Part shown: positions 1 to 64,000 of the stretch, piece by piece
Numbering within the stretch: position 1 is the first letter of the stretch
Layout of the letters: each line of letters starts with the position of its first letter
The notes under the pieces: generated by a model
Seen by the model: only the letters and a program-made list of their open reading frames with translations
What the model was told of the DNA's origin: nothing
The model's database searches: none
Made by a program: the position numbers and the translations under genes
Assembly (NCBI GenBank): GCA_046759165.1
Contig: JBHIBS010000001.1
Span: 4,002 to 68,001, forward strand
DNA length: 64,000 nt
Source of the DNA: a bacterium
GTDB taxonomy: Bacteria; UBA6262; WVXT01
Reading direction: 5' to 3'

Positions 1-204
1 TTAGAATCTTTAGCCAAAAATCTAAGAAAAGATCTCATTACGAAGCAATCTCGAGATTGCCACGCTCCCCTCAGTAGCTCGCAATGTCAGGCGCTATTCG
101 AAGAGCAAAAAATTCTCTGCGAGCGAGCCAAATCCCGAGCATATTTTCCTCAGCGATGAAGACAATATCTTTTAATTCTCATCCCGATCTTTAATGGGGA
201 TGTT

Positions 205-1230
205 TTAAAATAGTTCTTTTTGACCTTTAATAAAATCCTTGGCTAGCTTTAAATGTTGATAGGCTAATTTAGTGGCTACTCTCCCCCGAGGAGTGCGCTC
301 CAGAAACCCAGATTGAATCAGGAAAGGCTCGTAGACATCGCTTACGGTTTCTGTCTCTTCGCCTACAGCCACTGCTACTGTCTCTAAACCCACCGGCCCT
401 CCGGAAAATTTCTCAATGATTGTAGTCAAAATTTTTCGGTCCATATTATCCAATCCCATCCCATCGACCTCGAACATCTCCAGAGCTTTCTTTGCAATCT
501 TCTCTGAGATTCTCCCGTCTGCTTTGACCTGTGAATAGTCACGGACTCTCCTTAGAAGTCGGTTAGCTACCCTGGGTGTAGCACGACTCCTGTGGGCGAT
601 TTCCCTCGCTCCAGCCGTGTCCATGCCAATATTTAAAATTCTTGCTGAACGAAGAACTATCTGTTCTAGTTCGCTATCTGCATAGAAGTTGAGACGGGCT
701 ACAATGCCAAATCTCTCCCTTAGAGGCGATGTCAAGGAGCCTGCTCGGGTAGTTGCGCCGACTAACGTGAAATGAGGAAGTTGAAGTTTAATGTTTCTGG
801 CGCTGGGACCTTGGCCGATTATTATATCCAAATTATATTCTTCCATTGCTGGGTATAACGCTTCTTCAACCACACGGTTAAGTCGATGGATCTCGTCAAT
901 AAAGAAAACATCTCCGTCAGAAAGATCAGTTAGAAGGGCGGCCAAATCGCCCACTCGTTCCAGAATAGGACCGGAAGTTATCTTTATATTGACTTTTAAT
1001 TCATTGGCAATTATGTACGCAAGTGTCGTCTTCCCCAACCCCGGAGGGCTATAGAAAAGGCAATGGTCAAGGGCTTCTCTCCTCTTTTTTGCTGCCTCAA
1101 AAAATATCTTGAGATTTTCCTTCAATTTTGTTTGACCCACGAACTCTTTTAATGTCCTAGGCCTGAGTGTATAGTCGAACTTTCTCTCCTCTTCGTTCTT
1201 TACAGTGGGTGTTGTAATTCTCTCCTCCAT
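205..1230 (-). CDS. ruvB: Holliday junction branch-migration ATPase RuvB
   Basis: AAA+ Walker [12 protein letters not shown]; RuvB-like N-terminus and C-terminal winged helix; sits next to ruvA and ruvC. Confidence 0.95.
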
Positions 1231-1258
1231 TTCACCCTCTAAGTAGCAGGTAGAAAAT

Positions 1259-1861
1259 TCATAGATATTTTAATGCTTGTTTAATTATTTCTTCCGCCCG
1301 AGCATCTTGGCCCAAGGTTTCACATACAGAATTTACCGCTTCTCTTGCCTGCGAAACTCTGTACCCTAAAGCGACCAACCCACTTATGGCATCAGCAATT
1401 TCCTGTTCGTTCCTGGCAATAAATCTCTCCTTTCCTGCAAACGATAAAATTTCTATCTTGTCTTTTAAACCCATGATCAACCTCTCTGTAGTCTTTTTAG
1501 TCAGGGCAAAAATCCCAGTCAGCACTTGCATATCTCCTGCAATTACAGCTTTTCTGAAATCTGGGAAAGATTTGGAAATCTTGGAGAGAATTTCTAACGC
1601 GCCCTTGGCTCCTATCTTCGAAATTGACCGCAGAATGAGAAACACTTCCCTCTCTTCTGGAGTTAGGAACCCGTAAAGCGCGCTTCCCTTGCCGTACATG
1701 GATGCTGACATCCATGTGTAAATTTTGACTTCTGTTCCTTCGGGAGGTAGTTTTTCATACGTCGAGAGAGGAATTGAAATCTTGTAACCCACCCCTTGAG
1801 CTTCGACAACAATGCGGTCAGTTTCTTTGTCTTCCAATTTTCCTCGTAAAAAGTCAAACAT
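1259..1861 (-). CDS. ruvA: Holliday junction DNA helicase subunit RuvA
   Basis: N-terminus MFDFLRGKL...GVGY typical of RuvA; about 200 aa; lies between ruvC and ruvB. Confidence 0.9.
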
Positions 1862-1907
1862 CTTTTAGTTCCCGTTGGCCGGCAAATTGAGCGGGGGAGG
1901 GTCGCGC

Positions 1908-2414
1908 CTACCTTCTCTTTCCCACTTTATCCATTCTCTGGGAATTGAGATGGCAAAGAGCTACAGCCAAGGCGTCCGCTGCGTCATCGGGCTTGGGTAT
2001 ATCTTTTAGTCCTAATAAAACCTTGAGCATCTTTTGTATCTGTTTTTTTTCTGCCCGTCCATAGCCAACTAGAGATTGTTTAACTTGGAGGGGAGTATAC
2101 TCAGCTACAGGCAAATTTGCTTCAGCTGCTGCCAGAATAGCAACTCCTCTGGCTTCTCCCACACTTATTGCCGTCTTTACATTTTTAGCAAAAAAAAGCT
2201 GCTCTATGGCAGCAATATCTGGCTGATATTTTTTAATTACTCTACTGAGCTTTTTGTGTATCTCCTCCAACCTCCTTGAGAAGAGATTACTTCTATCAGT
2301 CCGTATACACCCATATGCCCCAACTTTATAAGCTTCCCCTTCTGTCCTCTTTATGATCCCCCAGCCTAAAGTAGCCGTTCCCGGGTCGATTCCCAAAACA
2401 ACCACATTCTTCAC
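1908..2414 (-). CDS. ruvC: Crossover junction endodeoxyribonuclease RuvC
   Basis: LGIDPGTATLGWGII N-terminal RNase H-like motif; about 168 aa; upstream of ruvA. Confidence 0.9.
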   Translation of the reverse strand: MKNVVVLGIDPGTATLGWGIIKRTEGEAYKVGAYGCIRTDRSNLFSRRLEEIHKKLSRVIKKYQPDIAAIEQLFFAKNVKTAISVGEARGVAILAAAEANLPVAEYTPLQVKQSLVGYGRAEKKQIQKMLKVLLGLKDIPKPDDAADALAVALCHLNSQRMDKVGKRR

Positions 2415-2435
2415 CTAAAAGTTAACTTATGATTT

Positions 2436-3185
2436 TCAAGTCACCTTTTCCATTATCTCCTTCGGTATATCGAAGTTGGCATATACATTCTGAACATCAT
2501 CATTATTATCCAACCCATCCATGAGTCTCAGCATCTGCTCGGCCTTGCTTCCCTCAAGTTTAACATAGGTCTGCGGTAGCATAGTTATCTCCGCAGAATT
2601 TATCTCAATATTTTTCTCCTCCAATGAAGTCTTTACCTTTTCAAAATCCTGGGGCTGAGTGATTATCTCGAAAAGGTCCTCGTCATCCGACTTCACATCT
2701 TCCGCGCCAGACTCCAGGGCTATTTCTATCAGTTCTTCTTCTCTTACTTTACTCTTATCTACAGAAATGTATCCCTTCTTGTTAAACATCCAGCTCACAC
2801 ACCCAGCATCTCCCAAGTTCCCCCCATGTCTGGAGAACGCTTTTCTTACCTCTGCAGTTGCACGGTTCTTATTGTCGGTGGTTACTTCTACTAAAACTGC
2901 AACTCCGCCCGGACCATAACCCTCGTAAACCAGTTCTTCATAATTTACGCCTGGCAACTCTCCAGTACCACGCTGAACTGCCTTCTTAATATTGTCCCGG
3001 GGCACATTGACAGCCCTGGCTTTGTCGATGACAACTCTCAAACGGGGATTTCCAGCAGGATCGCCCCCTCCCTGCCTTGCTGCCACAGTGATCTCCCTTA
3101 TAATCTTACTGAAAATCTGGCCTTTTTTGGCGTCTACAATTGCTTTTTTATGCTTTATTCCGGCCCACTTAGAATGTCCGGACAT
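2436..3185 (-). CDS. yebC: YebC/PmpR family DNA-binding transcriptional regulator
   Basis: [15 protein letters not shown]-terminus is diagnostic for YebC; the yebC-ruvCAB arrangement is conserved. Confidence 0.9.
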
Positions 3186-3356
3186 TTCTCAAATATCTCC
3201 TTTGGATAATGTGAACGAGTAGGTAAATTGCCTCAGAGTGTATTATTTTTTATTATTTTATCATAAAACCTTAACCTTTGTAAAGAGAAAATCCGTGATA
3301 AACAACTCTTCAGAAGCAGCTAAGGTGCCCTACATGTTACATGTAATAAGCCTTAA

Positions 3357-4310
3357 CTACGCAATGCCTAAATTCTGAAGGTAGCCTCGGGAACTGATGA
3401 CATCTTCTCTCAATGAGATGTCATGAGGTTCCAGTACTTTGATGGTGTGATGGTTCAAATAGGAACTAACGATTTCAAAGTTTATCTCGCCGTTTCCAGG
3501 ACTGTGATGGTCGGAAAAGCCAATTATATCATGGAGATGAATTCCCAGCAATTTGTCAGAATACTCCTTCAAAAAACTTTCATCTGAGTCTACTAAACCC
3601 AGCTTCTGGGCAACCCGAGCGTGGCCGGTATCGTGCCAATAATAAACATTCTTACCTGGAAAATGTTCCAAGATTAATCTTATCTCTTCAAAACTCGGAA
3701 TTTCATGATGGAAAAATCTATTCTCCATGCCGAGTTTTATATTGAATCTCTCTGAATAATTACTAATTTCCTCTAAGCTCTTTAGTGTATTTGAAAAGTA
3801 CACAGCCTTTTCCTTCTCCCGTCGATTGAGTACCTCCGATATCAATTTTTTACACAGACCTCTCTTTCCCTGAGCACAATAGTTAAAAATCTCTTTTGCT
3901 CGGCTTTCTATTGCTACCTCTCCTGCATGAATAACCACTGCCTCTGCATTCAAAAGATGAGCGAAATCAATGGTTCTCTTGGTAAGCTCAACTGCCTTCT
4001 TCCTCTCTTCACCATCACACGAAGAGAGGAGATAAGCACCCATAAGGGACCGACCTGATGGGACTTTAGTGAGTTTGGGGCAAAAATTATGTAAGGACAC
4101 AATTTTAATTTTTCCTTTTTTGTAAAGAACTAATATTTCATCGAGCATTTGTTCAGTCACCTCGACATTCAATTCTATTGCCGAAAATCCCATGTCTATA
4201 ATTTCTTCAACTAAGCTTTTCCCGTTCTGATATCTTTTTACATTCCAGGCAGTAGATAGAGCCAACAATGTTCTTCCCTCCAAATAATTCAGACAAAAGA
4301 CTTTAGACAC
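3357..4310 (-). CDS. Sugar phosphate isomerase/epimerase (xylose isomerase-like TIM barrel) family protein
   Basis: About 317 aa with HD/HxH metal-ligand-like motifs (WHDTGHA, HLHD); family assignment by recognition only. Confidence 0.5.
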   Translation of the reverse strand: MSKVFCLNYLEGRTLLALSTAWNVKRYQNGKSLVEEIIDMGFSAIELNVEVTEQMLDEILVLYKKGKIKIVSLHNFCPKLTKVPSGRSLMGAYLLSSCDGEERKKAVELTKRTIDFAHLLNAEAVVIHAGEVAIESRAKEIFNYCAQGKRGLCKKLISEVLNRREKEKAVYFSNTLKSLEEISNYSERFNIKLGMENRFFHHEIPSFEEIRLILEHFPGKNVYYWHDTGHARVAQKLGLVDSDESFLKEYSDKLLGIHLHDIIGFSDHHSPGNGEINFEIVSSYLNHHTIKVLEPHDISLREDVISSRGYLQNLGIA

Positions 4311-4364
4311 GTCGCAAGATTCAGACTGATCTTTCGAACTAAAGAACTAAGCGGCCCATGTAGG

Positions 4365-6398
4365 TCATCTTCCTTCCTCCTTTGCCCTTTGGTAAGCTTC
4401 AATCAGAGGCTGACTAACATTTGCTGGTGCTTCTTCATAATTGGAAAATTTCATTTTATGTTCTCCACTTCCCTTGGTCAATGAGCGGAGGTCTGTAGCA
4501 TAATTGAAAAGTTCTCCCTGCGGAACCAATGCTTTTATCACCTGTTTCTTGCCCTCACGGTTCATGCCCAAAACTCTCCCCCGTCGGGTATTTAGATCTC
4601 CCATTACACTGCCCATGAACTGCTCAGGAACAATCGCTTCCACTTCCATAATCGGCTCTAAAATAAAAGGCTGTGCCTGCTCCACCCCTCTGCGCAGTGC
4701 CATGCTACCAGCGATCTCGAAGGCTAAATTAGAAGAGTCGACTTCGTGGAAACTACCATCGTAAAGAGTCACTTTGATATCCACTACAGGATAGCCAGCA
4801 ATTACTCCCCTTTCCATGGATTGTTTAATTCCCTTCTCCACAGCGGGAATATATTGACTGGGAATTGCACCGCCAAAAATCTTATTAACAAATTCAAATC
4901 CTCTACCTTTTTCCAAAGGTTCGGTTTTAATCCAGCAATCGCCATACTGACCACGGCCTCCGGACTGTCTCTTATATTTTCCCTGAACCTTAGCAGCACC
5001 GCGAATGGTCTCCTTATAGGCAATCTTAGGTCTTCTCAATTCTACCTCCGCGCCATATCTCGTCTTGACTCTTCTCGACATAATTTCTAACTGGAGACTG
5101 CCCATTCCAGATAAAATCATTTCTTTCGTTTCTTTATTTATCTCATACTTAAGAGTAGGATCTTCACGGATGGCTGTAGATAAGGCATTGGCTATCTTCT
5201 CTTCTTCACCTTTCGATTTGGGATAGATAGCCATGTTTACGACTGGTTCCGGAAAGCTTATCTCGGGGATGGAGATCCTATTTTTTGGGTCACAGAGCAC
5301 ATCGTTCGTCCTGGTCTCCTTCAGCTTAACAACCGCGATGATCTCCCCTACCTCTCCTTCCTTCGTGTCAATACGCGTTTTTCCGCGCACAAAGGCAATT
5401 TGACCCAATCTTTCAGAGGAACCTTTGGTGTTATTAAAGACGTCCAACCCAGATGATATTTTACCTGAATATATCTTTAAGTAGTTTATTATCCCCAGAT
5501 GAGGCTCAGAAAAAGTCTTAAACACCAATGCTGAAAACGGCCCATTTGGATCAATCCTAACCTTTCTCTCTATTTCAATAGGCGAAGGTGCATACTCTAC
5601 CAGAAAGTCTAAAAGTTGACCGATGCCAATATTTCGCAACCCGGAACCACAAAGAACAGGCACGATTTTGTGCTCAATAATTCCTTTCTTGAGAGCTTCC
5701 CTCGTCTCTTCAGCGCTCAATTCTTGACCTTCCAGATACTTCTCAATCAGCGTGTCTTCTGAAGAAGCGATTACCTCGACCAATTTTTCTCTATATTCTT
5801 TAGCTTTTGCTGCCATTTCTTCGGGTATTTCCACCTCTTTTCCTTCAACTATGGCCTTGTTAATAATCAGATTAATTACTCCGGAAAACTCGTTACCGGA
5901 ACCGATCGGAATAGAGATCGGCGCAATATTGGGAGTTAATTTCTCTTTCAAACTTTCCATTACTCTATCGAAATTGACATTCTCCTTATCCATGCGGTTA
6001 ATGAAGATTATAGGTGGTTTTTTACTTTTCTGAACATATTCCCAGCTCTTTTCAGTCCCCATCTCTACACCATTAGCAGCACAAATGTTAACAATGGAAG
6101 TTTCCACAACGTAAAGAGCTCCCATCACTTCACCAACAAAATCGGCATACCCGGGAGTATCGATGATGTTAATTTTTTTATCTTTCCATTCGCAGAAGGC
6201 GATCGACGAATTGATGGAAATCTTCCTCTCAATCTCATCCGGGTTGTAATCGCAGACGGTATTGCCAGACTCTACTTTCCCTAACCTATCTATAGCCTTC
6301 GCTGAAAATAAAATTGCCTCGGCCAATTGGGTTTTTCCTGTTGACCCACTACCCACTATAGAGATATTTCTTAGATCTTCCACTTTATACTTCTTCAT
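4365..6398 (-). CDS. Elongation factor G paralog (EF-G-like translational GTPase, degenerate G motifs)
   Basis: 677 aa with EF-G domain order. P-loop GSGSTGKT is intact, but G3 reads DTPGYADF (catalytic His replaced by Tyr) and G4 reads NRMD. Not in an str-operon context. Confidence 0.8.
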   Translation of the reverse strand: MKKYKVEDLRNISIVGSGSTGKTQLAEAILFSAKAIDRLGKVESGNTVCDYNPDEIERKISINSSIAFCEWKDKKINIIDTPGYADFVGEVMGALYVVETSIVNICAANGVEMGTEKSWEYVQKSKKPPIIFINRMDKENVNFDRVMESLKEKLTPNIAPISIPIGSGNEFSGVINLIINKAIVEGKEVEIPEEMAAKAKEYREKLVEVIASSEDTLIEKYLEGQELSAEETREALKKGIIEHKIVPVLCGSGLRNIGIGQLLDFLVEYAPSPIEIERKVRIDPNGPFSALVFKTFSEPHLGIINYLKIYSGKISSGLDVFNNTKGSSERLGQIAFVRGKTRIDTKEGEVGEIIAVVKLKETRTNDVLCDPKNRISIPEISFPEPVVNMAIYPKSKGEEEKIANALSTAIREDPTLKYEINKETKEMILSGMGSLQLEIMSRRVKTRYGAEVELRRPKIAYKETIRGAAKVQGKYKRQSGGRGQYGDCWIKTEPLEKGRGFEFVNKIFGGAIPSQYIPAVEKGIKQSMERGVIAGYPVVDIKVTLYDGSFHEVDSSNLAFEIAGSMALRRGVEQAQPFILEPIMEVEAIVPEQFMGSVMGDLNTRRGRVLGMNREGKKQVIKALVPQGELFNYATDLRSLTKGSGEHKMKFSNYEEAPANVSQPLIEAYQRAKEEGR

Positions 6399-6500
6399 AG
6401 GATCTCCCTCATGTAAATTTAATCACATTGAATTTTATTTTATGACAAATTAATTTAGGTGTCAAGTTAAAAATCCATGAGTATCGCTACCGTCGTAAGA

Positions 6501-6541
6501 AAGAAAATAAAAAAGGAACCCAGCTAAAAATCGGATTCCTT
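6501..6541 (-). terminator. Rho-independent terminator downstream of the OMP gene
   Basis: On the minus-sense strand, hairpin AAGGAATCC...GGGTTCCTT (9 bp, one mismatch) followed by TTTTTTATTTTC. Confidence 0.55.
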
Positions 6542-6571
6542 AATAGAGCTTGTCCAATCTGATTTCTACTC

Positions 6572-7291
6572 TTAGATCCCCAAGCTCAGGTTTACGCCGC
6601 CGGCGTAAGTAAGTTCATCTGCAAAACCAATCTCGCCCTTTATTGAAAGAAAAGGATAGAAGGATATTTTCCCACCTAAAAAGGGGCTAATGTCGCCACT
6701 GCTTCCCTTTCCCTTATCACCTTCCTCGTCCTTCCATCTTACCCAATTGTGAAAGAATTTCACTCCACCATAAGGTGTTACCATTCCTATTTTCTTGCTT
6801 GCCATCACGCTTCCTTGCAACTCTGTAGTATCCAATTTAAAATCATTTTCGGTGCCATTTTCTTTCGTTAGGTAAGAAGAGGAATGAGTAAGCCCCAAAG
6901 CAAAAGATACGGCTGGTAGAATAACGATGTCTCCCAACATGACATACCTTATCCCACCCCCATACAATGCGTCATCGATTTTCCCCTCATAAGAGGTACT
7001 CCCATTTTTCAATTCAGAACCTATGATTCCTGCCAAACCATAAACTTCCAGCCCCAAGGATGGTCGAATAGTAAATTTTATGTTGACTTTCTGAGAAATA
7101 TAGTCAAAAGGTGTTTCGTGGCCGGTGATAACCAGTTTAAGCTTTTGTGTTGAATGGGCATAGTAAACTTCTGTATTAAATCCTCCAATACTGGTAGGTG
7201 TCACCCAAGGCATCACTTCTGTTGCCAGCCCAAAGGAACAAATACCATAAATTAATCCAAAGCTCAAAATAAAAATTTGAGCTATTCTCAT
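6572..7291 (-). CDS. Outer-membrane beta-barrel protein (signal peptide, OmpW/OmpA-like barrel)
   Basis: N-terminal signal peptide MRIAQIFILSFGLIYGICSFGLA; alternating amphipathic beta-strand pattern with Gly/Tyr-rich segments. Confidence 0.55.
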   Translation of the reverse strand: MRIAQIFILSFGLIYGICSFGLATEVMPWVTPTSIGGFNTEVYYAHSTQKLKLVITGHETPFDYISQKVNIKFTIRPSLGLEVYGLAGIIGSELKNGSTSYEGKIDDALYGGGIRYVMLGDIVILPAVSFALGLTHSSSYLTKENGTENDFKLDTTELQGSVMASKKIGMVTPYGGVKFFHNWVRWKDEEGDKGKGSSGDISPFLGGKISFYPFLSIKGEIGFADELTYAGGVNLSLGI

Positions 7292-7333
7292 ATCTTCTCC
7301 TCATGCCAAAAATAACTTCTATATAACAAAAAA

Positions 7334-7452
7334 CCCTGGCGATGTCCTACTCTTCCATACCGTTACCAGTACAGTACCATCAGCGCTGGAGGCCTTAACT
7401 TCTGTGTTCGGGATGGGAACAGGTGTTTCACCTCCGCCATAATCGCCAGGGG
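7334..7452 (-). rRNA. rrf: 5S ribosomal RNA
   Basis: Reverse complement reads CCCTGGCGATTATGGCGGAGGTGAAACACCTGTTCCCATCCCGAACACAGAAG...GGAAGAGTAGGACATCGCCAGGG, a canonical 5S. Confidence 0.9.
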
Positions 7453-7479
7453 AAAACGTTTAATAAAATCAAATAGTAT

Positions 7480-10565
<3,086 letters not shown>

Positions 10566-10719
10566 TACTACTTAATTTTACTCGACGATATATTGAATCC
10601 ACCTGCATAATAGCAGGGTACCCTTTATTTGTCAAAGAGCAAATAAATATAAGAAACAAAATGTAAGTGAAAAATTCTCCCCACTTACACCCTATATCTT
10701 TCTACTTGTCTTTTTTATC

Positions 10720-10795
10720 TGGTGGAGAATACCGGACTTGAACCGGTGACCTCCTCGGTGCAAGCGAGGCGCTCTCCCAACTGAGCTAATTCCCC
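10720..10795 (-). tRNA. tRNA-Ala (anticodon UGC), CCA encoded
   Basis: Reverse complement GGGGAATTAGCTCAGTTGGGAGAGCGCCTCGCTTGCACCGAGGAGGTCACCGGTTCAAGTCCGGTATTCTCCACCA. Confidence 0.93.
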
Positions 10796-10891
10796 ATGTA
10801 GATGCGCAGAATATTTCTTAACTTATAAACTGGGCCAGACCCACAAAAAAGGCAGATGAAGGAAACGAGTTCTCACTTACCCCTGCCTCTT

Positions 10892-10968
10892 TGGTGGGCC
10901 TTTCTGGGTTCGAACCAGAGACCTCTACCTTATCAGGATAGCGCTCTAACCAACTGAGCTAAAGGCCC
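10892..10968 (-). tRNA. tRNA-Ile (anticodon GAU), CCA encoded
   Basis: Reverse complement GGGCCTTTAGCTCAGTTGGTTAGAGCGCTATCCTGATAAGGTAGAGGTCTCTGGTTCGAACCCAGAAAGGCCCACCA. Confidence 0.93.
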
Positions 10969-11090
10969 TTTCTGAATTGACCTAAGATTTATATAGTTAA
11001 TATAAACTTTTTCTTATATAACTGAGCCTTTTAGCCTCCTATTAACATTTATTAAAATTAAATAGGAGCTGAAGCCAAAAACCCTGAAAT

Positions 11091-12691
<1,601 letters not shown>

Positions 12692-12768
12692 GGAAATTTA
12701 CTCAACACCTTGAATTGACCAGGGTTATCTGGCTCCAATGCTCCTATTTTGATTTCAAAGAACTAACC

Positions 12769-12798
12769 ATCCATTTTAATGATACCATATGATTACTA
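12769..12798 (-). promoter_or_regulatory. Candidate rRNA promoter P2 (TTGACA-18-TATCAT)
   Basis: On the minus-sense strand, TTGACA (coords 12793-12798) and TATCAT (12769-12774), about 80 nt upstream of the 16S 5' end. Confidence 0.45.
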
Positions 12799-13010
12799 CT
12801 CTGTCAAGACCCCTTTTATTCATTCACAAAAACCGAACAAAAATAGGAAAGAATACATCCTTGTGTTATATTCCTGTAACTAAAATTTATGATTGGGAAA
12901 TAGATGTTGGCTTTTAAAGAAAAGAGCGCGAAGGTAACCTTGGCGGGATCTAAATTCTTTCGGAGAGCAAAGTTGTTTTCTCCGACGCATCCCTCCCTTC
13001 TTTCAATGAA

Positions 13011-13039
13011 ATAATAACAAAGTTTTTCTTACTTGTCAA
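13011..13039 (-). promoter_or_regulatory. Candidate rRNA promoter P1 (TTGACA-17-TATTAT)
   Basis: On the minus-sense strand, TTGACA (13034-13039), a 17-nt spacer, then TATTAT (13011-13016). It lies immediately after the rho stop codon. Confidence 0.5.
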
Positions 13040-13053
13040 GTGGTTTTTTAAAT

Positions 13054-14343
13054 TTATTTCACAAAACCCTGCTCGCGGTTATCAATTTCCAGTAATTTCA
13101 AAAATTCTTTATTTGACTTGGTTGTCTGCAGTTTCTCCAGCAAAAACTCCATCGATTCAACCACGTTCAATGAGCCCAAAGCCTTTCGCAGAAGCCACAC
13201 TTTGTTCAATTCATCTTCAGAAAGAAGGAGCTCCTCCTTTCTCGTCCCAGAACGGTGAATATCAATTGTAGGAAATATTCTTTTGTCAACTAATCTACGA
13301 TCAAGATTGGCTTCCATATTACCTGTCCCTTTAAATTCTTCAAATATGACATCGTCCATCCGGCTTCCTGTATCAACCAGTGCCGTGGCAATGATCGTCA
13401 GGCTGCCCCCTTCTTCAATATTGCGGGCAGCACCAAAAAAACGCTTGGGCTTCTGGAGAGCGTTAGAATCTAAGCCGCCCGACAACACCCTACCAGAGGA
13501 TGGAGTTACGGTATTGTAAGCCCTAGCTAAACGGGTTATGCTATCCAGCAAGATGACCACATCTCTTTTATGTTCAACCAGCCTCTTTGCTTTTTCCATA
13601 ACCATTTCTGCTACTTGAATGTGGCGATCCGCCGGCTCATCAAAGGTTGAAGAAATCACTTCTGCTTTTACCGACCTTTGCATATCAGTAACTTCTTCAG
13701 GTCTTTCATCTATGAGCAATACTATTAGAGCGATCTCTGGATGGTTGCTCGTAATACTATTTGCAATTTGCTGCAATAGAATAGTTTTCCCAGTTCGCGG
13801 TGCAGCAACAATCAACCCTCTCTGTCCCTTTCCAATGGGAGTCAAAATGTCCATTACTCGCATGGATACTTCCGTAGGTTTAGTTTCTAATCTAATTCGT
13901 TCATTTGGATAAAGGGGAGTCAGATTATCGAATAGTAAGCGCTCACGAATATTCTCCGGATTTTCGCTATTGACCGCTTCTACTCGTAAGAGGGCAAAGA
14001 AACGTTCACCCTCTTTTGGCGGACGTACCTGGCCAGAGACAGTGTCGCCCTTATTTAGACCGAAACGCTTAATTTGTGAAGGAGAAATATAGATGTCATC
14101 CGGGCCTGGCAAGTAATTGTTGTTCGGAGACCTCAAGAAACCGAAACCATCGGGCAAAATTTCAAGCACCCCTTCATCGAATAGTAGCCCGTTAGATTCA
14201 GCTTGGCCATGCAAAATTTTGAAAATTAAATCCTGCTTTCGAAGGCCAGATATCCCTTCTACCTTCAACTCTTTTGCTTTCTTTGTTAAATCTGCTATGG
14301 TCATCTTGGACAGCGCACTTATATCTAATGGGGTTTTCTCCAT
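13054..14343 (-). CDS. rho: Transcription termination factor Rho
   Basis: N-terminal Rho_N and cold-shock domain; RecA-type ATPase with [12 protein letters not shown] Walker A; 429 aa. Confidence 0.95.
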
Positions 14344-14630
14344 TATCCATTCCTCCTTATTTTATATAATAAAATTTTCTGGAAAGCGTTAAAGCAAAGG
14401 GAAAATGTCTAGGATTTGATAAATAGGATTACGTTGAGGAATGCTTACGTCGGTTTGCTATTATTATATTACAACACTTTACAGATTTTGTCAATAATTA
14501 TTTTTAAGAGGTCATCTCAAAGCCAAAATACAGCATAATATGAGAAAACTAATTCCTAGGTCCAGGACGCAGCAAAGTCGATAATCTCTTTAAATATGGA
14601 TTACAAGTAGCTAACTATTATGCCTGAAAC

Positions 14631-15152
14631 CTAATGCGCTCGATCGGGAAAGTCGAAGGGAGTAATAGGCTCCACCTTCTCGCTTTTCCTTTCTTTACTT
14701 TTCCCTTTCCTTTTAAAATACCCTACAGGCAGACCACTGTCTCCGTGAGTGTCAACACCAATAAGCTCCCAGTCGTCCTTTCCAAGATTATTAAGAAATT
14801 CTTCCTGCTCAGCAAAAGTAGGCATTCCTTTCTTCTTTATCCTCTCTAGTTCAAACTCCTTAAATGATTTTAAAGCTTCTAGTTCGCTCCCAGGACTCAG
14901 TCCCTGGGGATAGAATCTCTCACAGAAGTCCCTAAATTCTTCACTTTCTACTCCCAGCTCTTCCCAATCCCGAAGAGCCGTAGTATAAAATCTTGCTCTT
15001 TCCTCTGGCATAAGGAACATTACCTTGTATTCCCATTTAGTTTTCCCTCCTAATACAAAGCCAGTGAACAGAAAGATTCCCAGAACCAAAATTATCCCCG
15101 TCGACACTTTCTTCATCTTCGGCCTCCTTCGCATTTTCTCTGCAATAAACAA
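14631..15152 (-). CDS. Hypothetical membrane-anchored protein (single N-terminal TM, acidic soluble domain)
   Basis: Hydrophobic stretch VSTGIILVLGIFLFTGFVLG followed by a charged domain; no family recognised. The true start may be the MKKVSTG Met. Confidence 0.4.
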   Translation of the reverse strand: MFIAEKMRRRPKMKKVSTGIILVLGIFLFTGFVLGGKTKWEYKVMFLMPEERARFYTTALRDWEELGVESEEFRDFCERFYPQGLSPGSELEALKSFKEFELERIKKKGMPTFAEQEEFLNNLGKDDWELIGVDTHGDSGLPVGYFKRKGKSKERKSEKVEPITPFDFPDRAH

Positions 15153-15203
15153 AAATTTGTCCCCAAATAATTTCCCTCTTTCTCCATTCGAACGAAATTG
15201 GTT

Positions 15204-15377
15204 CTACTCGACATTCTCCTTCATTACTTTCGCTATCTCGAACGCAACAAAGTCTAATCTGTCCTCAGCTTCATCGAGAATCTCCACGCTCCACTTGCCT
15301 CCCCATTCAGGTAGAAATGTTTTGTAGTTCCAGGTGCGGTGTCTTGGATATTTAATAGGAAGTACCACTTCTACCAT
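15204..15377 (-). CDS. Small hypothetical protein (57 aa), absent from the ORF track because it is under 60 aa
   Basis: Hand translation gives ATG...TAG MVEVVLPIKYPRHRTWNYKTFLPEWGGKWSVEILDEAEDRLDFVAFEIAKVMKENVE. There is an in-frame upstream stop; the RBS is weak. Confidence 0.3.
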   Translation of the reverse strand: MVEVVLPIKYPRHRTWNYKTFLPEWGGKWSVEILDEAEDRLDFVAFEIAKVMKENVE

Positions 15378-15507
15378 CCTTTCTTCAACATATTACCAGC
15401 CGTGAATAACCCCCGTTGGCTCATCCGCTCTTCTGACGCAAGTACAATAGTCAATTTTGAGATTGGAATATTATGTAAAAGTCCAGGTGAACGGTCATAA
15501 GAACAAT

Positions 15508-16896
15508 CTATTTAAGATTATCTTCTACTAAGCTTTTTAACTCTTGCAAATTGGGTAGGGTATTAGCATCGGCAAGGTAAATTCCACGCTGAGTTCCTTC
15601 CCTCCAAGCTAAATATAATACCTTCTCCTGAGTGGGTGAGAATACGGGGTTTGTATTTCCATAGTGTTTTTCACTTACAATTTTATGTTTATTTCGACCA
15701 TTAATATCAACTATATAGATTCCTTTCCAACCGAACAATGCTTCACCAGGCGTTCGGCGGTGAGGTTTACCACTGCTCAAGAATAGTATCTTCTTTCCAT
15801 CTGGAGAGAAGGATGGGAATTTATTATAGGACTTATCACTCACAATACACTTCTCATTTCTTCTTCTAATGTCATACGTATAGATTCCGCTATTATCCAG
15901 CGCATCAATCCTCCCATCTTTATTAGTATCTCTACGCCTGCTTAAATAGACGATTTTAGTCCCGGCCGGGGAAAAAACGGGAAAAGAGTTACTGTATCTA
16001 TCACTTGCAATCTCCTGTTCATTTCTGCCATCACTATCTATAATATATATAGCACTATTATCACGCAGATCAATCCGGCCGTCCCTGTTAGTATCTCTTC
16101 TCCAGCAGGCATAAACTATCTCTTGACCATCGGATGAAAAAGAAGGAAAAGTGTTATCGTATTCAGCGCTGACTATTTCTTTTTCATTTTTACCATCGAT
16201 ATCTATCGTATAGATTCCGCTATTGTACCCTCGCCAGCTGACAAATAGAATCTTATCGCCATCCGGAGAAAAGGAAGGGAACTTATTGTGGTACTGGTCA
16301 GAAACTATACATTTTTCATATCCTCCATGTAAGTCTTTTGCATATATTCCGGGATTATCAAGTAGATCGATCTTATCATCTGCATTAGTATCCCTTCGCC
16401 TGCTCAAATATACTATCTTGCTCCCATCTAGCGAGAAAGAGGGATAAGTATTCTGATAATCATCATTCACAATTTGTCTCTCGTTTTTTCCCTCTACATC
16501 AATTATGTAAATTCCAAAATTATCCTTTTGGTCAACCACGCCGTCGCCGTTAGTATCATGTCGAATGCTACAAAAGAGTATCTTGTTTCCATCCGCAGAA
16601 AATGCTGGAAAGGCATTGCGATATTCATCGGTTACAATTTTTTTCATACCAGTCAATTCACAGACTTTTTTAATCATCTCCTTTGACGGACCTAAGGTGA
16701 TTACTTCCCGAAGGGCGTTTTTTGTATTTGCAAGATCTCCATTATTAAGATAGGCCTCTGCTAAAAGATAGTAGGTGTTAATATCTTTTCTTTTGGAAAT
16801 TGCTATAGAAAACTGCTTAATGGCTTCATCAAAAAATCCCAATTTAAATAGTTCTTGCCCTCTGTTGACTTCCTTAATTTTTCCAAAAAAGCGCAT
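15508..16896 (-). CDS. TPR plus PD40/TolB-type beta-propeller repeat protein with Ca-binding-like DxNxDGxID loops
   Basis: N-terminal TPR-like helices, then seven or more repeats of about 45 aa (YxNxFPSFSPDGxKIxFxSxRRDTNxDGxIDxxDNxGIY). No signal peptide is evident. Confidence 0.6.
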   Translation of the reverse strand: MRFFGKIKEVNRGQELFKLGFFDEAIKQFSIAISKRKDINTYYLLAEAYLNNGDLANTKNALREVITLGPSKEMIKKVCELTGMKKIVTDEYRNAFPAFSADGNKILFCSIRHDTNGDGVVDQKDNFGIYIIDVEGKNERQIVNDDYQNTYPSFSLDGSKIVYLSRRRDTNADDKIDLLDNPGIYAKDLHGGYEKCIVSDQYHNKFPSFSPDGDKILFVSWRGYNSGIYTIDIDGKNEKEIVSAEYDNTFPSFSSDGQEIVYACWRRDTNRDGRIDLRDNSAIYIIDSDGRNEQEIASDRYSNSFPVFSPAGTKIVYLSRRRDTNKDGRIDALDNSGIYTYDIRRRNEKCIVSDKSYNKFPSFSPDGKKILFLSSGKPHRRTPGEALFGWKGIYIVDINGRNKHKIVSEKHYGNTNPVFSPTQEKVLYLAWREGTQRGIYLADANTLPNLQELKSLVEDNLK

Positions 16897-16911
16897 GGAG
16901 CTACCCTACAT

Positions 16912-17280
16912 TTAGTAGGTATAATCCGTGTTTACAATAAAAGCATCTTTGATAAGTTCTATGTGATCCGGATAGACAGAAACTACGTCAAATCTAAGAT
17001 CTTGCCTATATATCTTCTTTTCTTTTAGATATGTTAAAGCTACTTTAGCAAGCTTCTTTTGTTTATGCCAGTCTATTGCCTGTTCAGGTAGACCGTATTC
17101 TTTTGTCTTTCGCGTCTTGACTTCCACAAAACAAAGAACGTTTTTGTCTTTAGCAACGATATCGATCTCACCTAGAGAACAACGGTAATTCCTCTCCATA
17201 ATTTTATATCCTTGCTTTTTTAAGAATTCTACAGATATGTTTTCTCCCCTTTTACCTAAATTTATTCTTTCGTTACTCAT
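16912..17280 (-). CDS. yraN: YraN family endonuclease (UPF0102)
   Basis: GExIAxxYLxxxGYxIxxRNxR...GEIDIVAxD...VEVKxR signature; 122 aa; overlaps the rplS start by 8 nt. Confidence 0.85.
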
Positions 17281-17635
17281 TTAGTCTCCTATCTTTAACT
17301 CGAGCAGCTTTACCTGTTTTCTTACGTAAATAATACAGTTTTGCCCGCCGAACCCTTCCTTTCTTAATAACATTTATCTTTTCAATCTGGGGAGAATGGA
17401 GAGGAAAGATCCTTTCCACTCCTATACCATAAGAAAGCTTCCGGACGGTGAAAGTTTGACTTACGGCTCTTCCTGAACGGCTAATCACCACCCCCTCAAA
17501 GGTGTGAACCCTTTCGCTCCCGCCTTCGAAAAATTTTGAAATGACCCGCACTGTATCCCCCACGCTGAACTGTGGTAGGTCCTTTTTTAGCATCCCACCA
17601 GTTACTTTGTTCGCCAAACTATCCATAAACCCCAC
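17273..17635 (-). CDS. rplS: 50S ribosomal protein L19
   Basis: VGDTVRV...FEGVVI...TFTVRK...[11 protein letters not shown]...[10 protein letters not shown]; follows trmD as in the conserved operon. Confidence 0.9.
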
Positions 17636-17696
17636 CCTTACATAACCACAAGTTTATCTATTCGCATCCTCAGGAAGTGATCGAGTTGCAACCGTA

Positions 17697-18452
17697 TCAC
17701 TTTGTTTTTCTTCTAAGTTCCTCTAAGACTTTTTGATCTTCCGCAGAAAGCCTTATTTTTTCTAAAAGATCTGGTTTTTTCTTCAAAGTGTTTTCTAGCG
17801 ATTTTTGTCTTCGCCACTTTCTAATTCGGCTATGGTTACCTGATAGAAGAAGGGCGGGAACAGACTTTCCTCTAAACCTTCGGGGACGAGTGTAATGCGG
17901 ATAATCTAATAATCCCTGGTAAAAGGAATCGTTCTCAAAAGACTCCCTTTTATTTAAAACCCCTGACAATAGCCTTACCAAGGAATCGATAATCACCATT
18001 GCCGGCAATTCTCCACCCGTCAAAACATAATCGCCAATTGAAACCTCATCAGTAATTAAGTTCTCCTTGACTCGCTCGTCCACTCCCTCATAATGCCCAC
18101 AGATAAAGAGCAAGTGCTCCTCCCGTGAAAGTTCCTTTGCTTTATCCTGGTCGAAGGTTTCTCCTTGAGGAGTCAAAAGAATAATGCGAACTCTAGGTTT
18201 TGCCTTTGCACTGCCCACGATTTTTTCCACAGCCCGAAATATAGGCTCGGGTTTCAAAACCATCCCGGCCCCACCACCATAAGAATAATCGTCCACAATG
18301 GAGTGTTTATTTAAAGCAAAGTCACGCAAATTATGTATGCTAATCTTAACAATGTTTTTCTGTTGCGCCCGTTTTAAGATACTTTCCTGAATTATCCCTT
18401 CGAACATTCGTGGAAATATAGTTATTACATCGACTTGCATCTTTGTCTTCAA
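17697..18452 (-). CDS. trmD: tRNA (guanine37-N1)-methyltransferase TrmD
   Basis: SPOUT fold motifs (DDYSYGGGAGMV, CGHYEGVDERV); lies between rimM and rplS. Confidence 0.93.
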   Translation of the reverse strand: MKTKMQVDVITIFPRMFEGIIQESILKRAQQKNIVKISIHNLRDFALNKHSIVDDYSYGGGAGMVLKPEPIFRAVEKIVGSAKAKPRVRIILLTPQGETFDQDKAKELSREEHLLFICGHYEGVDERVKENLITDEVSIGDYVLTGGELPAMVIIDSLVRLLSGVLNKRESFENDSFYQGLLDYPHYTRPRRFRGKSVPALLLSGNHSRIRKWRRQKSLENTLKKKPDLLEKIRLSAEDQKVLEELRRKTK

Positions 18453-18992
18453 TTATAGTCCCTCGGGAAAATCGATTATCATTCTTTTCTTATTAATGTT
18501 TATTTCCTTAACCCATTTTCTTAAGGCGGGAAACAGAGTTTCTTTGCTGTCCTCTTTGATTACATAGATATCGTTTGCCCCTGTAGCAAAGATATCCACA
18601 ATTTTTCCAAGCCTGCGAAGGCCTATTTTGTCTTCCGTAAAAACTTCCATTCCCATTAAATCTCGAACATAATAGACTCCCCTCTCTAAGGGAAGTCTCT
18701 TGCAAGCAACCTTATATTTCTTTATCTGATCTGCCTGACTTATAGTATCATATCCAGCAAATTTCAGGATAATGAATCCCTTCTGTTCTCTCATGCCAAC
18801 TATCTGGGCTTCCTTTTTCTCCCCATATGGGCTCACTAAATAGACATTCTTCATAGTTTCTAAAAGACCCCTTCGACCTCTTGCGACGAAGCTTGACAGG
18901 GGCAGGTAGGAAATAAGTCTCACTTCACCTTTGCGTCCCTGTATATTAATGATCTCTCCCAAAAAGACTAAGTTTTTATCATTTTCTTCCAT
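18453..18992 (-). CDS. rimM: 16S rRNA processing protein RimM
   Basis: RimM N-terminal beta-barrel (G.I....G.KGEVR) and PRC barrel; operon position. Confidence 0.85.
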   Translation of the reverse strand: MEENDKNLVFLGEIINIQGRKGEVRLISYLPLSSFVARGRRGLLETMKNVYLVSPYGEKKEAQIVGMREQKGFIILKFAGYDTISQADQIKKYKVACKRLPLERGVYYVRDLMGMEVFTEDKIGLRRLGKIVDIFATGANDIYVIKEDSKETLFPALRKWVKEININKKRMIIDFPEGL

Positions 18993-19235
18993 TTATTTAA
19001 TGACCTCGAGCGTGACTCGATGCCCCGACTTCACTGAGCCAGCATTAAGCAATGTGCGAAGTGCCTTAATAGTCCTTCCCTGTTTACCGATTACTTTACC
19101 TATGTCTTGCTTTGCTGTGGAGAGCTCCAAAATTATATTTTGTTCTCCTTTTACTTCTTTAACTTTGACCTCTTTGGGGTTATCTACTAATTTTTTAACT
19201 ATATAAAGAACCAGTTCTTTCAACTTTTTCTCCAA
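18993..19235 (-). CDS. KH domain RNA-binding protein (YlqC/UPF0109 family)
   Basis: 80 aa containing VIGKQGRTIKALR (GxxG KH motif); lies between rpsP and rimM as in Firmicutes. Confidence 0.85.
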   Translation of the reverse strand: MEKKLKELVLYIVKKLVDNPKEVKVKEVKGEQNIILELSTAKQDIGKVIGKQGRTIKALRTLLNAGSVKSGHRVTLEVIK

Positions 19236-19271
19236 AAAATCACATAATAGTGAGTATTTGATGCCTAATAA

Positions 19272-19520
19272 TTATTCCTTTTCCCTGCGAATTTTCAATA
19301 GACTCTTTACTGTTGGTGAAAGCAACGCACCCTTCTCTATCCAAGCCCTAATCTTTTCTTGCAAGAAAGTGACCTTCTCCCTGCCCCCCCCGCAGGGGTT
19401 GTAATGTCCAAGAATTTCTAATACTCGTCCATCCCTTCTCTTTCTCGAATCAACTGCCACAATAGTGTAGAAGGGACGCTTGTGTGTCCCGATTCTCTTC
19501 AATCTAATCATTATTGACAT
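19272..19520 (-). CDS. rpsP: 30S ribosomal protein S16
   Basis: MSIMIRLKRIGTHKRPFYTIVAVDSRKRRDGRVLEILGHYNP; GGGAGG RBS 5 nt upstream of this ATG. The ORF-track start further upstream is unlikely to be the true start. Confidence 0.88.
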   Translation of the reverse strand: MSIMIRLKRIGTHKRPFYTIVAVDSRKRRDGRVLEILGHYNPCGGGREKVTFLQEKIRAWIEKGALLSPTVKSLLKIRREKE

Positions 19521-19573
19521 GTTTCCTCCCTTTGAGATCAGCAACAATAAAATCCCAGTTTTTCTCTCGTCAT

Positions 19574-20254
19574 TTACTTACTGGCGGCTCTCCTCTGAGA
19601 GAGGTCGCACAATTTGCGAAGATTCTCAATTGCTTTCCTGGGATTGGGTGAGCCGAAAATATACTCACCAGCGACCAGAATATTTGCGCCGCTATCTATT
19701 GCGGACTGCGCAGTTTCAAGATTGATTCCACCGTCAACTTGAATATCTACATCGAGTCGACTTTTTAAAATGTAGTCCCGGAGCTGAGCAATCTTGGGTA
19801 AGACAGAACTAATGAACGTCTGCCCCCCATAGCCCGGCTCTACTGTCATCAACAGGGCCATATCGATTTGATTTAAGTGCTCCAACAAAGACTCAATGGG
19901 CGTCTGGGGATTGAGAGCCACTCCAACTTCCAATCCCTCCTTTTTAATTGCTTTAATTTCCTCTCTAAGATTAATACAAGCTTCTGAGTTAACTGTAATA
20001 ATTTTTGCTCCAGCCTGAGCAAAGACAGATATAAATTTCTCAGGATTCTCTATCATCAGGTGGACGTCGAGTGGAAGTTTGGTTATCCCCTTTATGGAAC
20101 TGACGACCCTAGGTCCAAAGGAAATATTGGGAACGAAGTGACCATCCATAATATCGAGATGTAACATATCAGCTCCCGCTTCTTCTATAAGCGAAATCAA
20201 CTCCTTTAAGTTAGTAAAGTCGCAGCTTAGAATAGAAGGAGCAATCCTAATCAC
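19574..20254 (-). CDS. rpe: Ribulose-phosphate 3-epimerase
   Basis: IAPSILSCDF...LHLDIMDGHFVPN...DVHLM TIM-barrel signature. Confidence 0.93.
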   Translation of the reverse strand: MIRIAPSILSCDFTNLKELISLIEEAGADMLHLDIMDGHFVPNISFGPRVVSSIKGITKLPLDVHLMIENPEKFISVFAQAGAKIITVNSEACINLREEIKAIKKEGLEVGVALNPQTPIESLLEHLNQIDMALLMTVEPGYGGQTFISSVLPKIAQLRDYILKSRLDVDIQVDGGINLETAQSAIDSGANILVAGEYIFGSPNPRKAIENLRKLCDLSQRRAASK

Positions 20255-21270
20255 AATTCTATCTCCTCTACCAGAATACTGTTAACAAATATTCTCGCTT
20301 TTGCTTTCCCCAAAACTTGTATGGGCAATGAAATCTTCGTCCCAGGAGAATGCATTTTATGGTACACTTCCCTTTCACCTTGGCCATCCACTACCACAAT
20401 GAGAACATCCTTATCTAAAACTCCCTGGGAAACCTCATAATATATCATTGCTTCACGGATTATTTTGTGCACTGCGCTTTTCTTTGCTACAGTTACTTTG
20501 ACTATAGTATCTTCATCGATGATTTCATCCCAGTGAGGTTCTTGTTTTAAAATAGTCCCTTCGGGAACGTTATCATTTACAGTTTCTTTAATTTCACCTA
20601 GGGGTAAATTCATATCTCGCAATATCTTCCGGGCGCTGCGAATATTTTGGCCAAGCAGATTGACCATTAAAGGCACCTCTGCTTCTCTGGCTGGACCAAG
20701 ACTTACTACCAGATTAATCATGCTTCCCCTAGCAACGATCTCTTCAGGTGAAGGATCTTGCGCTATTACAAAGTCTTTTTTTATCTCCTCCGAGTAAATT
20801 CCTGTCTCCTCGCCCAGAACCAATCCTGCCTGACGGAGGAGAATCTTTGCCTCGCGTAGAGACTTCCCTACAAGCTGAGTAACGAAGATAACCTGACCGC
20901 CAGAACTAACGGTAACTTTAATAACTTTTCCTTCCTTCACTACCGACCCTGGCAGCGGCTCCTGGAAAATAATACTGCCATCTGGTATATTCTCATTATA
21001 TTGTTCACCAACTTTCTTAATATATAAGTCCTGGTCACTTAAAATCTGGAGAGCCTGCCCCACAGTCTTTCCGGTCAGATCAGGAACCATAACCTCTTTC
21101 TTCTGATGAACAACTACCCCCATCAGTTGGTTGAAGATGAGAATTCCAAATACTATAGAGGCGGAAGTAGCCAGAATGAGCTTAATAAATTTTTTTATCC
21201 CCTGTTGGAGAGAAAAAAAACCAAGTAAGATAACAGAAATTAGAATTAGAATCCCTAATATTACTTTCAT
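20251..21270 (-). CDS. PASTA-domain protein (N-terminal TM helices plus three or four PASTA repeats, no kinase domain)
   Basis: Repeats of about 65 aa (VPDLTGKTVGQALQIL..., VTQLVGKSLREAKILL..., VPLMVNLLGQNIRSARKIL...) typical of PASTA. No Ser/Thr kinase motifs are present. Confidence 0.7.
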   Translation of the reverse strand: MKVILGILILISVILLGFFSLQQGIKKFIKLILATSASIVFGILIFNQLMGVVVHQKKEVMVPDLTGKTVGQALQILSDQDLYIKKVGEQYNENIPDGSIIFQEPLPGSVVKEGKVIKVTVSSGGQVIFVTQLVGKSLREAKILLRQAGLVLGEETGIYSEEIKKDFVIAQDPSPEEIVARGSMINLVVSLGPAREAEVPLMVNLLGQNIRSARKILRDMNLPLGEIKETVNDNVPEGTILKQEPHWDEIIDEDTIVKVTVAKKSAVHKIIREAMIYYEVSQGVLDKDVLIVVVDGQGEREVYHKMHSPGTKISLPIQVLGKAKARIFVNSILVEEIEL

Positions 21271-21295
21271 CAGTTGACCTTTAACGATAAGCTCT

Positions 21296-22669
21296 TCACA
21301 TTCTTACCATCCGACATGCAAACATGCCATCCATGTGGTGGCGATGAGGATAAATCTTCAAGAAACCATTTTCATCAACAACCTCTTCTTTAGAAACAGG
21401 AAGATAGGGCTTAACTGATTCCAGATGGAATAATGGTCTCTCTTTTAAGAATTTCTCAATAACTTTCTCGCCCTCTTCCGGTTCCAAACTGCAGACTACA
21501 TAAACTAAAACACCTTTTGGTTTAACGCATAAAGAGACCTCATCTAAAATTACAGATTGCAACTGCGGCATTTTGACCAGAGTCTCCCGATAATCTCTAT
21601 TCCAACGAACCTCCGGCTGACTCTGGATAATTCCCAGACTGGAGCAAGGGACATCCACAAGGCATCGGTCAACTTTTTTAGAATAAACCGAACTGGCCTT
21701 AGATGCATCCAAAAGCTCCACTTTCACATTGGTTACTCCCAAGCGCATACAGTTTTCTTTAATCATCTCCAATCGAGGTTTACGGATATCTAAAGCAATA
21801 ATTGAACCCCTATTTTTCATAAGTTCTGCCATATGTGTAGTTTTTCCGCCCGGGGCCGCACAAGCGTCCAACACAGTCTCCCCAGGCCTGGGTGCAAGAA
21901 TATAACTGATGAGTTGAGAACTCTCTCCCTGGACAGTAAATAGCCCCTTCCTAAAAGATTCCAATTGAGTCAGAGAGATAAAATCTCTTATTTTCAGTCC
22001 CCTAGGAGCAACTGAGCTCACCTCCACTTTCAAATCTTCATCTTCCAGGGCACGGATAAGATCTTCCCGGGTAGTTTTCAGTGTGTTTGTGCGAATAGAA
22101 AGGGGGGGTGCTTGATTATTGACTTCGCATAACTGAATTGTTTCCTTTTCGCCGAATCGCGACAGCCACCGTGTAATTAACCATTGTGGATGAGAGTACC
22201 TTATGGAAAGATAGTGGGATAGATTTTTTTGTTGGTCAGGATAGATAATATTTTCTATATTATCACTAACTGCACGTAGTACTGCATTGACCAGTGAAAC
22301 GATACCGCTGTGTTCAAATTCCTTGCTCATCTCCACTGTCTCGTTAATTGCTGCGTAGGCAGGAATCCTATCGAGATACATTAACTGATAAGCTCCCAAC
22401 CTCAAAATATTTCTCACATAGGGGGAGAACTCTTCTATCTTTCGCTTTAAGCTATAGGTATTCAATACCCAATCTAAAGTGTTGAGACGGCGAATCACCC
22501 CATAGATCAATTCGGTAACTAGTGCCCTATCCTCTTTTGATAATTCGTGAGACGAGAGTGCACTATCTAAAGCAACTCTGCTATAGGCATTTTTTGCCTC
22601 AATCTTGTATAGGACTTCTAAAGCAATTCTCCTAGCTGACAATTTCATTTTTTCCCCACATATCACCAA
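21296..22669 (-). CDS. rsmB: 16S rRNA (cytosine967-C5)-methyltransferase RsmB/Sun
   Basis: NusB-like N-terminus, SAM motif DACAAPGGKT, catalytic PCSSLG; follows fmt. Confidence 0.9.
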   Translation of the reverse strand: MVICGEKMKLSARRIALEVLYKIEAKNAYSRVALDSALSSHELSKEDRALVTELIYGVIRRLNTLDWVLNTYSLKRKIEEFSPYVRNILRLGAYQLMYLDRIPAYAAINETVEMSKEFEHSGIVSLVNAVLRAVSDNIENIIYPDQQKNLSHYLSIRYSHPQWLITRWLSRFGEKETIQLCEVNNQAPPLSIRTNTLKTTREDLIRALEDEDLKVEVSSVAPRGLKIRDFISLTQLESFRKGLFTVQGESSQLISYILAPRPGETVLDACAAPGGKTTHMAELMKNRGSIIALDIRKPRLEMIKENCMRLGVTNVKVELLDASKASSVYSKKVDRCLVDVPCSSLGIIQSQPEVRWNRDYRETLVKMPQLQSVILDEVSLCVKPKGVLVYVVCSLEPEEGEKVIEKFLKERPLFHLESVKPYLPVSKEEVVDENGFLKIYPHRHHMDGMFACRMVRM

Positions 22670-23600
22670 CTGTTAGTCGGGCACCCTGAAGATAATCATA
22701 AGCCCTCTGGATAGGCTTACCTTCTGGCTGAACCCGAGTAACCAGAAGGCCTCCTTCCCCGCAGGCAACTACAAATCCTTCTCCCTTTCTAATTTCCACA
22801 ATCTCTCCTGGCTTAGGAAGATCTCCCTTGTTAGCCTCAACGGGTAGTGGCGTAATCTTGGCTTCCAATATCTTCACTTTCTTTCCACCATTTACTTTAA
22901 TGTAAGTTCCGGGCCATGGATTCAGGGCCCGAATTCGATTGAGTATCTTGCCAGATGAGTCATTCCAATTAATTTTGCCATTTCTTTTCTTCAAGAAAGG
23001 CGCATAACTGATGCCAGAGTTATTCTGAGGATGAGCAGAAACTCTACCCTCTCTTATCAAATTGAGTGTCTCTTCCAATAAAATGATCCCTACTTCGCAT
23101 AATTTGTTCAGTAAGCTCAAATAATTGTCATCGGGGTCTATGGAAATCTTTCTCTGTAAAATAATGTCTCCCGCGTCCACTTCTTCTTTCATAAAGATTG
23201 ATGATACTCCTGTATAAGAATCGCCGTTAACAAGCGCCCAGTGCACAGGAGCGGGGCCACGGTACTTGGGAAGCAGAGAAAAATGGATATTCACACAACC
23301 CTTCCTTGGAATACTCAGTACTTCGGACGACAAGACTTTTCCAAAGGCAACAACCACAATTAAATCTGGGTCTAACTCCCTAACACTTTTCACAAAATTG
23401 ATGTCGCCAATCCTCTCAGGTTGAAAGAGAGTAAAGTTTCTCTCCAAAGCAAATTTCTTTACTTCCGAGTATTCCAAACGGTGTCCCCGTCCACTAGGGC
23501 GATCTCCTTGGGTGACAATGGCTACAATTTCGTCACTCTCCATTATCTTTCTCAAGAACTGGACGGAAAAGTCAGGTGTTCCCATAAAAAAGATACGCAA
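22632..23600 (-). CDS. fmt: Methionyl-tRNA formyltransferase
   Basis: MRIFFMGTPDFSV N-terminus, HFSLLPKYRG, C-terminal Fmt domain. Confidence 0.93.
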   Translation of the reverse strand: MRIFFMGTPDFSVQFLRKIMESDEIVAIVTQGDRPSGRGHRLEYSEVKKFALERNFTLFQPERIGDINFVKSVRELDPDLIVVVAFGKVLSSEVLSIPRKGCVNIHFSLLPKYRGPAPVHWALVNGDSYTGVSSIFMKEEVDAGDIILQRKISIDPDDNYLSLLNKLCEVGIILLEETLNLIREGRVSAHPQNNSGISYAPFLKKRNGKINWNDSSGKILNRIRALNPWPGTYIKVNGGKKVKILEAKITPLPVEANKGDLPKPGEIVEIRKGEGFVVACGEGGLLVTRVQPEGKPIQRAYDYLQGARLTVGDMWGKNEIVS

Positions 23601-23706
23601 CTTTTCCTCCTAGTCCCAGTTAGGCACTCCCGAGTTTGAGATAGCACGAAGTTACTTTTAATAATACCAGATTTTTTACCTTTATACAAATTTTTTATTC
23701 CCCCTC

Positions 23707-25701
23707 TCAAAGCACACTGAGAGGATCAACGTCGACATTAATCTCTACCCCTTTCCGGCCAAATCCAGGGTAGTGCCTCTGGAAAAATTCACCAATAGAC
23801 TTTATATCAGTGGTTTTGATAATAATCTGCCACCGGTATTTTCCTGCAATCTTATTTAGGACGGCCGGGCCAGGTCCCAGTATAGTGCCTTGATTAATCT
23901 CTCTTTTCAATAGAGAATTAATCTTCTCAGATGCTGCTATTACTTTTTCTTCGTCTTTTCCCTTTACCAAAATAATTACTAAGTTAGTAATGGGCGGATA
24001 GTTCAACTCTTTTCGAAATTCTATCTCCCTCTCGTAGAATGTGCGGTAATTATGCTTAAGTGCCATTTTTATGCTATAATGACCGGGATTGTAAGTCTGC
24101 ACGATAACCTCACCACCCTTGGGTCCTCGCCCGCTCCGTCCGGCGACCTGCGTAATTAGAGCGAAGGTTCTCTCTGCAGAGCGGAAATCTGGCAGATTTA
24201 AGGCTGTATCCGCTGAGATTATTCCAACCAGCGTAACATCCGGAAAATCCCACCCTTTGGCCACGAGCTGAGTACCCACCAAAATATCGACCTTTCGCTG
24301 GCGAAACGCATTAAATATTTTCTGTGCAGCGAACCTATAATGCATTGTGTCGATATCCATTCTCATAACTTTTGCTGGGGAAAACATCTTCTTCACTATC
24401 TGTTCTACTTTCTCAGTCCCAGTCCCAAAATAGCGAATTTTTCTACTGCCGCACTTAGGGCAGAATCTTGGCGCTTCATCGTGATGGTTACAATAGTGAC
24501 ACTTGACCTTTTTCTCGTCAAAATGGTAGACCATGGAAACGTTACAATTTGGACATTTTAACACAAAGCCACATTCTCGACATAAGATAAAAGTGGAATA
24601 TCCTCGCCGATTTAAGAAGAGGATAATCTGTTCACCTCTTTTTAGTCTCTCAGTAATGGCTTCAGAAAGTTTCAGAGAGAGGATGCCTTGATTGTTTCTC
24701 TCTCTCAGTTCTTCACGCATGTCAACTACATCTACTGAAGGAAGAGACTTCTCATATATCCTTTCCGGAAGAGTTAAAAGTCTATATGGTTTTACTCCCG
24801 TTAAGGCCCGATAGAAAGCCTCCAGAGAGGGAGTTGCTGAACCCAGGATCAGAGTTGCTCTCTCAAGCTCAGCTCTCTTCTCTGCTAATTCTCTGGTATG
24901 ATACAGAGGTCTCTTTTCCTGCTTGTAAGAAGTATCATGTTCCTCATCAATTATTATTAGGCCCAAATTTGGGAAAGGCGCAAAAATTGCTGACCTTGGT
25001 CCAATCATTACATCTATTTTCCCCTGGTAGGCGGATTGCCAAGTTCTATATCTCTCCCCCTGGGAAAGACGACTGTGCCAGAGGCCGATTCGACTGGATC
25101 CGAATCTCTCTTCAAAAATACTCAAGAATTGTGGGGTCAATGATATTTCGGGGACCAAAAATATGGACTGTCTTCCCACCTCCTGAGCTTGAGCTATACC
25201 CTGCAGATAGACCTCTGTCTTGCCACTGTCAGTTACCCCGTGGATAAGAAATACACTAAACTTTTTCTCTTTTATACTATTTTGAATCGGCTTTAGTATT
25301 CTCTTCTGCTGTGGAGATGGTATAAAGGCGGAAAAGACCTTCGGCTCTTGTTCTTTAATCTTTCCCCTTAGTTTTACGGGCCGAAAATTGTGGGGAAGTA
25401 TTGTATCCAGAGCCTGTCCGAGAGAACAGACATAATATTTGGATATCCACCTAGCCAGCTCTAATAGATGTGTAGAAATTAACGGCTCTTTATCAACGAC
25501 TTCGTCAATCATTTTTAGACCTTTTAGTTCCAACTTTGTTAAGCTATCTACAATATATCCTATCCTTTCTTTGGTTCCAAAAGGTGCCATTACTCTTCTT
25601 CCTACCAGTCTTTCCGACTCGAGTTCAATCGGAAGCGAATAGTGGAAAATTCTATTAAAGGGCATAGGAAAAACAACCGACACGCATCTTTGTATAGCCA
25701 T
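23707..25701 (-). CDS. priA: Primosomal protein N' (PriA helicase)
   Basis: GVTDSGKTEVYLQ Walker A, DEEHD box, four-Cys zinc-binding CxxC pairs, C-terminal helicase domain. Confidence 0.93.
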   Translation of the reverse strand: MAIQRCVSVVFPMPFNRIFHYSLPIELESERLVGRRVMAPFGTKERIGYIVDSLTKLELKGLKMIDEVVDKEPLISTHLLELARWISKYYVCSLGQALDTILPHNFRPVKLRGKIKEQEPKVFSAFIPSPQQKRILKPIQNSIKEKKFSVFLIHGVTDSGKTEVYLQGIAQAQEVGRQSIFLVPEISLTPQFLSIFEERFGSSRIGLWHSRLSQGERYRTWQSAYQGKIDVMIGPRSAIFAPFPNLGLIIIDEEHDTSYKQEKRPLYHTRELAEKRAELERATLILGSATPSLEAFYRALTGVKPYRLLTLPERIYEKSLPSVDVVDMREELRERNNQGILSLKLSEAITERLKRGEQIILFLNRRGYSTFILCRECGFVLKCPNCNVSMVYHFDEKKVKCHYCNHHDEAPRFCPKCGSRKIRYFGTGTEKVEQIVKKMFSPAKVMRMDIDTMHYRFAAQKIFNAFRQRKVDILVGTQLVAKGWDFPDVTLVGIISADTALNLPDFRSAERTFALITQVAGRSGRGPKGGEVIVQTYNPGHYSIKMALKHNYRTFYEREIEFRKELNYPPITNLVIILVKGKDEEKVIAASEKINSLLKREINQGTILGPGPAVLNKIAGKYRWQIIIKTTDIKSIGEFFQRHYPGFGRKGVEINVDVDPLSVL

Positions 25702-25795
25702 AAGTAGGTCTCTCCGCCCTCGATTTAAAGGATAGTTTGTAGAGAGCTTTTCTAATTTTAGCCAAAAAACGGAGGTTGAAGCCTGGGGCTACGTA

Positions 25796-26161
25796 TTAAA
25801 GCTTAAACTTTTCAGCCCAATCGCTTATGATTGGACACTTCCAGTAGTTCCCTTTAAGAACTTGAACGATTCCCACAAGAGACAGGAAAAAAAGAACCAA
25901 AGATCCTCCTGCAAAAATTAGCTGGCCCACAACTGGAATCATATTTACAGCTACAAGAGCGACTTCCAGAAGAAAAATAACGAATCCTTGCTTAGCATGG
26001 AAAATGGCAAACTTGTTAACCTTCCTCGAAAATACCGGAAGCATCCTCAATGTGGAGAAATAGACAATGGGAACCAAACAGAGAATTGACAGGTAAGTTA
26101 TCACTCCAAAAATTTTCCCCTCCATAATTATCCCTTCTTCATTTCTTGGTCCCTCTGCCAC
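25796..26161 (-). CDS. Small integral membrane protein (three predicted TM helices; family tentative, possibly DUF4870-like)
   Basis: 121 aa with three hydrophobic segments. Overlaps the udg start by 23 nt. Confidence 0.4.
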   Translation of the reverse strand: MAEGPRNEEGIIMEGKIFGVITYLSILCLVPIVYFSTLRMLPVFSRKVNKFAIFHAKQGFVIFLLEVALVAVNMIPVVGQLIFAGGSLVLFFLSLVGIVQVLKGNYWKCPIISDWAEKFKL

Positions 26162-26891
26162 AAAAATTACCTCCCATTATCATAGCCTTCTTTATCTTCT
26201 TCACATCTTCCCACACTTCCCTTTTTCTCGCCGGGTCTCTCAAAAGATATGCTGGATGGTAAGTGGGAATGACCTTTATAGGCTGTCCAAACCCTCCATA
26301 AGGCGGACAAAAATCGTGGAACTTACCACGAAGTTTCCCAATGCCCTCACTTAAGTTTAAAAGCGCCTTGGTAGCCGGTGAACCCAAAGTACAGATGATT
26401 TTGGGCTTGATAATTCCAATCTGTTTAAGCAAGACTGGAAGACACTGAGCTACCTCATCCTGAGTTGGCGGTCGGTCATTACCTCTCATCTCGGGGTGGG
26501 TGGGATCTCTCATTGGATGACATTTCACAATATTGGAAATGTATACTTCTTCTCTGGTCAGCGCAATCGATTCAATTATTTTGGTTAAAAGCTGTCCAGC
26601 TTTCCCCACAAAGGGAATTCCCAACCGATCTTCATCGAAACCGGGCCCCTCACCAACAAACATTAATTGAGCTTTGGAATTCCCGGCTCCGAACACCAAA
26701 TTTGTCCTCGTTTTCCCTAATTTACACTTTTGACAATCCTCTACGCTCCTTGCCAAATCATCTAAGGCTTGTGATCCAGCCCTCCTTTCTTCCAGATGTT
26801 GCACAAACTCTCTCACTCCCCTATCTCTTTCTTGCTCAAGAAACTTCCTAGTTATTGAAATTAACTCAGCAAACTCTTTGCGTCTATTCAA
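26139..26891 (-). CDS. Uracil-DNA glycosylase, family 4 (Fe-S type)
   Basis: GEGPGFDEDRLGIPFVGKAGQLL and Cys-rich CxxC...C motifs typical of family 4 UDG. Confidence 0.85.
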   Translation of the reverse strand: MNRRKEFAELISITRKFLEQERDRGVREFVQHLEERRAGSQALDDLARSVEDCQKCKLGKTRTNLVFGAGNSKAQLMFVGEGPGFDEDRLGIPFVGKAGQLLTKIIESIALTREEVYISNIVKCHPMRDPTHPEMRGNDRPPTQDEVAQCLPVLLKQIGIIKPKIICTLGSPATKALLNLSEGIGKLRGKFHDFCPPYGGFGQPIKVIPTYHPAYLLRDPARKREVWEDVKKIKKAMIMGGNFCGRGTKK

Positions 26892-26906
26892 TTCTAAGTC
26901 CTAAGC

Positions 26907-28121
26907 TCATTTCATAAATTCTTTTGCTTCCGATAGTATCTTTTCGGCTATCCTTTCCTTTTTCATTTTCCGTAAGAAGATTTTTTTTCCTGACTTTATG
27001 AAAATTTTAACTGTGGCTTCATCTCGGCTCATTACTTGAGGAGCATTAGCTATAATCATATCGAGATTCTTCCCTTTCAGTTTCTCGCGGGCGTTCCTTT
27101 CCAAATCTCTTGTCTCTAAGGCGAACCCAATTAAGAATTTCGCGCCTTTCTGTTTGCCCAATTGACCGAGTATATCGGGGTTCCTTATCAAATTTATACT
27201 TTTCCTTTTCAGGTTGCTTTTAATTTTATCTTTCTCCCTCTCCTCTGGGCGGTAATCGCTGACAGCAGCGGAAGCAATAACCACATCGGAGCGAGGAAAG
27301 TGTTTTACGACTTCCTTTTCCATATCCAGGGCTGACTCTATAAATATGGTCTTCAGTCCTTCTGGTGGTGCAATATTTGTAGGACCGCTAATTAATATTA
27401 CCTTTGCCCCTCTCCTTTGGGCTACTTCAGCCAAAATATAGCCCATTTTGCCCGAAGAAGCATTTGATATAAACCTCACTGGGTCCAGGTACTCATGAGT
27501 GGGACCGGCGGTAATGAGAAAAGTCTTACCTACCATATCTTTTTCCCTATCCAAAATATCCTTAACACCCTCTATAATCTCATCATTACTAGCTAACCTT
27601 CCTAAGCCAATCTTTCCTGAGGCGAGCTCCCCGAATCCCGGTCCAATAAATTTGAATCCCTTCTCTTTCAACTTTTCAATGTTGGCTTGTGTGAAACTAT
27701 TCTTATACATAGTTTCATGCATTGCTGGTGCTATTAAAGTAGGGGCCTTGGTTGCCAAAACGCTAGCTGTCAGGAGATCGTCAGCAATGCCAGTGGCTAA
27801 TTTTGCAATGGTGTTGGCTGTAGCAGGGGCAATCAAAATTAAGTCTGCTCTTTCGGCCAAGGAAATATGCTCGAGTTTCCATTCTTCCCGCAAATCGAAA
27901 AGATTTAGATAGACTCTATTTCCAGAGAGAGTCTGAAGAGTTAAAGGGGTGACGAAATGAGTAGCTGACCTGGTCATTACCACAAAAACTTCAGCACCCA
28001 ACTCTTTTAGGCAAGAAACTATCCCACAGGCCTTGTAAGCAGCAATACTGCCTGTTATGCCTAGAACGATTTTTCTACCCGAAAAGGGTTTATTTTCCTT
28101 CAGGTTTCTTTTTCTGGACAC
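26907..28121 (-). CDS. coaBC: Bifunctional phosphopantothenoylcysteine decarboxylase / phosphopantothenate-cysteine ligase CoaBC
   Basis: KIVLGITGSIAAYKA flavoprotein N-terminus plus C-terminal CoaB ligase domain. The open frame runs to 28202 but overlaps the rpoZ 3' end. A GTG at 28121, 4 nt after the rpoZ stop, is the likelier start. Confidence 0.88.
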   Translation of the reverse strand: MSRKRNLKENKPFSGRKIVLGITGSIAAYKACGIVSCLKELGAEVFVVMTRSATHFVTPLTLQTLSGNRVYLNLFDLREEWKLEHISLAERADLILIAPATANTIAKLATGIADDLLTASVLATKAPTLIAPAMHETMYKNSFTQANIEKLKEKGFKFIGPGFGELASGKIGLGRLASNDEIIEGVKDILDREKDMVGKTFLITAGPTHEYLDPVRFISNASSGKMGYILAEVAQRRGAKVILISGPTNIAPPEGLKTIFIESALDMEKEVVKHFPRSDVVIASAAVSDYRPEEREKDKIKSNLKRKSINLIRNPDILGQLGKQKGAKFLIGFALETRDLERNAREKLKGKNLDMIIANAPQVMSRDEATVKIFIKSGKKIFLRKMKKERIAEKILSEAKEFMK

Positions 28122-28125
28122 TTTC

Positions 28126-28347
28126 CTATTTTGAGGCCTTTCCCTTTGTGGTTCCCCTCCGATTGATATCCTTACTGGCCACTTCGTATAGCGCTTCCAC
28201 AATTCTCTCAGGTGTCATCTTGATTTTTCCGTCTTTCTTCGTTTTCTCTTTTAATAACTTTGAGGTTAAAAGGATCAACTTGTATTTATTAGATACATTA
28301 TCGAGCAACAATTTATCGAGTGGAGGTTTAGCTTTGTCTTTTCCCAT
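28126..28347 (-). CDS. rpoZ: DNA-directed RNA polymerase subunit omega
   Basis: LLDNVSNKYKLILLTSKLLKE matches the RpoZ core; conserved gmk-rpoZ-coaBC order. Confidence 0.85.
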   Translation of the reverse strand: MGKDKAKPPLDKLLLDNVSNKYKLILLTSKLLKEKTKKDGKIKMTPERIVEALYEVASKDINRRGTTKGKASK

Positions 28348-28395
28348 TCTTTCTAATCCAGCTAAATCCGGAATTTGGCAGATTTAAACATTTCG

Positions 28396-29004
28396 CTACA
28401 GAAGATTCAGTTTCTGTATCTTTTCTTTCGACCTTCTTACTCTATTCTTTTCCGCCACTACAATGCATTTAAGCTGCCTGAAAGCATCTACTAATCGATC
28501 ATTAATCACTAAATAGTCATAACTTCTTAGCCGTCGTATTTCCCACCGAGCATTAGTGAGTCTTTTTTTAATAGTTGCAGCGTTGTTCCTCCTTCGTCCC
28601 TTAAGCCTTCCCGCCAATTCAGAAAACGAGGGAGGTGCAAGGAAGATAAAGACCGCCTCAGGATACTTCTTCTTCAATTTCATCGCACCCCGCACATCTA
28701 TGTCCAATATAATGTCTTTCCCTTTAGCCAGATTTCTTTCCACAAAATCCTTAGGCGTACCGTAGTAGTGACCATGAACGAATGCCCACTCTGCAAGCTC
28801 AGCCATTTTGATCTTCTTTTTAAACTCATTCCTTGAGACAAAGAAGTAATCCTTCCCCTCAGCTTCTCCACGCCGCGGATTTCTTGTAGTGACCGAGACC
28901 GAATAGCAGGCGTTTGGAAGATCGTTAATTAATTTTCTGCAAAGAGTCGATTTACCTGTACCCGAAGGAGCAGATATAATTATGAGTAGTCCAGATTCAA
29001 CCAT
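28396..29004 (-). CDS. gmk: Guanylate kinase
   Basis: SAPSGTGKSTL P-loop; 202 aa; synteny. Confidence 0.93.
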   Translation of the reverse strand: MVESGLLIIISAPSGTGKSTLCRKLINDLPNACYSVSVTTRNPRRGEAEGKDYFFVSRNEFKKKIKMAELAEWAFVHGHYYGTPKDFVERNLAKGKDIILDIDVRGAMKLKKKYPEAVFIFLAPPSFSELAGRLKGRRRNNAATIKKRLTNARWEIRRLRSYDYLVINDRLVDAFRQLKCIVVAEKNRVRRSKEKIQKLNLL

Positions 29005-29009
29005 TAGTT

Positions 29010-29324
29010 TTACTTCCGTTTGCTTAATTTATACTGATTCGTTCTAGGAGAAGTCTCTAGCATCTTCTTGTCGGCCTTTTCTCTCTTCTGTTGAAATCTC
29101 TCGCTAATCGTCTCTGGCTGCAATGCGGATAAGATAACGTGGTTACTATCCGTAATGATTACTGAGCGGGTACGCCGGCCACGGGTGGCATCAATCAAGC
29201 TACCCCTCTCTTTGGCTACTTCTATCAACCTTTTCACGGGCGAAGAATCGGGATTAACTACCGTGATAATTCTCTGGCCAACAACTATGTTACTAAAACC
29301 TATATTAATCAATCTCACTACCAT
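29010..29324 (-). CDS. DUF370 / RemA-like protein
   Basis: [69 protein letters not shown] closely matches RemA/YlzA; lies upstream of gmk as in Bacillus. Confidence 0.85.
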
Positions 29325-29390
29325 TCTTTCTCCTTTGGGAACGGTTATATTAAAATTAAACCGATATTATAATTAAAGGTGGGCAAGATG

Positions 29391-30134
29391 TCAAATACTA
29401 ATTATTCTTATATTACCCCAGAATCCAAACTGGTCATCCTTAATTATAACTACTCCCTTAATCCCTTCAATACTCTTGGCAAAATTGATTCCTTTGGCAA
29501 TATCTCGACTCTCCTTTATTAAATTCCCCATACCGGTAGCACAGGCATCAGCCAGAGCACTGGAATTAGAAACGGCCACCGCCACATCGGCTCGACCGAA
29601 ACTGAAAGAATGACCCTGAGTTCCACTTGAAGCACAGATCCCAAGGGGAGTATCTGCGGGATGGACTTCAAGACCAACCCGGTTAGAAACCTCATCGGAT
29701 CCACAGTAGATTCCTACCTTGCGGAGTTTAGTAGTTTTTATAAAGACATCACCACCATTCTCAATTAATACATCCGAAATCTCCTCAGACAATTTTCTTC
29801 CCACCGCACCAGCGATCGCGCCGGCCACTGAGGCAAAAGGGCCTACATTGGCAAGCAGCGCTGCACGGGCCATCTCTTTAATAATTTCTGGAGCATCAGA
29901 ATCTACAGCCACAGGTCGAAAACTCACCTCAAAAATCGGGTAATTCCTTATATAATTCTCAATATCCCGCCGGCATTCTTCTATCAATTTCTCTGTTTTC
30001 GCGATGATACTTTCTAGATTTCCCTTTTTTCTCTTATCCACAGCTACGTATATGTCTGTTTCTTTCTCCTTAATTCTGAAGCTCACTAGGTCTTTGCTTT
30101 TGAACAATTCGCGATATCTTCTTTTCTCTCCCAT
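29391..30134 (-). CDS. UPF0280-like (ApbE-like fold) family protein
   Basis: Gly/Ala-rich segment VGPFASVAGAIAGAVGR and ENGGDVF recalled from the UPF0280 family. Assignment is by memory, not search. Confidence 0.4.
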   Translation of the reverse strand: MGEKRRYRELFKSKDLVSFRIKEKETDIYVAVDKRKKGNLESIIAKTEKLIEECRRDIENYIRNYPIFEVSFRPVAVDSDAPEIIKEMARAALLANVGPFASVAGAIAGAVGRKLSEEISDVLIENGGDVFIKTTKLRKVGIYCGSDEVSNRVGLEVHPADTPLGICASSGTQGHSFSFGRADVAVAVSNSSALADACATGMGNLIKESRDIAKGINFAKSIEGIKGVVIIKDDQFGFWGNIRIISI

Positions 30135-31077
30135 TCTGTTCTATCCCTATATCCTTTCTTAATTTGGTAATTACCTTTTTGAATTCCTTGGGGAAGGGGG
30201 CAGTAAATTCCACCCAATCCTTTCTAACAGGATGAACGAATCCCAATCTATATGCATGTAGGAGCTGTTGGCTCACCTCCCAATTCTTTGGAGCGGGCCG
30301 CCCATACTGACCATCTCCCACAACAGGATGTCCGATGTGTGCCAGATGGACCCTTATCTGATGCGTCCTCCCTGTCTTTGGTCTTACCTCCAAAAGTGTA
30401 AAATCTCCTAAAATTTCACGCACTCTAAAATGGGTAATTGCTTGGCGGCTACTTATCGAGGTCACAGCCATCTTCCTCCGGTCTGTAGTCTTTCTACCCA
30501 CTGGCGCCTCGATAGTTCCTTCTGGATTCATAATTTTCCCGAAAACTAAGGCCAGATACACCTTTTCCACTTTCTTATCCTCAAACTGTTTTGCCAAACG
30601 GGACAAGGAGGTGCTATTCTTGGCAACAACCATAACCCCAGAAGTGTCCTTATCCAAGCGGTGAACAAGCCCCACTCGATTAATATCAGGAAATTTTCCG
30701 CTGGCTAAACTGGGGAAATGGTATAGAAGAGCATTCACCAATGTGCCCGAATAGTTTCCACATGCGGGATGAACTACCATGCCAGCCGGTTTGTTGAGCA
30801 CAATTACAGCTTCATCTTCATAGATGATATTCAGAGGAATTTTTTCAGGAAGGGCCTTGTGAGGCTTGACTGGGAGTAAGTTTATGGTAACTACATCTTT
30901 TCCCTTGACTTTATAATGTCTGGAGACAGTCTTGCCGTTAACTAGTATATCTCCCTCCGCAATCATCTTTTGCAGGGAGCTTCTGGAATGGCCTGGAAAA
31001 GAAAAAGACAAATATAAGTCGAGTCTCTTCCCTTTTTCGCCCTTACGCACAACAAATTCTTTTGTCTCGTTAACCAA
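30070..31077 (-). CDS. rluD: RluA-family 23S rRNA pseudouridine synthase (RluD-like)
   Basis: N-terminal S4 domain and catalytic HRLDKDTSGVMVVAKN; lies downstream of lspA-ileS. Confidence 0.88.
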   Translation of the reverse strand: MVNETKEFVVRKGEKGKRLDLYLSFSFPGHSRSSLQKMIAEGDILVNGKTVSRHYKVKGKDVVTINLLPVKPHKALPEKIPLNIIYEDEAVIVLNKPAGMVVHPACGNYSGTLVNALLYHFPSLASGKFPDINRVGLVHRLDKDTSGVMVVAKNSTSLSRLAKQFEDKKVEKVYLALVFGKIMNPEGTIEAPVGRKTTDRRKMAVTSISSRQAITHFRVREILGDFTLLEVRPKTGRTHQIRVHLAHIGHPVVGDGQYGRPAPKNWEVSQQLLHAYRLGFVHPVRKDWVEFTAPFPKEFKKVITKLRKDIGIEQNGREKKISRIVQKQRPSELQN

Positions 31078-31519
31078 CGGTTTTCTCCTTACTTGGCCGC
31101 TTCTTTAAAAGAAAAAAAACCATAAGAATGCCGCCAATACAGACACCCGAATCGGCAAGGTTAAATACAGGCCAGATGCGGAAATCTAAAAAATCGATTA
31201 CAAATCCGAACCTCAACCTGTCAATAAGATTACCCAAAGCACCACCCAAAACTAACCCTAAACAGAACCTTTCCCTTGGGGACTTGAGAGCCTTTTTTCT
31301 TTCAAAAAAGACAATAAATAGAATAACAATTAAGGAAATAATGATAAAAAGAGAGTGCCCTTGAGGAAAAAGCCCGAAGGCAATGCCAGTATTCTCAACA
31401 TAAGTGATGTGGAATACACTCTGTATAACTGGAATTGACTCAGTAAGAGACATCTTTTGTCTGATTAAATACTTAGAGAGTTGGTCCAGAGATAGTAGAA
31501 TTAGAGCAATTAAGTACAC
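31070..31519 (-). CDS. lspA: Lipoprotein signal peptidase II
   Basis: NTGIAFG, FNLAD and four TM segments; ileS-lspA order. Confidence 0.9.
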   Translation of the reverse strand: MYLIALILLSLDQLSKYLIRQKMSLTESIPVIQSVFHITYVENTGIAFGLFPQGHSLFIIISLIVILFIVFFERKKALKSPRERFCLGLVLGGALGNLIDRLRFGFVIDFLDFRIWPVFNLADSGVCIGGILMVFFLLKKRPSKEKTVG

Positions 31520-31552
31520 TAAATCTTTATCCTCCGGTCGGGAGAATTGCTC

Positions 31553-34387
31553 TCACAGATTCCTCACCACTTCTACACATCTTGCACAAAGCTGGGGATG
31601 CTCTCTGTTCCCCCCGACAGCGGGACTCCAGTTCCAGCAGCGCACGCACTTTTTTCCCGGGGCCCTTTTCACCACCATATATAGTCCGGGTATCTCTTCA
31701 CCTTTCATCATGGCTTTTGATTTGTCCTTCCCTACCTCGGACGACACTAATGGTACTTCCTCGAAAACCTTCACTTCAGAAACAATGAAAATCTCCTTCC
31801 AATTTCTCTCATAATTATGGAGGAGGGTGGTCAGCTCCTTTTCCTGGGTATAAAGGTCCACTTCTGCTTCAAGAGAACTCCCGATAATCTTCTCCTTTCG
31901 CGCAATCTCCAGTGCCTTCACAACACTTCTCCTAATGAGCAAAATCTTCTCCCACTTCTTTGCCAATTGTTCGTCCCAATACTTTTTCTCCACCCGAGGA
32001 AGATTGGTCAAAAAGACACTCGGCTCCTTAATTTCTGGCATCATCTGCCACGCCTCTTCGGCAGTATGTGCCAGAATTGGTGCAGTGAGCTTAATCAAAC
32101 TTACTGCTATCTCATAAAGAACTGTCTGAGCGGACCTTCTGGGAAGAGAATTTCTGCCAAAAGTATAGAGCCTGTCCTTAAGCACATCCAGATAGAACGA
32201 GGAGAGCTCTCTGGTGCAGAAATTGTGGATAGCCGTATAAACCCGATGTAATTCGAAAGATTCGTAACCATCTACCACTTGGGAAATCAATTCCTGCAAT
32301 CTATGGAGCATCCACTGATCGATTTCTGACATATGTTCGTATCTTACCTTTTTTGAAAGATTGAAATCGTTCAAGTTTCCTAAAAGGAAACGGAAAGTGT
32401 TTCTGATCCGTCGATAAGCCTCGACGAGATGACCGAGAATCTCTGAGGAAATGCGCACATCTTCACGGTAGTCTTCCGAAGCAACCCATAGCCTTAAAAT
32501 CTCAGCACCATACTTTTCGATAATTTCCTGAGGTGAAATTACATTACCTATCGATTTGGACATTTTTCTGCCTTCACCATCAACAACAAACCCATGAGTT
32601 AAAACACTCTTAAAGGGAGCCGTCTTTCCCAGGGCAACTGCAACAATTAACGAGGTCTGAAACCAACCTCTGTGCTGGTCTGAGCCCTCCAAGTATAAGT
32701 CTGCGGGCCAGGATAGGTTTTCTCGCTCTCTCAGAACAGCTTCATGACTAACTCCGGAATCGAACCAGACATCCAGAATATCTTTCTCTTTAATGAATTC
32801 CCTTTCTTTGCACCTGCGGCACTTTGTACCTCCTGGCAGAATTTCTTCTTCTTTTCTTATATACCAAGCATCGCTTCCCTCTCTCAGAATCAAATCCTGG
32901 ACAGCACCTATGCTCTCTTCAGACATCAGCGGTTCCCCACAATTTTTACAGTAGAAGATGGGAAGTGGAACTCCCCAATACCTTTGGCGGGAAAGACACC
33001 AATCTGGTCTCCCTTCCACCATCGCCGAGATTCTATTTTCTCCAATTTTGGGAATCCACTTCACCTCTCTTATTGCTTCCAGCATCTTTTCCCTAAGCTT
33101 GTTCTTATGCACATCCAGAAACCACTGTTCTGTAGCCCGGAAAATAATCGGCTTCTTGCAGCGCCAACAATGGGGATAGGTGTGGACAATCTCTTCGGAG
33201 TGCAGAAGGTGAGAGGAATTCCTCAATTTTTCTATAATTAGCATGTTAGAAGAAAAAACTTCCACTCCTGAGAATTGTGGAACTTCCTCGGTAAACCTTC
33301 CTTTATCATCTACAGGAGCTAGAACCGGAAGCTCATATTTCAACCCAATCTGGTAATCTTCCTGTCCGTGGCCTGGAGCAATGTGAACTATCCCGGTCCC
33401 TTCTTCTATGGTCACGAAATTGGCACAGATGCCGACAGAATCCCTTCCCATAAAAGGATGAGAGCAGACAATTCCTTCGAGATCTTTACCTTTCCAAACC
33501 TTCAGAATATTATAATTTTCGATTCCAAATCTTTCCATCAGATTTGATGTTAATTCCTTAGCTACAATTATTACTTCTTCTTTTGAAGAAGGATGCGAAG
33601 GAGATAACTTTACCCATGCATATTCATATTCTGGGTGAAAAGCAAAAGCTACATTGGCGGGTAAAGTCCAGGGAGTTGTTGTCCAGATTACAACGGAAGT
33701 AGGAAGTATAAATTGACTCTCTTTGTCTTTTCCCAACTTCTTGACTGGGAATTTCGCATAGACAGAATGGGAAGTGTGATTGGAATACTCCACTTCGGCT
33801 TCGGCCAGAGCTGTCTGGCAATTTGCACACCAATAGACTGGCTTCTTTCCTCTATAAATATAACCTTGCGCAACAAGACGTTTGAATATCTCGATGATTT
33901 TACCCTCGTAATCGTAAGACATTGTTAAATAGGGATTTTCCCAGTCACCAAAAATGCCCAATCGCTTGAACTCTTCTTTCTGAATGTGGGCAAACTCTTC
34001 CGCATAAGCCCGCGCTTTCCTCCGGAATTCAACCCTGTCTATCTCTTCTTTCCTAAGACCCAGGCTCTTTAACAGTTGGTATTCGATAGGCAGCCCATGG
34101 CAATCCCATCCAGGAACGAAAGGAACACTGAACCCTTCCATCAATTTAAATTTAATGACTATATCCTTAAGAATCTTATTCAAGGCATGCCCCATATGGA
34201 TGTTTCCATTAGCATAAGGTGGACCATCATGAAGGACATACCTGGGTCCATTCTTATTCTTTTCCTGGATAGCTTCGTACGATCTCATCTCTTCCCATCT
34301 TTTCTGTATCTGCAGTTCGCGTTTTGGCAAATCGGCTTTCATCTGAAACTGAGTAGTGGGAAGGTTTATTGTCTTATTGTATTCCAT
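31553..34387 (-). CDS. ileS: Isoleucyl-tRNA synthetase (type 1, C-terminal zinc finger)
   Basis: HMGH and KMSKS motifs, CP1 editing domain, C-terminal CxxC...CxxC. Confidence 0.95.
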   Translation of the reverse strand: MEYNKTINLPTTQFQMKADLPKRELQIQKRWEEMRSYEAIQEKNKNGPRYVLHDGPPYANGNIHMGHALNKILKDIVIKFKLMEGFSVPFVPGWDCHGLPIEYQLLKSLGLRKEEIDRVEFRRKARAYAEEFAHIQKEEFKRLGIFGDWENPYLTMSYDYEGKIIEIFKRLVAQGYIYRGKKPVYWCANCQTALAEAEVEYSNHTSHSVYAKFPVKKLGKDKESQFILPTSVVIWTTTPWTLPANVAFAFHPEYEYAWVKLSPSHPSSKEEVIIVAKELTSNLMERFGIENYNILKVWKGKDLEGIVCSHPFMGRDSVGICANFVTIEEGTGIVHIAPGHGQEDYQIGLKYELPVLAPVDDKGRFTEEVPQFSGVEVFSSNMLIIEKLRNSSHLLHSEEIVHTYPHCWRCKKPIIFRATEQWFLDVHKNKLREKMLEAIREVKWIPKIGENRISAMVEGRPDWCLSRQRYWGVPLPIFYCKNCGEPLMSEESIGAVQDLILREGSDAWYIRKEEEILPGGTKCRRCKEREFIKEKDILDVWFDSGVSHEAVLRERENLSWPADLYLEGSDQHRGWFQTSLIVAVALGKTAPFKSVLTHGFVVDGEGRKMSKSIGNVISPQEIIEKYGAEILRLWVASEDYREDVRISSEILGHLVEAYRRIRNTFRFLLGNLNDFNLSKKVRYEHMSEIDQWMLHRLQELISQVVDGYESFELHRVYTAIHNFCTRELSSFYLDVLKDRLYTFGRNSLPRRSAQTVLYEIAVSLIKLTAPILAHTAEEAWQMMPEIKEPSVFLTNLPRVEKKYWDEQLAKKWEKILLIRRSVVKALEIARKEKIIGSSLEAEVDLYTQEKELTTLLHNYERNWKEIFIVSEVKVFEEVPLVSSEVGKDKSKAMMKGEEIPGLYMVVKRAPGKKCVRCWNWSPAVGGNREHPQLCARCVEVVRNL

Positions 34388-35435
34388 TTTTCAATCTTCT
34401 AGGGTGAAAAAACCTGACCATTTTCTTTCTATTGGGATGCCTGATAACACTTCTCTCAGTTATAATAGCACTCACTAACTCATGTGGTGTAAGGTCAAAA
34501 GCCGGGTTGAAGACAGCCATATTTTGGGGAGCAATTCTCCTTCCCTGTAATTCCAGAACTTCCTTGGGATCCCTCTCCTCAATCACGATATCGCCACCCT
34601 TATGAGTCCTCATATCAACAGTGGTGGAAGGAGCCGCAACGTAGAAGGGAACATCGTGATACCTCGCTAAAACAGCTAAAGCATAGGTCCCGATCTTGTT
34701 AACCACATCGCCATTTGCGGCAATTCGGTCGGCGCCCACAATGACACAACCGACAACGCCCTTCTGCATGAGATGCCCAGCCATATTATCGGTCACCAAA
34801 ACAGATGGGATCTTATCATGAACAAGCTCCCACGCGGTCAGACGGGCTCCCTGCAGTGCCGGACGTGTCTCATCCACAAAAACTTTCTTTATCCTGCCTT
34901 TGCTGTAAGCTGCTCTAATCACCCCCAGGGCTGTTCCATAACCTGCTGTAGCCAGTGAACCTGTATTGCAATGAGTAAGAATATTGGCCGGCTTATTAAT
35001 TAACTTCAGTCCATTTTTGCCAATTTGTTTGTTTAATCTAATGTCCTCTTTTAGCATATTAATGGCTTCCTTTTCAAGAGTATATTTGATCTCTTGTAAA
35101 GATTTCTTACAGTTCTTTCTGGCTAAGCCAAAGAGCCTCTCAATTGCCCAGAAGAGATTTGCTCCCGTTGGTCGGGTGTGTAAGAATCGATTTGCTATGG
35201 CGTCTAACTTTTTGAAGAACTCATCTCTGCTTCTGGCCTTGATACTTCTTGCACCCAGAGCCAGTCCCATAGCAGAAGCAATGCCAATAGCAGGAGCGCC
35301 GCGGATCGACATCCTTTCAATACAACGGGCAACTTTCTGGTAGTTCTTACACTCAATTACTTCTTCTTTATGAGGGAGCTTAGTCTGATCTAAGATATAG
35401 ACTTTTCCTTCTTTCCACCAGATTGTCTTAACCAT
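34374..35435 (-). CDS. mtnA: S-methyl-5-thioribose-1-phosphate isomerase (eIF-2B alpha/beta/delta-like)
   Basis: MtnA-like N-terminus (KVYILDQTKLP, IRGAPAIG) and conserved C-terminal region. Confidence 0.85.
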   Translation of the reverse strand: MVKTIWWKEGKVYILDQTKLPHKEEVIECKNYQKVARCIERMSIRGAPAIGIASAMGLALGARSIKARSRDEFFKKLDAIANRFLHTRPTGANLFWAIERLFGLARKNCKKSLQEIKYTLEKEAINMLKEDIRLNKQIGKNGLKLINKPANILTHCNTGSLATAGYGTALGVIRAAYSKGRIKKVFVDETRPALQGARLTAWELVHDKIPSVLVTDNMAGHLMQKGVVGCVIVGADRIAANGDVVNKIGTYALAVLARYHDVPFYVAAPSTTVDMRTHKGGDIVIEERDPKEVLELQGRRIAPQNMAVFNPAFDLTPHELVSAIITERSVIRHPNRKKMVRFFHPRRLKNGIQ

Positions 35436-35438
35436 TTT

Positions 35439-35723
35439 CTATTTTATTATGAAAGAACCTACCAGCCAAAAGAGTAGAACAAATATCACCAGAAGTGTGA
35501 TGGAAAGGGTAGACTCTTCCTGAATCGGTATAAACTTCCGCGCCTGATTGAGGATGAGCTCCGAAAAGTCCTTAATAATCGGCCCACCCAAAACGGTGCT
35601 TAAATCTTTGCCTTGCCTGGTCAGAATGAACTTGGCTAAGACTACAAGGAACAGGATAATTAACAAACTGTTAATCAGGCAACCGAGGACATTTAGTAGA
35701 AATTGCATATCCCCTCCTCTCAA
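35439..35723 (-). CDS. yggT: YggT family membrane protein
   Basis: 94 aa with two TM helices; lies downstream of proC and yggS, matching the conserved yggS-proC-yggT neighbourhood. Confidence 0.65.
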   Translation of the reverse strand: MRGGDMQFLLNVLGCLINSLLIILFLVVLAKFILTRQGKDLSTVLGGPIIKDFSELILNQARKFIPIQEESTLSITLLVIFVLLFWLVGSFIIK

Positions 35724-36536
35724 TTAACCTGCGCTTAGCCCTTTTGACCTTCTAGCAGCCTCCTTCACGGCTGCAATCAAAATTTTCTGGAATCCTTCTT
35801 CCTCAAGATATTTCAACGCAGCTTCAGTTGTTCCGCCAGGTGATGTCACTTTTGCCCTTAAAACTTGAGGACTTTCCCCTATCTCCATAACCATTCTTGC
35901 TGCACCGAGGACCGTCTGACCAACCAGGTTTCTCGCATCCTCCTCCGACAAACCCATCTCCATTCCCGCCTCAATTAGGGATTCAATGATGTAGAATATA
36001 TACGCTGGACCGCTACCCGACAAGGCAGTTACTGCATCGAGCATCTCTTCAGGAACCTTAACCACAATTCCCACTCCACGCATCATCTGTTCTGCAATCG
36101 CCTCCTCCCCTTCACCTGCATATTTACCTGGGGAGACACCTGAGGCACCTGTCTTGACCAGAGCAGGAGTATTGGGCATCACTCTAACCACTGGAACTTC
36201 TCTGCCAAGAGTCTCCTCTATAAAGCCCGTAGTAATTCCAGCAGCGATGGAGATAATTACTTTATCTCTTGTCACGACATCCTTAATTTCAGAAAGAACC
36301 TTCCCGATTACCTGGGGCTTTACAGCCAAAACAATAACATCGCTCTTCTCCGCTGCTTCTCTGTTGTCCTTGGTAGTGGAGACTCCTTCCCTTTCACTGA
36401 TATGCTCAAGCCGCTTAGGTCTAATATCAGTAGCCAAAACTTTATCCCTACTAATGAGTCCGCTCCTCAGAACTCCGGAGATCAATGCGCTACCCATATT
36501 TCCACACCCAATGAAGGCTACCCTTTTCTCTCTCAA
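35724..36536 (-). CDS. proC: Pyrroline-5-carboxylate reductase
   Basis: Rossmann motif VAFIGCGNMGSAL and a ProC C-terminal dimerisation domain. The frame stays open to 36722 through a GA-rich tract. A TTG at 36536 gives a typical 270-aa ProC, so the start is uncertain. Confidence 0.85.
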   Translation of the reverse strand: MREKRVAFIGCGNMGSALISGVLRSGLISRDKVLATDIRPKRLEHISEREGVSTTKDNREAAEKSDVIVLAVKPQVIGKVLSEIKDVVTRDKVIISIAAGITTGFIEETLGREVPVVRVMPNTPALVKTGASGVSPGKYAGEGEEAIAEQMMRGVGIVVKVPEEMLDAVTALSGSGPAYIFYIIESLIEAGMEMGLSEEDARNLVGQTVLGAARMVMEIGESPQVLRAKVTSPGGTTEAALKYLEEEGFQKILIAAVKEAARRSKGLSAG

Positions 36537-36711
36537 TAAATCTCTTTTCTCCTCAGGAACCACACCGGATGAACTTTTCCTCCTTTCTCCTTTACGACGT
36601 TCAACAAAGGGAGGCCTTCCTCCGCCAGGACGGCGTCTTTCTCCCTTTCTCTTCTCTTCTCTCCGGAACTTTTGGCTATTTCGTTTCATAACTTTCCTTC
36701 TCACATTATTT

Positions 36712-37392
36712 TTATCGCCCAAAGATTGCCGTTCCTATCCGCACCATGTTTGAGCCTTCCTCAATAGCCACTTCAAAGTCATTACTCATACCCATCGAGA
36801 GGTATACCGTTTCCACATTCTTTATATTCTCAGCTCTTACTTCCTCCGTCAGCTCCCTCAGTTTTCTAAAGTAGGGTCTACAATCCTCCGGATTTTCATA
36901 AAGGGGTGCCATGGTCATCAGTCCTTCAACCTTTATGTTGGAAAGTCCACTAACTTCTTTCAGAAAAGTGATTACCTCTTCAGGCCTCAATCCATACTTC
37001 GATTCTTCGCCCGATACATTCACTTCAATTAATATTTTCTGTATCTTCCCGACTTTTCTGGCCTGCTTGTCAATCTCTTTCGCCAATTTAGCGCTGTCCA
37101 CGGAATGGATTAAATCAAAAATTTTGATGGCATCCTTTGCCTTGTTCCTCTGCAAGTGCCCTACCAAGTGCCAGATAACTCTATTGTCTACTTTTGCATA
37201 TTTTTCTTTTGCTTCCTGAACTCGGCTCTCACCAATAATATTTGCTCCCGAGGCTATTGCCTCTTCAATCCTATCCACCTCTACTGTTTTGGTCACTGCC
37301 ACCAGAGTTATCTCCTGAGGATCTCGACCGACCAATTGCGACTTCACTCGGATCTTCTCACCAATTTTTTCTAAATTTTCCTTTATCGACAT
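36712..37392 (-). CDS. yggS: YggS family pyridoxal-phosphate homeostasis protein
   Basis: Alr-N-like TIM barrel; VTKT and [12 protein letters not shown] motifs; 226 aa. Confidence 0.9.
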
Positions 37393-37956
37393 ATTTTATC
37401 TATAATGTACTGCTCTCCAACGCTCCTTGGTTAATTCTGTAACCATTTTCAATTCCATTATGGTCGGCACTTTTGCCATTTGATTTTATTTTTCCTTTAT
37501 TTCTTCATTTGAGTAGCAAATTCCAGAACCAAAAAACTCATCAAGATTCGATACTTTTCCTTTTAAACAACAGAAGAACTACATTGTAGAATTGGTCTTT
37601 AATTTTTGAAAAAACCTGTTACCACAGCCGTTCTAGGGTCAAAAGACCTGCGGCCTATTGTTTGCCTCTCGGCAAAAAAAAGTTTTAGACGACTTATGCG
37701 TCTACCTTTAGTCGGGCGAAAGGGAAGTCTAAATCAAGAGTTAATGAAATCCTCGAAGAAACTGCTAGAGAATTTTCTAGAAGGAGAGAAGCTCCCCGGG
37801 AACTCAAACCGGCTGTCTCTAGAGAGAAACTCGTTGGAATAGTACTTGGCAAATTCTTAATTCTTACTTTAACAGGGATCCGTGCTAAAACCCTTATCGA
37901 TGCCCTTCTATCTGCTGAAGTTAAGAGGCTCTTGATTCTCTTCTCCTTTCCAGAAT

Positions 37957-38136
37957 TTAATGGTACTTGCTATTCGATTTTTGCTTCACCCAAGAATCTA
38001 TTTCTGACTTGTTGTAACGCCACTGTTTCCCAATTTTCGAGGCAGGAATTTTACCCTGTCTGGTCATTTTGTAAACTGTAACCTTACTCAACCTAAGATA
38101 ATCTGCTACTTCTTTTATAGTCATTAATCTTTGCAT
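37957..38136 (-). CDS. Excisionase-family helix-turn-helix DNA-binding protein (59 aa, not in ORF track)
   Basis: Hand translation MQRLMTIKEVADYLRLSKVTVYKMTRQGKIPASKIGKQWRYNKSEIDSWVKQKSNSKYH matches the Xis/AlpA/MerR-like HTH_17 pattern (TVKEVAEYLRVS.TVYRL...G.LPA.KIGRQWR). GGGGAG RBS 5 nt upstream. Confidence 0.75.
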   Translation of the reverse strand: MQRLMTIKEVADYLRLSKVTVYKMTRQGKIPASKIGKQWRYNKSEIDSWVKQKSNSKYH

Positions 38137-38170
38137 TATCTCCCCTTTCCATTCTTCTGGTCCTTTATTA

Positions 38171-38190
38171 TATCTTTTGATATCTTTTGA
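38171..38190 (-). promoter_or_regulatory. Tandem 10-bp direct repeat (TCAAAAGATA x2 in sense orientation) in the leader of the HTH gene; candidate operator
   Basis: Plus strand reads tatcttttga tatcttttga, lying between the predicted -10 and the RBS of the HTH gene. Confidence 0.4.
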
Positions 38191-38206
38191 CTTTTCGTAA
38201 TATTTA

Positions 38207-38235
38207 ATGATATATCATACCCAAAAAGAAGTCAA
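38207..38235 (-). promoter_or_regulatory. Candidate sigma70 promoter of the HTH gene (TTGACT-17-TATCAT)
   Basis: Minus-sense -35 TTGACT (38230-38235), 17-nt spacer, -10 TATCAT (38207-38212). The -35 overlaps the pgeF stop codon. Confidence 0.5.
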
Positions 38236-38990
38236 GAAAAATTTAGTTGAATTATTGCCATAAGGCGTCCGGCGGAGTCTTTATCTCGGCGATAAGAAAA
38301 GAAATTCTTATCTTCATAAGTACAAATGGGAGTTATTTCTATATTTTCCGGGAGAACCCCCGCTCGCTGCAACTGGTAAGAATTTGCCTTAGCCAAATCG
38401 ATGGACCAAGATTTTTCGTAGGAGGCTTGAGCCTTTGCTTGAAGGGATTCGGAAATTACCGAGGCTAAAACTTGTATTCCAAAGGACTCAAAGCACTCGG
38501 TGAAAGCTTTTGCTACTGGGTACCAAGAGACTCTATAACATTCTTTGCAAATATGCGGTCCAATGGCTACAAGAAGATTTTCTGCTTTTACTCCGAAAAC
38601 CTCCGACATCATCTCCACTGCTTTGGCGGAAATATTGGCAACTGTGCTTCGCCAACCCCCGTGCAGGAGACCCACTATTTTCCTTTGCGGGTCGAAAAGG
38701 AATATGGGTGGGCAATCTGCAACAAATATGGCAAGAGGAACATTGGGTAGGTCAGTAATAAGTCCGTCTGTAATTGGAATTTCTCTGCCCAAATCTTTCT
38801 CTCTAACTATAGCGATGCTATTCTTGTGTACTTGATCTCCAGTAGTGATTCGAGAATACGGTATGTTCAATCGGTAGGCTATCTGTCTTCTCTTTTCCGG
38901 GAATTTTGAATTGCCTGCATTGCGAGTTGTAATGCCAGCCAAAACGGGAAACCTGGAATTAAAGGAGATGGGAAGAAAGAAGTCTTCCAT
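38232..38990 (-). CDS. pgeF: Peptidoglycan editing factor PgeF (YfiH/YlmD laccase-domain protein)
   Basis: Conserved His/Cys (HGGW, HICKECY). Position next to ftsZ matches ylmD in Firmicutes dcw clusters. Confidence 0.85.
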   Translation of the reverse strand: MEDFFLPISFNSRFPVLAGITTRNAGNSKFPEKRRQIAYRLNIPYSRITTGDQVHKNSIAIVREKDLGREIPITDGLITDLPNVPLAIFVADCPPIFLFDPQRKIVGLLHGGWRSTVANISAKAVEMMSEVFGVKAENLLVAIGPHICKECYRVSWYPVAKAFTECFESFGIQVLASVISESLQAKAQASYEKSWSIDLAKANSYQLQRAGVLPENIEITPICTYEDKNFFSYRRDKDSAGRLMAIIQLNFS

Positions 38991-39115
38991 TTAGCCATTA
39001 AAATATGCACCCTGCACGATTTGAAATTGTACCTACAAATGTCACTGCCAGCGACCGAAAAGAGCGTGGTTCTGACTAGTCGAGACCTCACTTCGTTCGC
39101 AATGACAGTGCATAA

Positions 39116-40210
39116 TCAACCTTTCGCACCACTTCCCGAATCTATCCCACGAATATATAATAGAAGCTCTTCGGGATTACTGGCAGAAGCTAAGGCATCT
39201 TCCAGCTTAACCAGTCCCTTACTATACAATTTCTGTAATGCCTGATTGAAAGTTTGCATTCCGTAATAATCGCCCTTTTCCATACTGCCAAGAATTTCTC
39301 CCATCTTATTTTCTTCTATCAATTTCTTGACCAGCGCAGTAACAACCAGAACTTCCACTGCGGGTACTCTGCCCTTCCCATCAGCTTTGGGCAGAAGCCT
39401 CTGGGAAATCACTGCCTTCAAGGTATCAGCCAATTGCAGGCGAACTTGATTCTGTTGGTAAGGGGGAAAGAGGTCTACAATACGGGTTACGGTTTGAATT
39501 GCGTCGATCGTATGGACCGTGGATAATACAAGACTTCCCAGCTGGGCTGCAGTCAATGCTGCAGCCATTGTGGCTAAATCTCTCATTTCACCTACTAGGA
39601 TTACATTGGGATCCTGGCGGACAATATGTTTTAAGGCTGCAGGATAATCGAGTGTATCTTCACCTAACTCCCTTTGACTTACAATGCTCTTCTTATCTCG
39701 ATGAAGAAATTCAATAGGATCTTCGATTGTTATAGTATGAACCGAACGGGTGGAATTAATGTAGTCGACAATTGCAGCCAGCGTTGTAGATTTGCCACAG
39801 CCGGTCGGCCCTGTGACCAATACAAGTCCCCGCTCATTCTCTGAAATCTTCTTTAATACAGGGGGCAAATTTAACTCTTCAAAATCAGGGACTTCAAAAG
39901 GTACAGGGCGAAATACGACGTGGATAGTTCCTCTCTGGAGGAAAACATTGATCCTAAAACGGGCCAATCCCTCTATTGCATAAGACAGGTCGCACTCGTG
40001 ATTTTCCTTGAAAATCTGTTTCTGCTTCTCATTTAAAACGGATAGGCCAATCCGCTCAGTATCCCGGGAACTAAGCACAGGATATGAACTCCGCACGAGT
40101 CGTCCATCAATTCGAAAAATCGGCGGACTTCCGGCACGGAGATGCAAGTCCGAAACCTTCTTATCAACCATTTCGCGTAAAAGGTCAACAATTTCCATCT
40201 CAGCTCCCAA
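39116..40210 (-). CDS. pilT: Type IV pilus retraction ATPase PilT (twitching motility protein)
   Basis: PilT N-terminus (DLHL.AGSPP..RIDG), Walker A GPTGCGKSTT, Asp box, His box; 364 aa. Confidence 0.88.
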   Translation of the reverse strand: MGAEMEIVDLLREMVDKKVSDLHLRAGSPPIFRIDGRLVRSSYPVLSSRDTERIGLSVLNEKQKQIFKENHECDLSYAIEGLARFRINVFLQRGTIHVVFRPVPFEVPDFEELNLPPVLKKISENERGLVLVTGPTGCGKSTTLAAIVDYINSTRSVHTITIEDPIEFLHRDKKSIVSQRELGEDTLDYPAALKHIVRQDPNVILVGEMRDLATMAAALTAAQLGSLVLSTVHTIDAIQTVTRIVDLFPPYQQNQVRLQLADTLKAVISQRLLPKADGKGRVPAVEVLVVTALVKKLIEENKMGEILGSMEKGDYYGMQTFNQALQKLYSKGLVKLEDALASASNPEELLLYIRGIDSGSGAKG

Positions 40211-40222
40211 AAATCATCAGAG

Positions 40223-41326
40223 TTACCGGTACCCCTTCCTTCTCCGAATAAAAGTGGGCACTCGCAGGTTCTCCTTCAGATAGCCCGGCTCTCTCAGTGA
40301 CTCCTTCTTGTATTCCCATAAATCCCCTGCCAACTCTTCTTGTCTGAGTTTCTCTCCGAGAGAAGTTCGAGGTGGAGGAAAACCAGTAGCAATTACAGTA
40401 ATTTTCACCTCATCTTTGAGGATCTCATCGAATGCTTGGCCAAAAAAGACATTTGCTGCAGAGGAAGAAGCATTGTGAATTAAGTCCATTGCCTCCTTAA
40501 TTTCAAACATCGTAATATCTCTATTTCCGGTGATATTGACCAAAATACCTTTGGCGCCTGCAATAGAAACATCTTCTAACAAAGGGCAATTTATAGCTGC
40601 CTTAGCCGCCTTAATTGCTCTATCTTTCCCGCGTCCCCGTCCCATTCCCATTAACGCCTCTCCGGCACCAACCATAATCGTTTTCACATCAGCAAAATCA
40701 ACATTAATCATTCCATGTGATGTAATAATCTCTGAGATACTCTGTACTGCCTGACGCAGAACATCGTCAGCCACTTTAAAGGCATCCAGAGCCGGGGTAG
40801 TTTCATCAATAATGGCAAACAGTCTCTGGTTCGGGATAACGATCAAAGTATCGACCTTTTTCTTCATTATTTTCAATCCTTCCTCAGCCTGCTTAAAGCG
40901 AATGGGCCCTTCAAACATAAATGGCTTAGTAACCACTCCTACGGTCAGAGCCCCCAAATCTTTAGCTATCTCTGCGACAACTGGCGCGCCTCCTGTGCCG
41001 GTCCCCCCTCCCATACCCACGGTGATAAATACCATATCAGCACCTGCAAGGGTTTCCCTAATTGCATCCCGGTCTTCCTCGGCAGCCTGGCGACCTTTCT
41101 CAGGATCCCCTCCCACTCCCAAACCCTTGGTAAGATTGGCTCCCAATTGTAAGCGATATCCAGCCAGAGAATCACGAAGAGCTTGGGCATCGGTGTTTGC
41201 TGCAATAAACTCCACACCTTTTATCCCGGAGACAACCATGCGCTTGATTGCATTGCCTCCTCCGCCACCAATGCCTATAACTTTTATATTTGCAGTAAGG
41301 TCGACGTCCTGCTTGAACTTTAACAT
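40223..41326 (-). CDS. ftsZ: Cell division GTPase FtsZ
   Basis: GGGTGTG tubulin signature, T7 loop NVDFAD, C-terminal conserved peptide. Confidence 0.95.
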
Positions 41327-41404
41327 CCCACCTCCAATAAATCAGGGATAATCACGGATTAGAAGCCGCTAATTCAAACGAACATTCGTGCCCATTCGAC
41401 TTTC

Positions 41405-42634
41405 TTAAAAGACCTCTTCGAGCCAGTGTTTTATCTTGCGGAAGACAGAGGGTCTCTTTCTTCCTGTGAATCTCCTCTCATAAATAGGAAATTCATCTTT
41501 TTGGGCATATTTAATCAAGCCAATGGCTGTAGCATAGACTGGACTACAGATAACCTCTGAAAGTCCCTCCACCTTCTGGGGCACACCCAATCTCATAGGC
41601 AGGTCCAAAATCTCTTCAGTAATCTCTTTAACCCCTGATAGCAAAGCGCCGCCTCCTGTTAGAATCCCTCCAGCAGGTATTAAATTCTCCCTGCCTATTT
41701 TTGCCATCTCTTCGCGGACAAAAGTAAAGATTTCCTCTATCCGCGGCTGGATAATCTCGCAGAGTTTACTGGTCAGGATTGTCTGTCGGGATTTACCATC
41801 CATACTCAAGATATTTATTTCCACATTATCGGAAATCATCTTCATTTGGGTACAGCCAAATTCCTTCTTAATCCTTTCTGCTTCTGAGAGAGGGACATGA
41901 AGACAGTGAGCTATATCTTTTGTAATCACGTCACTTCCAATTGGAAGTGCTCTGGTGGCTTTGAGACCTCCTTCAACGAAGATGGCTAAATCCACAGTCT
42001 GTCCACCGAAATCGATAAGCACACATCCCAAATCTTTCTCCTCAGGGGTAACTACAGTTTCTGCTGCAGCTAATACGCTCAAGACTATGTTCTCTACTTC
42101 CAAGCCATTTCTATTAATACATTTGATAAGGTTGTTTATTGTGGTGGAGACTCCTGTTACAATGTGGACATGGACTCCCAGGTGACTGCCTTCCATTCCT
42201 ACGGGATCCATTACTCCCCTCTGACCATCAACCACGAAGCCCTGAGCGAGGGTATGGATGATTTCCCGCTCGGGAGATAACCGAATGGCCCGGGCTGAAT
42301 CGATGACTCTTAATATATCCTCTTCAGCGATCTCTTTATCAGAACGAGAAATCATAATTGCTCCCTGATGATTGAAACTTTCGATATGACCACCGTCAAT
42401 TCCTACGTAAACCGCTTTAATGGAAGTATTTGCCATTCCTTCTGCTTCATCTATAACTTGACCTATGGCGCGGGTGGTCTCCTCAATGTTAACCACTACA
42501 CCGTTCCGTAAACCACGACAGGGTATCCTAGCTGATCCTATTATTTCCACTTCTGGTTTCTGGGTAACTTTACCTACAAGAGCACAAACATTGCTTGAGC
42601 CTACATCAAGACCAATAATTATTTTCTGTTTCAT
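41405..42634 (-). CDS. ftsA: Cell division protein FtsA
   Basis: Actin-like ATPase; GLDVGSSNVCALVG N-terminus; follows ftsQ. Confidence 0.93.
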   Translation of the reverse strand: MKQKIIIGLDVGSSNVCALVGKVTQKPEVEIIGSARIPCRGLRNGVVVNIEETTRAIGQVIDEAEGMANTSIKAVYVGIDGGHIESFNHQGAIMISRSDKEIAEEDILRVIDSARAIRLSPEREIIHTLAQGFVVDGQRGVMDPVGMEGSHLGVHVHIVTGVSTTINNLIKCINRNGLEVENIVLSVLAAAETVVTPEEKDLGCVLIDFGGQTVDLAIFVEGGLKATRALPIGSDVITKDIAHCLHVPLSEAERIKKEFGCTQMKMISDNVEINILSMDGKSRQTILTSKLCEIIQPRIEEIFTFVREEMAKIGRENLIPAGGILTGGGALLSGVKEITEEILDLPMRLGVPQKVEGLSEVICSPVYATAIGLIKYAQKDEFPIYERRFTGRKRPSVFRKIKHWLEEVF

Positions 42635-42708
42635 TGTTTCAATGACCTTTTATTTTGCATCAATAGGTTTCTTTACAACCTCTCAAAGTCCGCGCTACAA
42701 AATACGTC

Positions 42709-43470
42709 TTAACCTACAATTATTTCTCCTTTCCCATCTCTTAGAAGTCGCAAGTCGATATAGTTAAAAGTTTTACTATTCTTTAGCAAATCCTTGAGGA
42801 CTAAATTTAAATAAGTCAACTTCTTCTCCACTTCGGTTTCTGTCTCTTTTCCCACAGGACCCCAGATAAGTGAGGCATGGTCAATTTTCAGTTTAATTTT
42901 TCTTGGATTGTTACCATCTATGTATGAAATTTTCTTATAAAACCGAAAGTCAACTACCATAACCTTAGCTAAGAAATTCACGACCTCTTTCCTGACGAGG
43001 GAATCTTTAGCTCCCAAAATTTTCGGTATCTTTCTTGCCTTCCCAAAAAACGTTATTCCCGTTTTGTCTATTAGCTTCACCTTATTAGAATGGACATTCT
43101 CTTCCCCCCCAAGCTGCGCAATGGGAACCCTCTCAGTAATTTTTAGGACTATCTTGTCAGGAAAATCGCGATGAATATCTATGTCCTTAATCTGCTCTAA
43201 ACTTCTTAACTCTTTTCTTGCCTGTCTTAATTTAACTTTGAATATATTCTCTCCTTTCTTTATGTCGAGTACCGAGAGAATATCTTTTCTATTAATATCG
43301 TGATTCCCTTCTATTCTTACCTCTTCTATTTTAAAATATGCAGAATGAATGAGGAAGTTGTAAATTTCATATCCTGAAAAAAGAAGCGTAACCAATAACA
43401 GAGTGAATTTCAAAACTCCAAAAAATCGTCTTCTCCATAAAATTCTTTTCCGCCACCTTCTGACTCTCAA
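42709..43470 (-). CDS. ftsQ: Cell division protein FtsQ/DivIB
   Basis: Basic N-terminus, single TM, POTRA domain (IEEVRIEGN); position between ddl and ftsA. Confidence 0.8.
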   Translation of the reverse strand: MRVRRWRKRILWRRRFFGVLKFTLLLVTLLFSGYEIYNFLIHSAYFKIEEVRIEGNHDINRKDILSVLDIKKGENIFKVKLRQARKELRSLEQIKDIDIHRDFPDKIVLKITERVPIAQLGGEENVHSNKVKLIDKTGITFFGKARKIPKILGAKDSLVRKEVVNFLAKVMVVDFRFYKKISYIDGNNPRKIKLKIDHASLIWGPVGKETETEVEKKLTYLNLVLKDLLKNSKTFNYIDLRLLRDGKGEIIVG

Positions 43471-43483
43471 TGCTCATCAACCC

Positions 43484-44422
43484 TCAATCTAAGGCATAGG
43501 ATAGAATTTCAACCACCAGTTGCTTAAAATCTATCCCTGCTACAGCTGCAGCTTCTGGCAGGAGACTAGTCTCAGTCATCCCGGGAATTGTGTTAACTTC
43601 TAAGAGATAAATTTTGCCTTCTCCATCCATTACCATATCTACACGAGTTGCGCCTCTACAACCCAAGGCAGAGTGAGCAGAAAGAGCCAGAGATTGGGCC
43701 AACTCGTACTGCTCCCGTTGTAATTTAGCGGGCACAATGTGCTTCGACATTCCCGGTTCATACTTTGCCTGATAGTCATAAAATGCCGTCTTTGATACAA
43801 TCTCTATTACGGGAAGAGGTTCATCTCCCAGAATTCCTACTGTAATTTCTCTTCCTTCAATGTATTCTTCAATTAATATCTTATTTCCATATCCAAAGGC
43901 AAGATTTATGGCACTATCCAGACCACTTCGCTCTCGAACTACAGTCACTCCAATAGTTGAACCTTCCCTGGCTGGCTTGACAACTACGGGGTAGTCCAGC
44001 TCTTTCAGTATATTACCAGCAGTTTTCATTCTTTTCTCAAGGACCTTGTATTTTGCCATGGGCAGGTTATGATAACTGAAGACCTCTTTGGTATAAACTT
44101 TATCCAAGGCCAGCGCACTGGCCAATACCCCAGAGCCTGTATAAGGAATACCCATTATCTCGAGAAGCCCTTGAATTGTTCCGTCTTCCCCGAGCTTCCC
44201 GTGGAGAGCAATGAAAGCCAAGTCTATCCTCTCTTTTGCCAGCCTTAAGGCTATCTCTCTATCCACATCGAGCTTCGATACATTTAACCCAAGGAAGACT
44301 AACGCTTTGTAAACAGCATCTCCTGTCCTAAGAGACACTTCCCTTTCTTGAGAACTTCCTCCACAAAGTACTCCTATCTTCTTCACCCTTAACTTACCGA
44401 GTATCTCTTTCATCCATTTCAC
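43484..44422 (-). CDS. ddl: D-alanine--D-alanine ligase
   Basis: ATP-grasp fold; GVLCGGSSQEREVSL N-terminus; E..V and GE.G..QG motifs. Confidence 0.92.
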   Translation of the reverse strand: MKWMKEILGKLRVKKIGVLCGGSSQEREVSLRTGDAVYKALVFLGLNVSKLDVDREIALRLAKERIDLAFIALHGKLGEDGTIQGLLEIMGIPYTGSGVLASALALDKVYTKEVFSYHNLPMAKYKVLEKRMKTAGNILKELDYPVVVKPAREGSTIGVTVVRERSGLDSAINLAFGYGNKILIEEYIEGREITVGILGDEPLPVIEIVSKTAFYDYQAKYEPGMSKHIVPAKLQREQYELAQSLALSAHSALGCRGATRVDMVMDGEGKIYLLEVNTIPGMTETSLLPEAAAVAGIDFKQLVVEILSYALD

Positions 44423-45320
44423 CCACCACTCTCAATTCCAATTCAAGATCTATATCGAATTTTTCCTTAATAGTTTCCCGAATTTTTTCGATTAAATTGT
44501 ACGCATCTTTAGCTTTTGCCCTGCCGCAGTTAATGATGAAATTTGCATGTTTTTTTGATACTTCAGCATCTCCAAATCTGGCTCCCTTTAGCCCTGCGGT
44601 TTCAATTAATTTTCCCGCCTCGCAATTTTCCGGATTCCTGAAAACGCAACCAGCATTAAGGGCAGAAATAGGTTGATTCCTTTTTCTCTCCTTAAGACTT
44701 TCTTTGATTTTATTTATAATATCACTTTTCTTGCCGTTTTTCAACCCTAGTTTCACCTCCAAAATTATGGCTTTATGGGGTAACTCACAATGCCTGTAAG
44801 AGAAACTTGTTTCTTCTCTCTTTAAAGTTTTCACCTTTCCATCACTGAAAATTTTTATCTCTCTCATAACATCGCCAACGGAACCCATTCTGGTGCCTGC
44901 ATTACTAACAATTGCGCCACCGAGACTTCCTGGAATTCCTGAGGCGAATTCTAAACCAGCCAAGCCTCTCTTAGCCAATTTTTCAACTAGTTTATTCAAT
45001 TTCACTCCGGCGCCGGCTGTTACCTCTTGACCTTTTATGAAAAACTTCTCAAACTCGCCTTTCAATTGAATTACCAAACCACCGAATCCCTCATCTGAAA
45101 AGAGCACATTGGTGCCCTCTCCTAAAATAAAGAAATCCAAGTTCTCTTTCCGGGAAAATTCAATTATATTAGTAAGCTCTTCAATGTTTCTCAATTCCAG
45201 AAAATAGCCCGCAGGACCGCCTATGCTGAGAGAAGTATGCCTGGAAAGGGGTTCGTCAACTCTCACTTTATTTACTACTCGTTTTTGCAATTCATTTAAT
45301 ATATCCATCGAACCCAACAC
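44394..45320 (-). CDS. murB: UDP-N-acetylenolpyruvoylglucosamine reductase MurB
   Basis: FAD-binding N-terminal domain (LGEGTNVL), catalytic SNAGT...GS region. Confidence 0.9.
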   Translation of the reverse strand: MLGSMDILNELQKRVVNKVRVDEPLSRHTSLSIGGPAGYFLELRNIEELTNIIEFSRKENLDFFILGEGTNVLFSDEGFGGLVIQLKGEFEKFFIKGQEVTAGAGVKLNKLVEKLAKRGLAGLEFASGIPGSLGGAIVSNAGTRMGSVGDVMREIKIFSDGKVKTLKREETSFSYRHCELPHKAIILEVKLGLKNGKKSDIINKIKESLKERKRNQPISALNAGCVFRNPENCEAGKLIETAGLKGARFGDAEVSKKHANFIINCGRAKAKDAYNLIEKIRETIKEKFDIDLELELRVVGEMDERDTR

Positions 45321-47498
45321 CTAGGTCCTCTCACGATTTTCTTCCCAGATGGGTAGGAAGATAGTAAACTTGGTTCCTTTCTCTACTTCGCTCTCTACAT
45401 TTATTTCCCCATTGTGGTCTCTTATTATACGATAAGCCATTGACAATCCCACTCCTGTTCCTTTGGAGCCCTTGGTGGTAAAGAAGAGGTCGAACAGTTT
45501 ATCTAGGTTCTCTTTAGAAATTCCGCAACCATTATCTGCTATTGTTATCTCGACCTTTTCCGGATTATCTTTTCCAGCACTTGCTGAAATGGTGAGTTCT
45601 CCTTTCTTACCAGCCATCGCCTCGCAGGCATTTATAATCATATTCAAAAAGACCTGTTCCAGCTGGACACCAATCCCTTTTATCTTGGCCAAATCTTGGG
45701 GAATATCTTTACTTACATTAATACCTCCCCGAGAAATTTGATACTGTGCTAAGCCCAGGGCATCTTCCATTACAGAATTCAAGTCTGTCGGCAGAAAGTC
45801 CCTATCAGAAGGTTTAGCATAGCCCCTTATCCTCTGGATGAGCTTAGCCGCCCTGTGAGCAGTCTCCACCATCTTCTCCTGTCTGTCCCTTATGGTTTGC
45901 AGGATTTCTTTCTCCCTTTCAGTCAGATTTGCTTGACTGAAATCTTCCTTTATGTCACGGATGCACAACTCAGCGCCCATACTGACAATGGCTAAAGGGT
46001 TATCTATCTGATGGGCAAAGCCAGCAGCCAACTCCCCAACGGAAGAGAGCCTAGCCGCCTGAATCATTGTCGCTTGAGACTCTTTAAGTTCCTGATAGAA
46101 TTGAGCATTCTCAATCGCTAAAGCAGCCTGCCCGGCTAAAATCTTAAACATGTCTAAATCGTCAGGCGTATAAATCTCTTTGGAGCGCTTTGTACCCAAC
46201 ACTAAAAAGGCAGTCAGCTCTTCACCGATGAAAGCAGGCAATAATAGAGATGCCCCCATACTTCTCAATTGTGTTTCCACTTCTCCCAGGTGTTCTCGCT
46301 CGCTGGTCTGAAAATGGCTGATAACTTCCTCTTTCAAAATAGGTCCTCTATCTCTACTTCTGGATAGTATCTGAATTAAAGGAGCATCTTTAGATAGAGA
46401 ATCTCCGACCTGTTTTCTTCTCTCTTTGCCATAGCGAATCTCCCGCACATATTGATTGGTTCTCTTATCCCATAGATAAATGCGGGCATGACTGATTCCG
46501 ATTTCCTTCGTCACATCACGAATGATTAAAACCAAAAGGCTCCTTAGATCTTTGGTCAAAGTCATTTGCTTTGCCAAGTTTATTAAGTTTTGTTGGTATA
46601 TCCTTTGCTTCTTTAAAAGGATTCTATTAGCTCTCTCCTGGAAGTAATGACTTATGGTAGGAGCAACAAAAGCGAGTAATTCACACCCAGCCACACCAGC
46701 TGGCACAAGCCACCAATAAGTACCAAAGTACCGATATAAAAAAGGCCGATGAAGAACAAGAAGTAACGGTGGAATTCCTAAAAAGATAGAGTAAACGGTT
46801 GTAAATATCGCCGTCTTAGTGACCGCCGCGGTAATATCCATCAGCCGCGTCGTAATGATTGCATAAGTTATTATAATAGGATATAAGAAAACTAAATAAT
46901 GACCAAATGGAAATATCGGGATATTATAAATCAATGGATAGTTGGTCGCTCCTCCACCGAATCCAATAATAGAAGCTAACAAGATATATCTTATCTGGTT
47001 ACGCTTGTACCCAGAGACCTCTTTATACTTTGTGAGCATAATATAAATAGAATAGACAACGCACGAAGAGAATGTTAAAAGGAAGAAGTGGTACACGACA
47101 CCAGGTTGCGGATAATACCTAAAGGAAAGCTTAGGGACTATGTCTTTAATAAAGAAAGGAGTCAAATTAAAACTTAGAAGGACTAGACCGATTAAGTAAA
47201 CGCATTTAATTAATCTTTTCCGTTTCTCTCGGAGATCCAAAAACGAATGAACAAAATCGAGAAAAAATACAGGAATCAAAGTAGCACCAGAATAAAGAAC
47301 TCGTGTCCAAAATAGAGCTTTCCCCTTGTCAATCGAGAGCAACAACATAAAATAGGCAAATCCCCAAATAAATATGCTCATGCTTAACAAGCACCATATT
47401 TTGTTTGTAAATTGTTTTCTATTCTTAAAATATACGAATAATCCAAGAATTAAACCGATTATTGCGGTTATTAAACATGATAGTGCAAAGTACATCAA
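45321..47498 (-). CDS. Sensor histidine kinase: multi-TM N-terminal domain, GAF, HisKA, HATPase_c (no cognate response regulator adjacent)
   Basis: About seven hydrophobic helices in the first 280 aa; GAF-like region; H-box ELAAGFAHQIDNPL; N/G1/G2 boxes (NACEAM, DNGCGI, GSKGTGVGL). Its stop abuts the murB start, and its start is 3 nt from the DUF362 stop. Confidence 0.85.
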   Translation of the reverse strand: MMYFALSCLITAIIGLILGLFVYFKNRKQFTNKIWCLLSMSIFIWGFAYFMLLLSIDKGKALFWTRVLYSGATLIPVFFLDFVHSFLDLREKRKRLIKCVYLIGLVLLSFNLTPFFIKDIVPKLSFRYYPQPGVVYHFFLLTFSSCVVYSIYIMLTKYKEVSGYKRNQIRYILLASIIGFGGGATNYPLIYNIPIFPFGHYLVFLYPIIITYAIITTRLMDITAAVTKTAIFTTVYSIFLGIPPLLLVLHRPFLYRYFGTYWWLVPAGVAGCELLAFVAPTISHYFQERANRILLKKQRIYQQNLINLAKQMTLTKDLRSLLVLIIRDVTKEIGISHARIYLWDKRTNQYVREIRYGKERRKQVGDSLSKDAPLIQILSRSRDRGPILKEEVISHFQTSEREHLGEVETQLRSMGASLLLPAFIGEELTAFLVLGTKRSKEIYTPDDLDMFKILAGQAALAIENAQFYQELKESQATMIQAARLSSVGELAAGFAHQIDNPLAIVSMGAELCIRDIKEDFSQANLTEREKEILQTIRDRQEKMVETAHRAAKLIQRIRGYAKPSDRDFLPTDLNSVMEDALGLAQYQISRGGINVSKDIPQDLAKIKGIGVQLEQVFLNMIINACEAMAGKKGELTISASAGKDNPEKVEITIADNGCGISKENLDKLFDLFFTTKGSKGTGVGLSMAYRIIRDHNGEINVESEVEKGTKFTIFLPIWEENRERT

Positions 47499-47500
47499 TT

Positions 47501-48643
47501 TTATACCACCGATAATTTCACACTCAGATAATTTACGACGTGTTTTAGGGAGGGAGGACAGCCCTCTAAGTGCTCTACATTATTCTTTTTACACCATTCT
47601 TGTGCACAATCTCCTATGCCTATGCATTTACCCATTCGCGAGACGTCCAATCCATGGCAGTTTCCAAATACTACATCTGTTCTGAATAAATGTGACCTCG
47701 TAAAGAGGGAGAAACTGGGAATAAATTTTCTTTTTATTTCTTTGCCTGCTCTATCAAGGTTGATGATGCACCTCGAACATGCACTAGTCGGCCAAATGTA
47801 TAGTTTTTTTCCCTTTAGAATAAACCTTGTAGCCGGGACGAATTTGACCATTCTGTCTTCATTCTCTCTGATTTTACTCTCCTGGACAAATTTTCCAGCC
47901 CCAATATTTTCTGCTATACAAATATGTTTTACACGTGAATAGTCTAGTCCTATCATCGCCGCCGCAAACGAATCAATCTCAACCATATCGTCACCACAGA
48001 AGACCAGATTTGCTGTTCTATCCTTACCATGATGTGGTCCATTTTCTTCCATTCCTGTAATGCCTTCTATCATATTTAGGGTTGGCTTAATAATTTCTCC
48101 TAGATACGCAATATATCTATCCAAATCCAGCTTGTGCATCTGGAGCTTATTAACCGACGGTAACACCCCCATTTGGTTTTTCAGGGATAGTGTTACTCCT
48201 GTTTCCATATGCGTCTTAAGCTTCGCTAGGTTAATGTAGCTGTCGACTTCAGTCAAAATTTCAGGTATCATAAAGGTTATTTGCTTACATTTTACCTTCC
48301 TCCTTTTGGCCTTGTCTAAATTTAAAAGGGTTACTCCTCTAAGAGAGGCGAATTGTTGAAAATTAGAAAGTTTAAGGATTCGTTCGAAAGGATAAGGCTG
48401 TTCAGGAGTTCCTATGAGAGAAGTATGTCCAATTATAACTTTACAGTTTCTTCCTAACAAAAAGGCAAGCAGTTCTTTCATAAAATTCGCATCGGTATTT
48501 TCACTTTTATAAATTGGGACTCTACCTCCCAAGTTTGGCTTGATAAAAATCTTGCCCCTAGGTTTGAACCCCATCTTATTGAAAAGGCTTTCAACATGAC
48601 TTCTCAGATCTCCTCCGCCATACTTTTCTAAGAGGACAGCCAT
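47501..48643 (-). CDS. DUF362 domain protein with Cys-rich C-terminal extension
   Basis: IFIKPNLGG and AKLKTH core typical of DUF362; C-terminal CSRCIINLD...CHG...CIGIGDCAQEWC...C cluster. Confidence 0.6.
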   Translation of the reverse strand: MAVLLEKYGGGDLRSHVESLFNKMGFKPRGKIFIKPNLGGRVPIYKSENTDANFMKELLAFLLGRNCKVIIGHTSLIGTPEQPYPFERILKLSNFQQFASLRGVTLLNLDKAKRRKVKCKQITFMIPEILTEVDSYINLAKLKTHMETGVTLSLKNQMGVLPSVNKLQMHKLDLDRYIAYLGEIIKPTLNMIEGITGMEENGPHHGKDRTANLVFCGDDMVEIDSFAAAMIGLDYSRVKHICIAENIGAGKFVQESKIRENEDRMVKFVPATRFILKGKKLYIWPTSACSRCIINLDRAGKEIKRKFIPSFSLFTRSHLFRTDVVFGNCHGLDVSRMGKCIGIGDCAQEWCKKNNVEHLEGCPPSLKHVVNYLSVKLSVV

Positions 48644-48878
48644 TTTTCGGAACCTTCTTTTTCCTCTCCCCTGTCTGGATAGTTAAGACAAGATTGTTTT
48701 ATTCATTAGAAATACTCTTCCGCGACTCTCTTGCTTAGCGGCCTTCTTAGCTTTTTTGGATTGACAATATTGAGTTTCCGCATACGCCCAAATATACTGG
48801 TTCTAATTTATAGGCGATAACATACCTTCGGGGTCATGTTTTTCAACCCGGTTTTAGCTTTTTCTACCCCAATTCTAA

Positions 48879-49766
48879 CTATGTAGAAAAAGTCTTGGGT
48901 ATTTGCGATAGGTTCGATATTTTGTCCATGACCTCATCTGCCATTTTTTGCAATGTATTTTTACTGGTCTTTTTGCCGAAGTACTTATTTAGAAAAATCT
49001 GCTCACCTATGCGGACTTTACACCTGCGAGAAAGACGGGGAAAAGGCACATCTCTCGGGAATACATCAAATGTCCCTGTAATGCCCACAGGGATTATTGG
49101 GACCCTTGCTACTATTCCAAGTTTTACAAATCCTAGTTTCCCTCTCTGAATTTTTCCATTTATAGATCTACTTCCTTCCGGGAATATTACTACCACTTTA
49201 TTTTGCTGCAAAATCTTCACTACTTCTCTAAAATATTTTACTCCAGGTTCTTCTCTGTCCAAGTAAATCCTCTCGTTATATCTCATAAACCATCTTAAAA
49301 TCGACACTCGATGTAATTCCCGTGCTGCCAAAAAATATAATCTTCTTCTTATTACAGCAGATATAATAAAGAAATCAAGATAACTAGCGTGATTTGCCAC
49401 AATGATAGCACTATCTAATTTCGGCACACTCTCTATACCTTCTACTTCCCGTATCCAAAAAAGATAAAGAATTGCCCTTACTATTGGCTTTGTTAACAGA
49501 TAAAAGACTCTTACGAGTAGTGGAGTTCTACGGTCAAATGCCCTGCGTTCGGATTTTGATCTCCTGTCGAGGAAATCGATCTCTATTTTTTTGACCCTTC
49601 GTTCCTTACGTCTACGTTCCCTTTGTTTACGGCTGTTCATGTATACATTTTGCTTCTGATAAGGGTCTTCAATCAACCTATGTTTAATTTTATAACTTGC
49701 AAAATTACCCAGCATCTCGTCATCTTTAGTATACATTTTGCCAAGAATGTGCCAGATTTTGCCCAT
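48879..49766 (-). CDS. Lysophospholipid (1-acyl-sn-glycerol-3-phosphate) acyltransferase family protein, PlsC-like
   Basis: HxxxxD motif in IVANHASYLDF and FPEGSRS motif. A TM helix precedes the domain. About 80 aa of Arg/Lys-rich N-terminal sequence has an uncertain start. Confidence 0.8.
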   Translation of the reverse strand: MGKIWHILGKMYTKDDEMLGNFASYKIKHRLIEDPYQKQNVYMNSRKQRERRRKERRVKKIEIDFLDRRSKSERRAFDRRTPLLVRVFYLLTKPIVRAILYLFWIREVEGIESVPKLDSAIIVANHASYLDFFIISAVIRRRLYFLAARELHRVSILRWFMRYNERIYLDREEPGVKYFREVVKILQQNKVVVIFPEGSRSINGKIQRGKLGFVKLGIVARVPIIPVGITGTFDVFPRDVPFPRLSRRCKVRIGEQIFLNKYFGKKTSKNTLQKMADEVMDKISNLSQIPKTFST

Positions 49767-49923
49767 TGACTCTTTTTCAGACTCCTTGGTCGGCGACCAT
49801 CCCGCTCGGGCAAAGTTAATTGCAGGTTGTCCCCACGTTCTTTTTGGATATCTGAGAATTCATCTGTGGATTCTGTCAATGAAGCCTCCCTTTTCGGAAG
49901 GACTCCAATTTTGAGCTGCCAGC

Positions 49924-51291
49924 CTAAATTTTCGTCAAAATTTCTTCCCCGATTTTATAGACGTCGCCGGCTCCTAATGTGAGAAGCAGATCCTGGGGGC
50001 GTACCCTTTTGACGACCTCCTCAATTAGAGCTTCTCGGTTTGAAACCAAAGTAACAGTTCCTCTCTTCTCGGCAGGGAAGGATTCCAGGATTAAGGATGA
50101 AGAGATTCCTGGAATGGGCTTCTCTCCCGCAGAATAGATATCTGTGAGCCAAATTTGGCTGACACTTTCAAAGGAGGGTCCAAATTTTTCTGCTAGGTCT
50201 CTCGTGCGCGTATACCGATGCGGCTGGAAGATAACTAACAGCCTCCTTTCTGGCCAGATCGATTTGATCGTCTCCAGAGTTACTCTTATTTCTGTGGGAT
50301 GGTGTCCATAGTCGTCTATAAACACTATATCGTTCTTTCTGGCCTTAATCTCCAGCCTTCGACTAACGCCAGTAAAATCAACAAAAGCCTTTCGAATCTT
50401 TTCAAATTCTATTCCCAGTTCAATACCGACCGCAGCTGCGCCTAGAGAGTTGATGACGTTATAAGCTCCAGGAAGGTGCAGTTTGAGCCTGCCCAGATTT
50501 CTTCCAGAAAAGCAGAGGTCAAATTCAGTGTCCATTCCTTCATACACTATATTTTCCGCATAAAAATCAAGGGTTTTCCCTCTCCCATAAGTATAATATT
50601 TTCTCGTTATTTGAGGAATAATTGACTTGATATTCAGATCCTCACCGCAAAGGATAATAGACCCATAAAAAGGAACTTTATTTACGAACTGTATAAAAGC
50701 ACTTTTGATATTATCCAAGGTTTTATAGTAATCAAGATGGTCATCGTCTATATTTGTGAGAAGGGCGATAGTGGGAGTAAGTTTGAGAAAAGAGCCGTCG
50801 CTCTCATCTGCTTCAGCCACTATGAACTCCCCCTTACCCAATTTAGCAGAAGAGCCAATATTTTTTAAACGCCCGCCAATTACTACTGTGGGATCCAATC
50901 CACCCTCCGCCAGAACCATGGCTACAAGTGAAGTGGTCATTGTTTTTCCATGGGTACCAGCAATTGTCAGAGCATACTTCAACCTCATCAACTCGGCAAG
51001 CATCTCAGCTCGAGGAATAACTGGAATTTTAAGTTTCTTTGCTTGAACCACTTCCGGATTATCAAGGAGTACCGCGCTGGAAGTAACCACCACGTGGGCA
51101 TCTCCCACCTGTTTAGGTCTATGACCGATAAATATTTCACCGCCCAGGGATGCCAACCTCTGTGTCACCTCTGTCTGCCTGAGGTCCGACCCACTAACTT
51201 TATAGCCCAAATTTATCAGGACTTCAGCAATTCCGCTCATCCCCGAACCACCTATTCCCACCAAATGTATGTGTTGAATCTTCTTTAACAT
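49924..51291 (-). CDS. murC: UDP-N-acetylmuramate--L-alanine ligase MurC
   Basis: IHLVGIGGSGMSGIA N-terminus; Mur ligase central domain GTHGKTTT. Confidence 0.93.
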   Translation of the reverse strand: MLKKIQHIHLVGIGGSGMSGIAEVLINLGYKVSGSDLRQTEVTQRLASLGGEIFIGHRPKQVGDAHVVVTSSAVLLDNPEVVQAKKLKIPVIPRAEMLAELMRLKYALTIAGTHGKTMTTSLVAMVLAEGGLDPTVVIGGRLKNIGSSAKLGKGEFIVAEADESDGSFLKLTPTIALLTNIDDDHLDYYKTLDNIKSAFIQFVNKVPFYGSIILCGEDLNIKSIIPQITRKYYTYGRGKTLDFYAENIVYEGMDTEFDLCFSGRNLGRLKLHLPGAYNVINSLGAAAVGIELGIEFEKIRKAFVDFTGVSRRLEIKARKNDIVFIDDYGHHPTEIRVTLETIKSIWPERRLLVIFQPHRYTRTRDLAEKFGPSFESVSQIWLTDIYSAGEKPIPGISSSLILESFPAEKRGTVTLVSNREALIEEVVKRVRPQDLLLTLGAGDVYKIGEEILTKI

Positions 51292-51316
51292 TCTGGTTTA
51301 GCCTTTCGACAAGCCC

Positions 51317-52396
51317 CTACATTGCTTCAATTAAATCGGCCATCCTGGTGGCTGCATCGTCAATAGACAGTCTTCTTGTATTATCGGCCATGCCCCTCAA
51401 CTCTGCCTGGTCATCAATCAAGTGGATGATGATATCAGCTAGTATCTCACCCGTTAACTGATCGTCCTCAATGAGTAGACAAGCCCCTCTCTTTGATAGA
51501 AACTCAGCATTCGTCTTCTGGTGACCAGCAGTTGCATAAGGATAGGGAATAAGAATGCTGGGTAACCCTTTTGCTATGATTTCAGCGACAGTACTTGCGC
51601 CAGAGCGGGAAATTACCAGATCACAACAGCTATAGGCATATTCCATATGGAGAAGATAAGGAAGAACACATGACGAGTAATCTCTTTTCTCGTATTCTTC
51701 TCTTATTTCCGAAAATTGCTCAATGCCCACAATGTGTATAATTTGAATCTTCTTCCTCAGCGGGGTCAAAAAATTTAATGCCTTTACTGTTGCCAGGTTT
51801 ATGCTATGGGCGCCTTGACTCCCTCCAAAAACCAGGAGGTTCTTCTTGCCCTCCACCAGATTCAACTTTCTTACCCCCTCGCTTCTTGCACAACTTAAGA
51901 TGGATTTGCGAACAGGGTTTCCCGTAAGAAATGTCTTCTTAGAGGGAAAATATCTTTCGGTCTCTTTAAAACTGACCGTTATTATATTGACTATCTTGGC
52001 TAAAATTCTATTGGTCAGTCCAGGAAGAACATTTTGCTCGTGAATCGCACAAGTTATTCTAGAGATTTTAGCTGCCAGAACTACTGGGAAGGCTAAATAT
52101 CCCCCCATTCCCACAACTATATCTGGTCTGAAACATCGGAAGATCTGTATAGACTGGAAGAACCCTTGAATAAATTTTCCAAGAAAGCGGATAACTTTCA
52201 GTGAAAATCCCCTTACCAAACCTTCTCCCACAATTTGGAAGAATGAGAATCCACTTTCTTGTGCTATTCTCTCGCCAATCCCTCTCTTTTTTCCCACCAG
52301 AATAACTTCATTATTGCGTTTTCTCAACTTTTCTCCCAGTGCCAGACCTGGGTAAATGTGTCCACCCGTCCCTCCCAGAACAATCAAAATACGCAT
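51317..52396 (-). CDS. murG: UDP-GlcNAc:undecaprenyl-PP-MurNAc-pentapeptide GlcNAc transferase MurG
   Basis: GGTGGH N-terminal motif; GT-B fold; dcw position. Confidence 0.92.
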   Translation of the reverse strand: MRILIVLGGTGGHIYPGLALGEKLRKRNNEVILVGKKRGIGERIAQESGFSFFQIVGEGLVRGFSLKVIRFLGKFIQGFFQSIQIFRCFRPDIVVGMGGYLAFPVVLAAKISRITCAIHEQNVLPGLTNRILAKIVNIITVSFKETERYFPSKKTFLTGNPVRKSILSCARSEGVRKLNLVEGKKNLLVFGGSQGAHSINLATVKALNFLTPLRKKIQIIHIVGIEQFSEIREEYEKRDYSSCVLPYLLHMEYAYSCCDLVISRSGASTVAEIIAKGLPSILIPYPYATAGHQKTNAEFLSKRGACLLIEDDQLTGEILADIIIHLIDDQAELRGMADNTRRLSIDDAATRMADLIEAM

Positions 52397-52485
52397 AACA
52401 CCCCTCTGTGAACAAGAATCCTCGAAGTTATCCCCTTCGGGGGTTCACACCAAGATTCCTTTATAATGCAGATCTTCACTCTTCA

Positions 52486-52530
52486 GCTACATTCATTTAC
52501 GGGTTCGATGCATCGAACCCCTACATCCAC
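52486..52530. repeat. Intergenic repeat element copy A, containing a perfect 20-bp palindrome GGGTTCGATGCATCGAACCC
   Basis: CTACATTC-ATTTACGGGT-TCGATGCATCG-AACCCCTACA. Flanks are shared with copy B at 56236-56275. Confidence 0.6.
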
Positions 52531-52542
52531 TAGTTCCAGTTA

Positions 52543-53709
52543 CTATGTCTGTCTGGAAATATTGAGAAGTATTCCCACTCCCAGCAGCGAGAAGACCAGA
52601 GAAGACCCTCCATATGAGAGAAAAGGTAAGGTGATCCCTTTAGTTGGCAGACAAGCAGTAACTATACTGATATTTAAAACAGCCTGGAAGGTGATTAAAA
52701 AAGTAATTCCGGCAGCCAGTAAATTTCCGAATTGATTGGGTGCTCTTGTAGCTATACGTAGTCCCCTCCAGGCAACAAGAACGAATAGGAATACTATCAA
52801 GCTGGCACCCAAAAATCCGAGCTCTTCTCCAATTATCGGAAAAATAAAGTCCGAATAAGGCTCGGGTAGAAAGAACAATTTGGCCCTAGAAGCGCCCAAG
52901 CCTTTCCCAAAAAGACCTCCTGAGCCTAGAGCAAGAAGAGCCTGAACGGCCTGGTAGCCTATCCTCTGGGCATCAGCCCATGGATTGAGGAAGGTTAGAA
53001 TTCGCTCTCGGCGATATCCTACATGAAAAATTGCGAAATATAAAAGTGGTAGACTTAAGAGGACAAGCGAGAGAAGATGCGAAAGCCTAACTCCTCCCAT
53101 AAAGAGCATTACTAATATAACCAGTGCCAGGATAACAGCAGTCCCCAGATCTGGCTCGGCATAAACAAGTGTCAGAAACATTGCTGTTACTACTAGAATT
53201 GGCAAAAGCCCTTTTTTGAAATTCTGGAGTTTGCTTCCTTTCCGGTCTAAAGCATCCGCCACATAGAGAATCAAACAAAATTTTGCCATCTCGGAAGGTT
53301 GAAAGCTCACCATTCCAAACTTAAGCCAGCGCTTGATTTCTCCTGACTCTACTAGCAAAACTAAAAAGAGGAGGCCCAATGAGAAAACCATAAGCGGTCG
53401 GGAAAACTTCTGCAACTTGTTATAATCAACCCTTGCTAAAGCAAGCATTAAGAATGTGCCCATTACCGTCCAGATAAACTGCTTGGTTAGAAACAGATAA
53501 CTCGTGTCGAACTTTTTATGAGATACAATTGCGCTGGCACTGAAAACCATAACCACACCTGTGAAAACCAAGAATAGAACAACCAAGAGTAGAAGAATAT
53601 CGCAGCGATGATACTCTGGTGCATATAGGCCTTTCTTTCGCTTGTATCTCGGGCTTCTAAATCCTCTGACAAATCTTCTTTTTTGAGTTCTCAGATCTCT
53701 CTTACCCAT
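52543..53709 (-). CDS. ftsW: Peptidoglycan glycosyltransferase / lipid II flippase FtsW (SEDS family)
   Basis: Ten TM segments with conserved SEDS motifs; sits between murD and murG. Confidence 0.9.
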   Translation of the reverse strand: MGKRDLRTQKRRFVRGFRSPRYKRKKGLYAPEYHRCDILLLLVVLFLVFTGVVMVFSASAIVSHKKFDTSYLFLTKQFIWTVMGTFLMLALARVDYNKLQKFSRPLMVFSLGLLFLVLLVESGEIKRWLKFGMVSFQPSEMAKFCLILYVADALDRKGSKLQNFKKGLLPILVVTAMFLTLVYAEPDLGTAVILALVILVMLFMGGVRLSHLLSLVLLSLPLLYFAIFHVGYRRERILTFLNPWADAQRIGYQAVQALLALGSGGLFGKGLGASRAKLFFLPEPYSDFIFPIIGEELGFLGASLIVFLFVLVAWRGLRIATRAPNQFGNLLAAGITFLITFQAVLNISIVTACLPTKGITLPFLSYGGSSLVFSLLGVGILLNISRQT

Positions 53710-55109
53710 GTCTTGAAATCTTTTCCTCTTTCCTCAAAGTCGGAATACATATCGAAACTGGAACAGGCTGGAGAAAGGAGAATCGAGCTACCCGGCTGGC
53801 TTAAACCATAGGACAACTCTACTGCTTCCTTCATCCCATCTACCCTGTAAATGGTAGCCGAACCGATTAACTCCCTCTCTATTCTGGGAGCAGCTTGACC
53901 CAGCAAAACAAGGGCAGCGACTTTCTCTCTAACCAAATTCGTTAATGGTCTATAAGGCGCGCCTTTATCATAGCCTCCCATGATGAGTATAATCGGGGCC
54001 TGAAATGTTTCCAGCGCCCTCTGACAAGCATCAACATTTGTCGCCTTAGAATCGTTAATAAATCTCCTCCCATCGATTTCGCGAACCATTTCCAGACGAT
54101 GTTCTATTCCTGGGAACGCCTCAATTGCTCTTCTGAGCTTATTTCTCAATATACCAAATATATTTCCCACTGCAATGGCCGCCAGAGCATTCTCTAAATT
54201 ATGGGGACCAGGGAGCCTTACATCTTCAACTGAAAGTCCATCTCTATCAGAAGGAACTTTCGCCGTCGAGTCTAAATTGGAAATTATTCTCCCTCCCTTA
54301 ACAAAAACTCCTTTTCGCAAGGCTCTCTTACTACTGAAGAAAATAACTCGGGACTTCGCTTTCCGCCCTAGAATTCTACATCTCCTATCGTCTCCATTTA
54401 GAATACAGAAGTCCTTCTCTGTCTGTTTCTTAAGAATATTAGCCTTAGCCTGGGTGTACCTGCCCATTGTCTTGTGCCTATCCATGTGGTCAGGAGTTAT
54501 GTTCAAGATCACTGCCACATAGGGATGGAAAGACTTCACATTCTCTAACTGGAAACTGCTAATTTCGAGGACCAAAACAGTCCTCTTCGTAATCCGACCC
54601 ACCACACTGGATAGAGGCGTGCCAATATTGCCTGCAACCATTACGTTTCTTCTTCTGTCACTCTTTAACACTGCCCCAATTAACTCGCAAGTTGTGGTTT
54701 TTCCGTTGGTTCCTGTAACAGCCACGACAGGAGGAAATGGCAAAGTTTTCCAGTCGAGCTCACCACAGGCAATATTAAATGCCACCTCTACTTCACTCAC
54801 CACAGGGATTTTCAGCTCCCTTGCCTTCTCCACCAGGGGATTTTCCTGGGGGACGCCAGGACTTATGACTACCAAGTCGCATTCAGGAACTAAATTCTTT
54901 AGTCTGACTAAATCCTGGCGACCTGGAACAATCCTTACCCCTTTTTTAAGTTTTTTTATGTTACCTGTTAATTCCCTTTTACTCTTTTCATCGGTTACTG
55001 TCACTCTGGCGCCCCGAGTGGTCAATAGATTAGCTACCGCCAAGCCACTTCGGGCCAAACCTATAACTAATACTTTCCTCCCTTGGTAATAATTTTCTGT
55101 CAGTGTCAT
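53691..55109 (-). CDS. murD: UDP-N-acetylmuramoylalanine--D-glutamate ligase MurD
   Basis: Mur ligase GTNGKTTT; MurD-type N-terminal Rossmann domain (VLVIGLARSG). Confidence 0.92.
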   Translation of the reverse strand: MTLTENYYQGRKVLVIGLARSGLAVANLLTTRGARVTVTDEKSKRELTGNIKKLKKGVRIVPGRQDLVRLKNLVPECDLVVISPGVPQENPLVEKARELKIPVVSEVEVAFNIACGELDWKTLPFPPVVAVTGTNGKTTTCELIGAVLKSDRRRNVMVAGNIGTPLSSVVGRITKRTVLVLEISSFQLENVKSFHPYVAVILNITPDHMDRHKTMGRYTQAKANILKKQTEKDFCILNGDDRRCRILGRKAKSRVIFFSSKRALRKGVFVKGGRIISNLDSTAKVPSDRDGLSVEDVRLPGPHNLENALAAIAVGNIFGILRNKLRRAIEAFPGIEHRLEMVREIDGRRFINDSKATNVDACQRALETFQAPIILIMGGYDKGAPYRPLTNLVREKVAALVLLGQAAPRIERELIGSATIYRVDGMKEAVELSYGLSQPGSSILLSPACSSFDMYSDFEERGKDFKTWVREI

Positions 55110-56191
55110 CTAAGTTTTAACGCACTTAAAGCTATTAAGGCCAAAATAATCCCCACAATCCAGAACCTGATTACTACTTTTGGCTCGGACCAACCAATCA
55201 ATTCAAAGTGGTGATGCAAAGGTGCCATTTTCAAGACTCTCTTACCTCGGAGCTTAAAAGAAGCAACTTGCAGAATCACTGATAGCGCTTCGACCACAAA
55301 AATTCCTCCGACAATGACCAAGAGAAGTTCTTGTTTAATGATCAGGGCAACGATACCAATTGTTCCCCCTAAAAAGAGGGAACCAGTGTCACCCATGAAG
55401 ATCTCTGCTGGATAGCTGTTGAACCACAAGAATCCCAGACCCGCCCCTGCCATTGAACCCAGAAAGATGGAAAGCTCCCCAGCACCAGGAACCGGAACAA
55501 TGCGCAGATAACTGCTAAAATTAGCGTGGCCTGCCAAGTATGCCATCAAAGCATAGGTCATTGCAGCAATGAGGATTGAACCTACTGCCAACCCATCCAA
55601 ACCATCAGTTAAATTGACTGCATTGGAGGAACCAACCACGAGTAGAATAGCAAAAAGCGCGTAAAGCCACCCAAGATTAATGAAGAAATCTTTCAAGTAT
55701 GGTATATTGAGCTGGGTTACGTATCCGGGACTGACTGGATAGTGATAAAGATGAATTACAATAATTATAGCCAAAATTGATTGCCCGAAGAGTTTATACC
55801 TTGCTATAAGTCCCCGACTTCGCTTTTTTATCAATTTTAGATAGTCGTCAAGGAAACCCAATAGTCCCAACCAGAGAGTGGAGAGAAGAATAATTATGGT
55901 GAAGCGATTATCGAGACGAGCCCAGAGAAAGGTCGAAACAGTAAGGCTAATTAGAATGATTAATCCACCCATTGTGGGGGTTCCTGCTTTCTTCATATGG
56001 CTGGGCGGGCCATCTTCCCGTATCTGTTGACCTATATGCAATTGTTTCAATTTCTTTATTAACAGAGGTGCAAGGAATAAACTCAAAACCAAAGAGGTAA
56101 ATATAGCAGCCCCAGCACGAAAAGTTATGTATTTGAAAAGATTGAAAGGGAAGAAGTACACATGTAGAGGATATAAGAGATGATAGAACAT
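55106..56191 (-). CDS. mraY: Phospho-N-acetylmuramoyl-pentapeptide transferase MraY
   Basis: Ten-TM protein with NAVNLTDGLDGLA and PAEIFMGDTGS motifs. Confidence 0.93.
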   Translation of the reverse strand: MFYHLLYPLHVYFFPFNLFKYITFRAGAAIFTSLVLSLFLAPLLIKKLKQLHIGQQIREDGPPSHMKKAGTPTMGGLIILISLTVSTFLWARLDNRFTIIILLSTLWLGLLGFLDDYLKLIKKRSRGLIARYKLFGQSILAIIIVIHLYHYPVSPGYVTQLNIPYLKDFFINLGWLYALFAILLVVGSSNAVNLTDGLDGLAVGSILIAAMTYALMAYLAGHANFSSYLRIVPVPGAGELSIFLGSMAGAGLGFLWFNSYPAEIFMGDTGSLFLGGTIGIVALIIKQELLLVIVGGIFVVEALSVILQVASFKLRGKRVLKMAPLHHHFELIGWSEPKVVIRFWIVGIILALIALSALKLR

Positions 56192-56216
56192 TTACTCTCC
56201 AGATAACGACCTCAAA

Positions 56217-56318
56217 GCAGACTTTCGCTCTGCCACTACATACATTTACGGGTGCAATCAATCCAACCCCTACAGGAAGTATGTAGTTTCTTAGCAGAGT
56301 TTTGCTCTGCCGCTACAT
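56217..56318. repeat. MITE-like repeat element copy B with 8-bp terminal inverted repeats, flanked by a 25-bp imperfect direct duplication of the murF 3' end
   Basis: DR1 gcagactttcgctctgccactacat (56217-56241) and DR2 gcagagttttgctctgccgctacat (56294-56318, inside murF coding) share 22 of 25 nt. Between them, CTACATAC (56236-56243) ... GTATGTAG (56279-56286) bracket the core ATTTACGGGTGCAATCAATCCAACCCCTACA. Confidence 0.55.
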
Positions 56319-57715
56319 TCTTTCCTATAACAGCAAAGTGTAAGGTATTTCGTAACTTCCTCTAATCCCATCTTGCGAGACCCTTTAATCAGCACTGCAT
56401 CCTTTGCCTTCAGCAATTCCTTCAGTTTCCTAGAGGCAAATTTCTTATCCTTAAAAGAGAATATATTGCTCCTTTCCATTCCCCACTCACGAGCACCCCG
56501 AGCGATAAATCGGGCATCCTCTCCTATCGTGATTAAGCTATAGATTGGGCTGGTAGCCACTATCTTGCCAATCTCCTGATGAAATTTTCGACTCATCGTG
56601 CCCAATTCCAACATATCGCCCAAAACGACTATTTTCCGCTGGGAGGGAAAAGAGGAAATAAGTTCGCTTAATGCAGCTTTTACAGAAGTGGGATTAGCAT
56701 TATAAGCGTCGTTAATGATTGTGACCTTACCATATTTCAACTTTTCCATCCTCAGCTTGGGAAATTTGAATTCCCTAAGCACATCAGCCATCAAGGGAAG
56801 GGAGATGTCAAACTCTTTAGCAACGCTTATGGCAGCCAATGCATTATAAATGTTGTAACGTCCTAAACAGTATAAATCAAATTCCTTTCTATCTCTCCCC
56901 ACGTGGACGGTGAAAGAAAGTTTTTCCTTCCCCCAGGACCTACTTCCCACAACATCACTCGCCCGCACATCAGCCTGCCGGTTTGTTCCAAAAGTAATTA
57001 TTTCCCGTTTTATCCTTTTAAACTGGTTCCTCAAATGGAAATCATCAATATTTAACACGACTTTCCCTTGCGGAGGCAGAAGTTGAACAAGTTCCATTTT
57101 ACCAGAAAGCACATTAGAAATGCAACGGAAAAATTGGAGGTGGGTGGGACCGATGTTGGTAATTACCCCAATTTGTGGTAGGGAAATCTCCGCCAATCTC
57201 TTAATCTCCCCGGCGTGGTTGGCTCCCATTTCCACAACCAGAAACTCCGCCTCAGGAAAAATCCCGAAAAGGGTCAAGGGAAGACCAACTATATTGTTGT
57301 AGTTACCAGTAGTGGCTATCACTTTATACTTCGATAAGAGGAGCGCCTTCAACATATCCTTCGTTGTCGTCTTACCATTGCTGCCAGTTACTCCCACAAC
57401 CACAGGATTGAACTTCTGACGATAAAACTTGGCCAATTCTTGCAGGGCAGTCAAGGTATGGGCTACTCTTATAATCGCTATTCTAGTAGCCAGTCTTTTC
57501 TTCCTAGAAACAACCACCGCCTTTGCACCCTTTTCTATCGCCTCCTCGAGAAAATCGTGGCCATCGAACCTTTCTCCTTTCAGCGCAAAGAAGATTTCTC
57601 CCTTCTTTATAGTGCGACTGTCAATGGAGACACCTGAAATTTCTCCTCGCTGACTTCCACAAATTAATTCACCCCGGACGGCTCTTATTACCTCCCTTAT
57701 AGTAAGTCTTTCCAT
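56291..57715 (-). CDS. murF: UDP-N-acetylmuramoyl-tripeptide--D-alanyl-D-alanine ligase MurF
   Basis: Mur ligase GSNGKTTT; MurF domain order. Confidence 0.92.
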   Translation of the reverse strand: MERLTIREVIRAVRGELICGSQRGEISGVSIDSRTIKKGEIFFALKGERFDGHDFLEEAIEKGAKAVVVSRKKRLATRIAIIRVAHTLTALQELAKFYRQKFNPVVVGVTGSNGKTTTKDMLKALLLSKYKVIATTGNYNNIVGLPLTLFGIFPEAEFLVVEMGANHAGEIKRLAEISLPQIGVITNIGPTHLQFFRCISNVLSGKMELVQLLPPQGKVVLNIDDFHLRNQFKRIKREIITFGTNRQADVRASDVVGSRSWGKEKLSFTVHVGRDRKEFDLYCLGRYNIYNALAAISVAKEFDISLPLMADVLREFKFPKLRMEKLKYGKVTIINDAYNANPTSVKAALSELISSFPSQRKIVVLGDMLELGTMSRKFHQEIGKIVATSPIYSLITIGEDARFIARGAREWGMERSNIFSFKDKKFASRKLKELLKAKDAVLIKGSRKMGLEEVTKYLTLCCYRKECSGRAKLC

Positions 57716-57716
57716 A

Positions 57717-59234
57717 CTATTCCTTGTTAAATTTCATTTCTTCCAAAAGAATCTTCCTGGCAACTTCACGGTCATCGAAGTGAACTCTTCTGTCCTTAAA
57801 GATCTGGTAGTCCTCATGTCCTTTCCCGGCAATTACGACCAAATCGCCCTTTTCCCCCATGGACAATGCCTTCTCGATCGCTTGAAACCTATCGATGATA
57901 GTCTGATAATTACTCTTCCCTTTCCTCTTTATTCCTACTTCAATGTCGAGAGCTATCCGCTCAGGATCTTCACTCCGGGGATTATCCGACGTGACAATGA
58001 CATAATCACTAAGATCAATGGCTACCTCACCCATCAGAGGTCTCTTCCCCCGATCCCGATCACCCCCGCAACCAAAAACAGTAATGATTCGCCTGGGCTT
58101 TAACTCCCCGCAGGCGTCCAAAAGCCTCCTCAAAGCTTCATCGGTATGAGCATAATCGACTATCACTGCAAATGGCTGCCCACAATCAATTCTCTGGAAC
58201 CTTCCAGGAATGGAAGAGACTTTTTCCAATCCACGCTTAATAATGCCCAAACTTATGCCTTGACCTAGGGCAATAGTACTTGCAGCTAAAGCGTTATATA
58301 CATTATATTTTCCAGTTAGAGGTAAAACAATCTTCACTTCCCCTGTTGGGGACACGAGAGTAAAGGTAGTCTTATCCAGATTCAATTTTATGCTCTTTGC
58401 TACAACCTCGGCCTTCTTTTCAATACCATAGGTGATTATCTTTGCCTCTGTCGATTGGATAATTTTCTCTGTTGAGGAGTCGTCTAGATTCAAAACCGCT
58501 AGTTTCTCCCTTTCTTTCCGAGCATTCTTTCCCAGAATGGAGAACAGTTTAATCTTTGCTCTCAAATACTCCTCCATACTCTTATGAAAATCGAGATGTT
58601 CGCGACTCAAGTTAGTAAATAGAGCACTATCGAACTCACATCCTTCCACTCTATCTAAACTCAAGGCATGGGAAGAGACTTCTATAACTACTGTAGTGAA
58701 TTCTTCATTTACCAACTTTCGCAGTATTTGCTGCAGGTCGGAGGATTGGGGAGTGGTAATCGGGGCAGGGAATATTTTCTCTCCAAGTCGATAAGCAATC
58801 GTACCCAGGACTCCCACTTTTGCTCCATTCTCTTTGAAGATGGCCTCGGTGAGATAACTGACTGTCGTTTTACCGTTGGTACCAGTTATCCCGATTATGT
58901 TTAATTTATCGGAAGGATAATTATAGAAGAAGGTGGCAAACTTTGCCAGAGCTAAGCGGGGATTCTCGACCACAATTTGAGTAGCGGAGCCTCCCCACCT
59001 GGAGGGTTTTGCCAATCCTTCTATTCTTTTAGAAGAAACAATTACTGAAGCCCCTGCTTCCAGAGCCTGTGGGATATAAGAATTCCCATCCTCTCTATAA
59101 CCAGAAATAGCCACAAAGATGTAGCCTGGTTTAACTTGGCGGGAATCGTAGGTTATCCCTTCTATAGAAAGTTCTGCTGAGCCGTGTACTTCTTTAGCAC
59201 CTATCGGCGGTAATAGGTCGTTTAGCCGGACCAT
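57717..59234 (-). CDS. murE: UDP-N-acetylmuramoyl-L-alanyl-D-glutamate--2,6-diaminopimelate ligase MurE
   Basis: GTNGKTT; DNPR motif consistent with meso-DAP-type MurE; stop abuts the murF start. Confidence 0.92.
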   Translation of the reverse strand: MVRLNDLLPPIGAKEVHGSAELSIEGITYDSRQVKPGYIFVAISGYREDGNSYIPQALEAGASVIVSSKRIEGLAKPSRWGGSATQIVVENPRLALAKFATFFYNYPSDKLNIIGITGTNGKTTVSYLTEAIFKENGAKVGVLGTIAYRLGEKIFPAPITTPQSSDLQQILRKLVNEEFTTVVIEVSSHALSLDRVEGCEFDSALFTNLSREHLDFHKSMEEYLRAKIKLFSILGKNARKEREKLAVLNLDDSSTEKIIQSTEAKIITYGIEKKAEVVAKSIKLNLDKTTFTLVSPTGEVKIVLPLTGKYNVYNALAASTIALGQGISLGIIKRGLEKVSSIPGRFQRIDCGQPFAVIVDYAHTDEALRRLLDACGELKPRRIITVFGCGGDRDRGKRPLMGEVAIDLSDYVIVTSDNPRSEDPERIALDIEVGIKRKGKSNYQTIIDRFQAIEKALSMGEKGDLVVIAGKGHEDYQIFKDRRVHFDDREVARKILLEEMKFNKE

Positions 59235-59373
59235 TCCTATAACCTGTATATGAGATCTTGCCTAAGCAAAGATATTCCTCCCTTTCGCGAGGAATCCAGC
59301 GCAAAGCCTGGAGTCTTCCCCTAGAGCGGGGACCAATATAAGTTGCCTTCTCGGGCGGATTCCTACATATTAT

Positions 59374-61071
59374 CTACGATTCAGGCGGGACACCGAGATG
59401 GTGCATAATTCTCAATCCAACTCGTGCGAATACCGGAGCAGCCACGCTTCCTCCCCAGTAAAATCCTTGTGGCTCATCCAGTAGGACCAAGATAGTGATC
59501 CTCGGTCGGTCTGCTGGGAGATAACCAACGAATGAGGCAATGTAGTTTGTTTTAGAATACTTACCAGTGGCTGGGTCGAATTTTTGAGCGGTTCCCGTCT
59601 TACCAGCTACCCTATACCCTACAATTTCTGCTTCTTTCCCCGTGCCATTTTCTACAATTCCGCACAAAATATCGGTTAAAGTTTGCGCTGTCTTAGAAGA
59701 AATCACCCGCCTAACCGGGCAGGGGTGGAATTCTGTCACCACTTTTCCCTTAGAATCGATGATTCTGTTAGCAATCATGGGTTCCATCAACACTCCTCCA
59801 TTGGCCAAACATGAAAAGGCAGAAATAAGCTGGATGGCAGTTACTCCTACGCCCTGCCCGAAAGAGAGGCGGCTGAGAGATATTTCTGACCAATCTTTTG
59901 GTTTCTTCAAAATTCCCGGCGTCTCACCCGGCAACCTAATTCCCGTGTAGTTGCCAAAACCGAAATCCCTTACGTACTGGTACAACCTATTTTTCCCCAA
60001 CAGCTGCCCCGCTTTAACCATTCCAATATTGGACGATTTTTCAAGAACCTGAACAAAAGTAAGCCAGCCCTCACCTTCGTGGTCTCGAACAGGAAACCCG
60101 TTGAGCACGTAAACTCCGTTCTCACAATAGAATAGATCTTCCAATGTGACGAGGTTCTCCTCCAATAATGCTACCGCCACTATTGGTTTAAAAGTAGATC
60201 CTGGTTCAAAAATATTAGAGATAGCAGGAATCTTTAAGTACTTATATTTTTCCGGGAAAGATTTATTTCCATTGAAAGATGGGAAGCTAGCCAAGGCTAA
60301 GATTTCCCCGGTTTGAGGATCTTGAACAATGATTGTGGCGAGTTTGGCTTTAGTTTCTTCATAAGCTTTCCTCAACTCCACTTCAGCAATGTACTGGATT
60401 ACTCTGTCGATTGTGGTGACTACACCGTATCCACTTACCTCCGATGGATAAGCAGTGCCAGCAGCGATTACTTCCCGACCAAAGCCATCTTTTGTCCCGA
60501 TAGTTTTCTTGTTTTTCCCTCTTAGAATTGTGTCAAAGGAATTCTCAATTCCGGACAGACCTTGATTATCCAGACCGGCTAAACCGATTACTTGGCTAGC
60601 TAACTCATTTTCAGGATAGAATCTTTTGCCTTCGCTCATAAACTCGATCCCTTTAAGATGCAAGTTTTTAATCTTTTCCGCAATTTCCGTATCCACTTTG
60701 CGTCTCAGCCAGACGAAAGAATTTGAAGTCTCCAATTTTCTGCAAATCGCTTTCTCGCTTAAATCGAGCAAAGGCGCTAACTTTCTAGCTGTCTCTTCCG
60801 GATTCGAGATGGAAGACGGAATTGCATAGACCGAACTAACTTCAAATTCTATTGCGAGTTCCTTCCCATTGCGGTCATAAATTGTGCCCCTTTTGAACTC
60901 ATATTGTCTGACCAAGATAGATTGCTTATCCGCCATCCTCTTGTACCGATGATGGCTAATAATCTGGATATAATACAACCTAATTTCCAATACGATAAGA
61001 GTAAGAATTACTACCAGAATAGAAGTGATAATGCGAGTTTTTCGAGGCACCTTTTGAATCCTCACGGGCAA
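59374..61071 (-). CDS. ftsI: Peptidoglycan D,D-transpeptidase FtsI (class B PBP)
   Basis: N-terminal TM, PBP dimerisation domain, transpeptidase motifs SxxK (STFKP), SSN and KTGT. Confidence 0.92.
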   Translation of the reverse strand: MPVRIQKVPRKTRIITSILVVILTLIVLEIRLYYIQIISHHRYKRMADKQSILVRQYEFKRGTIYDRNGKELAIEFEVSSVYAIPSSISNPEETARKLAPLLDLSEKAICRKLETSNSFVWLRRKVDTEIAEKIKNLHLKGIEFMSEGKRFYPENELASQVIGLAGLDNQGLSGIENSFDTILRGKNKKTIGTKDGFGREVIAAGTAYPSEVSGYGVVTTIDRVIQYIAEVELRKAYEETKAKLATIIVQDPQTGEILALASFPSFNGNKSFPEKYKYLKIPAISNIFEPGSTFKPIVAVALLEENLVTLEDLFYCENGVYVLNGFPVRDHEGEGWLTFVQVLEKSSNIGMVKAGQLLGKNRLYQYVRDFGFGNYTGIRLPGETPGILKKPKDWSEISLSRLSFGQGVGVTAIQLISAFSCLANGGVLMEPMIANRIIDSKGKVVTEFHPCPVRRVISSKTAQTLTDILCGIVENGTGKEAEIVGYRVAGKTGTAQKFDPATGKYSKTNYIASFVGYLPADRPRITILVLLDEPQGFYWGGSVAAPVFARVGLRIMHHLGVPPES

Positions 61072-61102
61072 TGAAAAAAGCTCTATTCGATGAAATTCTA
61101 TC

Positions 61103-61402
61103 CTATTTAAGATTTACCTTTAGAAAGAGAGTATTTTCATGCTGAGAAGAGACCATTCCCTTCTCTTCTCGAGCAATCCTATTAATATTTGCGAGATTAG
61201 TATAGCAATATAACTTTGCCTTTAGATGGCGATTTTCGTTTTCCAACAAGATGAGCTCTTTTTTCAATTCGTTAATCTGATAACTAACCGTGATTACTTC
61301 TGCACATTCCCAAACATAACATAGGAAAATCAAGAGACCACCAATAAAAAACAGAGGGTAATATTTTCCAAGCTTCTCTTTCTCCTTTTTTCCCATTAGC
61401 AC
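61103..61402 (-). CDS. ftsL: Cell division protein FtsL (septum formation initiator-like)
   Basis: 99 aa with a single TM and a coiled-coil/leucine zipper (LKKELILLENENRHLK); lies between rsmH and ftsI. Confidence 0.75.
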   Translation of the reverse strand: MLMGKKEKEKLGKYYPLFFIGGLLIFLCYVWECAEVITVSYQINELKKELILLENENRHLKAKLYCYTNLANINRIAREEKGMVSSQHENTLFLKVNLK

Positions 61403-62322
61403 ATTTCCCCTACCCGCAATTTTGCGCTTCTGGAATGAGGATTCATTTGAAGTTCCCTTCTAGATGGAGTAACTGGCTTGGGAAAAACTGTCTTCAAGCC
61501 TTGCCTTCTATATTCCCGAAAAAAGTTCTTAACAATCCTATCCTCGAGAGAATGGTAAGAAATGATACAAATTCTACCGCCCTTTTTTAGAAACCCTACG
61601 GCTTGAGGAAGTGTCTTTTCCAAAGCCATTAACTCACCATTTACTGCTATTCGTAATGCCTGGAAACTCCTGGTCGCCACGTGAATCTTTCTGGGCCAAG
61701 CTGAACGAGGAACTGCTCTCTTAATGAGTTCGACTAATTGAAAGGTAGTCTCCAATGGTCTCTTTTGTCGGAATTCAACCACTGCCCTCGCAATCCGCCT
61801 GGCCCAGTGTTCCTCTCCATAATTAGATAGAATCTCTGCAAGTTCGTCGAAAGATAGAGTGTTCAGGAGGTATCCTGCAGGCAATTTCGTCTTTTCTGAC
61901 ATCCGCATATCTAACGGTCCGTCCCTTTGAAAGCTAAAACCTCTCTTAGCATCTTGCAGTTGCAGGTTCGACAAACCCAAGTCAAATAGAATCCCGTCTA
62001 CTTCTTTAATTTTCAATGACTCGAGGATAGTTCCAATTTCAGAAAAGTTTCTCTCAAAAGTGAGCAGGTTTTCTCTATATTTCTTAAGATTTTCCTTTGC
62101 CCTTCTTATCGCCTCTGCATCCTGATCAATTCCGATCAGGAATCCACCTGGCAGGATCGCTTCCAGTATCCTTTGAGCGTGACCACCTTCGCCCAGAGTA
62201 GAATCTATGTAGACTTTTCCTTTTAGACAATTAAGATTATCTACTACCTCGTCAACTAAGACTGGAATGTGTCTTGACTCTTCCACTTTGTGTTGGAGGG
62301 GGGTGTCAGATTCCAAGGTCAA
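61396..62322 (-). CDS. rsmH: 16S rRNA (cytosine1402-N4)-methyltransferase RsmH (MraW)
   Basis: HIPVL, DSTLGEGGHA and D.G.S..Q motifs. Confidence 0.93.
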   Translation of the reverse strand: MTLESDTPLQHKVEESRHIPVLVDEVVDNLNCLKGKVYIDSTLGEGGHAQRILEAILPGGFLIGIDQDAEAIRRAKENLKKYRENLLTFERNFSEIGTILESLKIKEVDGILFDLGLSNLQLQDAKRGFSFQRDGPLDMRMSEKTKLPAGYLLNTLSFDELAEILSNYGEEHWARRIARAVVEFRQKRPLETTFQLVELIKRAVPRSAWPRKIHVATRSFQALRIAVNGELMALEKTLPQAVGFLKKGGRICIISYHSLEDRIVKNFFREYRRQGLKTVFPKPVTPSRRELQMNPHSRSAKLRVGEMC

Positions 62323-62734
62323 CCAATTTCTCAGCTACCTCAACAAATTTCTTTTCAGCCTCCTTCTGGTAGCGCTGCCAGTTGCTTTTTGACCAAATCT
62401 CGATGCGATCCAACACCCCCACTACTATTGTCTCTTTTCTTATGTTCGCATAGTTGCATAGGTTCTTGGGAATAAGTATCCTACCTTGATCATCCAGATC
62501 ACATTCACTTGCTCCAGAAAGGAAAGTGCGCAAAAACCTACGGGCGTCAGCTTTAGTTAGAGGAAGGGCTTTAAACCTTTCTGTAATTTTTTTCCAATTA
62601 TCGGAAGTGTAAACAAATAGACAACCCTCCAACCCAGAAGTGATAACAAACCTTCTTACGTTTTGACGAAGCCTGGCAGGAATGAAGAGTCGGTTCTTTC
62701 CATCTAAAGAATGGTGATATTGTCCGATCAGCAT
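62306..62734 (-). CDS. mraZ: Transcriptional regulator MraZ
   Basis: Duplicated MraZ domains with DxxxR motifs (LDGKNRLFIPARLR, LDDQGRILIPKNL); first gene of the dcw operon. Confidence 0.93.
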   Translation of the reverse strand: MLIGQYHHSLDGKNRLFIPARLRQNVRRFVITSGLEGCLFVYTSDNWKKITERFKALPLTKADARRFLRTFLSGASECDLDDQGRILIPKNLCNYANIRKETIVVGVLDRIEIWSKSNWQRYQKEAEKKFVEVAEKLVDLGI

Positions 62735-62737
62735 CGG

Positions 62738-62767
62738 TTCACCACCTTACACCACTTTTCCCCACTG
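62738..62767 (-). promoter_or_regulatory. Three 10-bp-phased direct repeats (CAGTGGGGAA / AAGTGGTGTA / AGGTGGTGAA) resembling an MraZ operator
   Basis: Minus-sense leader CAGTGGGGAAAAGTGGTGTAAGGTGGTGAACCGATG. MraZ is known to bind GTGGG/GTGGT repeats spaced about 10 bp apart in mra promoters. Confidence 0.55.
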
Positions 62768-62775
62768 CGTATCAG

Positions 62776-62804
62776 ATTATATCGCAACTCTGTTATTTTG
62801 TCAA
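62776..62804 (-). promoter_or_regulatory. Perfect consensus sigma70 promoter Pmra (TTGACA-17-TATAAT)
   Basis: Minus-sense TTGACA (62799-62804), spacer AAATAACAGAGTTGCGA, TATAAT (62776-62781). Confidence 0.7.
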
Positions 62805-63093
62805 GCAAAAAATCAAAAAAAATCGAATTTGCCCCAGGATAAAATAAATACATAGACGGAAACTGAAGTGCCAGAGCCGCCGCGGACGGACGACCTTCAC
62901 GGTCGCCCAACCCACTCTGCTTTATCATCATGTCATAGCGAGCGACTGAAAGGAGGGTGACAATCCGACCCGAATCGGTCATTGCGAGGGTGAAGCCCGT
63001 GGTCCAGATGAATGGGGACTTCCCTTTGCCTTTCATTTCATTCAGCGACAAGGTCGCAATGACAGCGCCTTACCCTACAAAAAGGGAGTGTGG

Positions 63094-63113
63094 GGGTTCG
63101 ATTCATCGAACCC
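63094..63113. repeat. Third copy of the near-palindrome GGGTTCGATTCATCGAACCC (one mismatch from the perfect palindrome at 52501-52520)
   Basis: Direct sequence comparison; it lacks the ATTTACGG/AACCCCTACA flanks of copies A and B. Confidence 0.5.
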
Positions 63114-63167
63114 GCCGACCAAAGATGGCACCATAAACGGTGCCCGACCAGGGATGGTCTTATCAAA

Positions 63168-63215
63168 TAAAAAAATCCCGGGAGATAAATTGGTTATCTT
63201 CCCGGGAAATTTTTT
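63168..63215. terminator. Bidirectional rho-independent terminator
   Basis: A-run, hairpin TCCCGGGAGATAA...TTATCTTCCCGGGA, then T-run. It lies immediately downstream of the 63221-63475 minus-strand ORF and is functional in either orientation. Confidence 0.7.
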
Positions 63216-63220
63216 TAATT

Positions 63221-63475
63221 TTAACTTTCCCGTGCCCTACTCTTCGCCCACCTTTCCTCAATAGTTCGACGAAAGCGCGGTGCATACACTATTTCCCAAG
63301 TGGTCTCTTTCCCAGGAAACATCTTTAATGCCGAGCACCGAATGGACTCGACTATTTGTTCAGCTTCTCTTCGCGAAAGGCGCTCCTGACGAAGGACAGC
63401 CAGACCTAAGTTCACCATCATCTTCAGATAGCGAATTTTTCTATTCTCCTCCTCCACCGAACCATTCTTTTCCAT
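63221..63475 (-). CDS. Hypothetical protein (84 aa)
   Basis: ORF directly followed by a strong terminator; no family recognised. Confidence 0.4.
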   Translation of the reverse strand: MEKNGSVEEENRKIRYLKMMVNLGLAVLRQERLSRREAEQIVESIRCSALKMFPGKETTWEIVYAPRFRRTIEERWAKSRARES

Positions 63476-63509
63476 CTTTACCCATCCTGAATCTGCATTA
63501 TGAATTATG

Positions 63510-64000
63510 CTACTCGACCAATTCTAATCTTGGATTGGGACTATATTGACGCCCTACCTTGGCACAAAGCTTACCCTCTACCGTCACCACATCAGCAGTG
63601 AAGTCTATCTTCTCTCTAAAAAGGGCAGAACCTACTCCTACTGCATCAAATGGCACACCAAGCTTGACGAAATGCCTTATTCTTTCTTCATCAAATCCGC
63701 TGGAAATAACGATCTTCACGTTACCAAACCCTGCCTCATCAAAGCATTTCCTCGCCTTCCAGCAGAGTTCAGGGGAAACACCATAAGAATTCTTCCCTCT
63801 GTCCTTAACCGACTTATCTCGGATGTCGCTGGCTGTGTCGAACCTTACTCCCCACAGCCTCTTGCCAAGAACTTTAGCAACTTCTAAAGAAGTCCTTATG
63901 CAATCGTTTTCGAAATCTACCAGAACTATCCTGGGAACATCTTTAGCCATATACTTATCAAATGTTTTTGCTGCTGTAACAGTATCTCCTCCATAGGTAG
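63510..64000 (-). CDS. Nicotinate phosphoribosyltransferase-family protein, C-terminal part (N-terminus lies beyond the window end)
   Basis: The frame stays open to the window edge. The C-terminal region (GVRFDTASD..., AVGVGSAL) resembles archaeal-type NAPRTase. Assignment is tentative. Confidence 0.4.
   Translation of the reverse strand, partial: TYGGDTVTAAKTFDKYMAKDVPRIVLVDFENDCIRTSLEVAKVLGKRLWGVRFDTASDIRDKSVKDRGKNSYGVSPELCWKARKCFDEAGFGNVKIVISSGFDEERIRHFVKLGVPFDAVGVGSALFREKIDFTADVVTVEGKLCAKVGRQYSPNPRLELVE

Follow-up and report, generated by a model that had tools for sequence, protein, structure and literature searches.

The murF-mraY spacer of the window (the whole stretch of 64,000 nucleotides analysed here) is very probably a small cluster of GTAG-tagged REPs of the REP/BIME-like kind, composed of three units (B1, A and B2) and the empty tag of a further palindrome, X. 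One known process would thus explain why 99 nt separate two genes of a cell-division operon that is compact elsewhere. In two sources a REP is defined as a GTAG head followed by a palindrome, with GTAG serving as a guide (PMC3733652; PMC8266576). The spacer corresponded to this on the minus strand, where three GTAG-headed palindromes were arranged head to tail in the same orientation, each palindrome starting 0-2 nt after its GTAG. The layout on the gene strand was gaATGTAG-C-GGCAGAG-caaaa-CTCTGC-TAA-gaaa-CTAC-atacttcc-TGTAG-GGGTTGGATTGATTGCACCC-GTAAATGT, continued by ATGTAG-T-GGCAGAG-cgaaag-TCTGC-tttgaggtcgttatctGGAGAGtaaATG. Scanning the sequence for perfect hairpins headed by GTAG revealed B1, B2 and an intact palindrome at 52524 (minus strand), of which A is a decayed form. 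Against the cluster reading, the copy number visible in 64 kb of the host genome is low, and tblastn identified no RAYT gene in the window.

Every gene in the murE/murF/mraY/murD/ftsW part of the window was located on the minus strand (Table 1), and the gene identities were backed by Pfam domains on the identical Logan contig L001. The segment carrying the mraY RBS was the only part of the spacer kept in most relatives. A blastn search against plasmids gave no match. A complete rRNA operon (16S, two spacer tRNAs, 23S and 5S) was found at 7334-12694 on the minus strand, which also carries almost every gene of the window.

Table 1. Genes, palindromic units and associated features of the window and of related or repeat-bearing contigs
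Feature	Sequence	Position	Strand	Remarks
murF	Window	56291-57715	minus	474 aa; stop codon 56291-56293
mraY	Window	55106-56191	minus	361 aa
murE	Window	57717-59234	minus	
murD	Window	53691-55109	minus	
ftsW	Window	52543-53709	minus	
murF-mraY spacer	Window	56192-56290		99 nt
mraY RBS, GGAGAG	Window	56195-56200	minus	within TTATCTGGAGAGTAAATG
REP unit B1	Window	56294-56318	minus	ATGTAG-C-GGCAGAG-CAAAA-CTCTGC; intact 6-bp hairpin
REP unit A	Window	56250-56273	minus	GTAG-GGGTTGGATTGATTGCACCC; decayed copy of GTAG-GGGTTCGAT(T/G)CATCGAACCC; core of the preliminary description
REP unit B2	Window	56217-56241	minus	ATGTAG-T-GGCAGAG-CGAAAG-TCTGC; 5-bp stem
Empty tag of palindrome X	Window	56283-56286	plus	GTAG (CTAC on gene strand); no palindrome behind; part of the left terminal inverted repeat of the preliminary description
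C-type REP remnant, 3' half	Window	56326-56338	minus	type C: GCAAAGC-TTTC-GCTTTGC-TGCTAC; now murF codons ..LCCY..
Paralogous 61-nt A+B unit	Window	52465-52525	minus	ftsW-murG spacer; 79% identical to 56214-56274
Third hairpin A	Window	63089-63114	plus	GTGG-GGGTTCGATTCATCGAACCC; upstream of mraZ; -9.4 kcal/mol, z -4.9
Second repeat family	Window	1-90	plus	partial
Second repeat family	Window	about 39037-39108	minus	
Second repeat family	Window	about 62935-63060	minus	
Second repeat family	L004	3290-3370		nested within other repeats
Second repeat family	L122	murF-mraY and murE-murF spacers		nested within other repeats
RAYT ORF	L204	4337-4801		NF047646 101.8 bits; B-type REPs at 4305-4328 and 4898-4921
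RAYT-like ORF	L158	804-1235		NF047646 69.6 bits; Y1_Tnp 42 bits; B-type REPs on both sides; REPs at 679, 714 and 1248

The three units differed in preservation. B1 formed the last eight murF codons (..ECSGRAKLC), with the TAA stop directly 3' of its stem, and folded as single-stranded DNA at -6.0 kcal/mol (z -3.1). B2, which is the canonical GCAGAGC-GAAA-GCTCTGC minus one base, had a weakened DNA fold (-3.4 kcal/mol, z -1.8), and the A copy of the spacer gave -2.1 kcal/mol (z -0.9).

The observations from which a preliminary description had derived a MITE could be reproduced. The 25 nt that close the murF coding sequence have a second copy 77 nt downstream (start to start) with 22 of 25 positions identical (56217-56241 and 56294-56318), a perfect 8-bp inverted repeat is formed by CTACATAC (56236-56243) and GTATGTAG (56279-56286), and a core lies between its arms (56244-56274). 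The direct repeat extends to 31 nt at 84% identity (56216-46 and 56293-323), and a degenerate 25-mer fitting both copies matched only these two sites in 64 kb, with 0 matches in 100 shuffles. No further copy of the 25-mer or of the 31-nt core was found in the 64-kb window. Three points were absent from that description, namely that each 25-mer is a GTAG plus a hairpin, that the core is a decayed GTAG-headed palindrome, and that the true unit is 61 nt long.

In this 61-nt unit the linker GTAAATG(A/T)AT joins GTAG-hairpin A to GTAG-hairpin B. In its paralogue in the ftsW-murG spacer, GTAG-GGGTTCGATGCATCGAACCC is intact and GTAAATGAAT is the linker, whereas B (GTAGCTGAAGAGTGAAGATCTGC) has decayed; hairpin A of this copy (52501-52524, minus strand, just downstream of ftsW) folded at -8.3 kcal/mol (z -4.1), and no hairpin was left on folding its B copy. 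The core of the murF-mraY spacer matched the intact ftsW-murG palindrome at about 75%. A pattern match for A returned three copies in the window, in the murF-mraY spacer, at 52501-52524 and at 63090-63113. In total, three A and three B units were visible in the 64 kb, all of them in the dcw region; the remaining 50 kb had no copy. All of these copies occupied spacers between same-strand genes, with B1 overlapping the 3' end of murF.

Other repeats were also observed. A second family, palindromic and about 70-120 nt long (GTCATTGCGA...CGAAGCAATCTCGAGATTGCCACGCTCC...TCGCAATGAC), was present in several intergenic gaps. The gap at 25702-25795 (minus strand) carried a dispersed repeat, TTTTTTGGCTAAAATT..GCTCT.TACAAACTATC.TTTAAAT, which recurs in the murE-murF spacers of the related contigs L003 and L128. 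Just upstream of murG (52405-52445, minus strand), a hairpin CCCC-GAAG-GGGG was followed by GATAACTTC and the pairing GGATTCTTGTTCAC. This hairpin was kept in the window, L002 and L124, with the rest of the ftsW-murG spacer varying, and may be a real leader element.

The murF-mraY junction was compared among relatives using L002, L003, L004, L122-L128 and L190 (the L003 contig ends 68 nt past the murF stop). The junction differed between them, with a spacer of 92-304 nt in the nine complete junctions, and every lineage looked different. A common scaffold, B1-TAAGAAA-[X body]-CTAC-ATATTYCTGTAG-[A body]-(G)TARATGWATGTAG-B2-RBS, could be recognized in the window, L002, L122, L123, L124 and L190. 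Clean indels of 20-21 nt between relatives coincided with palindrome bodies, exactly 3' of GTAG; they were resolved by pairwise alignment with cheap gap extension, MAFFT having forced X against A and hidden them. The X body (20-21 nt, GGGCTCAATAAATTGAGCCC type, e.g. TAGGCTCGATAAATTAAGCCC) was present in L122, L123, L124 and L190, and the window and L002 showed its clean loss or absence. The A body (21 nt) existed at this junction in the window, L002 and L190 and was absent from L122-L124, and L190 carried both X and the A core, inverted and with the tags inward. In the ftsW-murG spacer the A body was found only in the window and L002, being absent in L123-L126 and L190. L004 and L126 had none of these hairpins.

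On a rough neighbour-joining tree (MurF+MraY+MurD), the lineages sharing the scaffold fell in different clades, so several independent gains or precise losses of the bodies are needed. The A body in both dcw spacers may reflect two insertions or gene conversion between them, the latter being a possible shortcut, and hairpin-promoted replication slippage could remove palindromes. Spacer sequence and length were fully replaced within about 15% protein divergence. REP turnover of this kind would explain why related metagenome assemblies have variable spacers and broken contigs.

L190 (5130-5370) and L128 (6460-6663), whose MurF+MraY+MurD proteins are only 4% apart, have B1 and the last ~40 nt of the spacer in common, and the REP content between these two parts differs wholly. 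An element with the ends GAGGCTGTGTCG and CGACACAGCCTC, carrying further nested repeats, was found in the loop of a B-type REP (L122, 6734-7037) and in that of a C-type REP (L128, 6460-6663), and REP loops seem to be insertion targets. The murE-murF junction is empty in the window (57716, 1 nt) and holds palindromic inserts in relatives, with lengths of 18 nt in L126, 140 in L123, 145 in L124, 169 in L122, 225 in L004, 321 in L003, 359 in L125 and 373 in L128. The inserts of L004, L124 and L128 are bounded by direct repeats GATAGTT(A/T)TCGG.., the first copy of which overlaps the murE stop.

About 30 close homologues of MurF (75-98% identical) were identified. Apart from the 98% homologue, they stop 0-8 residues after ..KYL, or in one case (P0013) after 16 unrelated residues. 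No relative at or below 89% identity has the tail TLCCYRKECSGRAKLC, which is therefore lineage-specific. The B1 unit also occupies the murF end in L122, L123, L128 and L190, and in L122, L123, L124, L128 and L190 an ATGTAG or TTGTAG head supplies the TAG with which murF stops. In a long-gap alignment with L122, 169 nt are missing from the window; the gap opens directly behind ..KYL and closes halfway through a C-type REP, where the window resumes inside GCTTTGCTGCTAC. With this gap, murF reads through the REP remnant CTTTGCTGTTATA and B1 to the TAA after the B1 stem. The frame was present in three independent assemblies (window, L001 and L002) and is therefore not a sequencing error. Judged from the alignment, the 16 C-terminal residues of MurF are REP-derived: a deletion would have removed the original stop, which is the TAG of the GTAG head in relatives, and readthrough to the TAA would have followed. 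REPs would in this way also account for the odd 16-residue tail on an essential enzyme.

The A and B families were found far outside this locus. The A pattern GGGTTCGATNCATCGAACCC was detected in at least 117 genome stretches by an exact-pattern scan of GTDB (one genome per species), where about 2 would be expected by chance according to our own estimate (596 Gb, 19 fixed bases). Among the matches listed, the MAGs carrying A were labelled Omnitrophota, Atribacterota, Clostridia, Zixibacteria, Auribacterota, WOR-3, Desantisbacteria, Schekmanbacteria, Thermodesulfobacteriota, Chloroflexota, Gammaproteobacteria and others, and several had many copies, with one Omnitrophota MAG accounting for 22 stretches on at least 15 contigs. 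GTAG was located directly 5' of A in 104 of the 122 copies listed (85%), and 51 of the 122 had an inverted second, different GTAG-hairpin within 60 nt. Beside perfect hairpins of 7 bp or more in the A loci among these matches, the commonest 4-mer was GTAG (249, against 42 for the next). In the partner hairpins the frame GTAG-GGG-NNNNN-loop-NNNNN-CCC was constant; the stems differed and yet were fully complementary. Literature searches gave only chance primer matches for the exact palindromes, and none was found for REPs in Omnitrophota.

It was also observed that the 20-nt REP body GGGTTCGATTCATCGAACCC together with GTAG is identical in MAGs under at least 12 phylum labels (L005-L121), two long-read Gammaproteobacteria assemblies included. 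Such identity across phyla is unusual, REPs being described as lineage-specific.

The B type (GTAG-Y-K-GCAGAGC-loop-GCTCTGC) was also recognized at unrelated positions in L003, L037 (where A is its partner), L049, L062, L012 and L025. A pattern scan of JGI metagenomes for canonical B yielded at least 140 copies in at least 120 stretches, and the densest locus among the matches listed was L170, with 6 copies in 8.7 kb. The repeat of the window extends to ATGTAG, because the metagenome B copies are usually preceded by AAT or ATT.

A link to the enzyme was provided by clustering the ORFs of all fetched loci, from which a family with matches to Pfam Y1_Tnp (cut-off 23 bits) and NCBIfam NF047646 (REP-associated tyrosine transposase, cut-off 80 bits) emerged. 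B-type REPs flank two of its members, in L204 and L158 (Table 1). In L158, ATGTAG-CT-GCAGAGC-loop-GCTCTGC-TAAAAAG is paired with an inverted C-type unit, GGCAAAGC-loop-GCTTTGC-NG-CTAC, and the murF-mraY spacers of L122 and L124 show the same combination of B and inverted C. Further RAYT-like ORFs, in L043, L059, L069, L107 and L243, likewise have GTAG hairpins of their own nearby.

From these data we infer that a RAYT/TnpA(REP)-type enzyme would have seeded the units and would still be causing their gain and loss. It would act on single-stranded DNA hairpins with GTAG as guide, as is described for the REPtrons of E. coli, Stenotrophomonas and Marinomonas. The units would then have been reshaped by deletions, perhaps also by gene conversion involving both dcw spacers, and are presumably transcribed within the dcw operon mRNA.

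It is improbable that the spacer is instead a selected regulatory RNA structure of the dcw mRNA (attenuator, processing site or stabiliser) whose repeats make up one conserved fold. The 166-nt region does fold better than shuffles (-51.2 kcal/mol, z -3.2) and a spacer exists at the junction in every relative seen, but the spacer turns over completely within about 15% protein divergence, L004 and L126 do not have the hairpins, and the motifs also turn up in many phyla in contexts unrelated to this one. Where the window and L002 differ by substitution, pairs are broken and not compensated, and A and B2 have decayed, so that even with the B1 hairpin at the murF stop kept in 7 of the 8 lineages having B1, most of the spacer is probably neutral. 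No terminator- or promoter-like site was predicted in the murF-mraY spacer, and the covariance models of Rfam 15 (gathering score and E ≤ 10) gave only two chance-level matches (E 1.8 and 7.6), far below gathering.

With two of its three hairpins decayed, a present-day function of the whole REP cluster is doubtful, and A and B2 are decaying and probably neutral. B1, the only hairpin in good condition, is the best candidate for a role and could be a 3' stability barrier for the murF mRNA or influence how translation terminates. Liang, Rudd & Deutscher (Mol Cell 2015) reportedly dealt with REPs near stop codons and tmRNA. Roles of REPs as mRNA 3' barriers and in translation termination are known (review, PMC8266576).

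A purely local origin, in which the 3' end of murF was duplicated by slippage or in tandem and then diverged with no mobile-element enzyme, is very unlikely. The similarity covers only 25-31 nt of the 77-nt period, the GTAG-tagged unit also occurs 3.7 kb away, at other loci and in other organisms, and it flanks RAYT genes; these facts outweigh the small tandem duplications that do exist in neighbouring spacers of relatives (CTTTAAGGTGTTAAGAGGA twice in L003; GATAGTT(A/T)TCGGAGTCGCTCGG twice in L004, L124 and L128, in full at the murE-murF junctions of L004 and L128). Local duplication may have acted as a secondary process.

Scarcely any credence can be given to the reading of the preliminary description, a MITE of about 50 bp with 8-bp terminal inverted repeats that was inserted at the murF end and duplicated a 25-bp target. 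The direct and inverted repeats on which it was built are real and the junction is polymorphic among relatives, but both B1 and B2 are present in L122-L124, where the core is missing and the X palindrome is found instead; the supposed target-site duplication is thus two copies of one REP type. This 25-mer is itself dispersed (L003, L037, L049, L062 and the metagenome stretches above). Each inverted-repeat arm turned out to be a tag plus 4 flanking nt, the tag being the orphan CTAC of X in one arm and the GTAG that heads B2 in the other, and the 51-nt unit that the arms bound has no second copy in the window, the recurring unit having other boundaries. The murF implied before insertion would have no stop codon for more than 150 nt. 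Transposases make target-site duplications of 2-14 bp, and to our knowledge no transposase family is known to make one of 25 bp. Of the mobile-repeat reading it is the short, non-coding, multi-copy and apparently mobile repeats that stand, and the architecture of a MITE with its duplicated target that falls.

A mini-CRISPR of two repeats and one spacer was rejected, as the repeats are only 84-88% alike and the units are single, dispersed and GTAG-tagged, and so was an integron attC or other recombination site, no R'/R'' GTTRRRY cores being visible.

For the GTAG-tagged REPs favoured here, a more far-reaching proposal can be made only tentatively and is rather unlikely as a whole. The dcw spacers would be a series of filled and empty sites, in which a 20-21-nt body without its GTAG is inserted or lost exactly 3' of a GTAG that stays in place, and the identical bodies would mean that REPtrons spread across phyla. 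If this is true, GTAG would be the target or cleavage site in vivo, much as TTAC is for IS608, and the series would be direct genomic evidence for how REPs move, a mechanism that was called unresolved in the 2021 literature (PMC8266576). Horizontal spread of REPtrons across phyla would also go against the prevailing view of vertical, lineage-specific REP-RAYT co-evolution. The near-isogenic spacers, with single palindromes present or absent beside GTAG, are usable for testing models of REP mobility.

Among known systems, bacterial MITEs (RUP, NEMIS/Correia, ERIC) are likewise short, non-coding, multi-copy, intergenic and co-transcribed with their neighbours. According to PMC3733652 they measure 70-300 bp and have 15-30-bp terminal inverted repeats and short target-site duplications; none of this was found here, where the inverted repeat is 8 bp and the unit bounded by it 51 bp. 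The IS200/IS605 elements (IS608, ISDra2) resemble the present system in the HUH/Y1 enzyme and the tetranucleotide 5' of a hairpin, and bodies present or absent exactly 3' of GTAG recall the insertion of IS608 3' of TTAC (PMC8266576). Unlike them, the units described here are 20-25 nt long, with no two distinct ends, no cargo and no tnpB.

REPINs, like BIMEs, consist of two inverted REPs with a short linker, and B1, A and B2 all have the same orientation. REPIN-RAYT systems are reportedly the subject of Bertels & Rainey 2011. A resembles them in that elsewhere it usually forms an inverted doublet: another GTAG hairpin lies 5-10 nt from it and the tags point outward, an arrangement that would fold into one long hairpin. 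Unlike REPINs, the cluster of the window is not a doublet, and the X-A pair of L190 has its tags inward.

The cluster belongs to a known type of element, the REP, and is no new kind of element. It differs from usual REPs in its head-to-tail order in place of inverted pairs, an arrangement that PMC3733652 calls rare, in the low visible copy number and in two decayed units, and its host is of an uncultivated lineage and not a proteobacterium. The stems GGGTTCGAT-CATCGAACCC and GCAGAGC-GAAA-GCTCTGC were absent from the searchable text of PMC3733652, which covers 24 families. REP families from uncultivated lineages, with recognisable REPtrons (L158, L204), are added. The likeness to the GTAG REPs and BIMEs of E. 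coli, Pseudomonas and Stenotrophomonas (SMAG), as given by Di Nocera et al. 2013 (PMC3733652) and Corneloup et al. 2021 (PMC8266576), is seen in palindromes of ~20-25 nt directly after GTAG, in several stem variants sharing one tag and in the clustering of different REP types. The units lie between same-direction genes and are close to the 3' end of the upstream ORF or overlap it; uni-directional REPs are placed near that end by PMC3733652. As in GTAG REPs, for which heads supplying TAG stop codons are common (PMC3733652), the GTAG head gives the TAG stop of murF in relatives, and the B type flanks RAYT genes in other contigs.
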